A stretch of DNA of 64,000 bases from assembly GCA_030390025.1 (NCBI GenBank), contig CM059446.1:13888001-13952000 (forward strand), given 5' to 3'. Shown one piece after another: positions 1 through 64,000 of this stretch (positions are counted from its first letter, which is position 1; each line of letters begins with the position of its first letter). The translations under genes were made by a program, and so were the position numbers. The notes beneath the pieces were generated by a model. It was given only the letters and a program-made list of their open reading frames with translations, was not told the DNA's origin and ran no database searches. This stretch comes from Squalus acanthias (taxonomy: Eukaryota).

Positions 1-349
1 ACTCTTCAGTGCCAGGCCTTTGAGCTATCCTGAGTGTGGTATGTATTGAATGTGGTGTGGAGTAAGAGAACACATCATCCAACTGCTCCAACTGACCGAA
101 CTTCATTCATCGACCACCTGCATAACAAACGTGTCACCAGTGGTACAAATCAGCAGTGTCACCAACCTGCTTCCTCCTAATAATCACCATCAGTCTGATT
201 GGTGAATGGCGCCCTTGTGTTCACCCAATGACAAAGTGAGAATTGACTTCAACTTGCTTAGGTTACGCTGGGAGGACGGACACTACCTGACAGTGGGTCA
301 TAGAATGTATAGAAGAGGTTGCAGATATTTCACTCTCATTACACATGCC

Positions 350-547
350 TAAAATCAACATAACAAAAACAGATTCTCTGGTCATTATCACATTGCTGTT
401 TGTGGGAGCTTGCTGAGCGCAAATTGGCTGCTGCGTTTCCCACATTACAACAGTGACTGCACTCCAACAGTACTTCATTGGCTGTAAAGCACTTTGAGAA
501 GTCCGGTGGTCGGGAAAGGCACTATATAAATGCAAGTCTTTCTTTCT
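350..547 (+). mobile_element. 3' half of Deu-domain (SacSINE1-like) tRNA-derived SINE
   Basis: Matches the 3' part of the full copies at 22278 and 54075 (ctggtcattatcacattgctgtttgtgggagcttgctg...gcactatataaatgcaagtctttcttt). Confidence 0.85.
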
Positions 548-2287
548 AAAAAAGGGACAATATGGGTGTTTTTTCTGCCGACAACTCACATCCACCAGCA
601 AACTGGGTTGAGTCGTTCCCAAACGCTTTTCACACAAGACTTTTGCATCTGAGAGAGTGAAGAGATGTTCATCTGATCAGCCGGGGCAGGGGGATTGAAG
701 GCTGGCCCCAGAGTGGGAAGGACAGCGAGTCGAACAGAGCCTCCAAATTTATAGTCTCCACAACATGTCAATCTTCCATTTTAACTAGACATCTGCAGCA
801 ACTGATAATCGCACAATTATTTAAAAGAAAACTGCAGTAGGATTTATAGCATTTAAAAATCAGCTTCATAGCCTCTCAGCGCCATCACTAACTGATAAAT
901 CATCACTGTTCATTCCAGAATTATTTGTGCGCGCTCAGGCTATCAGACTGCTGTGGACTTTAGCAGGCTGTTGTGGATGAGGGTTAGAGAAGTGTGTGAG
1001 ATCAGTGTCAAAGTTACAGTACAAAGTCTAATAGGTTTCAAATCAGTATAGCAATATTTTCATTCTTTATTAAAAAGCAGGTTATGCACATAAGGGTAAT
1101 CACAAAACCCCAGAGAACAGTATTGTCTGCACAAGTATCGCTCCTCAAATCCTGAATAGAACTGAAACGAAAAAAGATTTTTTTTTAAAAAAACCTTATT
1201 TCCAATTATTCACACATTATATTTCTGAATGAAAGCGATAACGTCAGGATTCTAATTAAAAAGCTTTTATTCTGTTACTTCGAACGGAAGGTCTTCATTG
1301 TTTGATCTGTACACTGGCAACTTGGTGCTTCAGACAAGGAATCTCCAGTGGGCTCAAGGCAGAAGCTGTGACCAATCAAGGGACAAACAGAGGGCAGGGT
1401 CATAGTCAAGTTTAGTGCAGGGTTACCAAAATGAACAGAGGATAAATACAAAGATAAGCCTGGCAGAGGAGGCAGTGCGTTACCTGCTTACACTGGGGAT
1501 TCAGTTCAGTTCAGATCAGATCAAAAGATCTGAATTGAACTTGATCTCCCGAGTGTTTAAACCGCAGTTTGGGCTAAACCAGGACATGAGTCGGACAGCA
1601 TCAAATTACCGTGAGACACATACTCTGGCCAGTGATGGATGGGTATGTACGTGTGTGGTGCTGGATTTCAAAAAAAATCATCAATACAAGCCTGGGTTTA
1701 AATCCTCGTCTTCTGCATTGTTTAGAACATTCGATGAGAGTTTTTACACTGTACATTTTAATTCAAATCAGCTACACCATTGTAACAGATGACCATTCAC
1801 AGCTGGAGTCTAAGACATGTGATACTGCAACACTCTCGGCTACTTTGTCCCGCTTATCAGAAGGAGCAGCATGTAAAATGTTAGAAGGCAAGGCAGAAAA
1901 TTGGACCGTAGGACAAAAGCATTTCAAGGGGGCAAATAATACTCTGAGAAGGGGGGACTGGATGGGAGAACATGAAGGAATTCCTCACCTACCACTGGAT
2001 AAGGGGAAGGAAACTGGGAGATGGAACTGCTTTGAAAGAAATGGGGGAATAATATTTTCAAAGAAAACAGTAGATAATAGAATCAGAGCCCAAAAATCTA
2101 ACATCAAAATACCAACAGGAAGGGAGAAGGGAATAATCTGTCGCTCACATATTGGTGTTGGAAAATAATATTTCCATTGTTAATTACTTACAATATTTGT
2201 GTAAAGGATACAGTACATTTTGCAGTTGTGTTGTAATAAAATAACATTGGATTTGTATTAATTATTTTGAAACATATAAAATTCTGA

Positions 2288-2667
2288 TTGAAACGTATAA
2301 AATTCTGACAGGGCTGGATAGACTGGATGCAGGGAGGATGTTTCCCCTGGCTGGGGGGTCTAGAACGAGGGGTCACAGTCTCAGGATACGGGGAAGGACA
2401 TTTAGGACTGAGATGAGGAGAAATTTCTTCACTCAGAGGGTGGTGAACCTGTGCAATTCTCTACCACAGAAGGCTGTGGAGGCCAAGTCACTGAATATAT
2501 TTAAGAAGGAGATAGATAGATTTTGAGACACAAAAGGCATCAAGGGGTATGGGGAGAGAGCGGGAATATGGTATTGAGATAGAGGATCAGCCATGATCAT
2601 ATTGAATGGCGGAGCAGGCTCGAAGGGCCGAATGGCCTACTCCTGCTCCTATTTTTCTATGTTTCTA
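2288..2667 (+). mobile_element. 5'-truncated CR1 LINE (HER1-like) 3' end
   Basis: ORF 2338-2526 (SRTRGHSLRIRGRTFRTEMRRNFFTQRVVNL..NSLPQKAVEA) is the CR1 ORF2 C-terminus; 3'UTR ggctcgaagggccgaatggcctactcctgctcct with a ttctatgt tail; closely matches the minus-strand copy at 11795. Confidence 0.93.
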
Positions 2668-2879
2668 CATTCTGGAATATTCTGACAGTTTAAGATTACT
2701 GTTACAAAGGATTATTAAACTCATATCATTGCATAAAGTCCCAATAAAATACATCAATTCTTAATCATGTTGTAATTAATATGTAAATGTTGTTTTACAA
2801 AGATGTAAACTAAACTGGAACAGAAATTTGTATTTGGGTGGTCTAGGGATTTAGGGATTCCGTTGAGTTAAAAAAAACA

Positions 2880-3350
2880 GGATGAAGGAGAACATGGAGG
2901 GATTCAGGACTGAGATCCTTATTGACTCCAATAAGGATAACGTGGGGAGGGGAAAATAGTCAGGAAGAAGAGCAGTTATGGGGAAATAGGAGAGAAACGA
3001 GAAGGAGGGATGAAAAGTGTGTCAGAGGATCGGAGGTAGTTGGTGGGAGAACATGAAAGAACCAGCGTGGGAAGTAAATAGCGTTAGGTCCAGATTTCAG
3101 TAATAGGCCTGAGGTGTTGATATCAGATAGAGAAGAAAGGAGGCACAACAGCACGAGGACAAAAAGCAAAATCACGTCAGAATGAAGGAGGAAGGGAAAC
3201 AAGGTAGAGGAGATTTCAAGGAGAGACAGAAACAGACAAGGGAGTGGGGAAATTCTGGTGTGAGGCACGTGCATTGACAGGGCAGTGATGGGAATTGGAG
3301 TGCATTCGGTGTTTAAAGGGATGAGCTTTAGTTTAATTATTTAGGGCTGA
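2880..3350 (-). mobile_element. Highly decayed LINE (probably L2) remnant
   Basis: Strongly purine-rich + strand, typical of antisense L2 ORF2; no clear motif. Confidence 0.35.
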
Positions 3351-3365
3351 GGTGTCCAAGCCTTT

Positions 3366-4211
3366 GGGCTGGATTTTGAAGTTGGAGTCGGGTTGGGGTC
3401 GGGAATCACACATTTTAGCTTGTGAACCCGCCTCCATCGAGATGTGGCCAACCCACTGTATTTTCCCTTGATTGACCTTGTTGAGCCCGCCCAGTGGGCT
3501 CAGCAGGCCAATTAAGGGCCACCCGGCAACAGGTGACGTCACAGATTGACATTTCATGTCAAGAGCTTTTGACAGATGAAATATCAGCGTTTGACAGCTC
3601 TGTGAAGCTGTCAAACACTGACAATATGATTTCTAACTTCAGTCCTTCCTCTCAGGCTGAGTTAGAAATCATTCCACCACAGAAAACAGAAGGCTGCAGT
3701 TTTTGACAGGACCACAGCTTTTCTGCTTTCTGTGCCGATGAGATTTCTGACTCCCGAGAACTGAAGGGCTGACACCTGCAGGAGGAAGTTAAGGTAAGTA
3801 AAACTTTTTCCCACACTTAGCACTTACCTTACACACTTACCTCTGCACACATGCACCCATCACTCACCTGCCCACCGGACATATCGACCCCTCCAACCCC
3901 TGCAGACCCACGGTCCTCCCCGATAACTTGGCGTGGTTGCCACCTGTCGGAAAGCCCACATTTCACCCCTTAAAATAGGGATTATCCAAAAAAACTGGCT
4001 GTTAACTACCTGTTAACAGGCAGTTAATTGTCACTAATCCCTTCCCGCCTCGGGGAGTCGGGTCTCAGCACAGGTCGGGTACCTGCCGCCAGCAAAACTG
4101 GCATGGAGGCGGGTTGGAGGCGGGATGGGGTCGGGACCCCCGAATCTGCAACTTTAACCCCCCCCCCGCCGCCTCCAAACCCGACTCCACGGGTCATTGA
4201 AAATCCAAGCC
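3366..4211. mobile_element. Non-autonomous TIR element (MITE, PIF/Harbinger-like), family copy 1
   Basis: Ends gggctggattttgaagttggagtcgggttggg ... ccaaacccgactccac...gaaaatccaagcc (imperfect TIR); interior is homologous to 40922-41728 and 58968-59677. Superfamily inferred from GGG-starting TIRs and short AT-rich flanks. Confidence 0.75.
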
Positions 4212-4865
4212 TTTGTCTTTGTGGGCCATATAGATGTACAGTATGGCACCTAGGGAGACGTATGCAGAGTCTCCCATTAATTTGCAGATTATCTCAAGCT
4301 GTTGATACTAACAGATCTGGATGTTCTGGTTTAGGATTGATTCACCAAGAACAGCCCTTTCCAAACCTCTAGACCCACAAACTTCAAATAGGACAAACCA
4401 GTGAATAACAATTAGGACTGCGCTGACTGAGGCTTTGAAGGCTGGACATTCAGAGCTCATGGGGGCCACCTGTGGCCTTATGGTCACAGGTTGGACACCC
4501 CTGGTGTGGAAGATAGGAGACTGAGTTTCATTTGGAAGCAATATTCTGGGTTACAGCTGCAACAATGACATTTTAAATCTTACCTTTGATAACACAGGTA
4601 GCTTTAGACTGGAAAATGTCTCTGAAATTGCTCTTGTATTTGCTGTGTTTGTTTAAAGAGTGGGTTTCAATACCACTGGCCTGTTTAGCTGAACTAAATT
4701 ATATTACAGAGAAATTTTAGAACTTTTTGCTTGGGACTAAAAAGGTGGTGGTATATTTCTTTAAGCCTGATGAGGCAGTGGGAAGGGATCAGAAATATTA
4801 TGTTCCAGGAGTGGCAAGAACAAGGACACAAGAAGCCAGGAAATGGAAATCACTAAAAACAACTA

Positions 4866-5090
4866 ATTACACCCATCGAGCACCGTTAATGTAGCAAAAT
4901 ATTCCAAGGTACTTCACGGAGGGGAAGGGGGAAGGGGGAAGAGATTCAGACACTAAGCAGGAGTTGGGGAGGTGACTGAAGATGCAGTTGAAGATATAGG
5001 TTTTGAGGAAGCTTTTGAAGGCGGGGAGAGATGCTGCAAGGTGAAGAGGTTTGGGAATAGAGTTCCAGAAAGCAAACCATAATGGCAAAG
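4866..5090 (-). mobile_element. L2 LINE 3' end (continues at about 6010-6140 after an inserted LINE)
   Basis: Minus ORF 4867-5088 WNSIPKPLHLAASLPAFKSFLKTYIF matches the L2 C-terminus at 53395-53835. Confidence 0.8.
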
Positions 5091-5099
5091 GAGTTGTGT

Positions 5100-6010
5100 T
5101 TTTTTAAATTTGTTTATGGGATCTGGGCGTCGCTGGCAAGGCCAGCATTTATTGTCCATCCCTAGTTGCCCTTGAGAAGGTGGTGGTGAGCCACCTTCTT
5201 GAACCGCTGCAGTCCGTGTGGTGAAGGAACTCCCACAGTGCTGTCAGGTAGGGAGTTCCAGGATATTGACCCAGCGACGATGAAGGATCGGCGATATACT
5301 CCTAAGTCAGGATGGTGTGTGACTTGGAGGGGAACTTGGTGGTGGTGGTGTTCCCATGCGCCTGCTGCCCTTGTCCTTCTAGGTGGAAGAGGTCGCGGGT
5401 TTGGGTGGTGCTGCCGAAGAAGCCTTGGCGAGTTGCTGCAATGCATCTTGTAGACGGCACACACTGCAGCCACGGTACGCCGGTGGTGGAGGGACTGAAT
5501 GTTTAAGGTGGTGGATGGGGTGCCAATCAAGCGGGCTGCTTTATTCTGGATGGTGTCGAGCTTCTTGAGTGTTGTTGGAGCTGCACTCATCCAGGCAAGT
5601 GGAGAGTATTCCATCACACTCCTTACTTGTGCCTTGTAGATGGTGGAAAGGCTTTGGGGAGTCAGGAGTTGAGACACTCGCCGCAGAATACCTAGCCTCT
5701 GACTTGCTCTTGTTGCCACAGTATTTATGTGGCTGGTCCAGTTAAGTTTCTGGTTAATGGTGACCCCCAGGATGTTGCTAGTGGGGGATTCGGTGATGGA
5801 ATATCAAGGGGAAGTGGTTAGATTCATGCTTGTTGGAGATAGTCATTGCCTGGCACTTCTGTGGCTCGAATGTTACCTGCCACTTATCAGCCCAAGCCTG
5901 AACGTCGTCCAGGTCTTGTTGCATGCGGGCATGGACTACTTCATTATCTGTGGAGTTGTGAATGGCGCTGAACACTGTGCAGTCATCAGTGAACATCCCC
6001 ATTTCTGACT
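5100..6010 (-). mobile_element. 5'-truncated CR1-group LINE (second family), RT C-terminal half
   Basis: Minus ORFs give MFTDDCTVF (FADD-like), QQDLDDVQAWADKWQVTFEPQKCQ and RLGILRRVSQLL..IYKAQVRSVMEYSPLAW..WNSLP; frameshifted; T-run at 5100-5105 is an A-tail on the minus strand. Confidence 0.9.
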
Positions 6011-6594
6011 GATGAGAGAGTGGTGGAATGGGGTGGGGGAGGGCACAGTAGTCCAGACTCAGAGGAGCAGTGGGTGTGAGCTGGCACAGAGGTAGGATAA
6101 AGTGAGGCCGCAAATGGAATCGTAAACTAAGATTTTGAAATCAATGTGGAGGAGAGTGAGATACAAAAGGAGTTCTGGATTTTGAGTTCATAAATGTAGA
6201 GAATCTGGAGTGTTTTGCCCAGACGCAAAGGAAAATCAACAGTGTTCGATCTGGAAACTTATACAAGACACAAGAGGATGCGCCGTAATTGTCAAGAAAT
6301 TAATTTAATGTGATTTAGAATGTTTCGAAAGAGAGATGGGGAGGGAAGCCTTATTGGTCAGGGAACACGTGATAGTGAAACGGAAAACCTAGCCTTGTGA
6401 GTTAAAATGTCCAAATCAATTGTGGCTGAACACAAGAACAAGAGCAGTGGAATTGTTCTAGACTCCAGGATAAACAAGCTGAACTGGAACTGCTCAGCAA
6501 ATACCAAAGGCAAACCGAAGTGGAGCAATTGTAATCATGAGCAACTGCAAGGTATTAAAGTGAGGTAGAACAATGGCCACTGAGAAGATCGAAA

Positions 6595-6830
6595 CAACAA
6601 CAACAACTTGCATTTCTATAGCACCTTTAACGTAGTGCAACGTCCCAAGGTGCTTCACAGGAGCGTTATCAAACAAAATTTGACTCCGAGCCACGAAAGG
6701 AGATATTAGGACAGGAGACCAAAGCTTGATCAAAGAGGTATCTAAGGCACGTCTTAAAGGAGGAGAGAGGCAGAGAGGCAGAGAGGTTTAGGGAGGGAAT
6801 TCCAGAGCTTAGGGCCTAGGCAACTGCAGC
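6595..6830 (-). mobile_element. L2 LINE 3' end
   Basis: (caa)n tail, then cttgcatttctatagcacctttaacgtag..., the reverse complement of the L2 tail at 53880-53950. Confidence 0.85.
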
Positions 6831-6974
6831 TGAGGATCTTAATACAGCACATGTATCAGCGGAGCAGAGCTGATATGACATTGGATTTAATATTTAAAAT
6901 CAGGGTGCCAGACATATTGAGAAGATCAGATTTTAATACTATGAGGATAACCGAGGAAGTAGGAAATGGCAGAT

Positions 6975-7440
6975 CATAAGAGCATCGAGGGAGAAACAGC
7001 TCGTGTTCCGTGAGATGTTACAGGTTGATCCCATTTACAGCAGGGGTTTGCTGTAGTCAGCAGCAGTGCTGAAGCCAATGGGGACTGTGTGCTTTCAAAA
7101 TAGGTGCGTTGTTTCCAAGCAACCAGCACCAAATCAATCTGCAACACAAACACCACCATCGAGGCAGCCACAAAAAACATCGCAGCCAAAGGACTGAGTG
7201 TTGAAGTACTCCCACCCACCTCCGTCCAGGGGAGAAAGTGGGTTTGCCACCACTGGCCTGTGCAGACCATCCCAGCTATTGGCAAAGGTAACGGTAGAAC
7301 GCAAATAATTCCAAACCATATGCAGGTGAACCACTATTTTCCAACTGATCTGACAACAGAAATTCTTCTGAAATATGAGCAAGCGGTTTCAACAGCAAGA
7401 GGGGTGGGAGTAGGTGTTGGGGAGCTGCTTCAGTGAGCAG
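6975..7440 (+). mobile_element. Decayed L1-clade ORF2 C-terminal remnant
   Basis: Frameshifted peptides SCSVRCYRLIPFTAGV and AATKNIAAKGLSVEVLPPTSVQGRKWV resemble the H-x-F-W-x-C..FW and A(R/K)K-x-I..W..PP motifs at the end of fish L1 ORF2; judged by eye only. Confidence 0.4.
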
Positions 7441-8690
7441 CTAAATATTGGCCGCACGATATATTAGAGGTACTGAAAAGCAAAAAAAAAAGTCAGCCAG
7501 AGTACAGAGGTAAAAGGAAGCATAATGGACAATGATATAAAGAACCAAGAGGTTAAAATAAAATAGGAATATCAGCTGAGGATTAGGAAACTATCTTTTA
7601 GGAAAGAAAACCAGAAATTATAAAAATGCATTTTGATAGACTTAAAGGAGAATATGAAGAAATGCTTTGGTTCTGTTCATAATAGGTTTGTGCCTCTAAA
7701 GAGTGAATGAGAATCAAGTCACCGATCGAGGTAAGCGGTAATTTTCAAATGGATCATGAAGGAAACCCATGGGACAGAAATCAATAACAAAACAACCTTT
7801 ATACTGAATGTACTCCCCCTATGCCATCTCCTGTTTTAATAATTGTCTTCTCTACACAATCCCTGATGTCCCACTCATTTTGTTTGTGGATTGAAGAGCA
7901 ATCCTACTATACGCCTTTACTGTTTTAGTTATTGATTTCCCACTCATTGAGACACACCATTCGAATTCTCCACTCACACGACAAGACAGTCCAGTGAGGT
8001 ATGTTAAAGGTACATCTACGAGTGGCTCCACTGACTAACCTGGAAAGCTGTGCTTCAGTCATCTTGATGCCATTCCAGGAACTCTCAGTACTGGTTGCGC
8101 ACTGCTCCGAACACATGCATGTGATTGTTCCATTAGTCTCGACAAAAATGAGAGGAACAACCCTGGAAATGATCTAATAAGCCAACAATGTTAGCAGAAA
8201 AAATTTGACATCATTACATAGTATCGTGAGGAATGCCCAGAAAAACAAATCCGATAAATGAAAGCCGATATTTGAGTAAAGATTAAACTGTACAAATTTA
8301 CAGTACATTTTTGGAGATGTGAATAAGGTTTCAGATGGGGGCAATCCAATAAATATGTAACTTGGCTTGCAAGAGGTATTTAGAAAAATACCTTGCAAGA
8401 GATTGACAGCAAAGATGAGAGCTCATGGAATTAGTGCCAACATTGTGAAATAGATAGCAAGACAATGGGACATGGAGAGCAGTTATAAATTCACACTGAA
8501 AGAAGGGAATAATGCTGTTCCCTAGATATCACTGCTTGCATATATACTTTTCACAATCTACCTAAACAACCTACACAAGGGGATTGAAACTGGAACATTT
8601 CTGCATATAAATGCTGTTCAAAAGGATATGGAGAAAGCTCAACAGCTGGGCAAATGATCAGGGAATTGGGCTCAATGTGGATATTGTGCA
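7440..8690 (+). mobile_element. Old, fragmented CR1 ORF2 remnant
   Basis: Around 8390-8690 translates to RLTAKMRAHGISANIVK and FTIYLNNLHKGIE (cf. RLL.K..AHGI and FTIYINDLD); many stops. Confidence 0.55.
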
Positions 8691-8692
8691 AC

Positions 8693-9025
8693 AGTACAAC
8701 AACTTGCATTCATATAGCGCCTTTAATGTAGTAAAACATCCCAAGGCGCTTCACGGGTACATTATCAGACAAAATTTGACACCGAGCCACATAAGGAGAC
8801 ATGAGGACATTCAACCAAAAGCTTGGTCAAAAGAGATAGGTTTTAATTGGCATCATAACGGAATAGCGAGGCGGAGAGCTTGAGAGTGGGAATTCCAGAG
8901 CTTAGGGCCTAGACAGTGAAGGCACAGCCACCAATAGAGGAGTGAAGGAAGTGGGAAATGCACAAGAGGTTAGAATTGGAGGCATGCAGAGTTCTCGGAG
9001 GGTTGTAGGACTGGAAGAGGTTTCA
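8693..9025 (-). mobile_element. L2 LINE 3' end
   Basis: caacaacttgcattcatatagcgcctttaatgtag...ttccagagcttagggcctagacag, same family as 6595 and 53450. Confidence 0.85.
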
Positions 9026-9158
9026 GAATGATGCAGATAAAACCATTTTCTTAAAAACAAACTTATTACAATGTGGGAACACACAAATATCAGGAATAAT
9101 TCAATTTCTTCACAATGGCAGGGGTTATAGATCACAAAATCTCATCTACCTGTTTCAG

Positions 9159-9220
9159 GTAGAAAAGGAGCAGGAGACTGTGGGCACTTGGGTTATTATT
9201 ACACATCAAGAAATGAACAA
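9159..9220 (+). CDS. Possible coding exon of an unidentified host gene ((G)RKGAGDCGHLGYYYTSRNEQ)
   Basis: ctgtttcag| acceptor and aa|gtttgt donor; open frame ends in phase 0, compatible with exon 18388. It lies among CR1 debris and may be a decayed RT piece instead. Confidence 0.22.
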
Positions 9221-9959
9221 GTTTGTGCAATCAAGTGTTAATTTCCCTAATAATTTTTGACAAAGAAAATTATTTAATTAGTATGTGGACTTTTCTTGCC
9301 TTTTGATATTGGAATATATAACACCAAAAGTATTAAGTTGTTTGTTCTTACCTGGTAAATAATTAAAACTAATTAAAACGAGTCCCGTTATAAATTGAAT
9401 AGTTCCATTGTGAACAGGTTTACCCGTGAGGCTACATCTACCCAAAATGTTTTGATCTTGTCATGCACCTTAATAAGATATTGGAGGATTTTCTATTTGC
9501 TTCTGACAGAACACACACTCTATTTGACCTTCTAAGCTTTCATAGCCAGTTTATTAGTGGAGTGTTATTTTGTCCGTGAATTTAAACATGAGTGCGTTAC
9601 ATGTTGTCGTGTTTGCTGTGAAGAAATCCTCTCTTCCATAGAAGTGGTCAATTAATCGACAACCTTCTGCTACTCCGTCTGAGACAGAACAATAATTTAA
9701 AAAAATAAAATGGAATATTGTGCTTCTTTTAGGAAATATTTATTTCAATTACAAGACAAATAGCCCTGTTCATGGTTTGGAGATTGTTGTAGCTGTACCT
9801 TTTAATATATTGGAACAGTACCTGATGGGTTTAAATAAGATGCACATCAGAGTTTGACAATGATGATTCCCAGGCTTCAATCACTCTCCCGTGGAAACAG
9901 GCTGAATTGATTTCTTTTCAGTAAAATACAGGGTAAAGGGGATTATAATTTGGGTTTTC

Positions 9960-10200
9960 AAAATAATAAAAGGAGCAGATTAATTTAGAGCCAGTAAATT
10001 CTTTGAATCAAAACAGGAATGGAGAACCAAAGGACATGCTGTTAAAATTAACAACACTGCAGCCTCAGCCAAGATTGAGCAAGAACTTTTTTGCTGTTGA
10101 TGTCTGGAAAAAAATTGTCACCTAGTGTAATCAATGTGAATTCTGTAGGGCACCCGGGGAACTTGACAGTCAAAGTGAGGGTTGTCTGGAACGAGTAACA
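9960..10200 (+). mobile_element. Old CR1 ORF2 C-terminus remnant
   Basis: RTKGHAVKIN..., then VWKKLSPSVINVNS, resembling RTRGHSLKL..VWNSLP.EVV.A.S. Confidence 0.55.
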
Positions 10201-10289
10201 AGGGCTTGTCTTTTATTTCATTTCAGGAAACAGCACAATTAAACATTAACAAAAAAAAATATTGGCATATATAATTTAGAAATGTTAGC

Positions 10290-11793
10290 TAAAAAATTTG
10301 ATGGAACCTCCAAGCTCTGCTAAAGAAAGTCTTTTGGGGTTGCCTTCAAGAATACTTAGGAACGTCAAGTATAGAATGGGAAAATGCTCATCAAAAGCCC
10401 TGTGCTTGCATGGACCATGTATAAGATATCTATTGCATTCTCTGGTATTCTGAAAGGATGAGATCAAGTGGAGAGAATAGACTTCTTCATCTGAAATTAT
10501 CTTTGTCATCACTGCATAAATACTCCTTCATCACCTGAGGTAATCAAAGTAAAACTCCAGAGTATTTAGTCATCCCCATTTTGCCAAAGACACCATCACC
10601 TCCCAGCCCCACATCACATGAAGCGTCAAGTCCCAAGGCCCTTGATCATTTAAGTCCATACCATGGAGCAGAAGAAGTTCCTCTTCTGAAGTTAGGGGGT
10701 TAAGGCACAGTAGAAAGAGAGTTACTCTACATTTAATGCAAACTTTGCCCGACCTTGATGTGTAGCCAGAGCGCAAAAAAAATTGATGAGCGTCCTGCTC
10801 CCCAGCACTTGCATCCCTTCACCTTAAATCAGCAGAAAAAATTTAATTCTAAAATAATAGGGCACGTTTGTGAAGCAATCATAATATCAGACAGAAGGGC
10901 AGAGTGGATGGCACCATTACATTCTCCATGTCTGTCAAATTCAAGGCTTGTTGTGTTCGCCGAGTATTAAGAGACAGAAGCTATTACAATCCTATACATT
11001 CTTGGCAGAGCCCAGGAGAGTTCAACAGTGTGAAGCTTTCTGAGGTGGTGTGGTCCTCTCGGTGATGTGATTTGCCAAAATTCAAGCACAGCCAGAAATG
11101 TGCTCAAACTGGAGCTACATTACTCAGGAGCCGCAGACCACATCAGAGAGCTTAAGGTGGCGAGATATAGATGATTTGGGATAAACAGATGATAAATCAA
11201 AAAGGCGTCTGCTGTTATGTTTCTTTACCACGAAGAAAATTTTGGCTCAGAGTTTGAAGTATGACACTTTGGGTTATTTTTGACATACTCCAGCCTTCAA
11301 AACCTGAATGCAAGTAGACTTTTTATAAAATTTGTTGCCAACTGGTTATGCAATCTGTGAAGGTGTTAGTTGTGGTGCCTTTGAAGGACCATGTGTTTAA
11401 AAGTGAAAAAATATAAGTGTTGCTATTGCATCAGCTTGGGGCTTTATCTGGAGAAAGCTTTGAACTGGCAAAAGGACTGATCATAATCAGAGCAGGCCGC
11501 AGTGCACTTCCAATGGATTTTCTCACATTCAGTCCCGTCGCCATACTACCGCTTCATCCCTCAGGCCAGTCACAACATTTTGTGGAGCGCACGGCTCCTA
11601 CTCCGATAGGAGACATAATCTGGTGCCAAAAATATCCAGAAAAAGATCAGCAACTCCTCCAGAATGTTCGAGACATCTGCACAGACAACAATGGATGATT
11701 CATTTCTTTTAGACAATTATCTGCAACCTGATAATCCAGATCAGAACATTTGTGCCGCTGTCTAAATTTCAAACTTTCCTGCTTGTGGGCCGC
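10290..11793 (+). mobile_element. Ancient L1-clade LINE remnant (ORF1 C-terminal half plus ORF2 endonuclease), continuing at 13147-13186 and 17368-17460
   Basis: Broken frames give ISIAFSGILKG*DQVERIDFF (cf. NIRIxGIPEG) and QRHHHLPAP..VPRPLII (cf. RAHR..PRPII) for ORF1, then STARNVLKL..ARY, MDFL..AHGS (cf. RIDF..SDHAP) and CLWAA..LKSSLI (cf. LWEA.K..LRG.II) for ORF2. Confidence 0.5.
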
Positions 11794-11794
11794 A

Positions 11795-13033
11795 TAAGAA
11801 CATAGAAACATAGAAGATAGGAGCAGGAGTAGGCCATTCGGCCCCTCGAGCCTGTTCCGCCATTTAATGAGATCATGGCTGATCATCCAAATTCAGTATC
11901 CTGTCCCTGCTTTCTCCCCATATCCCTTGATCCCTTTAGCCTTAAGAAATGTATCTAACTCCTTCTTGAATATATTTAATGAATTGGCCTCTACTGCCTT
12001 CTGTGGTAGAGAATTCCACAGGTTCACCACTCTCTGGGTGAAGAAATTCCTCCTCATCTCAGTCCTAAATGGCTTACCCCTTATCCTTAGACTGTGACCC
12101 CTGGTTCTGGACTCCCCCGCCATCGGGAACATCCTTCCTGCATCTAGTCTGTCTAGTCCTGTTAGTAATTTATAAGTTTCAATGAGATCCCCTCTCATTC
12201 TTCTAAACTCTAGCGAATATAAGCCTAATCGACCCAATCTCTCTTCATACGTCATTCCTGCCATCCCAGGTATCAGTCTGGTGAATCTTCGCTGCACTCC
12301 CTCCATGGCAAGAACATCCTTCCTCAGATAAGGTGACCAAAACTGCACACAATACTCAAGGTGTGGTCTCACCAAGGCCCTGTACAACTGCAGCAAGACA
12401 TCCTTGCTCCTGTACTCGAATTCTCTCGCTATGAAGGCCAACATACCATTTGCCTTCTTAACCGCCTGCTGCACCTGCATGCTTACCTTCAGCGACTGGT
12501 GCACAAGGACACCCAGGTCTCGTTGCACTTCTTCTTTTCCCAATCTATTGCCATTCAGATAATAATCTGCCTTCCTGTTTTTGCCACCAAAGTGGATAAC
12601 CTCGCATTTATCCACATTATACTGCATCTGCCATATCACCCAACCTGTCCAAATCATACTGGAGTTTCTCTGCATCCTCCTCACAGCACACACGCCCACC
12701 CAGCTTTGTGTCGTCTGCAAACTTGGAGATATTACATCTAGTTCCCTCATCTAGATCATTAATATATATTGTGAATAGCTGGGGTCCTAGCACCGATCCT
12801 TGCGGTACCCCACTAGTCACTGCCTGCCACTCGGAAAAAGACCCATTTATTCCAACTCTTTGCCAACCAGTTCTCTATCCAAGTCAGTACCTTACCCCCA
12901 ATCCCATGTGCTTTAACTTTGCAAGCTAATCTCTTAGCGGGACCTTATCGAAAGCCTTCAAAAAGTCCAAATACACCACATCCACTGGTTCTCCCTTATC
13001 TATTCTACCAGTTACATCCTCAAAAAATTCCAA
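11795..13033 (-). mobile_element. 5'-truncated CR1 LINE (HER1-like) with RT domain
   Basis: Minus ORFs [30 protein letters not shown] and [43 protein letters not shown]; (ttctatgt)n tail at 11795-11815; a few frameshifts. Confidence 0.97.
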
Positions 13034-13051
13034 ACCAGTTACATCCTCAAA

Positions 13052-13146
13052 AACATAAGAAATAGGAGCAGGAGTCGGCCATTCGGCCCTTCGAGCCTAC
13101 GCCGCCATTCAATAAGATCATGGCTGATCTTCTACCTCAACTCCAC
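13052..13146 (-). mobile_element. Short CR1 3'UTR/tail fragment fused to the 5' end of the preceding CR1
   Basis: aacataagaaataggagcaggagtcggccattcggcccttcgagcc...gatcatggctgatc is the reverse complement of the CR1 tail. Confidence 0.9.
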
Positions 13147-13186
13147 ATGACTTGAAATCGAGTCTGATAACTTCACCAAGCTTGAT

Positions 13187-13389
13187 TGTAGTGTATTGGT
13201 ATTGTTGGAGTATTCAGACCCTTATTATCAAAGGAACAAACACTTCATTTTGTAGCTTCAACACACACACAGTAAAATGCAAGACACAAACAAAATGGTA
13301 GCAGCCCTTCCACCATTTTACATCATCACTTCCTTTCCCAGAGCACCCCACTCAACCCGCACATGCTCAGTACTATACAGTGCTCTACA
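13187..13389 (-). repeat. 3' LTR of the Gypsy element
   Basis: TGTA...TACA; aligns to 17168-17367 at about 70-75% by eye; adjacent PPT. Confidence 0.85.
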
Positions 13390-16300
13390 TCCCTCCCTTA
13401 TTTTTGCTTCACTCAATCATCACAAAGTCCTTGACCCAACAAGTTTTCCGTCTTAACTGAGACCCTTCCTGACAACTCAGCTCTGGTCTCCCTTCACGAT
13501 TTTCCTTCAGCACCTACTCTTCTTCCTTATCCGTCTGCAACCGTTTCCCTCCGGCTTTGTTCCCTGGCTGATCATCCGCCTCTCCCACCCACTTCTTTAC
13601 AAGGGACATGTTCTGCTTAAAATTCACCCTGGCTGGTGACTTCTCCTTCTCTCCTCACCGCAGTGTGGAGTTCGGGTTTACCTTTTACCTGTTTTCAGCA
13701 CCTTCACCAAAACCTGATCGCCAACCTTAACCTTGCTTGAGGTCCCACATGCCTTCCCTCCACTTTGCGCTTCCATGTCTGATCTCAATAGCCCTCATCT
13801 GTAATATGGCCAATGTGCCGTCGTTCTGGCAACTTCATCTGCAGCTTGCGTCCAAACATGAACTGAGCTGGAGTCGCGCCCATTGCTGCCTGCAGGGTTA
13901 CCATTTCCTGCTTCCAATCTTTGCTTTCCGCCTGCGCCACATGTAGCGCCTTCATTAGAATCCCATTTGGCCGCTCCAAATCATTCGGCTATGGCCAGTG
14001 CGGGGCCATAATTCAATGTCCAACGCCTTATTCCTCCACAAATTGTTTAAACCCTTCAGCCACAAATTGCCTACCATTGTCAGTTCGCAGGACTGTAGTA
14101 GTCCACGTCTACCAGCAAATCTTTGCCACTGGGTAGAGGTTCCATAAGGTCCGTCGCCAGATCCTGCCACTGTGCACTTGGCGCTCTGCTTTGTACCAAC
14201 GGTTTGGGTAGAGAAAATGATCCGACCATTTGGGAACCACAGCAATGCTTGGACACTCGGACACTCGTTCCGTGTCCCAATCCATTCCTGGCCAACACAG
14301 GTCAGGATGGCTTTGTTTCCTTGGCCTGTACATCACCTTGAAGTCATACGGCTGTAATTGCAAAACCCAACACTCAGTCTTAGCTGGTGCCTTCAATGTT
14401 TTGGAGTAAAGATGCGCCAACGGCTCATGGCCCATTTCCAATTCAAACTCCTGGCCAAATGGGTAAATGTTGAAGCACTCGCATACCCACACCACAGCTA
14501 ACACCTCCTTTTCTATCTGCTCTTCCACATCGGTCAAGCTCCTGCTCGCAGAACTGATGGCTCTCGACACTCCTTCCTGTTTCTGCATCAGCACCGCACC
14601 TAATCTGATCAGACTCACATCTGGGAGTTCTAGCTAACTATGCCAAAGCCACGGACTAGATCAAAAATCCTTCCTCCAAAGCTTCTTGCTGCCTTTGACC
14701 CCCAATGTAAAAGGTGTGCTCGTCCTCGTCAGCATTGTAAGATTTCTGCAACTGTCACTAATTCGGGCAGAAGCGCTGGGGCTATACTACACCAAGCCAA
14801 AAATACTCTGTAGGTATGATGCCCATTTGGGTGGATTCGGACTCCTAACCGCCTCTATCTTCTCCTCAGACCGGTGAATACCATTTGCAGTCAAACAGTG
14901 CCCGAATAATGTTAATTCAGGCAGCCGAAACTCTCACTTGTCTGGATTAATCATCAATCCTGCCTGCTTAAATTTCTACAACACCATAAAAAGGCGTTGG
15001 TCATGTTCTGTCACTTTCCTGCCGTGCACAATCACAACTCCCTCATAACAGGCCAGCACGCTCTGCATGATCTTCTGAGTGTGCTCAGGCGCACTAAAAT
15101 TTCCGAATAGCAAACGTTTATTTTGACCGCCTCGGTCCCGTTCTAAACGTGGTGATAAACCTCGACTCAGGATCTTTGATGGAAGCCCCATTTCAGATCT
15201 AACTTGGAAAACATTTTACTGCCGTCTCATCCCTCTAAGATCTCCTCCAGCATCGGGAATGGATGAGGTTCTCTTATCGCTGCAGCATTAAGCCATGCGC
15301 ATATCCACGTATGCTCGAACATCCTCATCAGCTTGGGGTACCATGACTAAAGGACGAACCCATGGGCTCATCACATCAACTGCCTCAATGATGTGATCGG
15401 TTAGAAACTGGTCCAGTTTTGTGCCCACCTTGTCACGAAGTACAGATGGTATCTTCCTCAACGGCAGGTGTCAATGTCCAGCCTTCTTTGGGGATTCTTC
15501 AGCTTACCAATTCCAGTGAAACACTCCTGGAATCTCTCAAGGATTTCACCAGAGGTACTCTCTTTCCCAATGGTCCAACTTGTAATATGTTTAATTGCTC
15601 CACAGTCTTCTGACCCAATAGCGGCCGGCCTTTGCCGTCAAACTCAGCCTCACACTTTACCTCGTGAAACCATGCCATACATGGGGAATTCCCCAGTACT
15701 TTCAGTGGCTTTGTCATTGCATATGAAAAGGCTCCTTTGTGTATTCAGTGATCCTGCACTTAATCCTACTCGCTCTCACGGTTTCCCACATGAATTTGTT
15801 GACCAACCAGTACCACCATTAAAAGGCAATACACCATGACGTCACCCAGATTGCTGGCTCCATTTCTCCCTTTCCGCACACTCCATATAGAGTGCATCCC
15901 GACTTTCGGATTCCTGGTCGAGCAGCAGACAGCGGAGTTGCCAACCTTCCCACAATTCCTGCATTTCTTTCCCCATACTGGGCAATTTGGGTCTCACACA
16001 AAATGTCACTTTGTTACATGCAAAACAAAGCTGCTCCTTGTCCAACAATGCTCCAGTCCTTGGACCAATCCTGCCAGTGCCCCCATCAACCGCATTAATT
16101 CATTCATTCCTGTAGCTACTTCCTGGTCCACCAGCTCGTGAGCCCTGGCTATTCCCAACAATTCATCCAGACTCAGCGCAGTTCCTCTCTACCCGAGTTC
16201 CCGGCTCAGCGTGGAGTACTGGCACTTGGCAATGGCCTGATTCCTGATCTAATCATTGACACTGCAACCATGATCTTAGTTAAATGCCTGTAGTCTCAAC

Positions 16301-16518
16301 CAGCACACAAACCTCTCTACAGTTTCCCCACCTTGCTGGCAGTATTGGTGGAAAACATACCTCTCAAACTCTACACTGACCTTAGGTGCAAAATGATTGT
16401 TCAAGACAGCAAGAAGGCCCTCATACCCACGCGAGTCTGCATCCGTATGGCAGGTAAAGAACAATTCTTGCACTTCCAATCCCGCAGAGTGCAGAAGCCG
16501 AGCCTTCTTCTGCCCCTC

Positions 16519-16955
16519 ACAGGTGACACCTCGGGTAGCTAAGTATAACTTAAATACCAACATACAAAGAAATGTCAGGCAGGCAAAGACCAGCTGGTCC
16601 ATCAAGCCTGCCCCACACTCATGATGGCTGGAGAATCATGACTAAACACTCCTCTCCGCCCGCCCCCAGCCATGTAATCTCGTGGGAGATGCAAAAAAAG
16701 AGAAAAACCCAGGAAACCAGGCCAGGAGATCACATGGACTGTGTATTATCTGTAAAGCCACTTACCTGCTCTACGATGCGATCTCTGCCTCAGTCAGGAA
16801 CCGGCCCAACTCCCTCTTGAAGGCAGGCAGAGACTCAAGCACCCACCGCACATGAGTGTGGGGCAGGCTTGATGGACCAGCTGGTCTTTGCCTGCCCGAC
16901 ATTTCTTTGTATGTTGGTATTTAAGTTATACTTAGCTACCCGAGGTGTCACCTGT
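16519..16955. repeat. 105-bp inverted repeat (16519-16623 and 16851-16955) with a 227-bp spacer
   Basis: The arms are reverse complements with one mismatch seen (gtcaggc vs gtcgggc). Confidence 0.95.
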
Positions 16956-17033
16956 ATTCCAGAGGTTCACTACTCCCTGGGAAAGGAAGAACTGCCCAAC
17001 ATCTTAATCTTGCATAGTTTAAACTCATGTCTC
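16556..17033 (-). mobile_element. CR1-type 3' fragment inserted in the Gypsy gag, containing an internal inverted duplication
   Basis: Interrupts gag between ..IRAF and KLYL..; flanked by taaatac/taaatgc; CR1-like text (aactccctcttgaaggc..., ttccagaggttcactactc) and tail ggggcaggcttgatggaccagctggtctt on the minus strand. Confidence 0.7.
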
Positions 17034-17167
17034 TAAATGCTCTAATTCACTACATCCATCTTTGACCAGCTGTGTGATGGACCCCCTTCATATCAAAATG
17101 TGGGAGTTTACCCAACTTGGCGCAGCCCATGTCCTTTTTAGCAAGGTTTTGACCGTTGCTCAACAAT

Positions 17168-17367
17168 TGTAATGTATTTATACCACTGGAGTAATCAGAC
17201 ACTAATTATAAAAGGAACAAGCACTTTATTAAGGAGCCTCAACACAGAGAGCAATTGCCGAGCACAGACAAAATGGCAGAACCCCTTTGACCTTTCTATG
17301 ACATCACTTCCTTTCCCAGGACTCCCCATACAACGCACACATTCTCAGCACGATACAGTACTCCACA
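17168..17367 (-). repeat. 5' LTR of the Gypsy element
   Basis: TGTA...CACA followed by the TSD TTGAT; gag ATG lies about 40 nt inside (about 17130); PBS not recognisable. Confidence 0.85.
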
Positions 17368-18387
17368 TTGATTTTAAAAATGCTGCAATTCATCAAGGCT
17401 TGAAAGCAAAAACCTCTATTTGGATTTAAGCAAAAAGGCCTCCTAGATAGTATTAACCTATATTAATTTTGCCCCATCTCCTTACTTACACGCACTGTAC
17501 ATGTTGTATAATGAGTTAAGTTTGCATTAATCAGGTACACTTAAAATATATTAGGAAAATCAAATAGGTGTTAAATTTGTACACAATAACTGAAATTCTT
17601 GGATAGAACTAAGCCCATGGACTGTAATGGGGATTAAAGTGGAACACAGTGTGGACATTTATTGACTTCTGGGGGATAGTGTAGTTGGAGATCATGTCCT
17701 GTTAGTGTCTCACTTTTAGTAGCTATTTAAGAGGTGTTTGGCAGTAGAAACGGTTTGAAAGCATTACAGGATTTATAACTGAGCTGTTAATTGTGCTGTT
17801 AATCTCAGAAAGGAAAATGATGGAGACAGTTTTTTTTCTTTTAAGTGAAACCGGTCTAAATATTTGCAATTGTATTCTACCTAAAATAAAGAGATAAACC
17901 TCACTTTTAATTCTTCTGGAGCTGAACAGATGTTTGAACCTCCTGCAAAGAATAAAGGTTTACTTTCCATCAAACACACGGTGGACTATTTATCACTGTT
18001 TTTATTAGATTTGGATGTATTGCAGGACAAGCTGAAATGTGAATGGTCTGTAAAATGAGTATTAATTTCCTGGTTTTTCAAAAGTGATGTGTGTGGGTTG
18101 CAAGGAAAAACATAGATTGGAGCCTGGATATGCACATGACATTGTTCATAATATATACAATGCAACAGTGACTTGTTAAACCAAGTCTACTTAATCCTGT
18201 GTTTTTATAATCTGGCAGATTTTTTGGGGTAGTTTATATTGATATGTCTTGTCGCTTTTTCCATTTGTAATACGAGTTACTGAATCATCACTATATTGCA
18301 GCACTAGTTTAGTTTGCTGTGTATAACCACTTTGTCTCCCTCTCTCTCTCTTTATATATTTTAACGCATCGTAATCTTGTCTTTCAG

Positions 18388-18429
18388 GAGATAATTATTG
18401 ATGTAAGACAGCCACGAAGACCACACAAG
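18388..18429 (+). CDS. Candidate 42-nt phase 0-0 coding exon (EIIIDVRQPRRPHK), unidentified gene
   Basis: Long pyrimidine-rich tract ending cttgtctttcag|, donor aag|gtttat, open frame, non-repetitive context. Confidence 0.45.
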
Positions 18430-18603
18430 GTTTATTTTACTCCTAACTAGTATATTTAAGTTAAATCATCATAGAACTGCCAGTGCATGGAGCCAAGTTT
18501 TGAACTGCGCTGATCCTGTAACAAAGCCAGCTTCAGATAATCCATAACTGGACATTGTCAGAGCACAGCCACAATCACACGCTCTTCATTATAAGCAACC
18601 TTC

Positions 18604-18619
18604 ACCTCCAGGGGGCAGT
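18604..18619 (+). promoter_or_regulatory. Possible CTCF-binding motif
   Basis: aCCTCCAGGGGGCAGt closely matches the CTCF core CC(A/T)(C/G)CAG(G/A)(G/T)GGC(A/G); motif match only. Confidence 0.3.
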
Positions 18620-19632
18620 TGCTTCCTGTATACGCGGAAGAAATAACAGTCTCCCTCAAAGACCCTCGTGGCGACTGATAATGTGAATAAATGTCATTGT
18701 TTCCAGCAAGCTTTTCAGTGTTTGCATTTAAACTCAAGACAAACTGAAATAGAGCTCCAGGCCAGTTTAATGTTAAACACGGCGCAACATGCACTATGCT
18801 GCAGTAGATGCATCTCCATCAGTGAAGCAACACTGCCCGGGGGCATGTTCAGCACTGTGCCTATGAAAACTCCTAACTGCTAGTAATTTTCCACAACGGG
18901 TGATAAGCATAGGTGTTTGTTCGCCTCATGAGCTCTCTGAATTGAAGATCCTGCGGCAGTATGTAGAGATGCTATTGTTATTTACTTCACACTATACAAC
19001 GACCATATTGTGCTATTTTAGTCCAGTTGCTCTATAATTTGAGGCAATTGATCCTTCTGTAGCAATAAATACTTATCTCAGCTTTCAAATACAATTCCAC
19101 GCTTTCACAATTAACAGACAGTCCAAATTCAACTTTCTACTTGTAACAATTTCTCAACAGCAGAATGTTATTTTATGGCATTGAAAATGAAACAATTGTG
19201 CCTGTGAAAAAATAATAAGGCCTGTTTGTGGGTGTCTGTGACCTTGTTATTAACACTCAGAGCAGCGGCCTGTAGACAGAGGAGCGGCCAGCAAAGTTTA
19301 CCTCGCACTGTGCAACATTTCAAACAATTGGCTTCTTAAAAGGAGAAGACAAACAGAAAGACATCCGACTGGGCTGGAAATGGTGGATGGACTTTATTAT
19401 TCAGTGGTTATGAATCTTTCACACTCAGGAAAACATTCCACACCGCCACCCGCGCCCCTCCCCCACCCCAACTTTGCCCAGTGTATTTTTGTGCGCGCTA
19501 GCTATAATGTATGTGTACTGAAGGTGACCCGTGCATGTACTGAAAGTGAACTGGACATGTACGGAAGGTGAACTTCTTGAGGCACACAATGGATTGTGTT
19601 TCCACCTTATTCCTGTCTTTGATGCCCTGTAG

Positions 19633-19779
19633 GATTGTGTGTGGAAGAATTTCCACACAGCACTGTCGACAGGAAATAAGGCAGAAATCCAATCTCGTTT
19701 ATATACTCTTCAAAGCAAACGGCCTTTATTGAACAGTTATAAAGCTACTGCGAAGTACTGCAAAGAAAAATTCATATAA
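19633..19779 (+). CDS. Candidate terminal coding exon (DCVWKNFHTALSTGNKAEIQSRLYTLQSKRPLLNSYKATAKYCKEKFI*), unidentified gene
   Basis: cttattcctgtctttgatgccctgtag| acceptor, then 48 sense codons in phase 0 to TAA; in frame with exon 18388-18429. Confidence 0.42.
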   Translation, partial: DCVWKNFHTALSTGNKAEIQSRLYTLQSKRPLLNSYKATAKYCKEKFI

Positions 19780-19939
19780 TACAAGCATATGGTAACATTT
19801 TAAGGCTTACTTTCCACAGAAACCCATTTACGGTACAATAGTGGTGCGTAAACAAAGGAATACATCTAGCTTTGGTTACAATGGTGGAAATGGCTTCCCC
19901 GATTGCTCTCTCGATAAAATCACCACCCTGCGTGATATG

Positions 19940-20240
19940 GCACCAGTCAGGCCGCAAAGGTCACGGGGTCAATTCCTAGTCTGCGTTGACCTGACGGTAG
20001 AAGTGCTTCAGAGTCTTGGGATAGGAAAGTGGGGTGGGGGGGAGAAAAAAGAAAGATTCAGCCAGGATCCCAATTTCAATCCAGCGACCTCTGCCAGGGA
20101 CTTCAGATCATTTTAGGATGAGGTTTGGCCATGATGCTCACTATAGTTGATCAGCAGAGCAACATTCACTGTCGAGTTCAAACTGGATGAATTGCCAATG
20201 GTCAAGATACTAAAGAGCCCTTGATGCCTGTACAAATGTA
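19940..20240 (+). mobile_element. Old tRNA-derived SINE (family B), decayed
   Basis: Homologous by eye to 54700-55030 and to the reverse complements at 26220, 30845, 34290 and 36650. Confidence 0.5.
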
Positions 20241-20244
20241 CAGA

Positions 20245-20535
20245 ACTCGGGTCATAAATATAAGATAGTCATTAATAAATCCAATAAGGAATTCAGGAGA
20301 AACTTCATTACCAGAGAGTGGTTTGAATGAGGAACTCGCTAACAGAGGGAGTAGTTGAGGCAAATAGCATAGATGCATTTAAGAGAAAGCTGGATAAGCA
20401 CATGAGGGAGAAAGGAATAGAAGGATATGTTGATAGGGTGACATGAAGAAGGGCAGGAGGAGGCTCATGTGGAGCATAAACACCAGCATGGGCCAGTTGG
20501 GCCGAACGGCCTGGAACTGTGCTGTAAATACTATG
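20245..20535 (+). mobile_element. CR1 LINE 3' end
   Basis: agaactcgggtcataaatataag (RT.GHKYK), aggagaaacttc..cagagagtggtt..ggaactcgcta; 3'UTR ending ttgggccgaacggcctg..tgtgctgta. Confidence 0.85.
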
Positions 20536-21268
20536 TGATAGTAGGTCATACTATGTTGTGCCCTCAGGTATCACTACCTTTGGGAGAGGGGAGGGGAAAA
20601 TGAGACAACTGAAAATAAAACTGTGAAACTACAAAAAAGCCGGAATAATTTGAACACTCTACCCTGTGCATCAGAACCGCATGTGTTTCTTGGGCTCACA
20701 GAATACTGTTCATTCTGGCACACATTTTCAAGATTTCAGCACACCAGATGAGAGGCCAAGCACCTGCATGACTGCAATGAAATTTTGTGGGTCTGTTTAT
20801 GCCTAAAGAAAGCAATGACATAAATGTCTATAAAGCAGAAATATTTTATTTGTCATATCGCCATTCTTTATTTCATTTTCTTGCTGATGATGCAACCCAT
20901 GCAAAATGTTTTGCCTTGATGAAAATAACAGATGTCCAAGACAGCTTGCGTGGAATAAAAATCGAGCTGTCCACGACTGCAAGCATCCAAATATAGTGAT
21001 AGATTTAAGAGGGCCCACCACCCCACGGGAGGATAAGGAGGTGAGAGATTATGGTACCAGTTTACAACAGCCTAAACTGTTGCCAATAGATACAACATGG
21101 CAGACATCGTCAAACATGACAGAGGAGTCCACATCTGCAGTGGGTTTATTAAAATAAAACTGAAATAAATTTTACTGTGTGATGTTAACATGGAAGGGAA
21201 TCAAGCCTTTTGAGTTATGAAATTATTTGGAAAAAGACATGTTTGGTAAACATTTTTTTCCATTTTTT

Positions 21269-21880
21269 GGCCTTGAGAAACTACGCCATGTTCTTCGCAG
21301 CCTTCAACATGTCATCGATGACGACGAACACCTTGCTAAGGCCATCCCCACGCCTCCACTACTCGCCTTCAAGCAGCCGCCTAACCTCAAAAGTACCATC
21401 GTTCGCAGCAAATTACCCAGCTTTCAGAAGAACAGCGACCACGACACCACACAACTCTGCCACGGCAACCTCTGCAAGACATGCCAGATCATGGACACAG
21501 ATACCGTCATCACACGTAAGGACACTACCCACCAGGTACATGGTACATACTCATGTGACTCGGCCAACGTTGTCTACCTGATACGTTGCAGTAAAGGATG
21601 CCCCAGAGCATGGTACATCGGCGAGACCATGCAGACACTGAGACAACGTATGAACGGACACCGCGCAACAATCGCCAGGCAGGAGGGTTGCCTCCCAGTC
21701 GGGGAACACTTCAGCAGTCAAGGGCATTCAGCCTCGGATCTGCGGGTTAGCGTTCTCCAAGGCGGCCTTCGGGATACACGACAACGCAAAATCATCGAGC
21801 AGAAACTGATAGCCAAGTTCCGCACTCATGAGGACGGCCTCAATCGGGATATCGGGTTCATGTCACGTTACAGAACGTGA
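21269..21880 (+). CDS. Penelope-like element ORF C-terminus: linker, Cys motif and GIY-YIG endonuclease (RT missing)
   Basis: PLLAFKQPPNLK..VRSKL, CHGNLCKTC, CDSANVVYLIRC..C...WYIGET..LRQRMNGHR, VGEHF..GHS, EQKLIAKFRT..GLNRD; uninterrupted. The TTG at 21227 lies in flanking DNA. Confidence 0.92.
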   Translation, partial: GLEKLRHVLRSLQHVIDDDEHLAKAIPTPPLLAFKQPPNLKSTIVRSKLPSFQKNSDHDTTQLCHGNLCKTCQIMDTDTVITRKDTTHQVHGTYSCDSANVVYLIRCSKGCPRAWYIGETMQTLRQRMNGHRATIARQEGCLPVGEHFSSQGHSASDLRVSVLQGGLRDTRQRKIIEQKLIAKFRTHEDGLNRDIGFMSRYRT

Positions 21881-22109
21881 CTTGACATCGTTGCCGGTTT
21901 TTCCAGCTTTTAAAAAAAACAAACACAAGAAACAAACCCAAATGGAGAGGATATGCAGCCAGCAGGTGTTTTGACACGTTGGACCCCCTGGGACACATCT
22001 CATTGTCTTGGCTGTGCTCTTAGTGTGTCTTTGATGTAGGGAAAGATTGAATCGCATTTTCTCTGTGTTTATATTCTGTGAATTCTGGTAGATTGTCTCA
22101 CAGTAACTC

Positions 22110-22145
22110 TACCTGAGGAAGGGGCGACAGCTCCGAAAGCTTGTA
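22110..22145 (+). ncRNA. Minimal type I hammerhead ribozyme in the Penelope terminal repeat
   Basis: tac-CTGAGGA-a-ggggc(gaca)gctcc-GAAA-gc-TT-gta: CUGANGA and GAAA cores, stem II, stem I tac/gta, palindromic AAGCTT stem III. Confidence 0.75.
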
Positions 22146-22277
22146 ATTTTAAATAAATCTGTTGGACTATAACCTGGTGTTGTGCGACTTCTCATTTTTG
22201 TACAATAGAGTGGTACTGCTTTGCCAACAACCCAATAGTGCACTAATATGATGAGCCGTAGACCAATATATAATAAT

Positions 22278-22750
22278 GTGTCAGCTGTGGCTCAGTGGGC
22301 AGCACTCTCGCCTCTGAGTCAGAAGGTTGTGGGTTCAAGTCCCACGCCAGAGCCTTGAGCACAAAAATCTAGGCTGTCACTCCAGTGCAGTGCTGAGGGA
22401 GCGCTGCACTGTCGGAGGTGCCTTCTTTCAGTTGAGACGTTAAACTCAGGCCCTGTCTGCCCCCTCAGGTGGATTTAAAAGATCGCATGGCACTATTTCA
22501 AAGAAGAGCAGGGGAGTTCTTCCCAATGTCCTGCCCAATATTTATCCTTCAACCAACATCACTAAAAAAAAATTAGCTGGTCATTAACTCAGTGCTGTTT
22601 GTGGGAGCTTGCTGTGCACAAACTGGCTGCCGCATTTCCTACATTACAACAGTGACTACACTTCAAAAGGACTTCAGTGGTTGTACAGCGCTTTGGGATG
22701 TCCTGAGGTCATGAATGGCACTATATAAATGCAAGTATTTCTTTCTTTTC
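22278..22750 (+). mobile_element. Full-length Deu-domain (SacSINE1-like) tRNA-derived SINE
   Basis: Pol III A box tggctcagtggg, B box ggttcaagtccc, Deu core (gagacgttaaac..aaaagatc.catggcact..tgtcctg.ccaa) and L2-like tail. Confidence 0.9.
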
Positions 22751-23024
22751 GACACAAGTGTGCCCTTGATGGCCCCACAATACCAGCGTGTGATACCTGC
22801 TGGGCTGTTGAGGGAAACCACAAGCACAGATGAGGCAATGTCCAGATGACCAAGTTTTTCATCAACCCTTCCTCGCTATCTCTTTATTTTGCTCGCCACC
22901 CATTTTTGTCTGATTATGCTTCTGCAAAATAGTAATATGCTATTGTATGTATATATTATATAAATATAATGAAGGGTTTTGTTTCCAAGAACAAATAGCA
23001 CAACGTTATTTATTACAGCTGCCT

Positions 23025-23285
23025 ATTTGCCCTGAGGATGTTAAGGGTCAACCACATAGTGTGAGACTCGTGTCACTTGTAGGCCAGACCAAGTGGGGTA
23101 GCAGTCTCCCTTCCTTGAAGGACATTATTGAGTCAGTTGGGTTTTTATGACAATCTGGCAGCTTTAATGGTCATTTTCTGGTACTAGCTCACAAGTTACC
23201 AGGTTTATTGAATTTAATTTCACAACTTGCCCTGGTGGGATTTGAACTCGTAGCCTCTGCACTGTTAGACTACCAGGCTACCACA
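23025..23285 (-). mobile_element. tRNA-derived SINE (family C)
   Basis: Minus strand has a B box gagttcaaatccc near 23240; the body shares gtcac.tgtaggccagac with 62892-62910. Confidence 0.65.
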
Positions 23286-23464
23286 GTTTGTTAATCAAAA
23301 AAAAAACTTTGGAAGTTGTTCTAAGGACGTAATCAGGATGTTTCTGTGGGGAGGGGAGAGGGAAAGACATACTTCGCGCCAGGTGAAAAAATTATCCAGA
23401 TTAATATGATCAGAGATGGATTTTGGCTACAACACACTGTACTCTACCTATTGTATTTTCTTAT

Positions 23465-23642
23465 ATTATCTGGTCATTATCACATTGCTGTTTGTGGGAG
23501 CTTGCTGTGCGCAAATTGGCTACATTACAACAATGTTTCCTACATTATAACAGTGACTACACTTCAAAAGTACTTAATTGGTTGTAAAACACTTTAGGAT
23601 GCCCTGAGGCTGTGAAAAGCACCGTATAAACGCAAGTCTTTT
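23465..23642 (+). mobile_element. 3' fragment of Deu SINE
   Basis: attatctggtcattatcacattgctgtttgtgggagc...cgcaagtctt, with a small internal duplication (tacattacaaca/tacattataaca). Confidence 0.85.
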
Positions 23643-26219
23643 CCCCCCATTTTTTCGAAGATATTTTCTATTGTGTTATGTCCTGAATGACAAAAAAAAA
23701 GAACTTATTTCTGAATTCCAATGATAAATGCTGAATTGGATGTCCACACAGAACTGTGCTCCCTTGCTCACACAGCTAAGATCTAAATAATCTGAAACAA
23801 ATTCGTAACTGTAGCCCTCCAGAGGTTAAAGCTAATTTATTAAGCTTTCTTTTCATTTGTTATTAGCCATTCCTTGCTCGAAATATAGTTTAATTTTACC
23901 AGTAAAAAAAATAAAGCTTAAGTGCTAACAGATGGTTGCATGCCAGTACAGTTCTTTTGCCCATGGTACTAAAAGTGATTTGCAACCACGTCATATTATT
24001 TATCATTACTCATTTACTGTCAGCAGTGTATTAGAGGTTAATAGAAGTGCCAGAACATGTACTGATTTACTTAGTAAAATTTTTGTTCCAAGGTTCAGGT
24101 CGGCTGATTGGAGTCTGCGAGACTTTCAATATTCATACATTATGAACAGGAAACCGCAGTGACCTTGAGCCACGACTACTTGAACAGTATATTATATCAA
24201 GTTTGACCTTCAGCAGCTTATAAATATACTAGATGTATTTAACCAATATTTTCTTCCATATTACTGACACTGTGAAACACGCAGTCTGGAAGATTAATGC
24301 TGTGTGACAACAACAAGAACAAAAATCATGTGACACAGATATTCCGAGTCTCCTCCAATGACCTTCAGCATTGTAAGCTGTCAATACTGAGGGACCAGAA
24401 TAATCATAGGTAGCCTTTAAGGGAAAAGGGACACTTTCTTCAGTCACCTCCTGCTATTGTGCTCTGGTATATGGGGAATTGTCTTATCTTGCTTTCAGAT
24501 TCCTACGAGAAAAAAGAAATCAATAGCTGTGGTGTTAGCAGGCGTGTTAGCAATGCTACAGCAACCTCTAAAATATCAAGACAAATCCATTTCTTTCATA
24601 AATGTCTTCATTTCCAAATGTCACTGTTAAGTGATTTTATTTTTACCTATCTAAGCTTATGCCAAATAGCATTTCACAAAAGTTACCCCCCCACCCCCCT
24701 CAATTGTTTCCCAATTGGATGTAGCAGGGAGTTTACTGATTTCATTACACCAGATTGTGCTGTACTGTGTTTTATCATTTTGTTTTTAAAAATGTATTTG
24801 TGAGGGAAAAAATCCAAATTGTAGCAAGAACAGAACCATTGTATTGCAGTGTAGAATAAGAAGTAATTACTGAGAAAAATGAAAGCTGTTTCTGCTGTTA
24901 GGAGAAATGATAAGGGAATACTGTTCCTTTTCAAAGCATGGAGTCCATTTTGATATAATTGGTTCCAGAATTATTTATGACATTAATTGCTGCATTATCG
25001 ACTGGCTGTCAGCTCTTCTGGCAGTCAGTCCATCTTTCTTACCACTGCAAGCCAACTCAGCCCAAACTAGACTGACAAGCTAATTACACTCATCTCCCCC
25101 TCAATGACAAATGCTGCTCATCTGAAACCTTTCCAGAAATAGGCGCTTTTTCTTTCCTTCGAGTGAGTTCATCCTGAGCCAGTCTTTGCTGATATCTACA
25201 GGTACAGAATGCTGCTAACTCTGCACACATGGTGATTAGTTAGAACATCTCACTCGATCCAAATACCCAAACACCTTGTGCTATCAATCTGAATGTCAGC
25301 CCATGATACGCTCCTTGCTTTCAGCGGATTTTCTACTGGTTCATATCTGTCACTCAACCCTGAAGCCCACAGCTCTGAGCCTGATGAAAAAAAAAAAGTA
25401 CCACCCCCCCCCCCCCCATTCCTACTTCCAGTGAACAAGGATCGAATGCGACACGTACCAAACTCGGAATGTCCCGCAGCCAGCTCCATTCCCTCTGATG
25501 CTGTCATCTCGAGCTACATCAGGAGCACTGGCTCAATGGCAGCGTCCCTGACATCTGTCAGAAACTTTTAAACGTCTGCTCTTTTCATTAGGATGCTTCT
25601 GTATCCCAGCCAGGGGAAAGATGACATTTTGTAGGGGGGAAAACTTGTTGCAGCTCCCTCTTCCAACTGTCATTCCAAGTATCCTCTAAACATATCAAAA
25701 CACGGACAAATAAACATGGTCATTTGGAAATGTATGCAGTAATGACCAAGTTTTTTTTAACATGTCAAAGCAAAATGTGCACATTTTCTCATAGGATGCA
25801 GCGCTACAGAAAATTTAGCGCTAGGCTATCTTTGACCTTTGTGATGTGCCGCTTCCAAAGATTGATGAGCACGACTCAAATACACATGAGTTCCTTAATG
25901 CTCCTGTCCTTTTTCCATTTCAGTGGAATATTTGCCATATAAAAATTATCAAGTAAAAGTTGGAGAAGGTCATTTTGATCTCAATAGCAGTGGAAATATT
26001 CGGCCGAATTAACATCTTCGTGAACAATTATGAGCTGGGGGAAATAATAAAAAGGCCCAAGATTTATTCACAGCTGTTTGCTAACATCAAACATGAACCT
26101 ATAGTTGTGTCTGACGTATATCCTTCCGTGCCTTTTTTGGAGTCACTTTATAATTGACTAGTTCCCAATTTTGTTTATTTTTTTTATTTTTTATTTTTCC
26201 TCTGATTTTCTTCCCTTAT

Positions 26220-26590
26220 GGCTGTCCTGCTTAAAGTCTGATGCAGGTGGGCCACAGCTGTATGGGCAGTGCCAGCGCTCTGTGTCCTGGCCCAAGTGGT
26301 GATCCTTTGTGTGCGAGTTAAATGTTGGCAGATAGTCAACTGGGCAGACGGGGGGCGATGGTGAAACATCACACCTGACCCCAATCCTGTCTTTGCCTGA
26401 TGTCCACGATAGTGCAGCAACTTGGCCAACTTTACCCGCCGCCCTTCTTAATCCTAGGACACTGAAGCCAAGGGTGCGCCCACGTTACTGCCTTCGGCTG
26501 AATTCAACTAACTAAGCACAGAACAGGGATCAAAATCCTGGTATCTTTCTGATCTGAATGGCTCAATGCCACACCACACTTAGCCATTGG
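26220..26590 (-). mobile_element. Old SINE family B
   Basis: cccaagtgg..ccaatcctgtc..gatgtccac..gccaag..gctga..aactaagcacaga.cagggatcaaa, shared with the 30845 and 36650 copies. Confidence 0.6.
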
Positions 26591-27384
26591 TGGGAGTGGG
26601 TGTTAATGTCTGCATTGCATAGTTTAAGAAACTCAAATCCGAATGAAAGAAAAACCTAATTGTATATTTCCTGTCCTATTTTGTTCACCAGACACACTAA
26701 ACTCAATGGCATACTGTTATTTACATGCATTGCCTCAAGCTAAAATTAGACTTGGCATGCCACACAATAAATGGATGGAAAATAAATGGAAACATTCTTG
26801 TTCATTATTATTTGGAGATTTCTCAATACCTTCAAAAAACAATGATTTTCTGTAAGGAGATTCTTTAAGAAATGAATTGCACATGGACAAACAGCCAGTG
26901 TGCATGACAAAGGCTAATCTTTAGATGGTGCATTGGGCCCAATCTTTTAGACTGATATTGGCACTGCTGATTTCTGGGCTTGGCCAAAGGCACAGAAAAG
27001 GGGGTTTACACCAGGAATAGCGGAACAAAAAACCATAATTTTAATGCTTTTTGCATTACCTTCATTAACAACCAAGCCCCATGCATAGTACAGGAGCCGG
27101 GGAAAGGTAACATGCCTTGTGCCTCCCTGAACAATGTTACTGTGTTGTTTTGTTTTATTCTGCAAAGTCGAAGGTTCCCAGTCACAAATAGGTGATACAG
27201 CCAAAGTGCTGTTCCACAAAATATTTTTACCCAAAAGGTCATTTTCAGAATACTTAATATTTTGGTTTTTTTTCTTCCTCTCCCCACTTTTAGGATCCAC
27301 TAGGATGTACAGCTAACCAAACTCCCAGACCTACATCCGTGCCCCTCTGTAAACGTTTACTGTTGCTAAGTTTGTGATAGTAAC

Positions 27385-27580
27385 TTGGAATGACTCACAG
27401 ATGAGGGACGCCACTCAGCCCATCTTAGTTCATCCATCCAAAAAAAAAAGTTTCATTCCCCTATTCCATCATCGAACTGCATCTTCAATGAATGTAAGGA
27501 TTGTAGCTTCACTACCCTCCCCAGAAGACCACTGTAGGTGCTGATCACTCTGTGTGTGAAGAAGTTCTTCCTGATGCAAC
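27385..27580 (-). mobile_element. CR1 3' end remnant
   Basis: Minus translation IRKNFFTHRVISTYSGLLGRVV..SLHSLKMQFD. Confidence 0.75.
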
Positions 27581-28564
27581 CACTGGTCGTTTTCCCCCAT
27601 CCCACCCTGGGGGAAAGTGCCTGATGACCCAGCTGATATCTGGCCTGTACCATGAGCACTCTGTTGAGTCCTAGGAAGTGCACAGACCTTGCAGCCACAT
27701 TTCTGTCCCTGTGGGCAAGTGCTGAGTATCTATTTGCCACTTCTCCCAGTGATACGCCCAAGTTGAGGGCCTCACTGCGATGGGAGGATGCGCAAATAAT
27801 TAAAGGTTCTGAGGTGCGAGGGAAAGGGAATAGTTAAAGGGATGACCTCATTGAAATTGGAGTCATCTAAATGATGTCAACATTAAAAATCTTCACATTT
27901 GGCTCAACTTGGATTGATCTGGGCTCAGACTTAAAAGTGAACTTCTTACAGTTATCAAAAATGCTATGGAAGAAAATGTCAGTCACCATGAATTATTTCT
28001 TCATTTTTGTATCCTTAAACTAGATTGAAAAAATATGATTTTTTTTTTAAAACAGCAATTCGAGAGCTCGTGCAGGAAATGGCTACACCCTACTTCAGGC
28101 AACGTCCATGTGTTTATAATCCTCTACCCGCAGCTGAGCTTGTACACTGTCCGGAAGATTTGAAGATGAGCTGGAAAACTGCCTTCACCGGACCAAAAAG
28201 AATCCAACGATTTAGTGAATGCTTTTATTTTATAAAGAAGTGAAACAACCATCAGAGCTAAATAACAAATTGCTATAAGCATAATTTGCAAAAGACGGGA
28301 ATGTAAATTATTTCAGTCGTATGTCAGGCACAGATTAATAAAGTTAAGAATTCTGCTTTGTTAGTTTTTAAATCCAAACAATGTAACATAATATTCTTAG
28401 CATATATAAATAATACTTGCAATTATTTCATATTGTTTAGACAGGCTATCTGCTTTACAGTAAATTTTACTCATCATTGCTCAATGTTTTCAATGGATCC
28501 ACTGAAAAACTGTAAACGAGATTCTTGGAACATCATCTGTATTAAATACGACGGCACAGCAAAA

Positions 28565-28930
28565 AGCTATGCAGAGAAAACATGCATCCAAACGTTTAGT
28601 TACTGCATTAAATACAACAAAGCCGCAATGCTGTACTGTGTAGAAAAGCATGTGAATCGAAATGTTTAGTCACTGTGTTGAATATAAAACAGCAACATGT
28701 CCCATTGTAGAAAAACACAGGTATCCAAACACAACACTGTACAGCGTAGAAAACACGTGACCAAACTCAGTGCGAACAAGGGTATCCAAATGCAACACCG
28801 TACTGTGTAGAAAAACATGTGTATCCAAATGTTTAGTCACTGTGTTAAATATAAAACAGCAACATGTCCATGGTAGAAAAACACAGGTAGCTAAATACAA
28901 CACTACAGTGTAGAAAAAACATGTGCACCA
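28565..28930. repeat. Degenerate tandem repeat, about 170-bp higher-order unit built from shorter subunits
   Basis: tactgtgtagaaaa.catgtg..tc.aaatgtttagtcactgtgtt.aatataaaacagcaacatgtcc at about 28633 and 28801; recurring gtagaaaaaca and atccaaa motifs. Confidence 0.8.
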
Positions 28931-30844
28931 AAAAGTCCAAATACTGAATTTAATACTGTCAGATTATTTTGCTGCTGTAATTGCTTGCACTAAAAATAAA
29001 GGAAACGTCTCACAAAAAGATCTGACCCCAACTGAATAGGTTTTGAACACAGAAGAGGATGAGCCCCAAAAGATTTTTTTCTCCATCTTTTACAGTGGGG
29101 ATAAATTGCAAATCCTACACAAATTCGGTAAGAGACAGCAAATATGACATTAAAAAAAAATCTTATCACGGTTCAGAAATGGTCTGCTGCTCAAGAGAAA
29201 AGTTGCGGTAAAGGTAGACTAGGTTTTCAATACATCAAAAGTCAAAGACACACAGAGATATAAGTACAATCTATTCAGCCTGCTAGAGTTGTCAATTTTG
29301 TTAGTGAAACCTCACTGATCAAAGTTAAAAAGAGAATCTCATCTAATGGGGTTGATATTTAATCTTGCCAACCTCAAAATAAGACCCATAAGGCAAAAGA
29401 TAAATCAGGATAAAGTCCCTGAAATAATGTTGGTCAGTCAATGGGATTTACGGTTTAATATGACTATTCATTTCATCTTGTCCACGGCCATCTATAAAAT
29501 GGAACAGAATTTTCCCATTACTCAACAACAAGTCATTGTAATGAGTGGAGTAAGGGCTTAATGTGACTTTCTAGAACTTGGTGTGATGCAATAAGCATGC
29601 TCAGTTCAACCTCAGGTGTGACCTCTGCCCTCCCATGAGCAGCAGTTGTACCAGGCAATCCATCATGAGGCTCATCCTGTCAGGCATGCAGCTTCGGTGC
29701 AGCTGTCTGTCATGGCGATAGAAGGGACCTGCTTAAAGGCAATCATGTCAATCTCTATGTGCCTGCTCAGACTAGACTGAAAGGTTGATCTTGACAGGCA
29801 TGGCAAAGTCAGCAGAAGACACTAGCAGGCTGAAGTTGTATTCTCTGTGCTTTTTTTTTTATTTGGAAATAAGTCTTCATCTTTTTTTAAAAAAATACAT
29901 AAACAGGTAGGCCAACAACACCGTTCTTAAAGCTGATCATCGCGGATGAATCTGTTTCCCTCGGAGTGCCTTCCATGATAGACATACCGACATTTTGCAA
30001 AAACACCTACAAATGCAAAAAAAACTACAGTAAATACATTGTCTTTTAAGTTTTTTTTTAAAGAAAACAAACTTACATATTTTCTTTTTCCAGGATGCCC
30101 GCTTAATTGTACATAGCTCTACGGTGTGATCCTAAACTCAGGGCTACTCTATGACTCAGGAAATAGGAATAAGGATAATCACTGAGGCAGGTAAAGTATC
30201 TTCCTCCTCTGAAGGTGGAAGACTCCATCCCAAAGCAGATTATATCACTTCATGGTCAAACTGGGAATAAAGTTGTTCTCTCTGACACACTAAGCACTTC
30301 AATTAGCTGGCCTGTCACAATGGACTGTGGAAAGACACAAAGCCTTTAGATAAGGTTATCTCAAGGAACAGAGCCTGCAGATAAAATCTGACGGTCAGGC
30401 AACTGGGCTAACACAGTGGGTTAGAACGTTCCCTTTCAGCGCGGAGTTTGAGTTTAGTCTACACAGATGAGATGAAAGGCATCTCTCTGATGTCTATTTA
30501 AAGTACAAAGTGTAAAGCAGTTGAGCAGCCTCAATCAAGCTTCCAGGATACAAGTCCACAATGTATAAATGCCTATAAATACAACAAAAATTGAGCAATC
30601 AGGGAAGCTAGAATGCTGGCATTGGACACAGAAGTAAACTAGTGGAACGGCAGAAAATCCTCTTCCAAATTCAAGCTTAATCCGGCTAATTTGGGGCAGC
30701 CTAGAGGCAACTTTGAAATGTATCTGAACGTGAGGTGGCAGCACTTATTCAGCAAGAAATAAAACTTGAGTACCATCATTCCTTACCACAGTGAACACAA
30801 AATACTTACATGCGTTAAATCGAAAGGCTCAGTTTAAAAAAAAG

Positions 30845-31210
30845 TTTTCTCTGCTCCTCATCCCCTGAATGTGTTGACTCCTTGCTGAGGTGCAGTTCCA
30901 CAGCAACCAGTCCCCTCTGGTACCTCACACAAGTAACCATTATTCACAGTTGAGCCTCCACATTGAGTGATGACCGGCTATTTGGCTGTGGAGGCATCAC
31001 CGCCAAGACCAATCCTGACCTTATCCGGCATCCACACATGTACATTTACAATGACTTACAGCAGGAATTTTGACCGATTTTCCCTTCTCCAACCCAGGAG
31101 CTGAGGGGCCAAGTGTAGCACCTCATCTGAGACCAGCTAACTCAGGAGAGACCAGGGATCAAATCTGGATGGCCCTGGTCTCGACAACTCAGCTACCCAT
31201 TGGTTCAACT
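30845..31210 (-). mobile_element. Old SINE family B, near full length
   Basis: gttgactcc..cagttccacagcaaccagtcccctctggtacctc..ggcatcac..ccaatcctg..ctgaggggccaagtgtagcacc..cagctaactcag..gaccagggatcaaa. Confidence 0.65.
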
Positions 31211-34149
31211 GTGCTATTATGGGCATCTTTGTGCTATTTTCTATTAGTTAAGAATTATTTCATCTTTACAATATTAATTTCATTGGAGATTACGACCTTT
31301 AATAATGAAAAAAAAATGAACCTGTAGACTAATTCTTTTTGACTGTTATTTTCTAACATTTCACAATGTGGACAAAGGCTGGTCAACCTTTACTTTGAAC
31401 TAATTTACTATGTCAGGACATCACAGTACAGCAACTCTATTACAGAGCACACAGCAGTCCCCATTACAAGATAAAGCCATCACATTGTTTCTGTCTTAAA
31501 AAGCGCAACTTAAATGAACTTGTACAAGTAATTCATTGTGTAGTAGAAACTCAGTGTATGATGGGGCCTGTTGGCTAATGGACAAGTAAAGGACTGCAGT
31601 GAGTCAGCACGTTGTATCTCACCAGACATACATCTGACATCACTCGTGGTTATTTTATCTGTAAACTAAGTCCCGTTGTATGTCTTCTTTTCACATTCGA
31701 ATACATTTGTTGCTTTTATTCTTTTTGCACTCAGACTAGGAAGGGGCAGAGAAATTCGTCAAGGAAGGCAGAGGAACAAACAACTCTCATCAAATGGTCA
31801 GAGCCGAACATGTCCTCAACATGACTGCCCAGTCAGTGCCTTAGAGTTAACATGAGGGAGGCAGCTATTGCTCAGAGTGCCGGATCTGAAGGATACTTTT
31901 ATTTAAGTGAAAGCTTTATCTTTATAGTAGTGTATTGACATGTTTCATGTAATTTAAGTTTCTGGACTTTTTTTTTTTATTATTGATCCATTTAAATTTT
32001 TTAGTAGCAGACGGGATCAGTCTATCATTCTTCCCCCTCGATGCTGGGAAGAGCTGATCTCAGGAGAAGAACATCACTCACGATGATCTCCAGAAGGGAT
32101 TGACAGGCTCATGGAGGGAAGTGATGATTGAACAGCGTCAAGGAGCAAAACAGCATCCTTGAAAAGAGTACATGTGGGGAAAATTATGACTCATGAGATG
32201 TATGGCACGATCATGTTGGTCTCAGGGGGAAACAGCGTCGATGTGTAAGGATGATGCGTCAACTTCGCAAAAAAAGGAATTTTATTTCCCACTTGACATG
32301 GCACCCAAATGTTCCACACTAAGTTATTGAATAATTTTGTGCAAGAAATGTAATGCCTTTTGATTGATTCATTAAACTGCCAATTACCTTTGCTCAGCCC
32401 GACTTGCAAATGTTGATCTGATTCTTTATGCAACATAAACATACCTTGCAATTACTGGAGCAATCCGCAAGCAGATTCGACCCTACTATTTGCTCCGTTC
32501 TTCTACAGCATGCAAAATCATTGGCAAAATAAATGCAGCAAAGTATCCAACTGTACTGATAGCAGCTGTAGCACTCAACAGAGTCATTGGTCAAGCACAG
32601 AGAACGACAGTACAGTAAACCAATCCAACAGTGAGCTGCTTGTCATTTGCACTTTGACTCATAAGGTCAGCCGAGCAGACAGCTTCAGGTGGAACAATTC
32701 TATTGATAAGCTTGAAGCACAGAGGCCACATGGTTTCAATGGGACACAAACTCACAATTGCAGGGATATCTGGTCAATGTTTAACACTCGATGCCTTCAG
32801 GCTACTCAGATCAGTTCTTTCCAGAAACACTTTTGGCTTCTGCCCTTTACACGTTAGATTTATCACGATCTTCTCCAACCCGCACCCCCCACCCCCCCCC
32901 CCCCCTCACTCCCCGCCAAAATAAAATAAATGAAGTGACTTGTTAAGAACATGTTTTTGTAGCCTATGTTAACAGTTGGTGATTGCAATCTGCTGGTGTT
33001 ACTGACGGATTAGAAACAGGACTGCTAACAGACATCCTGGTGAAAGAGCCACTTGATGAATGCAAGAGACTGCAGCTAGGTGTCAGCGCTTAGAAAATGA
33101 AGCTAGGACATGTGGTATTAATATTGTCAATGATCTCAAGACAGGAAAACAGATCCCATATTCTCCGTCAGTTTTAAATAGATATCAAGTGCATTAATGA
33201 CAAAAGACCAGGCTTCAAACAAAGGAGCTGAGTGATGATGTGCTGAGTGCACTCTGCGCTGGCAATAACGTGATCTGAAAAGACATTGTCAGTTGTGGAG
33301 ACAGGCCCAGAATTGTGAGCAGTGACAGAAAACAGAGATGAGGAGAAAGATACTGGTACCATATTAGTGCCAACCATATTCCAACACTGTCTGCACTCCT
33401 AACTGAATCTGACATCATCTCCTATCACTTGCAGTATTCTCTGCTGCTCCTCCGCCTAGTTTTCCCCAGACATCATTACAAACTGTAGTCAAGTTTTATG
33501 TTACCAGCGGTTGTTCTGTCAGGGAGGTTGGGGCTCAGAGGCCTAGGGATAACCTCAGTCATTCTACATTGTGAGCTTGTAACGACGGGACACTCATTTT
33601 TTCTGATAACTCTCGCTACTTGAGGTGCTCTGTACAGCAACGTGTGAGCAGCTGTCACCTCGAATAAAGGGTTCGAATATTAAAGAAAGTGAATTTCTGG
33701 ATGTATCGTAAAGCAGTCGGACTGTCTGGCAGCAGGAAATAAATTCCAGCTGCTGCTGCTCGCCTGGGGATGAAGGTGCTCGAGCTAGTGACAGTAAAAG
33801 TCAGCTGAAATTTCTGAACTCCTGGGGTCTGAAACTGTTTAATTTTTTTTTAAAGCGTTGGCTCTGCAGAGAAGCCACACCAGGCGATGCAGCTGCGATT
33901 TGATAGCAAATCATATTTTACAGCTTTCATGTATACCTGATAAACCTGGAGTTCAAAGGGGCAATAAAAAGATACTCATTTAAAATAGGAAGCTCAGATA
34001 TCACGTAAATAAAGGAACAATTTGCTTTATGCAAGGAAGTGTTGCAACTAAACAGTTAAACTTTAACTATTCGAAGTACCCGAGAAATTGTTCACACTTG
34101 AAAAATTACACAAAGTAAAAGTAAAAAAGGCTCCAGAAAACTTGTAAAA

Positions 34150-34252
34150 TAGAAAGAAGACTGACTTGCATTTATATAGCACCTTTCACAACCTCACGAC
34201 GTCCCAAAGTGCTTTACAGCCAATGAAGTACTTTTGAAGTGTAGTCACTGTT
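34150..34252 (-). mobile_element. 3' tail of Deu SINE
   Basis: gacttgcatttatatagcacctttcacaacctc...gtagtcactgttg is the reverse complement of the SINE tail. Confidence 0.85.
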
Positions 34253-34289
34253 GAATCCTCTCCAAATGGCCCCTCTTCAGGTGAGCAAC

Positions 34290-34510
34290 AGGCTATTTGA
34301 ATGTGGGCACCATAAAAACTAAGCCTTATTAGATCTCCACACATGCACAATTTCAGGATGGTGATCAGGAGTGGGAACCTCTGTTGATTTTTCCCCCTCT
34401 CCAAATGCTGCGGCCCACCATGTCCTTGCAGAAATCAGAGCACAGTATGGGACCATCTGAGTCTATTTGGCTCACTACCAGACTAGGTGGTGCTTTTACT
34501 CAATGAGCCT
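34290..34510 (-). mobile_element. Old SINE family B fragment
   Basis: caggctatttga..gtgatcaggagtgggaacc..gattttcccc, shared with the 36650 copy. Confidence 0.55.
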
Positions 34511-35406
34511 TTCACATAACCTAGACTTGATTAAGTTTCCAAAGAAACTTTAAAAAAGACCGCCTTAGTCGGCATTTCGAGCTTCAAGCGCCCATGGCAT
34601 TGCCACATGGTGACAAACTGATCTCTCCAACAGAAAATGGCTGCTGTAAGCTAGAGAAAAACAATGTAGATTAACTGGTAACAGCTGAATTAGTATTCGG
34701 AAATATCTAGAGGAGCTACCTTCTATGTATTAAATGCAACATTTCTGGCATCTGGAACTTTCCTTTGAAGGTGCTGTAGCCCAAAAGTGTTTTCCAACAG
34801 TTTACTGATGTTGTTTTGCCTTTTAGTTGTGCATTTTCAAAAAGTAAAAGTAGTTTTCTGGATTGCTGTGCTGAAATAACTGAACCCTGTCATTCTCAAA
34901 TCAAGTTGTGGTAACATTCCCATCCATTTACTTGTATTTACCTCACCATGCCTCTCTCTGGCAGGTTTACACATTTTGATATTGGACATATGGTTACATT
35001 TTGTATAAAATCCTTCGCAAATTAGTGATGCAAAAATGAATTTTGGATGAAAAAGAAAGGCACTGGCAGACTTTTTAATCGCAGTAATGAATCATACAAC
35101 GTCGCTGCACTGGTAGTTTGAGAGTTTGTGATGGGAGCACTTTTACAAGTATGATTGATTATAATTCATGAGAATCACAAGGACCATCAGGCCAAAGATG
35201 CTAATTTACTCCCAGGTTCCCTAATGTCCAATTTTCAGGGTCCAATTCAGTATTGAAGTAATCATGGAGAAAAACGTGGTGAAATAGTGAATTATGCATA
35301 TGGACAATGTGCTTTAACATGTGTATAACACATGTTCTGGTCATTCCCCTGTATCCAACCATTCTGGACGGTAGTCCAAAACGGCCATCACAACTTCCCT
35401 CACTAT

Positions 35407-36021
35407 TAGGGTTGCCAACTCTCGCTGGACACATTCCTGGAGGTTTCATCATACAACCTCCTGCCGCCAATCGCTCCGCCCACACGTTCCCGCCATTGGT
35501 CTCCCAACCCTGGTCTCCCAACCCTGGTCTCCCAACATCGGTCTCCCAACCCTGGTCTCCCAACATCGGTCTCCCAACATCGGTCTCCCAACCCTGGTCT
35601 CCCAACATCGGTCTCCCAACCCTGGTCTCCCAACATCGGTCTCCCAACATCGGTCTCCCAACATCGGTCTCCCAACCCTGGTCTCCCAACATCGGTCTCC
35701 CAACCCTGGTCTCCCAACATCGGTCTCCCAACATCGGTCTCCCAACATCGGTCTCCCAACCCTGGTCTCCCAGCATCGGTCTCCCGACCCTGGTCTCCCA
35801 ACACATGCACCCTCACGCACTCTGCTTTCCCTTGGCAATTGGAAAGCAAACAGGCTCTTAATTGGATGATGCTTGACTGTCAGTCAAACAGCCTTTTTAT
35901 AACTAATAAATGTTTACAGAAAATGAATAAAAATGAATACGGGTTGCCCGTAGCAGTGTCCTGGAGATTAATCTTTCATTCCTGGAGACGCCAGGACAAT
36001 CCTGGAGAGTTGTCAAACATA
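35407..36021. mobile_element. hAT-type MITE containing a minisatellite
   Basis: TIR tagggttgccaac / gttgtcaaacata; 8-bp TSD ctcactat/gtcactat; inverted homolog at 46123-46397; TAGGGTTGCCA termini are as in MER53-type hAT elements. Confidence 0.85.
35498..35803. repeat. 14-bp minisatellite, about 22 units of GGTCTCCCAAC(CCT|ATC)
   Basis: Directly visible; two unit variants. Confidence 0.97.
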
Positions 36022-36649
36022 GTCACTATTCATACATTCCAAGCCTATGCTGGCTGGGCCTAGCCACTGGAGAATGAGAGCCCCCGCAGTATGTAGGTTA
36101 GCACAACTCTCTCTGTTGGCTGTAAGATGATGCACATCCTCACTGAGGCACAACAAATATGTGGCTAAAAACCTATTGGACATGTCTAAATTGGAACATG
36201 TGATGTATGGCCTCCACCTAGACCTGGGGAAAATACTGGATAGTCTGTGTTCTCTTCCTCCCTCACTCAACATAAGCCCAACTCCTCACTACCCAATCTA
36301 TACCCTAGGAAAAGACAGTAGGTCAAAGTTTGAGGGGAACTAAGCCAACAAGAGCAACTCATCTGAAGTCAGGTAAACACTGTGTAGTCAATGTATGCAA
36401 TAGATCTAGAAATATGTATCTGTATGTAAACTTTTGAAAAGTTCATTACAATAAAATAGGGGTGACATGTTACTACATTGTGTAACTGTAGATTTACAAA
36501 ACAAAATTACAAAAAAAACTAAAAGGTTTTGTAAATGTGACAAGATATAATAATTTCTGGATGTGCCAGTAATACGTAGTGATAGGATACTGATTCTACA
36601 CCGAACATATTGACATGCTGTCCTTTTTTGCCTGCCAATGTTCACTCTT

Positions 36650-36990
36650 CCTCTCCTGAAGATCATGACTCTTTGTTTGGTTACAGTTTCATGGGCACCA
36701 ACCAGCCTCGGCACCTTGCCCAAGTGGTTATTATTCATGTGTGTGCATTGATGGTGAGTACCAGCAAAGTATTAAACTGTGCAGGGCATCACTACTGAGT
36801 CCACTAGTTGGCATCAACCCACATGCACTTTCAGCAGGGATCTTTGATACCAATGAGGAGTGGGAACCCTGGTCGATGTTCCCCTTCCTACCCCAGGGGT
36901 GCCGTGGCCAACAGTAGCTCGCTCGCTGAGATTAAACTCAGCACAGACCAAGGTCCAAGGTCATGTTACACGTATAGATTGACCCATGGT
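36650..36990 (-). mobile_element. Old SINE family B
   Basis: cagtttcatgggcaccaaccagcc..cccaagtgg..gggcatcac..gagtgggaaccctgg..aactcagcacagacca. Confidence 0.6.
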
Positions 36991-39900
36991 CCCAGTTGAG
37001 AGAGAGCTATGGCAGCCTTTTTCCACAAGTGGGAGGATTTCAGTAACAGATTGGTCCACAGGTTTATTCCATTAGCTTTCGAATTTTGTAACAAGTCTCA
37101 TGATTCAGAACCATAATTTTAAAAATGTGAAATAATGTGAACAGGCTTTTGAAGGTTAGAGCTTTTTTTTAAAAAGTCGACTCCAACAAAAGGGATACTG
37201 TCTCTTTAAACTGTTGCTTTACCAAATGTCATAACCAATAATTGGCAGAGACCAAAGATGTACTCACTGCCAGTGCCAACTTGTTTAGTTACATGTCTTG
37301 AATGGATAAATTGAAAATGACACTAAGAGGAATGTGCTGTAAATGCATTTTCTTAATATTAAACCTTTATGCTTTTATTGTATTTATTTTTGTTAACTTT
37401 GATAACTTACAACTTAACAAACCAAAATTAGGTACAGCTGATGCCTATTACAAATGTAAAGACTGTCAGTTTCTATTTCCATCCCTTAATGTTCACTGAG
37501 GAGATTTAATCGGCTGCAATCTGATCTGGAAAAGTTGACATTCGCATTTTCTTTTCCACATGTACTAACACAGCGTAAAGGAAAAGGCGCAGAATCGGTA
37601 CAAGGGTAACCTGTGGATCATAGGCACGTGTGCACACTCTGAAAAAAGTTTGTGTCCCAAGGTTTCGGTATAACTTATCAGGTGCAGCTTTATCCGAATA
37701 CACTCGAGGGGCAGCAGTGCATCTATAACTGGAACGCAAACAGGCCATCTCAGGCCCCTTCTTCATATAATCTGATGCCGGAAAATTGAGAAGCAGCTCA
37801 AAATCCGTGGGAACAGAATGATGAGCTGATACACAATAATAAACCATATTGTGTCGAGCGTACAGTCATCGAGATCCTCTCGGGCCACAAGTATATTACC
37901 TTATACAGACATGGCTGACATACATTTAAACCCCTATACACATTAAGAACCCATTAGTCTGACAGATTAAAAGTTATCTTGAAGCTAATGTTTCCATTAT
38001 GTACAATTTGGCAGTGGAACAATCAACACTTTGTTCCTCATATGTCATACTTTGTTTAAAAAAGGGAGGGTATCTCCACATCCTTGAATGACATTGACAT
38101 GCTCTGCTTTGATGTGGGCATGTGCTGTCTTCAGATTTGCTACTGGTGTCGAATGATTATTCTGCGGTAGTGGTGACGGGAACAGGGAATTTTTTTGTGG
38201 GGGGGGGGGTGGGGAGGAGGGAAGGGAAGAAGAGAAAATCAGTTAAGACACAATTTCCACTCTGAAATATTGCTGCTCTTGAGGTTACTGAGGCCTTCTG
38301 TTTAACTAGAACCTTCAGGAAAAAACAAATTAATCAACAGCACACTGAAGTGGGTTTAATGATTGTATTCTGCATACAATCAGCTTTTCCCATTCCAGAG
38401 CCATCAATATGTCAAGGAAAGACATATCCAAAGGATGTAGCTCTTAACATCAAGGTTATCTGTTCTCCACAAGGCTCTCCCTCCTTACTGCCCTGGTACT
38501 TTACATTGGCTGCATTTAACATTTTCATCAACATGGCAATCAATCATGGTAATAATGCTGTGCAAAAAAAAATCAATTAACAATGCAATTAAACTTTCCT
38601 TATTATCTGAAAGGGCTGAAATAATACCTGTAGGAAAAAGATAGACTCTCAGAGCACAGACATCCATAACCACACGAGAATGAATTATGGGGTTAGGCAG
38701 AGATAGGGCGTGTAGCAGTGTTGTTATTTTAGACTGGATATATCTCACCCAGACTGTTTATCAGTCCGCACGAATACTAGACTTCATAGTTACTGTTCAC
38801 CCTGCAGTCGTTTTAGAAAGATATGGTGAGTTTAACAAACATGTTACATCAAAGTGTGGAAAAGGTTAAACCTGGGTTACCAAAATGAAATAATCAGTTC
38901 AGGCTGTGCTCTATTGTACAGAAAGGAGAACATGTTAATATGCAAAAACAAAAATCGAGACAATTTTGCTTCATTAAACTTAACTAACTGAAGGCAGAAC
39001 CAATTAGTCATCATATTGTTTAGATTTTTGCTTCCTTACAGACTATTTGATATGGCAGCCATCTCCCTGAGACTGTATTGCTAACTTAAATCCAGAACCT
39101 TCAAAGTTAAACTGACATTTGTTCTCTTCCAGTAAAAAATATTTAGTCCATTAAACATAAATACCTGTCATTATGATACATGTACTGAGTACAAGTCTCC
39201 AGTTTTCCTCCAATGTTTATTACATCCAAACAACTGCAGTGCCTGCATGTTTTCAACTTTAGTGTATTGATTAAACTTTTAAATGCCTGCCATATAACCT
39301 AGGGACATCAAAAAGATTAATTTGCGTCAATGTTCATCTGTAATTCATTAGCCATTTATACTCTACAACCACATGGACTATCAAGAAAATGCATGCCATT
39401 TTTCACTGTAGCGATGCTTGGAAGCAAATCTTGGCAGTTCCACTGCATAAAATTAGGACACAGGGGCCTGTCCATTTACAGTACAGTATTATGCATTGCC
39501 AAAGAGCAACTAATTAAAGGAGCAGTAGATACAAAAATCTGAAACAACATTCGTTTCCTATAATGTGCAATAAACAGCAACATCAATTGCTTGTTACTGG
39601 GAGTCGAACAATTTAAGGATTTTTGCAGCCAAGGTAACCAATTAATCTACAATTCTAAATGGGTACTCTCAATATAAAAATGATTTTAGAAGCACGATGA
39701 TATTAATCAGTAACACGTGCTCAGTCTCACGAACAAGGTCTTGTGCAATCTGCTTATTTTATTTAAAGCACAGATTTACTCTTTTGGATAAACAGTAGCA
39801 GTGGGACAAAGCACATTCATTATTTGTTGTAACTAGGTTACTGATCAAAGCCTAAAATTAATTGTCCTTGTAACGTTCAAGTGTGCAGATTATATTCTGT

Positions 39901-40921
39901 AAATAAGGCCCACTGTACGAGAAAACAATTTGCAATGTTACTGTAGCTGTTAGTTTATGGCATGGGTCCTTTAAGAGTGTGTACAACACCACTTTGGAAA
40001 CTAATGTGGCACCATGCTGGCATTTAGGCCCTGTTATATATCAAAACTATCCATTTATATTACTTGCACCAACAAGTCAGGTTGTTGTAAGTAATGCAAC
40101 AATGATTCCAGGTTTCTTTTTTTATTTTATCAACATTTTCATGAAAAATATAGATAGGTATACATTAGAATGAAACTCCTGTTCTTCCAATGCATGGCTT
40201 TTTCCTTTAGGAAAAAAGTGCATGAAAGAAAACATTCTTAATTTTATTCCAAAAAAATGGACACAATTTGCCAAATAAATTAGTATGCATGAAGCCAGTT
40301 TTGTTTTGGGTTATAAATTATTCAAATAGTCACATACATGGAGGCAAATATAATATTTTAGAAACTAGTGTGGCAGGACTGTGTCATAAATACAGAAATA
40401 CCATATTAAGAGTACAGGTCAAATGAAATGCTGCCACATTGTGCAATCTATTACTGCATACACAGCTAGTGAGATCGTGTCATTTGCATCATAAAATGTC
40501 TAAGAAATGGTGGTTAATCAATAAAAGAATCAATATTGACTTACAATTTATTCACAAAAATCTGTAATGGTTGCACACTTTAAACCTATTAATTACTGAA
40601 TATAGTGACTGGCTGACATACTATCCTGAATCCACAGCACTAATAGTGACATATTTTTCATTACAGTCAGTGGCCTCTGGACTTTGAATGACCACAGCAG
40701 TGGCTCTGTCTAAAAGAAGTCTGTAATTACTTTAGGGGCCGTGGTGTCCCCCCACCTCCGCCATTTCATGTAACTGTTAACTCTCATTCTATCAGACAAA
40801 CTGAAAATAATTAAATAAGGCCCAGGTATCAACAATTGTGCATTGAGTATTTTTAATGCAGCATGTGTACTCTCCATTTTCATTTCTGTTATAATGGCCT
40901 ATACACTGAACTCACTTCACA

Positions 40922-41728
40922 GGGCTGGATTTTGTCAATGGGGGCGCGTAGGGGGCGGGACTGCTGGTTTGGGGGTTTTAGTCCCGCCCCCAACGACATC
41001 CGGCCAACCCACGCTATTTTCCCTTGATTGACCTTGTTAAGCCCGCCCTGCGGGCTTAGCCGGCCAATTAAGGGAAAGCCGGTGACAGAGGACGTCAGCG
41101 TATGACGTTTCATCTGTCAAAAATTTTTGACAGATGAATTGTCAGCATTTGACAGTTTTGAGAAGCTGTCAAACACTGACAATCTCTGTTCTAAGGTGAG
41201 CCCTTGTACTGAAGACTCACCAAACCTCTTTCCTCAGCAGAAATCAGATGGCTGCTGCATCTGAGAATGCAGCAGCCATTCTGTCATCTCTGCCGTTGAG
41301 ATGAGGCACCTCCGTATCCCCAAGGGTTGAAGCCTGCAGGAAGAAACAAAGGTAAGGAAACTTTTTCTAACACTTTACACTCACCTCTCATACTTACCTC
41401 TCCATACTTGCACCCATCACTCACCTCCACAGTGGAATTTCGACCCCTCTCACCCCTGCAGACCCACTGCTCGCCTCGCTGACCCTGGCGAGGTTCGCAG
41501 CCGTCGGGGAGCCCGCACTTGCAGGGGTAAAATAGGGATAATCCTCTTAACTGCCTGTTAACTACATGTTAACAGGCAGTTAAATGGCTGTAATCCCCTT
41601 CCCGCCTCGAGGAAACGGGTCCCGGGAAGATGGCATGGAGGTGGGTTGGGAGCGGGTTCGGTACCCGCTCCCAGTTTTTGCCATTTTCCCGGCAGTCCCG
41701 CCTCCCCAGGGCTGGGAAAAATCCCCCC
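40922..41728. mobile_element. Harbinger-like MITE, family copy 2
   Basis: gggctggatttt ... aaaaatcccccc termini; homologous to 3366-4211 and, inverted, to 58968-59677. Confidence 0.8.
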
Positions 41729-43659
41729 ATAGTTTCTGAAAACATGTGAAATGCAGGAGTAAAATTGATTGTTGCTTCAAGATGTATTAATTGGTTTGAA
41801 TTAACTTTTCCTTTTTCCTGTTTGAATGGATCCTCGTGGATGTCAGCTGTTCAAGATGGTTAGCAGATTCAGAGGTTAAATTGTGGGTACAGGGGATCTA
41901 CAATGTATTTTATGAGTGAGAAAGATCTTATACGATTTAAGTTAATAAGTCACATGTGAGTCATTAAAAGAATGCTCCAGCTAAAATGTGCACAACTCTA
42001 TTTGTAATCCTTTCTCTATTCCATGGAACTTCCTCCTGCAAAATAAAAATTACACGTAATCTTCCTAGAACCCTGTATTATTTTATTTTCTGCTGTTTAA
42101 TAGGCTTCTGTGTAGCTGGATGAATATAACTTCTGTGCTCGATGGCAGAGCACTACATCACTCTGCAATGGCACTCAATGACAAAGGAGTGCTCAACACT
42201 CCTCCAAACTCAGCTTTGAAGCAAATGCTGACAAAATATTATAAGGGAATATAGCACTCCCCTTAGGCAATATTTTTACACTCTCCCCTCTCCCAAATGT
42301 TAAAACAATACTGATTTTTGAACTGGTCTTATACTCCTCACAAAAATTGTCTTAGTGAGTGCTGAAGTCAGGACATGTTAGGCCTGATACCCAACAATGC
42401 AACATCAGGTACCATTTCCAGATACTGGAACACAGCACTCGCAAAATAAGCACGGGATGCTGCCTTCACATTTGGGATAATCCTCTGAGAAGTATAATGA
42501 AAACTGGCTAATTTAAAACTAAGTGCAATCTAATTGGGGAGACTCGGAAGTTTGCGTTGTGTGGGTCTTGCTTGAAGAAATCCTTTAAAGTGTCACACAT
42601 CACTATACTAAGGATATTATTTTCAATGTAAAAAGTTTATAACTGGGCACAAATGAGATCAATGGTGGAGGTCTACTACACAAGTGTCTGGATAAGATGA
42701 AGTGATCACTAGAGTGCTAAAAACCCCTAAATGTAGTTCAAATTCCTTACTGGAATGAGATTCCATACCCAGTTCACTGATCTCTGAATATTATTTAAAA
42801 ATTAATTATGGTTTCAAAATCAGTTCAGATGAAATGCACATTCTCTATTCTAATGATATTTGTCATAGCAGCTCCTGAGGGCAGGATGCATCTATGGAGA
42901 GAACACAGCACCGATTTGGAAAGCAATGTTCTTGGTGAACAAACTGAGGGGTGGGGTGGGGTGGGGTGGGTTACACTGCTGCGCTGGACAAATGCTGTCT
43001 TGATAGTAAGCTCAGAAGGAAGTGTATTTTTCAATGTGTAGAACAAAAAATGTTACGTGTAATATTCCCCCAAAAATCTCACTTGACAGACAACAAAATA
43101 AGAACAAGGAGTACTTTTTTAAAAAAGTTTGAAGATCAGGTGATAATACTGCTGCAAACCTTCGCTCTGATTTTCGTCAACACCAGTTACGTGTTGAAAG
43201 AAATCTCACATTTCTTAAATAATAGGAACAGTTTAAAGAGCAACCCCCCTAATGCCCACCTCAAGGCCGCAAAAGTCATCTTCGAAGCTTCCACTGAGGC
43301 TGCACAATTCACGTAGTCTTAGATCTCTAATGGGAGCATGAGTTTGAGAAGGAACAGATCGTTAAATATCATTCATCAACTGGGGAGGGGGAGCTTGCAT
43401 CAAGGCTGGACTGTGAAGATTACACACTAAATAGGACCTTTTAAATAGGACAATTGTTACTGTCAGATTTAAATTCACCATGAATTATTTTCTGATCCAC
43501 ATGTTTTTATTTTTCTGGCTCAATAGTAGCACATACATAGCAGAGGAAACAATATATTACATATTTAATATCCATGGGAAAGATTCAGTAACACTCACTA
43601 TCAACCCCTTGCAGAGTCCCAAGGCTTTAGGAAAGGCAGTAAAAGGAAGATTTGTGCAT

Positions 43660-45195
43660 TCTGATTTTAAACTTGTCCTTAAAACGCATATTATCTATTT
43701 TCTGTTGGCAACCCACTAAAAAGTATTTGTTCCCAAAAGAATTGTAGCCTAGAACATTCATGAGATGAAGCAAATACTTTTTGGACCAAAAATATGTTTA
43801 GAACATTGCAAATTGATTTGGTTACCATCTGAAATGATTTCACTGGGGAACAGCAGTTCAGAGGTTACCAGATGAATAACTGCACTAAAAGAACACTATT
43901 TTACACTACATCTGGTACTTGTACCAAGTAAGGATGAGCAAGATCAGACTGCCAGATTAAGAACATCAGAAACCTCTGGACAAGGAAAGCCCTGTCTGAA
44001 CTAAATAACCTGTTTTTAGCTGCATTCTCCAATCCTCTCTACAAACTTTTACAAACTCTGTCTCACTCTCAGACAGATGTAACGGGTACGTGAATTGAAT
44101 TGTGGAAACCGCAATATGGTTCCATGTAGCAAACTGTCTGCACCACTGTACAGAGTGAGAGTGCAGGTCTGTTAGGATTGTGTAACTGAAGGCCTCAACA
44201 CACATGCATAGTAACAGCAGTGGTTTGTATTAAGCTACAGTTAAAAGTGTATTATGAAACTAGTCCTTAAAACGCACATTCGCAATCTCTGTGGTGAGAA
44301 GTTTGCCTTTTTTGACGTTCAATTGATTTCAGCGCTCTGTAATAAGAACTCTCAGTGAAGAGCTACAATGACGTCAACAAGCTGTCTAAGCAGCCAATCA
44401 CATTGCAGAATTCTCACAGATAGGAAACAAGAAGCTGCTTTTATCCGGACTTTCTAAAAATGTTACAGAGAGCAAAATAAAGATTTAGACTCTAACATGG
44501 GAATAAGGTAGAAGCTGAAATATCATGAATGAACTTTAAAAGTTGTATAAAAATTGTAAATTTTATCATAATGGAGAAATTTGACACTCCACAAATATAA
44601 AAAATAGTTTTTCAGGGCCAGAATGTTTGTTTAGCAGTCAATACGCTGTTAAAACCCCAGTTACACCTATTCCAACAAGGCTTAACATTCATTGGGGTAT
44701 TTAACAGCGATATTACTGTGGAAAAGCCCAAGTTTTCGTCAGTTTCACTGATTGCCGGTTATGGGGTCGGGGGGTCCACAGCGCAGCCAGTGTCGGAGCA
44801 GTGAATGACTGACCGCAACTTCGGGATTTCCGCGTTTAGATGCACATGCGCTAAAGACTGATGCTGCAATCAGTTTCAGAGGGGTAATGACGGCAAACGC
44901 TGGTAATTCAGCGTCATTACCCATCGCAAATTCCGGGCTATTATCTATTTTCTATTGGTAACCCACTAAAATGCATTTGTTTCCAAAAGAATTGTAGCCT
45001 TGAACATACATGAGATAAAACAATTACTTTTTGTATTAGAACATTGCAAATTGATTTGGTTACCTTCTGAAATGATTACACTGGGAAACAGCAGTTCAGA
45101 GGTTACCAGATGAATAACTACACTAAAAGAACATTATTTTACACTATATATGGTGCTTGTACCAAGTGAGGATGAGCAACATCAAACCGCCAAAT
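43660..45195. repeat. Local direct duplication of about 290 bp (43660-43955 vs 44255-44280 plus 44939-45195)
   Basis: gtccttaaaacgca.attatctattttct.ttgg.aacccactaaaa...cagcagttcagaggttaccagatgaataact...ggatgagcaa occurs twice; the second copy is split by an insertion. Confidence 0.9.
44281..44938. mobile_element. About 660-bp insertion, probably a left-truncated TIR element
   Basis: Absent from the paralogous copy at about 43690; right end cgcaaattccgggc resembles the GGG/GCC-type MITE termini; CpG-richer than its flanks. Confidence 0.65.
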
Positions 45196-46122
45196 AGCTA
45201 CCCAGATTTACCTTTTATTTCTTTCTCTTCAAACCATCCCACCACCACCAATCCATTGGTTACAAAACATTAGACTAAGGTGTAGTGAGATACGAGATTG
45301 TACCCATAATTCAGCATACCCCCAACCTTTCAATCTCAACCATGCTGCTGTGGGGAAGTGAGGACTGGAAAGTGCTATTCCACAGAAAGGATAAAAGAAA
45401 CAGAAACTGGAGAAACCATCACCCCCCGATCCACTTTTGCAGCTTAAGCCAGCTATACAGCATCACTGGCAGAAGCCTGAGCAGGGTCTTGGCCAGGGAA
45501 GGTCCAGAACATGGGAGAAAGAGCAAAATAATTAGAAAGTTACAATTTTTAATTTCTCCTTCTTTATGCACAGCATTAGTCCCCAGCCATTGGCACCATT
45601 AACAAATTGCCAACTCCTCCGTAGCTGCCAGTTCCAATGCTAATCAACGAACACCTCACCATTATAGGCACAGGTAAATACAGTACAATGTTGCATGTAA
45701 ATGTAAATGTAAATACGTAACTGAGAGCCAAAAACCACAGGCGAGCACATTTAAGTGTCTATTATCTGTTGGTGATCAAACACAAAAGCACGCTACAGTG
45801 ATATGAAACAGGTGTCAAGTTTTACACAGTTCAGTCAGTCTCCCATCTTTTCTCAAAACTGGAAGGGTTAGAACTTTGGGTGCAGCAGGGGGAATGTTCT
45901 TCTCTGGAAAACTGTCATATCTAACTTCAAAATGCAAAAAATGAAAAATCACAACATTTGAAGCTGTCAAACATATAATAATTTAAAACTAGCACTGACA
46001 AGGTTGGTGGGAAAGGGGTGGGGAGGGAAAATTCCTTGTTTAAGGTGACTTGATATTCTAGTTCAACAGAAGCAGTTCTAATTTTGACTCACCTATCTCA
46101 AAGTCTGAAGAGAAATTTCAGC

Positions 46123-46397
46123 CAGGGCTGCCAACCCTCCAGGATTGCCCTGGAGTCTCTCCAGGGCTTAAAAATTTAAATCCTGAACAATGCCGTGAGC
46201 AAACCGGGAGAAACAGCATCGGGACATTAAAATAAACTGCATTTTTTATTTTTATTTTCTTTGAACACTTTCGTTTATTAGTTATAACATTTTTGGAGAT
46301 GGATAAAAAGGCTGTTTTGACTGGGTGGGGCTGTTGGAGGCAAGAGATCATGTGATGAAACCTCCAGGAATAAGTCCAACCAGATTTGGCGACCCTA
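46123..46397. mobile_element. hAT-type MITE (short form of the 35407 family)
   Basis: cagggctgccaa ... ttggcgacccta TIRs. Confidence 0.85.
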
Positions 46398-48469
46398 CTT
46401 TCCGGGTGGCTAAATCATAGGTTTTTCCCCCTCATTTCTATTATAATTTTTATTAATTACACACCTGTAAATATGCAAAATTGTCTATAATGGGCCATAT
46501 AAAGGGGCAGAATCATTTTCTAATTTCTCCTTTGCTGGGATAATTGTATCCAGTTTGAAACAGGCATCAGTGGACCAGCGTTGTGATGATGTCATTGCCA
46601 CCGAGACTAGAAATTCATCTTTTTTAAAAAATGAAAACTGAGATTTTTTTTTTTAAATCTCAAAGTTTCTGCTGCAGCAGGTAAGTCATTTGCCGCAGCA
46701 CAAATTCATTATGCTGGTCAAAAAACTGGTGATGAGGCAGCACAGTCTGCAGAGTTGGCTGCTTTCTGGCTCTCCCAATTTTACAGATTGTAAACCCGGT
46801 CAACGTACGTGCCCTCATCAGCGCCACCCATAGCCCCTTTCTGCGAGAGCTTGAAGCCTATTTTGTGTACATCTGACAAAGCAATGGAAAAAAAAAAAAA
46901 TTCAACAACAAAACAAGCCAGGTTTTACATAAATTTGAAAAAAAAGAGAAATCATCGCAAACAAAATAAACAGCAATACGGGGCAAAGGGTCCTGCTGGA
47001 CCGATCAACCAACATGAAAAGATTCGACAATGCATGCCAAAGAAAGTATGCTCATCTGATAGAAATTTAGAAAGAAAGGATGCCAGAAGCCAGGAGAGAC
47101 ACCGAGGAGAGATTTGAGGAGCTGATTGCTGCCACAGTTGTCATTCATGTCAGTGGGAAGATGCCAAATTTGAAATAAAAATGGTGTCAGCTGAATAGCA
47201 GAATCTGTTTACCATGTGTTTTCAGTCAAGAAATATTATAGATGAAATTTTGGGCAAATATAAAAAGTAATATAGGTCAACTCCAGGGGATTAGACACAC
47301 GGTTTTTATAAATTAAAAAAAAACCAACAGGAGCTACTTAAGGGTTCTAACTACACTGCATGACAGTTGTTACAAAACAATAACATATACTTTCCTTGCC
47401 AATTTACCAACACAGAAAGTGATTTTGAGTACAAATTTGCATTGAAGTGTTAGATTATTCCTAATCTGAAAAAGCTTCTAAGGCCTTGAGATTAATATAT
47501 TTATTCCTGTCCACCTCAAACTATCAGATACCCAACCATTTTATGAATGCAGTAAAGGTGCTTTTACATTAATGCAGCACCACAGGCTGTTGGTATACGG
47601 GTCCCATGCAGTCGATGGCACCAGCAAATATGAACCTACTGGCCCCCATTCCATTGACTGCTGCCACCAGTGCTCCAGTCTCCCACGATGACCTTGGAAA
47701 CATGCTGAGCTGGTTCAGCACATCAGCATGTCTGCATTGTGACATTAAGTTGTGTTTTGACCTGAGCATGTATGACACACTGGGATAACTCAGCATCTGT
47801 TCCCCATCTGCACTCTGATTTTTTTTTTAAAGGTTGAAGAAGAATCAAATTGTTGATGCTCTTCTGTACTTCTACTCTCCTGCAGGTTTGTTGAAGAAGG
47901 CTACTTTGGCCCAGTGAGTCTTCCTTGTGTAAACTGTACTCCAGTGGTCTACAGGAGAGCAGAGGTACAGGCTACTGAACGCCTGGGAGAGAACAGCACA
48001 GAGAACAGCTTGGTATCACTCGTCCAAAACTTGGGGCAGGTATAAAAGCCCCATAATTGACTCAAAGGTATTCATTTATCTACAGTTTTAGCACCGTGAT
48101 GACTAGATGCATCAGGTGACAGTGAGTGATAAAATGAATACTTAACAAAAAACGCAAACATAAAACTTGTGTTGTTTATGAAAAAAAATTGTCAGTGTTC
48201 CATGCCTTTTAGTTTTAAAGGTCAGGTGCCAAGATGTAAATTGTTCTGAGGAACAACAATATCAGCTTGGCCATCTAATAAATGGCAATAGCCAGGATAT
48301 ATCAAATTCAGATGTTCCCTATTGGTATCAGCACATTTTAAATTGGTTCAAATTAGTTTGCAGGTTGCTAATCCTGGATCTGTGCCTAAAGCACGCAATG
48401 CCCTTATTTTCTCCTCCGGTTAATGCGAGCATTTTTCTTCCTTTCGTTTCACCTCTTGCCACCAGTTCA

Positions 48470-49545
48470 TGCTGGCACTCTTTCTCCCCGATCATCCATG
48501 TACGCCTGGCTTCTTCCCTCTCTCCATTACAAAAGTGTCACTTCCTTCTTCTCTCCTCCATCCCAAACGTACTCTCCCAACTTCTCCACACCGCCCTAAA
48601 GTTTATCCCAGCTTCTTCCATCCCCTCCCACCTGCAGAAGTGCTCTTCAGATTTCTTTCTTTTCTCCCCAAAAACTCCGCTCCTGGCTTCTTCCTTGCCC
48701 CAAATTTCGCTACTGGATTTTTCCCTCTCTCTCCCCTCCCTTAACTCCATCCTTCTCCCTTGCTGCTTGCTCAGAATAAACCAGACCGTGTACAAACTCA
48801 ATGAGAGCAATTTTAATTTAACCCGCCCGTCGGGAAACTGACAGGAGAGAAATGGAGTCAATGGAGAGTAATATTGGGCAGGGTGCAACACCGGCCTTCC
48901 ACCCGATCCCTTGGGTTTCCCGCCCGGGGAGTTAGGTTAAAATTAACCCCTATGTCTTCTTTGACTATGAGCTGAGCTTTAAATCTTATACATCACCAAG
49001 ACCACTTAATTCCAGCTCCACAACTCCCGTCTAGTCCTTACCTCACCCCACTACACTGACATCCTTATCTACATTTCTGTTACCTCCAGACTAAATGCTT
49101 TCTCCTGAGCGGCGACCTTTGAAAAATTCCAATTTATCCAAAACCTCCACTGACCGCATCCTATCGGACTCACCCATCACCCCATCTTCAATAACTTCAC
49201 TGGCTCCCCTTTCCCCACATGGTAAATTCAGAATCTTGTCCTCGGTTACAAACCCTTTCACAGCCTCACACCACCCTACCTCTGCAATTTCCTCCAAACT
49301 ACATCACAGCCCATGTCCTTTAGTCTTCTGATTGTGGCCTTCTGTGTCGCTCCCTTCCCTCCACTTCAACCATCTCAGCTTGATTTTCTACAACTCGCTC
49401 TGCCTTGCTACGTCTATCCCTGACTTTAGGAGCTCCTCAAAGGCTTTCTGTCATCTCCTTTAACTCTTCCATTACTGCTTTGTGTACGTTCCTCCTCTGT
49501 GAAGCACCTTGTGACATTTACTACTTTAAAGTTGCTATATAAATG
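48470..49545 (+). mobile_element. Old L2 remnant interrupted by a MITE
   Basis: Pyrimidine-rich; ends ctgtgaagcaccttgtgacatttactactttaaagttgctatataaatg (L2 tail). Confidence 0.6.
48803..48950. mobile_element. About 150-bp MITE
   Basis: gagagcaattttaatttaacccgcccgtcgggaaac versus gtttcccgcccggggagttaggttaaaattaacccc: imperfect TIRs of about 36 bp. Confidence 0.7.
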
Positions 49546-50814
49546 AAAAACTCAGTCTAACTATGTGACAGAGGAGCTTGCACCTCACCTACAAAGGTGG
49601 GCAAGAAAATCTCAACCAGATTTGTGCTTTTATTTTTCTAACTAACACACTTTGTTATTTTAATATACTTTAAAATGGTCAATGTAATTGCCAGGTGCTG
49701 CATGCTTAATTATAGGTAATCTGCTACTATCTATAGAATGATCACAATTCTTGTGATTAAATGTCCAATAAAACACCTTCCCTCTGACCTCTAACTCTAA
49801 GCACCAAAGAGACGCTGAGTTGCAAATTTGCAAAGTCTGGGTAATTGTTCTTTATAAGGAATGAATCAGCAAAAAAAAAACTTGAGGGACCCTCCGAGGG
49901 AGTCTCAAAATTGCAAGACACTGATGAAGCCTAATATGAGATTGTTCAAATTAGGTTGGAGATTAAGTACTAGTGGGGATCTCTTGATATCAAAGCTAAT
50001 CAGATATGTGCTTACTGTTTAATGAAAGTACTTTTTTCTACCGAGTGTGCTGCATGTAGAAAATAAAAGCAACAAGGCATCAGATTAGTTTTAGCTATCT
50101 CTGCGTAGGACTATTAAAGTGAAAGATTACTGCATTCTGTAACATGCTCTCGACTTTATAAATTCCTATGAAATGAGAAAAGGTTATTGATAGCATGTGC
50201 AATCCTGGGAGTTTCCCTTCTGAAATAAAATACATAAAAAGGAAATTTAATTCTTAAGGAAATAAATTGACGGGAAGCAGGAGATCACACTGAGGAGCTA
50301 ATTTAAGTGGCAATGAAATTAATTTTGCTGACATTTATTCAATCTGGTAGAAAGTGGGACAAGGCATACAGTCGCTCTGTTACCTTGAGATAAGAGAACA
50401 GTAATTTAAGTTGTAGAAGTGGCTCCAATCACAGATTTAATCCTAGCCATGGTACATGGCCCCATGTGACCCATCACAGGGGATTTCATACGTAACTGAC
50501 AAATATTAGTGACAACCTGGATTTTAGATAATAGTCTTTGTTTTAGAAAACATCGAAAGAAAATATTAATAGATATAGACAAAATCATTTACAATGGACA
50601 CATCGTTATCACTGTATAAATTGTCTGGCAGTATCTTATAGCTGTATAGATAAGTCTGGTTCTCAACTAGAAAATCTACACGTTCAGCAACAGAGCAGCT
50701 AGACTTATCTTTTTTGCATACAATGAGTTTCAGAGGGAGTACCTTTAGTTGTATTTTTTAAGTAACATTTAATAAATGCTCTATAAAATGTTTAAAGAAT
50801 TTTAAATGCCGCTT

Positions 50815-51010
50815 GATATGAGATATATATTTATACATATATAGGTGTATGTATATATTGTATATATGTAGATATATAGATACATATATACAGATATAGG
50901 TATATAGATATACAGATGTAGGTATATAGATATACAGATATAGGGATATAGATATACAGATGTAGGTATATAGATATACAGATATAGGTATATTATATAA
51001 ATAATATAGA
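50815..51010. repeat. Compound (TA/TAGA/TACA) low-complexity repeat
   Basis: Directly visible. Confidence 0.9.
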
Positions 51011-52164
51011 CAAGCATGGTGCCACATGGTATTCTCTGGGGAACCATTTTAGGCATCAAGGTTAATTCAGGTTTTCCATTTCAGAACATTTTACACACAG
51101 GATGGCGCTCTCATACTTGGAGGACATGATGGTAAGGCAGCAAAGCTCAGGACACAGGTTTACGTCTGCGATTCCCTGCATGCTAAGCTTTGAATTACAA
51201 ATATGTTATGAAGGAGGATATGTCAAGCAGAGGTCAGGTGCTTCTCCAAACATTAGGAGGGAAAATCAAAGCAAGGGTCACACTGTACCCATCTGGCATA
51301 GCTCAGAGATGATAGCAGAGGCCTGGGAGCAGATAGAATACGCTGGATGCATGGGGAGACTTGTAAAGAGGGGGGTGCGAAGTGGCCTACTCTATACGCG
51401 CAGTTAATCACCAAATATATATTATTTTATATCATAAAAGAGGTGCATCAAGCCCTCATTTCCTGTGTTAAAAATGTTAAAAATAATTAACAAATGTTCT
51501 ATTTGGCAAAGGATCTAGAAGGCCTGTAATGTCTTGGTGACCTTACCAATCAAAACTTAAAAAAAGAGAAAGTCAGGGTTATGACCTGCAGCTTGAACAG
51601 CAATTAAACTGCGACCTCATCTAGTGTTTACTGAACAGAAATTAGACTTTGTGGCGATAAAGGGCACAGTTTCACATTAACAGCAGAATATAATCTGCAT
51701 TATATGGGATAACATGATCCTTAAAACACAGCATACCACTTATTTGCCATGAGCAACACATGGGAGATCTGCTTGTAATATAATAATGTTGTGTGCACGT
51801 GCATTTCCTGTCTGCTACATCACACTTCCTGTGTCACACTTCTGTGTTCTCAATCCAAGCCAAACTTCTTGCAACTGACTGGCTCATTAACAATTTTTTT
51901 TAACAACAGAAAATGAGAAAGGCAATCATACTGAATGTGCAGGGAAACTCCCCACCAACATCAAATATTTTATAGAGTCAGAATATCTGTTGCCTGTGAC
52001 ATGAAAAATAACCTTTCTCTGCACATCTGCAGGTCCTCAGTGCCCCTCACTGTCATTGCCCCTATGCACGTATACCACTCGATTCCAGACTTTCCCCTGG
52101 CTTGCAGCTGCCACAGATCCTCTGTCTCACAGTTTCTTGACACTCTACCCTGTTTCTTCAGACT

Positions 52165-52539
52165 ATGATGTGGAGATGCCGGTGTTGGACTGGGGTGGAC
52201 AAATGTGAGAAGTCGCAAAACACCAGGTTATAGTCCAACAGTTTTATTTGAAATCACAAGCTTTCGGAGCGTTGCTCCTTCATCAGGTGAAGTCACAGGC
52301 CACCTGTGAGCTGGTGCAACAGACACAAGTGAAGAGAGCAACTGGAGTGATTGGGCTATGGGCGAAGACTGGGAGAGATTATGGGGTTGGCATGTGGGAT
52401 GGAGTGGAGCACAAGAATAGCAGCAACATAGTCTGAAGAAATGTGAGAAGTCGCACACGAAGGAGCAGCGCTCCGAAAGCTTGTGATTTCAAATAAAACT
52501 GTTGGACTATAACCTGGTGTTGTGCGACTTCTCACATTT
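52165..52539. mobile_element. Penelope terminal-repeat insertion: inverted pair (52165-52293 minus, 52458-52539 plus) with templated filler
   Basis: Both match the Penelope terminus at 22110-22200; flanked by the 15-bp direct repeat tttcttcagactatg (52153-52167, 52537-52551). Confidence 0.9.
52254..52290 (-). ncRNA. Minimal type I hammerhead ribozyme
   Basis: Minus strand tcac-CTGATGA-a-ggagc(aac)gctcc-GAAA-gc-TT-gtga; stem I tcac/gtga. Confidence 0.82.
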
Positions 52540-53449
52540 CTTCAGACTATGTTGCTGCTATTCTTGTGCTCCACTCTATTCCATGGTCCTTCAGGCTATG
52601 CTTTCCAAGGCCTTTCCCCTGGTGCTGCCAGGCCACCCCACCTCAATGGCATCAGACCCTAGAGTTCGTCCTGGCTGCTGTCATATCCCAAACCCTTTTC
52701 CCACCCCAAGGTCTGTCAAGCCCCATTCCACAGCCTGAATTTGATTAGCCTCGTTTCCCACCCCACTGCTCTGAGAGCACATACCCCTCCCCCAAGGCCA
52801 CTTGCGCTCTGCATGTAGGCCCCAAGTCTGGTATGTCCCAAAATCCTGGTGTGAACTGCAGGATGCCCATTCCCACCTAGTTCTCCTTCACCTCTGCCCA
52901 CTCCATCCCACATGCCAACCCCATAATCTCTCCCAGTCTTCGCCCATAGCCCGATCACTCCAGTTGCTCTCTTCACTTGTGTCTGTTGCACCAGCTCATA
53001 GGTGGCCTGTCCCTACTTGATCCAAATACAAATGTCCTGCTCCTCCCAGCTCCACAATAAGGCAAGTAAGAAGAATTAGAACTTATCTACCAGCGATCCA
53101 TTTAAGTGCATGAGAATACTGATCGAAGCATGCACGACGCATGCTGCCGTCAGCTGCAAACAAATTTTCCAAAGGCCTACTTGCACATGCAAAGGGCTGA
53201 ACCACAGTTTCAGGCACAGGCCCTGGACGTTTATGCAGGAATCTTTACCAATATGGCAGGCGGAACACTTACTGCGTGGAATGAGTGCTTGCAAGCGGCA
53301 CGCCATACTGGATGCTTAGGTTCCTGTTGTACTCCTGGAAAATGGGCACGGCACATCGAACAACAAGGCCAATGCTTTCAAACCAACATGTGGCGTGCTT
53401 GGGTGGTGTATGGCTGCATTAAGGCACTGCCGTTATTTTCTTTGCTTTC

Positions 53450-53950
53450 AAGCCGTTGTCCTAACTCGCACCAAGTCCTGTTCACCCATCATCCCTGTGC
53501 TGACTAACCTACATTGGCTCCTGGTTCAGCAGCGCCTCGATTTCAAAATTCTCATCCTTGTTTTCAAATCCCTCCATGGCTTCGTCCCTCCCTATCTCTG
53601 TAATCTCCTTCAGACCCACAACCCCACCCTGAGATATCTGCGCTCCTCTAATTCTGCCCTCTTGAGCGTCCCTGATTATAATCGCTCAACCATTGGTGGC
53701 CGTGCCTTCTGTTGCCTGGGCCCTAAGCTCTGGAATTCCTTCCCTAAACCTCTCCGCCTCGCTACCTCTCTTTCCTCCTTTAAGACGCTCCTTAAAACCT
53801 ACCTCTTTGACCAAGCTTTTGGTCATCTGCCCTAATTTCTTTCTATGTGGCTCAGTGTCAAATTTTTTGTCTTAAAATACTCCTGTGCAGCGCCTTGGGA
53901 CATTTTACTACGTTAAAGGTGCTATATAAATACAAGTTGTTGTCGTTGTT
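53450..53950 (+). mobile_element. L2 LINE 3' end
   Basis: ORF 53395-53835 PVLTNLHWLLVQQRLDFKILILVFKSLHGFVPPYL..LRSS..GGRAF..GPKLWNSFP..FKTLLKTYLF; (gtt)n tail. Confidence 0.95.
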
Positions 53951-54074
53951 GGTGTGCAAGTGGTGTGCTCTTAGTTTTATTTTATTTTCAAATTAACCTT
54001 TGGCTTCATGTAGCCAAAATTAGCAAAACAAACCTCAGTAACAAAAAATGTAACATGACTTTTGTTTTTGTTTA

Positions 54075-54518
54075 GTGTCAGCTGCGGCTCAGTGGGTAGC
54101 ACACTCCTCTGAGTCAGAAGGTCATGGGTTCAAGTCCCACTCCAGGGACTTGAGCACATAAATCTAGGCTGACACTCCAGTGCAGTGCTGAGGGAGCGCT
54201 GCACTGTCGGAGGTGCCGTCTTTCGGATGAGACGCTAAACCGAGGCCCCGTCTGCTCTCTCAGGTGGACGTAAAAGATCCCACGGCACTATTTCGGTGTC
54301 CTGGGCCAATATTTATCCCTCAACCAACATAACAAAAAACAGATTATCTGGTCATTAGCACATTGCTGTTTGTGGGAGCTTGCTGTGCGCAAATTGGCTG
54401 CCGCGTTTCCCTACATTACAACAGTGACTCCACTCCAAAAGTACTTCATTGACTGTAAAGCGCTTTGAGACGTCCGGTGGTCGTGAAAGGCGCTATATAA
54501 ATGCAAGTCTTTCTTTCT
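54075..54518 (+). mobile_element. Full-length Deu-domain (SacSINE1-like) SINE
   Basis: A and B boxes, Deu core gccgtctttcggatgagacg.taaaccgaggcccc, L2-like tail; many CpGs retained. Confidence 0.92.
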
Positions 54519-54699
54519 AATTCAGAAATGTGGTAGAAAGAATAGATCTTGGGGGCCTGGTGATTTAGGGAAAACAAACTGCTTGTGACCAACATAACTC
54601 ATTCACAGCTACTCAACCTAGCCATTCATTGGTTTATTTTCCATAAACTCCAGATCCCTGATCGACAATGAGTAAATACATCACACAGTATGTCACGGA

Positions 54700-55030
54700 G
54701 ATAAACATAAGAGGAACTCGCCAGATTTGCTCCCTGCTCTTCACTGAGTTATCTAATCTCAGTCCAGTCAGCGATGGAAGCTTTACAGCTGGCTTTAGAG
54801 TCTGGAGTATGGAAGAGAAAAACAAGTCACACAGAGTTCCACTTCTGATCACTATCCAGTGAATCCTGCTAGACCATGCAATAGTCTGGACAGGATCAAA
54901 CTTAACTGTGATGGCTCCTCAGTTCATTAGCCTGCTGATGTCCAGGATCACACATGGGTGATTACCATGGTGCCCGTGGAATGTTACCCCAGCGGGAGGT
55001 ACCATCTTTATTTGTGAAGGGGAAAAGAGA
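54700..55030 (+). mobile_element. Old SINE family B
   Basis: ctgagttatctaatctcag..ctgatcactatccagtga..ggacaggatc..tagcctgctga..gtgcccgtggaa. Confidence 0.6.
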
Positions 55031-56077
55031 GCAAATTAGAAACACTCGTCTTAGGGTTCGAGACTAGGCGGTCAAAGCTCCACACTCTGAGCCTAACTCT
55101 AACATCATGAACTCATTACTCAATTCTGTTTTTAATACAAATGATATTTGCAACATTCCCTTTCCAGTTACAAATATGTAGCAATTTTTAAGCCAAAATA
55201 AAGTTTGAACGTTTCTGTCATATCTCCACAGGCACGCTGTCCATCTCTTTTCCCAGGGCTATATTTTCCAAAAGACTTTTTGTGACCTGCCTAACTTTGT
55301 TTTGGCCGCCTTAAACAATTATTGCTCAAACCACCATGAGGAACCAATATGGGGTTGAAAACATCTAAATCCACAAATAAGTGGCTTACATATGGTGAAA
55401 CCACCTACACTATGAATTGAAATATGTCACACCTTATCAGGCAAAGGACAGAATTGTACTCCATTTGTGATGGCTCTAAAAACAGCTCAGCAATAGTTCA
55501 ACACCATCAAATAATGATCCATTCTGAGCTCTTTCATTACACTGGGTCCAACACACAGCCATTATGGGGTTTATTGACAGACATATTTCACTCTGTCATC
55601 CAAAAATCAGGATTGCACACACTCTTGCCTGGGGGCAATAAAAAGATCATGTTGGTGCAATCTCTCATATTTTGTAAAAATCTAAAAAGATAATCACCCA
55701 CAATCATTATTAGCGTCACACTAGTGCCAAGACTAATGGCAGTTATAAAATTCAGCTTTTATAGTTCATTGGAAAATGCATACATTATACTAATTTATCA
55801 ACTGGAAATCTGCATCTGCTACATAAAATTCACCATCCTGATCTCACAGCATTGGGAGTGGATAAATTCAACATCACAGAAGAATATCCCAGTTCTAAGG
55901 AGCCAATTCAAACATTTTCTTTGTTAAACTGCATCCTGACGACAAATAGCATTCATGTTCTAAATATAAAAGGAATGGATTTTCTTCATTCAGACATCAC
56001 AATTCAAAACAAGCAGCAAAAGAAAAAAAAAAAATCACACATTTGCCAGGATAGCCTAACAGCCAGAACAATGATGT

Positions 56078-56410
56078 TGGCGGTGCCTTCTTTCGGATGA
56101 GACATTAAGCTGAGGCACTGTCTACCCTCTCAGGTGGACGTAAAAGATCCCACGGCACTATTTGAAGAAGTGCCGGTGAGCTCTCCCGGTGTCCTGGCCA
56201 ATATTTATCCCTCAACCAACACCTTAAAACAGATGATCTGGTCATTTATTTAATTGCTGTTTGTGGGAGCTTGCTGTGCATAAATTGGCGCAAATTGTGC
56301 GTTTCCTACGTTACAACAGTGACTACGTTTCAAAAATACTTACTTGGCTGTAAAGCGCTTTGGGACGTCCTCAGATTGTGAAAGGCAGGATATAAATACA
56401 AGTTCTTTCT
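56078..56410 (+). mobile_element. 5'-truncated Deu SINE
   Basis: Deu core and tail as at 54075. Confidence 0.88.
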
Positions 56411-56499
56411 TTTTTTTTCTAGACATGATATACCCTGGGAGCTTGCTCCTGTTACTTGATGCTCATGGTACCATTACTGAAATCAAGAGGTCCTTGTGT

Positions 56500-56815
56500 T
56501 CGGAATGATGGGCACTGAACGGTGTCTGAGCACCACTGTGGTGCTGTATGTTCCTCGAGTCTTAGAATATGACCACAGAACGTACAAGCCAAGAAACAAG
56601 CCACTTGATCCACCTGTGCTGGTGTTTCTCTTCACATGAACCCCGTAGTTCAAAACCACTCTCCCGCTCACTTTCCAGGCACCTTTCTTTCAAGCAACTA
56701 TCTAATTCCCTTTCAGAAGAATTCATGGACTCTGCTTCCACACCACTTGTGGCAGAGATTTCCACTTCTCCCCTGTGGAACGTCACATTTTCCAGACCAA
56801 AAAACTTCCTTTTAC
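56500..56815 (-). mobile_element. CR1 3' end
   Basis: Minus translation FHRGEVE..VEAESMNSSERELDSCLK; 3'UTR similar to the 20245 family. Confidence 0.75.
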
Positions 56816-58967
56816 AAAATCAAACATGACCTGCTGGCTGGCCCTGATTAGCTCACATTTCTCCAATTGCTTAGTCCAGTTGTTCACTAGCGACTGAAGA
56901 CGAACTGGCCTATGGTTTCTTGGCTTTTCTATGGTTTCCTGAATGGGCGCTTGCTTGGGATTGTGGCCTTCAGCAAGAAGTGAGCAAGACCAGGCTAGAA
57001 AAATGCTTTGTAAGCTAGCTGCAAACAGGGTGAGACATTTGGTTTCGGCTGGAGATATTTACTATTATTGATATACAGAACTGGGATTCTCCTCAGGTAA
57101 AAAGTCCATCTTAAAATTTCAATTTGTCTGCACCATACTTCATTAGACTGGGATCACTAATTTTACTATGAAGTATAAGTGTATTTCTTGCCTACAATAG
57201 GTTTCAATGCATGATGATATATTTCCCTATACAATCTATACATTATTCGATGTGCACTGCACATTTTGTTTGTCGATTTCCACCACTTACTCTGAAGTGT
57301 TGGCTTTAAAATTTAGTGGTAAAGATTGCAGTGTTTCTTCTACCACCTTGCTCCAAATCAGTCAGTCAGAGACAGTACCAATATGAGACATTCCCTGCAC
57401 TTCCACAGCTTTTCTGCCTTGCCCGCACCAGTTTTGTTGCAAGCCCACTAAAAGTAACAGACTGGAACAAAAGCACAATTTTGTCATGTTTCAAGAGAAG
57501 ATGCAACAAAGTGGCAGAGAATCGATCAACTTTTCAAAACTGGATCCTTATTAATTTACTTACATTTCATACAAGCCGTCAGTAAAAGTATGCAGATCCA
57601 GCCAGGATTGGGGGGGGGCGGGGGGGCAGAAGACTACAAGGAAAAGCACAAACCCAAAGGGCGTAGGACATAGGCTAAATTTAGTGCATTTTACATTAAA
57701 CAACTCTTCGAAGAATACACCACTGATGCGGGTGAATGGCGAAGCTTATTTTACTTGTGGGAAAGACTTCATAACTTTGCCACAGATGAGTTATGGGTCT
57801 TTCAAACTTGTAAAAGAACTCCCGTAATGCTCGGCTACCAGTGTGACATCCTGTATTTAGTAATCAGTATGAATAGTTCTCATTCACCAAACCTTTTATC
57901 TGTATTTACTTTTGAGGCAGTTTGGCATATTATCTTGATAATTGACACTGTACATTTGGGAATAGTAATTTTACTCTATCCATCATCTTTACAATTATAA
58001 ATTTTGTCAAAAATGTACCCACTCTGCTGTATTTCATGCACAAGCCACTTCCAAAGAGTTTGCCTAAGCCAAAAAAATATCCTAGGGCTTGACAGAAATC
58101 TAAACAAACCACAGAAATGCTGTCCAAAATGTAACAGTAACAAATAAATCATGTCTGATTGTGGGGCCCAGTGTTGGAAATGCAAACAGCAGATGAGCTC
58201 TGATACACTGAGGCTCTGAGATCTTTTTCACAGACAGATCTGCAAATAGTGCCCCAAAATAAATACATTTCATAATTGCGAGGATGAAAGGAGTGTTAGC
58301 CTGCACAAGGCAGATCTAAAGGTTCAGATTTCAGCTCGGAGCGAACTGCCGTTATCGCACCTAAGGGAGATTTAAGTAACTTATTTTTAAAGTTTTCATC
58401 TGAAAATAGTGAAACCGTAAGAACTTGGAACTTTGCCCACACCATAAAGTACAAAGTGATTAAAAATGAATAGAGTAATAAGGCCCAAATGATATTTTGA
58501 TTGATGATAAGAGGGACTTTAATGGATTCTCTTCTAAAGGAAAAGCCTGAGACAGTGCCACTGAGCAAGAATTAATTTGTGAAAGGAAAAAAATTGGAAA
58601 TAAAATATTACATTGACTGGTTTTACACAAATTGCTGTACTGCAGAAAATTCAAAATATACGACATGTTTGAGCTGAAAAAATATTTATAATTAGAATAA
58701 GTGAAGCTCCTGTGGCATTGCTCAGGGTGAGTTGGAGGACACGGTTTAGAAAAACAGGAGGGTTATACGATGATACAGTGTGTTATTATATAAGTTGCTT
58801 ATAGACAACTTCCTGTAGCTAACTCTGTGCTTGTTTTCCACACTCGGATTGCCTGTGTTCCTCTTTCAGTCTTTCTATTTCTCTTCCACTCATTTTCTTG
58901 ATGGTTCTCATGTACATTTTCATTGTGATATCTCTATCTCTCTATGTTTTCCAATTCTTATTCTAAA

Positions 58968-59677
58968 GGGGGAATTTTCCCAGCCCTGAGGCGGCAAGTT
59001 TGGCAGCGGGACTGCCGGGAAAATGGCAGAAACTGGGAGCGGGTACCGACCCCGCTCCCAATGCGCCTCCGTGCCATCTTCCCAGGAGGCGGGTCCCCGA
59101 GTCGCGCAGGGACCTGTCTCCTCGAGGCGGGAATGGGATGAGAGCCAATTAACTGCCTGTTAACAGTCAAAAAATAAGATGTAGAGGTGAGTGATGGGTG
59201 CAAATGTGGAGAGGTAAGTATGAGAGGTGAGTGTAAAGTGTTAGAAAAAGTTTCCTTACCTTTGCTTCTTTTTGCAGGCTTCAGCTGTTGAGGATCCGGA
59301 AGTGCCTCATCTCAAAGGCAGAGATGACAGAATGGCTGCTGCATTTTCAGATGCTGCAGCCATCTGCTTTCTATTGAGGAGAGGTGTCTTGGTGAGCTTG
59401 TGTGCAAGGGCTCACCTTAGAATAGAGATTGTCAGTGTTTGACAGCTTCTCAAAGCTGTCAAAAACTGACAATTCATCTGTCAAAAAATTTGCGACAGAT
59501 GAAGCGTCATACGCTGACGTCATCTGTCACCGGCTTCCCCTTAATTGGCCGGGCGGGCTTAACAAGGCCAATCAAGGGAAAACAGCGTGGGTTCGTCAGA
59601 CATCGCTGGGGGCGGGACTGAAACCCGGAAGGCAGCAGTCCCGTCCCCAACTCGTCTCAGCTGGCAATATCCAGCCC
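58968..59677. mobile_element. Harbinger-like MITE, family copy 3 (inverted, internally deleted)
   Basis: gggggaattttcc ... aatatccagccc followed by taa; reverse-complement homolog of 40922-41728. Confidence 0.8.
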
Positions 59678-59859
59678 TAAGTTTCTCTCCCATTGTTGCT
59701 ATTAGTCTCTCCTCTTCCCTGCCTTTTATTTGCTTTCATTAATCTTTTTTGGCTTTTATGCGTGTTTTTACTGATGCTTAATGTTCAGCTCTTACCTTTA
59801 TTAACATTGCATGCAACAAGGTGGGAGGCAATGTGGCCCATTTTGGAGGAGAGCGTCAG

Positions 59860-60420
59860 GATCAGACATGCAAGGTGCATTACAAGGTGGGGCTACATGG
59901 GAATTACGGGCAGATTGGAAGAAACTGGGGAATTGGCAGAATAGGACTGAGGACTTGCACCCCCTTGCTGTCTCACTGTCTCTCTCCTACATCTGGAGGT
60001 GTGGGAAGCAGCGAGAGGAAGAGGTCTAAAAGCACTTCGCTTTGGGAGAATGAGAAGGCTCAGTGCCGGGAGCATTTGATGAGGCGAAGCGGGGGGGGCG
60101 GGGGAGAGAGCAGAATTCTGGAGGCTGAATCATGGGTGTACATCCTGGGTGGATTGGGAGGCTGGATTGGGAGGCTGGATTGGGAGGCTGGATCGGGAGC
60201 GAGAGCACTTAAGCGAAGGGGCTGGGGACTGGGAGCACTCAGGAAGTTTCGAGTTCGGGTGAACTGGAGGGTTGCTGAAGTTGAGGAGTATTAAGATAAT
60301 GTCTGGGATTGTAGCTGGAGAGCAGTCACTGAAATGGGCCACAAAGGGATCTGGTGTAGGAAATGAAAATGTCACAGTGGTACAGTGGCAGGTGCTCTCC
60401 TGAGGTCTAGCTTAAGAGAC
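59860..60420 (-). mobile_element. Decayed LINE (L2-like) remnant with a small 13-bp tandem repeat (ggattgggaggct, about 4 copies, 60151-60200)
   Basis: Purine-rich + strand; the repeat is directly visible. Confidence 0.4.
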
Positions 60421-62179
60421 ATGAAGCCTGATTCTTTACTGTTATTAGTATTATCATTAACATATAACTCACAGTGAATTTTGCCATTGGGTTGCACCAA
60501 AATAGAACTCCACATGTTCCACACGTTTCTTAAGCATTTTGCAGTGCATTCAGTCTGGAATAATAAGTACACAATGAGACTTCCACCAATCTTCTCTTCA
60601 ATCTTCCTGTTCAATTAGAGAAGAACGGGCACCCTCAATGTGTTAAGTCCATGATTTTTGCACCATACAGAAAAGTTCTATCATCCTCTCCAGTGATTCA
60701 GAATAAAATGCTTACATAGCTAGATAAACACACATTTTTTATGATATCAAATAGAACACCCACAACTCCTCCATAGCTGGAGCTGCCTCCAGGAACTTCA
60801 GTTCCTCGATTAATCCAAGTACTTCTTTCTTCTCTTAACACTTTCAAGCCTAAGTTTATCCAAAACATGCGTACTGCTAACATATTGGGAAGACTTCGGG
60901 GCAGTACACAAAAAAATCATGTCGTCTGATAAGGGATCCTTCTCTCACTGCCAGCCTTCACTCTTTCTCCACTGCAAAATTATTGTGTCGCTTCCTATTT
61001 TAATTATAGTATCGTCGTTGCTTCTCTGAACTTTCCTCTCGTTCTTTCCAATGCACCGTCCTACACACCCCTCCTCCCCAAGATTCATCAAACTGCATTC
61101 CATCTAACTCATTCTTTATCAAGAGCTGAAGACTGTGAATGTCCTTATTTCCCTAATTTATTTTCCTTGTGTTTTGGTCTTTTTATTCTCTACTTTCTCG
61201 GTCTTAAAATCTACTCTTTTCAGTCTTGTTGATTTTTCGTACAGTGAGCCTTCGTCTTTTATCTGGGTTTGCCAATTTAATAAAACCACAATATTGCTCA
61301 GCTTGTTAAGAAAGTGAGTAGCGTTGCTACTTTCCAGGAAGGTTCCAATTTTGACACCATTGGGATCCACTGATCCTAAGAGTGGCATGCTGGGCAGAAT
61401 TCCTGGGGTAGCTGAGAATGCCCCAAGGTCTCTGTAGGATGTAAGGGAGTGAGCTTAAGAAGTGCCTGACCCCCATTGTCATTTCATCTCCAGTGCCCTC
61501 TTTACACCCCTAATGCCTTTTATAGCCTGTTTTTCTATTTTCCTATACTCCTCCCAGTTTTCATTTGTTTTCTTGTTTCTATTTTAATTGTTCTATTCAT
61601 CCATTTTGGAGACTGCTTGTTGAGCTTCCATTTAATTTTCTTGAATGTATGCTTGTCTTACATACTTAAAAGTTTTCTATTTGTCCTTGAAAAAGCTTTC
61701 TCTCCTCAATACACTTCATTTAATTTATTTTAGTTTGTCCCTTATTCCATTAAGGGCTACCTTCACAAACCATATATTTTTATCCTGGCCCTCAATAGCA
61801 CTAATTGCCAGATCACCTTAAAAGAATCACACTGTGATGACCTGGCCCCAGAGGTTTGACTATTTCTGTATTATGAAACTGTCCTGATTATCTGTAATAA
61901 TCAAGCCTAGATGCAAGTTCTCACTAATGGGGTCTATAAAGTATTGTGTCAGGAAACAGCTTTACATTGCATTTACTGGTTCTGATTCTCTTACCATACT
62001 TTCATTGAGGCATTCACAGTTTATATGGAGCTAGGTGATGTTAATCATTACTACTATATACCCATCTTATCTCATTGTATAAAATGCTATAAAGTTATTT
62101 TACATTTCTGAAGGTGATGCTGCAGTCTTGGTAACACAGGATAGGTGTGCAGCTAAAATGCTTCAATAGAAGTTACTGT

Positions 62180-62735
62180 TGAAATGGTCTTAGCTAAGAT
62201 TAGGATGGTTAAAGCTTACGGGGCAGCTAGTCCCGACTCCATGTTTCCCAGAGTACTAAAAGAAATTGGGGAAGTCATATGGCTCATGTTCAACAGTTAA
62301 TTGAGATCTGGGCTGGTTCCCATGGATTGGAGGGAGGCTCAATGTGTCTCATTATTTAAGAAACAAAAGAATCTGGACCGAAGAAAATATAGGCTGGTGA
62401 ATTTGACATGAGTTGCAGATCAGAAATATATGGGGTGTGATTTTTAATCACTTGGAGAGTTTGGCAGTTGTTAAAGATTCCTAGCATGGCTTCAGGAAAC
62501 ATAAGTCCTACCTCACTAACCTGTTCTGAGTTCTTTGAGGAAATGGCCACCACAGTTGATGATGATACTCCTAATATTCTATATCTTCACAAAGGTGTAC
62601 CTTTCCTCCAGAAAGCATTGAATAAAATACTATTAGATAAAATTGGGCTCATATGGGTTTATTGGACAGATATTAGGCTTTACGGGTAAATGGCTGAGCA
62701 GAGGGTTGTTATTAATGGGAGTGAATCTGAATAGG
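62180..62735 (+). mobile_element. Decayed CR1 RT N-terminal fragment
   Basis: FPRVLKE, VPMDWREA, PLFKK..YRLVNLT, FFEEMATTVD..QKALNKI, WLSRGLL (cf. QRVVING). Confidence 0.75.
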
Positions 62736-62741
62736 GCCTCT

Positions 62742-62910
62742 TTTTTATTCCTTTAAGGGATGTGGGCATCACTGGCATTTATTGCCCATCCCTAGTGACC
62801 TTGAGAGGATGGTAGTGTGCCTTCTTCTTGAATCGCTGTTAGCTGTTCGATACAATGGCTTGCTAGGCCTCGTCATTGGTGAGGTACTGGTGTCACATGT
62901 AGGCCAGACT
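62742..62910 (-). mobile_element. 3' part of SINE family C
   Basis: Tail matches the LINE tail at 5110-5205; the inner end matches the SINE at 23070-23090. Confidence 0.65.
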
Positions 62911-63235
62911 GCCGTCTTTCAGATGAGACATTAAACCGAGGCCCCATCTGCTCTCTCAGGTGGACATAAAAGATCCCATGGCATTATTTCGAAGAAGAGC
63001 AGGGGAGTTAACCCCAGTGTCCTGGCCAATATTTATCCCTCAATCAACATCACAAAAACAAATTATCTGGTCATTATCACATTGCTGTTTGTGGGACCTT
63101 CCTGTGCACAATTGACTGCCGCATTTCCCACATTACAACAGTGACTACACTTCAAAAGTACTTCATTGGCTGTAAAGCACTTTGGAACGTCCGGTGGTTG
63201 TGAAAGGTGCTATATAAATGCAGGTCTTTCTTTTC
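62911..63235 (+). mobile_element. 5'-truncated Deu SINE
   Basis: Starts at gccgtctttcagatgagac and runs to the tail. Confidence 0.9.
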
Positions 63236-63304
63236 GTTTCAGTGTCCGCCCTTAAAGAATATTAGTTTTTAAGGCAATCCAACAGTTTTCATGGGCACTT
63301 TTAC

Positions 63305-64000
63305 TAGAGTAACCATACGTCCCCGTTTTCCAGGGACAGTCCCTGGATGAGGTACTGTGCCCCTGAGCAAACAATGTCCCCGGAAAATTCCCCGGTTCAC
63401 AAAACTCGTCCCTGAAGTGTACCCCTGGGCAGTTAGAGCACCCCCTAAGTGGTCAGTTTGTGGCTCTAAGGCTAAATTAAACAATAACTTGCACAATGGC
63501 CAGAGTGACCCACTGCGCACGCGCGACTGGGCTGTCTTCCTGCGCATGTGCCAGTTGTTGTTTCTGAGTATCCAGCCGAGCTCGTGCTGCTGGAGTGTCG
63601 GCGCTGGAAGTGCTGAGAGTGGCAACCGGAGCGGGTGAGGGAGAGGCTGTGGGGGGCGGGCCCGGTCACAGTCACCAGGGGAAGGACGGGGGCGGGCTAA
63701 TCCTAGACGCTGTGGAGGGTCAGGTGTGACATCAGTCATGGGGGGGGGAGGGGGCGGCAGTGGGTCAGGTGTGACATCAGTCATGGGGGGGGGGAGGGGG
63801 CGGCAGTGGTTCAGGTGTGACATCAGTCATGGGGGGGAGGGGGGATAGTGGGTCAGGTGTGACTTCAGTCACTGGTGGGTGGTCAGGTGAGAGCTCAGTC
63901 ACCGGGGGGGGGGGGGAGCTAGATGTGACCTCAGTCACTGGATGAGGGTGTCTGAATGCGCTTCAATAGTGTGACCTCACATCCGCGGCAATTAAATGCA
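63305..64000. mobile_element. Left end of a hAT (Blackjack/MER81-MER94-like) element, probably extending past the window
   Basis: tagagtaaccatacgtccccgttttccagggacagtccc resembles TAGGGTGACCA..GTCCCG..GGGACAGTCCC termini; subterminal gtccc repeats; second TIR not in the window. Confidence 0.65.
63717..63940. repeat. G-rich tandem repeat, about 44-bp unit, about 6 increasingly degenerate copies
   Basis: ggtcaggtgtgacatcagtcat(g)n agggggcggcagtg repeated. Confidence 0.92.

Follow-up and report, generated by a model that had tools for sequence, protein, structure and literature searches.

A Penelope insertion in Squalus acanthias that contains an inverted copy of its own junction and of nearby flanking DNA

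Structure of the insertion

The stretch of DNA analyzed in the current study (the window) comprises 64,000 nucleotides of the 3.7-Gb genome of Squalus acanthias (C23:13,888,001-13,952,000), in which the Penelope locus lies at approximately 13.9398-13.9412 Mb. Positions below are those of the window, and q1 to q129 are numbered along the reverse complement of 52165-52293, the end of the Penelope repeat. The locus contains the following features.

52153..52167, plus strand: left copy of the target-site duplication, 15 bp, of which the last 3 are shared with the element end; relatives K and L have a single copy
52165..52293, minus strand: long ("tailed") Penelope arm, q129 to q1; probably left-primed cDNA that ran to the likely RNA 5' end
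52254..52290, minus strand: hammerhead-like minimal motif inside the long arm (CUGAUGA core, stem II, GAAA, 4-bp stem I)
52294..52294, plus strand: single additional C, absent from element and flank; likely a copied RNA cap
52295..52407, minus strand: filler piece 1, inverted copy of 52898-53010 (111/113)
52402..52407, no strand: 6-bp microhomology between the filler pieces, skipping 52577-52897 (321 bp); crossed by 54-nt contigs in runs X2 and X5
52402..52457, minus strand: filler piece 2, inverted copy of 52521-52576 (56/56)
52458..52539, plus strand: short ("tail-less") Penelope arm, q12 to q93; probably right-primed cDNA
52537..52551, plus strand: right copy of the target-site duplication; its first 3 bases overlap the arm end
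52552..52576, plus strand: flank present in filler piece 2, by sequence match
52577..52897, plus strand: flank missing from the filler, by sequence comparison; skipped or deleted afterwards
52898..53010, plus strand: flank present in filler piece 1, by sequence match; otherwise single-copy

When rechecked on the window sequence, every coordinate in the preliminary description of this DNA was found to be correct. The two direct repeats are exact and enclose terminal repeats on opposite strands, and the two filler pieces between these arms are joined at a shared CCACTC, which sits within an imperfect 10/12 match. Piece 1 differs from its template at 52306 and 52352. Piece 2 spans the element/target junction and is made up of 19 nt of the right arm end, the duplication and 25 nt of flank; the short arm overlaps it by 1 nt at 52457. 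The filler totals 163 bp, and its templates reach approximately 470 bp from the cut. As an inverted copy of the sequence beside the break it resembles a locally templated insertion, and the flank 52545-53030 matched only the filler elsewhere in the genome, in a search that skips very common words.

The C at 52294 had been left unaccounted for in the preliminary description. A 5-nt microhomology considered at this left joint was dropped, as the family sequence upstream of q1 differs and the joint is blunt plus one C. Seven matches from an Rfam scan were every one far below the gathering score, and the microRNA hits among them were rejected as reflecting the hairpin with 63-bp arms. The locus is a dead, apparently non-coding scar without sign of function.

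The repeat family

The assignment of the arms to Penelope was upheld by long copies of the repeat, which encode a reverse transcriptase (RT) and a weakly matching GIY-YIG domain. An exact match to the final 36 nt of the long arm occurs 6,129 times genome-wide. Among eight ORF pieces from three long copies ending in the repeat (L093, L094 and L095), three matched RVT_1 over the curated cut-off, and the motifs LPKIHK and YIDD are visible in the RT translation. One of the eight pieces matched GIY-YIG (E 0.0036, below the curated cut-off), and a VY...YIG pattern was seen in the C-terminal ORF piece. The layout of 52254-52290 we take to be hammerhead-like: the core and two stems appear in the predicted fold, and Rfam gave no hammerhead match at E<=5. 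With its 36-nt tail and 15-bp duplication, the locus fits the inverted, truncated arms of this family.

Family-wide structure was assessed in the first 100 listed tail ends on contig 1, from which two segmental duplicates were removed (n=98). Two head-to-head arms within a 10-18 bp duplication were present in 71 of the 98 copies, in agreement with the expectation that inverted truncated termini are common in Penelope insertions. The tail-less arm ended at q87-97 in 68 of these 71, and at its priming site the target and element matched over a mean of 2.0 nt, against 0.6 in controls (49 two-arm copies, contig 1). In 24/71 copies the 5' reach of the short arm exceeded that of the long arm by more than 5 nt (22 when two complex loci are left out); the long arm reached further in another 24, and the two were level in 23. 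Since the short arm often outreaches the long one, copying of the long-arm cDNA by fold-back cannot be its general origin. These results support the second, oppositely primed cDNA of the preliminary description, and both target ends are likely primed separately.

Differences between the arms at q22 and q76 were considered as proof of two template RNAs and were rejected, because neither site reached a minor frequency of 7%. At subfamily sites the arms agree (at q52, 7/67 discordant vs 35 expected), indicating that both usually derive from one source element.

The most frequent stop of tailed arms was q1 (16/98). In one long copy, a TATA-like motif lies upstream and an initiator-like motif at q1. 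The base following q1 was G in 54 copies (mostly read-through), C in 20, A in 7 and T in 1 (n=82), and a cap-derived base occurs at full-length L1 junctions, according to the available text of PMC11702581. Together, the predominance of this stop, its promoter-like setting and the excess of C over T suggest that q1 is the capped RNA start, in which case the left cDNA at the studied locus ran to the end. Arms stopping at q1 usually carry an additional C, and the partner arm often begins at a C (q2, q5, q7 or q8). This suggests that the cap-derived C serves as a 1-nt clamp when two cDNAs join.

Empty site and read support

The preliminary description had proposed a search for the empty ortholog in related sharks, and this site was found in K and L (runs X22 and X24), without either terminus and without the filler. 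One 2,160-nt contig in each passes from 51800-52152 directly into 52537-53200 with a single 15-mer, and there were 40 and 42 differences, respectively, per 1,017 flank bases. An ortholog holding the filler without the Penelope termini, named beforehand as evidence against the proposed history, was thus not seen in these two relatives.

The skip between the filler pieces is crossed by a 54-nt contig with 0 differences in runs X2 and X5, which are from the same sample. Unitig depth over 52402-52457 was 21.5 in X2 vs 10.5-12.1 for the flank, and 59.9 in X1 vs 29.6, with another flank contig there at 51.3. Contigs end at 52547 and 52898 in X1 (a separate sample and study) and in X5, and these ends are the branch points expected from the skip. 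The joints 52293/52295 and 52457/52458 were not found among the listed short-read contig pieces; both lead into very high-copy sequence, and lack of contig cover there does not count against them.

An assembly artefact at the palindrome would account for two of the three joints being absent from the listed contigs, and inverted Penelope structures are known to assemble poorly (PMC8557442, in the part available). This explanation is nevertheless extremely improbable, given that the skip joint is crossed in two runs with the arm at double depth, that the branch points occur in two samples, and that filler and template differ at two sites, one of them with the base of the relatives. At that site, filler base 52306 is identical to the relatives' base at 52999, which indicates that it was the flank that mutated after copying.

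Fillers at other copies

Within the 98 sampled copies, one exact direct flank copy was detected between the arms (L178; CI 0.03-5.6%) and no inverted flank-copied filler. A wider set was defined by pattern, as an arm stopping at q1, followed by 25-500 nt and a second arm. This pattern gave 71 rows, corresponding to 61 distinct loci including the studied one, and a further 1,494 rows had shorter centres. The loci examined were 43 of the other 60 and one that was added; in the 17 omitted, the first 80 listed bases looked element-derived.

Where at least 14 non-element bases were present, the filler matched its own flank in 10/27 loci, compared with 4/135 cross-locus controls (p 2e-6). Locus L302, a 91% match to a common repeat, was removed from this count. 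The nine remaining flank-copied fillers, seven direct and two inverted, measure 20-109 nt and derive from both sides, from at most about 1 kb away; most show microhomology of 2-5 nt at one or both ends. In the two inverted ones (L242 and L283), microhomology is absent from the end at which a snap-back would have been primed. Direct orientation accounts for 8/10 of the fillers other than that of the studied locus. Flank-copied fillers amount to approximately 0.6-1% of copies, the value of about 0.6% of rows (studied locus included) being a lower bound. Of the inverted self-flank copies that the preliminary description had proposed to count, this set holds two besides the studied locus.

Several candidates were set aside. 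A match of L291 lies 6.9 kb away and was left out of the count; it is presumably a piece of a common LINE. For L285, a 93% match in another locus left the origin ambiguous, and L258 and L300 matched repeats alone. For L272, L295 and L298 no template was found within 10 kb. Other fillers consisted of internal RT-coding element sequence (L048:1591-1650), slippage-like repeats of the arm end (L054:1603-1638) or a tandem 35-nt array (L278). In two unrelated copies, a secondary element of one kind appears to have been inserted into the arm around q56-59; one is L180:75-962, counted from the tail end, and the other is the right arm of L242.

Copies of an element's own junction are rarer than flank-copied fillers. 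Such a copy was sought elsewhere as two tail-less q93 ends 40-100 nt apart, and this search with exact motifs at one end position gave the studied locus and L201 only. L201 was rejected as a second case because its tail is mutated and the element is otherwise normal. Among 78 other loci chosen by similarity, a large inverted flank copy was found solely at L058, which is the same locus as L098 (L098:3608-6050; G000:C19, about 51.54 Mb). This Penelope insertion includes an inverted copy of its flank, 917 bp long (98.3%); the intervening segment, in which the tailed arm and its duplication lie, is flipped, and a small fold-back piece lies on the other arm.

Formation of the filler

Before second-strand synthesis, no strand other than the bottom one at the right end would carry the cDNA/target junction, and fold-back of that strand's own 3' terminus is thus the simplest source of filler piece 2. 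At q76 the filler agrees with the right arm and not with the left. As the filler holds the insertion's own cDNA/target junction, priming preceded the fold-back.

In the order of steps that we propose, staggered cuts 15 bp apart would leave two 3' ends. On the left, cDNA synthesis would start at q129 and run to the capped RNA start (q1 plus C); on the right, it would start at q93 and end near q11. Both primings would involve a 3-nt match to the target. The right end would then be resected by approximately 470 nt or more. Its cDNA 3' end would fold back over a 63-nt loop, use itself as template for 19 nt, and continue through the duplication and 25 nt of flank. Synthesis would slip at CCACTC and copy 113 nt more, to 53010, and a blunt joint would finally link the end of the filler with the left cDNA. 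A host alternative end-joining enzyme (polymerase-theta-like snap-back) is the likely polymerase for the filler, which need not be the RT of the element.

It is very probable that fold-back took place in the course of insertion, whichever enzyme was responsible. With moderate confidence, we favour the view that the inverted copy of the right junction and flank arose by host fold-back synthesis, which joined the cDNA-extended ends of a two-armed insertion. Of the snap-back and microhomology jump put forward in the preliminary description, the fold-back at the junction is supported; the 321-bp skip may have occurred during synthesis or as a later deletion in a long palindrome. Likewise, the geometry of an "RT-driven" duplication is well supported but the role assigned to the RT is not, because internal priming, the microhomology skip and the blunt final join better suit host end joining, as known for L1 and plain breaks. 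The fold-back has 1 nt of microhomology, the skip 6 nt and the final joint none, and structure prediction gave no stable hairpin to prime the fold-back. The near-absence of pairing at the first and last of these, together with the lack of a hairpin and of priming homology at L242 and L283, weighs against host fold-back. Sequence alone cannot name the filler polymerase.

RTs jump mainly to the 3' ends of templates, and this argues against the alternative that Penelope RT itself folded back and copied exposed target DNA, with geometry and timing unchanged. Every template in the current study is internal and at most about 1 kb from the break, so that RT copying would need host resection or unwinding, and equal product types are formed at breaks without RT (PMC11724301, PMC2943611, in the parts available). 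On the other hand, two joints with pairing of 0-1 nt are in keeping with an RT able to jump where homology is slight, and the filler of L048 derives from internal element sequence, as expected if some fillers were copied from element RNA. Self-priming and template jumps have been proposed for Penelope (PMC3846280, in part), and L1 ORF2p can extend on DNA templates (PMC11702581, in part). Copying by the RT is on balance unlikely, though it is the foremost competitor of host synthesis. As an equally tentative extension, Penelope RT could act as its own gap-filling polymerase: having primed both target ends, it would fold back, copy the junction together with as much as about 1 kb of chromosomal DNA, and seal the break. 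If so, local inverted micro-duplications would arise steadily in the germline from Penelope, with dozens of them readable per shark genome.

Near-perfect palindromes are fragile, and an ordinary two-arm palindrome could have formed first, with the junction and flank copied by template-switch repair after a later break or stalled fork at its tip. The divergence of filler from template (2/326 sites) is nominally below the distance of the arms from the commonest bases (3/211), as later repair would predict, but the difference is not significant (p 0.39). Across the family, filler/template divergence was 7/444 in 10 other loci and 2/163 here, and arm/arm divergence 97/4,861 (p 0.53), which suggests a similar age for filler and element. 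Next to fillers the arms show no erosion, often retaining the additional C; at the studied locus nothing is missing from the left arm as far as q1 and the C, and the skip signature is present in both samples of the species. Later repair therefore appears improbable. Synthesis of the filler during insertion is favoured by the similar divergence and the intact arms, although this is a weak dating test that an event soon after insertion would also fit.

A still less probable history, to which we give very little weight, is that the right-primed broken end was replicated and its sisters fused as a foldback, with a second break near 53010 freeing a piece for attachment to the left cDNA. Such a fusion would duplicate the junction too, and L1 foldbacks from replicated, retrotransposon-made ends are known (PMC11702581, in the part available). 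It requires an additional break, however, and leaves unexplained the direct-orientation fillers, which are the majority.

Relation to known systems

The Penelope and Poseidon elements with inverted pLTRs in the available parts of PMC3846280, PMC8557442 and PMC11167929 share with the present family the head-to-head arms, the short duplication and an RT with C-terminal GIY-YIG. Their tail-less arm lacks a tail of 30-40 nt, compared with 36 nt here (PMC3846280, PMC8557442). In vitro, Poseidon_Ac cuts and extends both strands, and its RT starts at two adjacent RNA sites (PMC11167929). Initiation in that system was reported to occur without target homology, whereas about 2 nt (0.6 in controls) was observed here. 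The same parts of the three reports contain no description of a flank-copied filler or of an own-junction copy, and PMC8557442 and PMC11167929 treat the way in which Penelope elements build inverted repeats as an unsettled question.

Non-canonical L1 insertions, as far as described in the available text of PMC11702581, resemble the locus in that target-primed cDNA ends are handled as double-strand-break ends and receive local templated inserts. Inverted duplications, fold-back onto a resected end and a cap-derived additional base are also shared. The L1 events are somatic, human and have one poly(A)-primed end, whereas the Penelope locus is germline and stable. In addition, both of its ends carry cDNA from the same RNA region, and its own junction is included in the copy. 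A closer counterpart may be present in Figures S9-S10 of that paper.

Snap-back and loop-out SD-MMEJ and yeast foldback inversions (PMC2943611, PMC11724301, in the parts available) likewise show inverted or direct flank copies with minimal priming homology, and capture of the other end by end joining. The four classes of side and orientation, the internal templates and the short microhomologies found here agree with snap-back plus loop-out SD-MMEJ (PMC2943611). The yeast inserts are mostly short, about 5-34 bp (PMC11724301), compared with 163 bp in two pieces and a reach of about 470 bp here.

Literature outside subscription papers gave no description of a flank-copied filler in Penelope or of this shark family. 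Flank-copied filler belongs to a known class of repair scar that seems undescribed in Penelope, and the studied locus is a rare, unusually clear example of a scar known from other retrotransposons. Filler-bearing copies separate the arms. They show each arm to be an independent cDNA, and they identify the final step as the end joining of two ends that were extended and resected, not as self-priming of a single cDNA. The distinctive feature of the studied locus is its self-copied junction, which orders the steps, since the copy includes a finished junction.

Other features in the window

A Pfam scan of 15 of the 41 ORFs in the window gave a sole match, far from the Penelope locus: the RNase H-like domain of an LTR-type reverse transcriptase at 14112-14633 on the minus strand (PF17917, E 3e-16). 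An older, tail-less copy of the same Penelope repeat family lies at 22103-22204, with 86% identity to the arm. At 16519-16955, inverted repeats of 105 bp (99%) surround a 227-bp core, with 4-bp direct repeat flanks (CCTC/A context); the structure resembles that of a young miniature inverted-repeat element and has no relation to the arms of the Penelope insertion.
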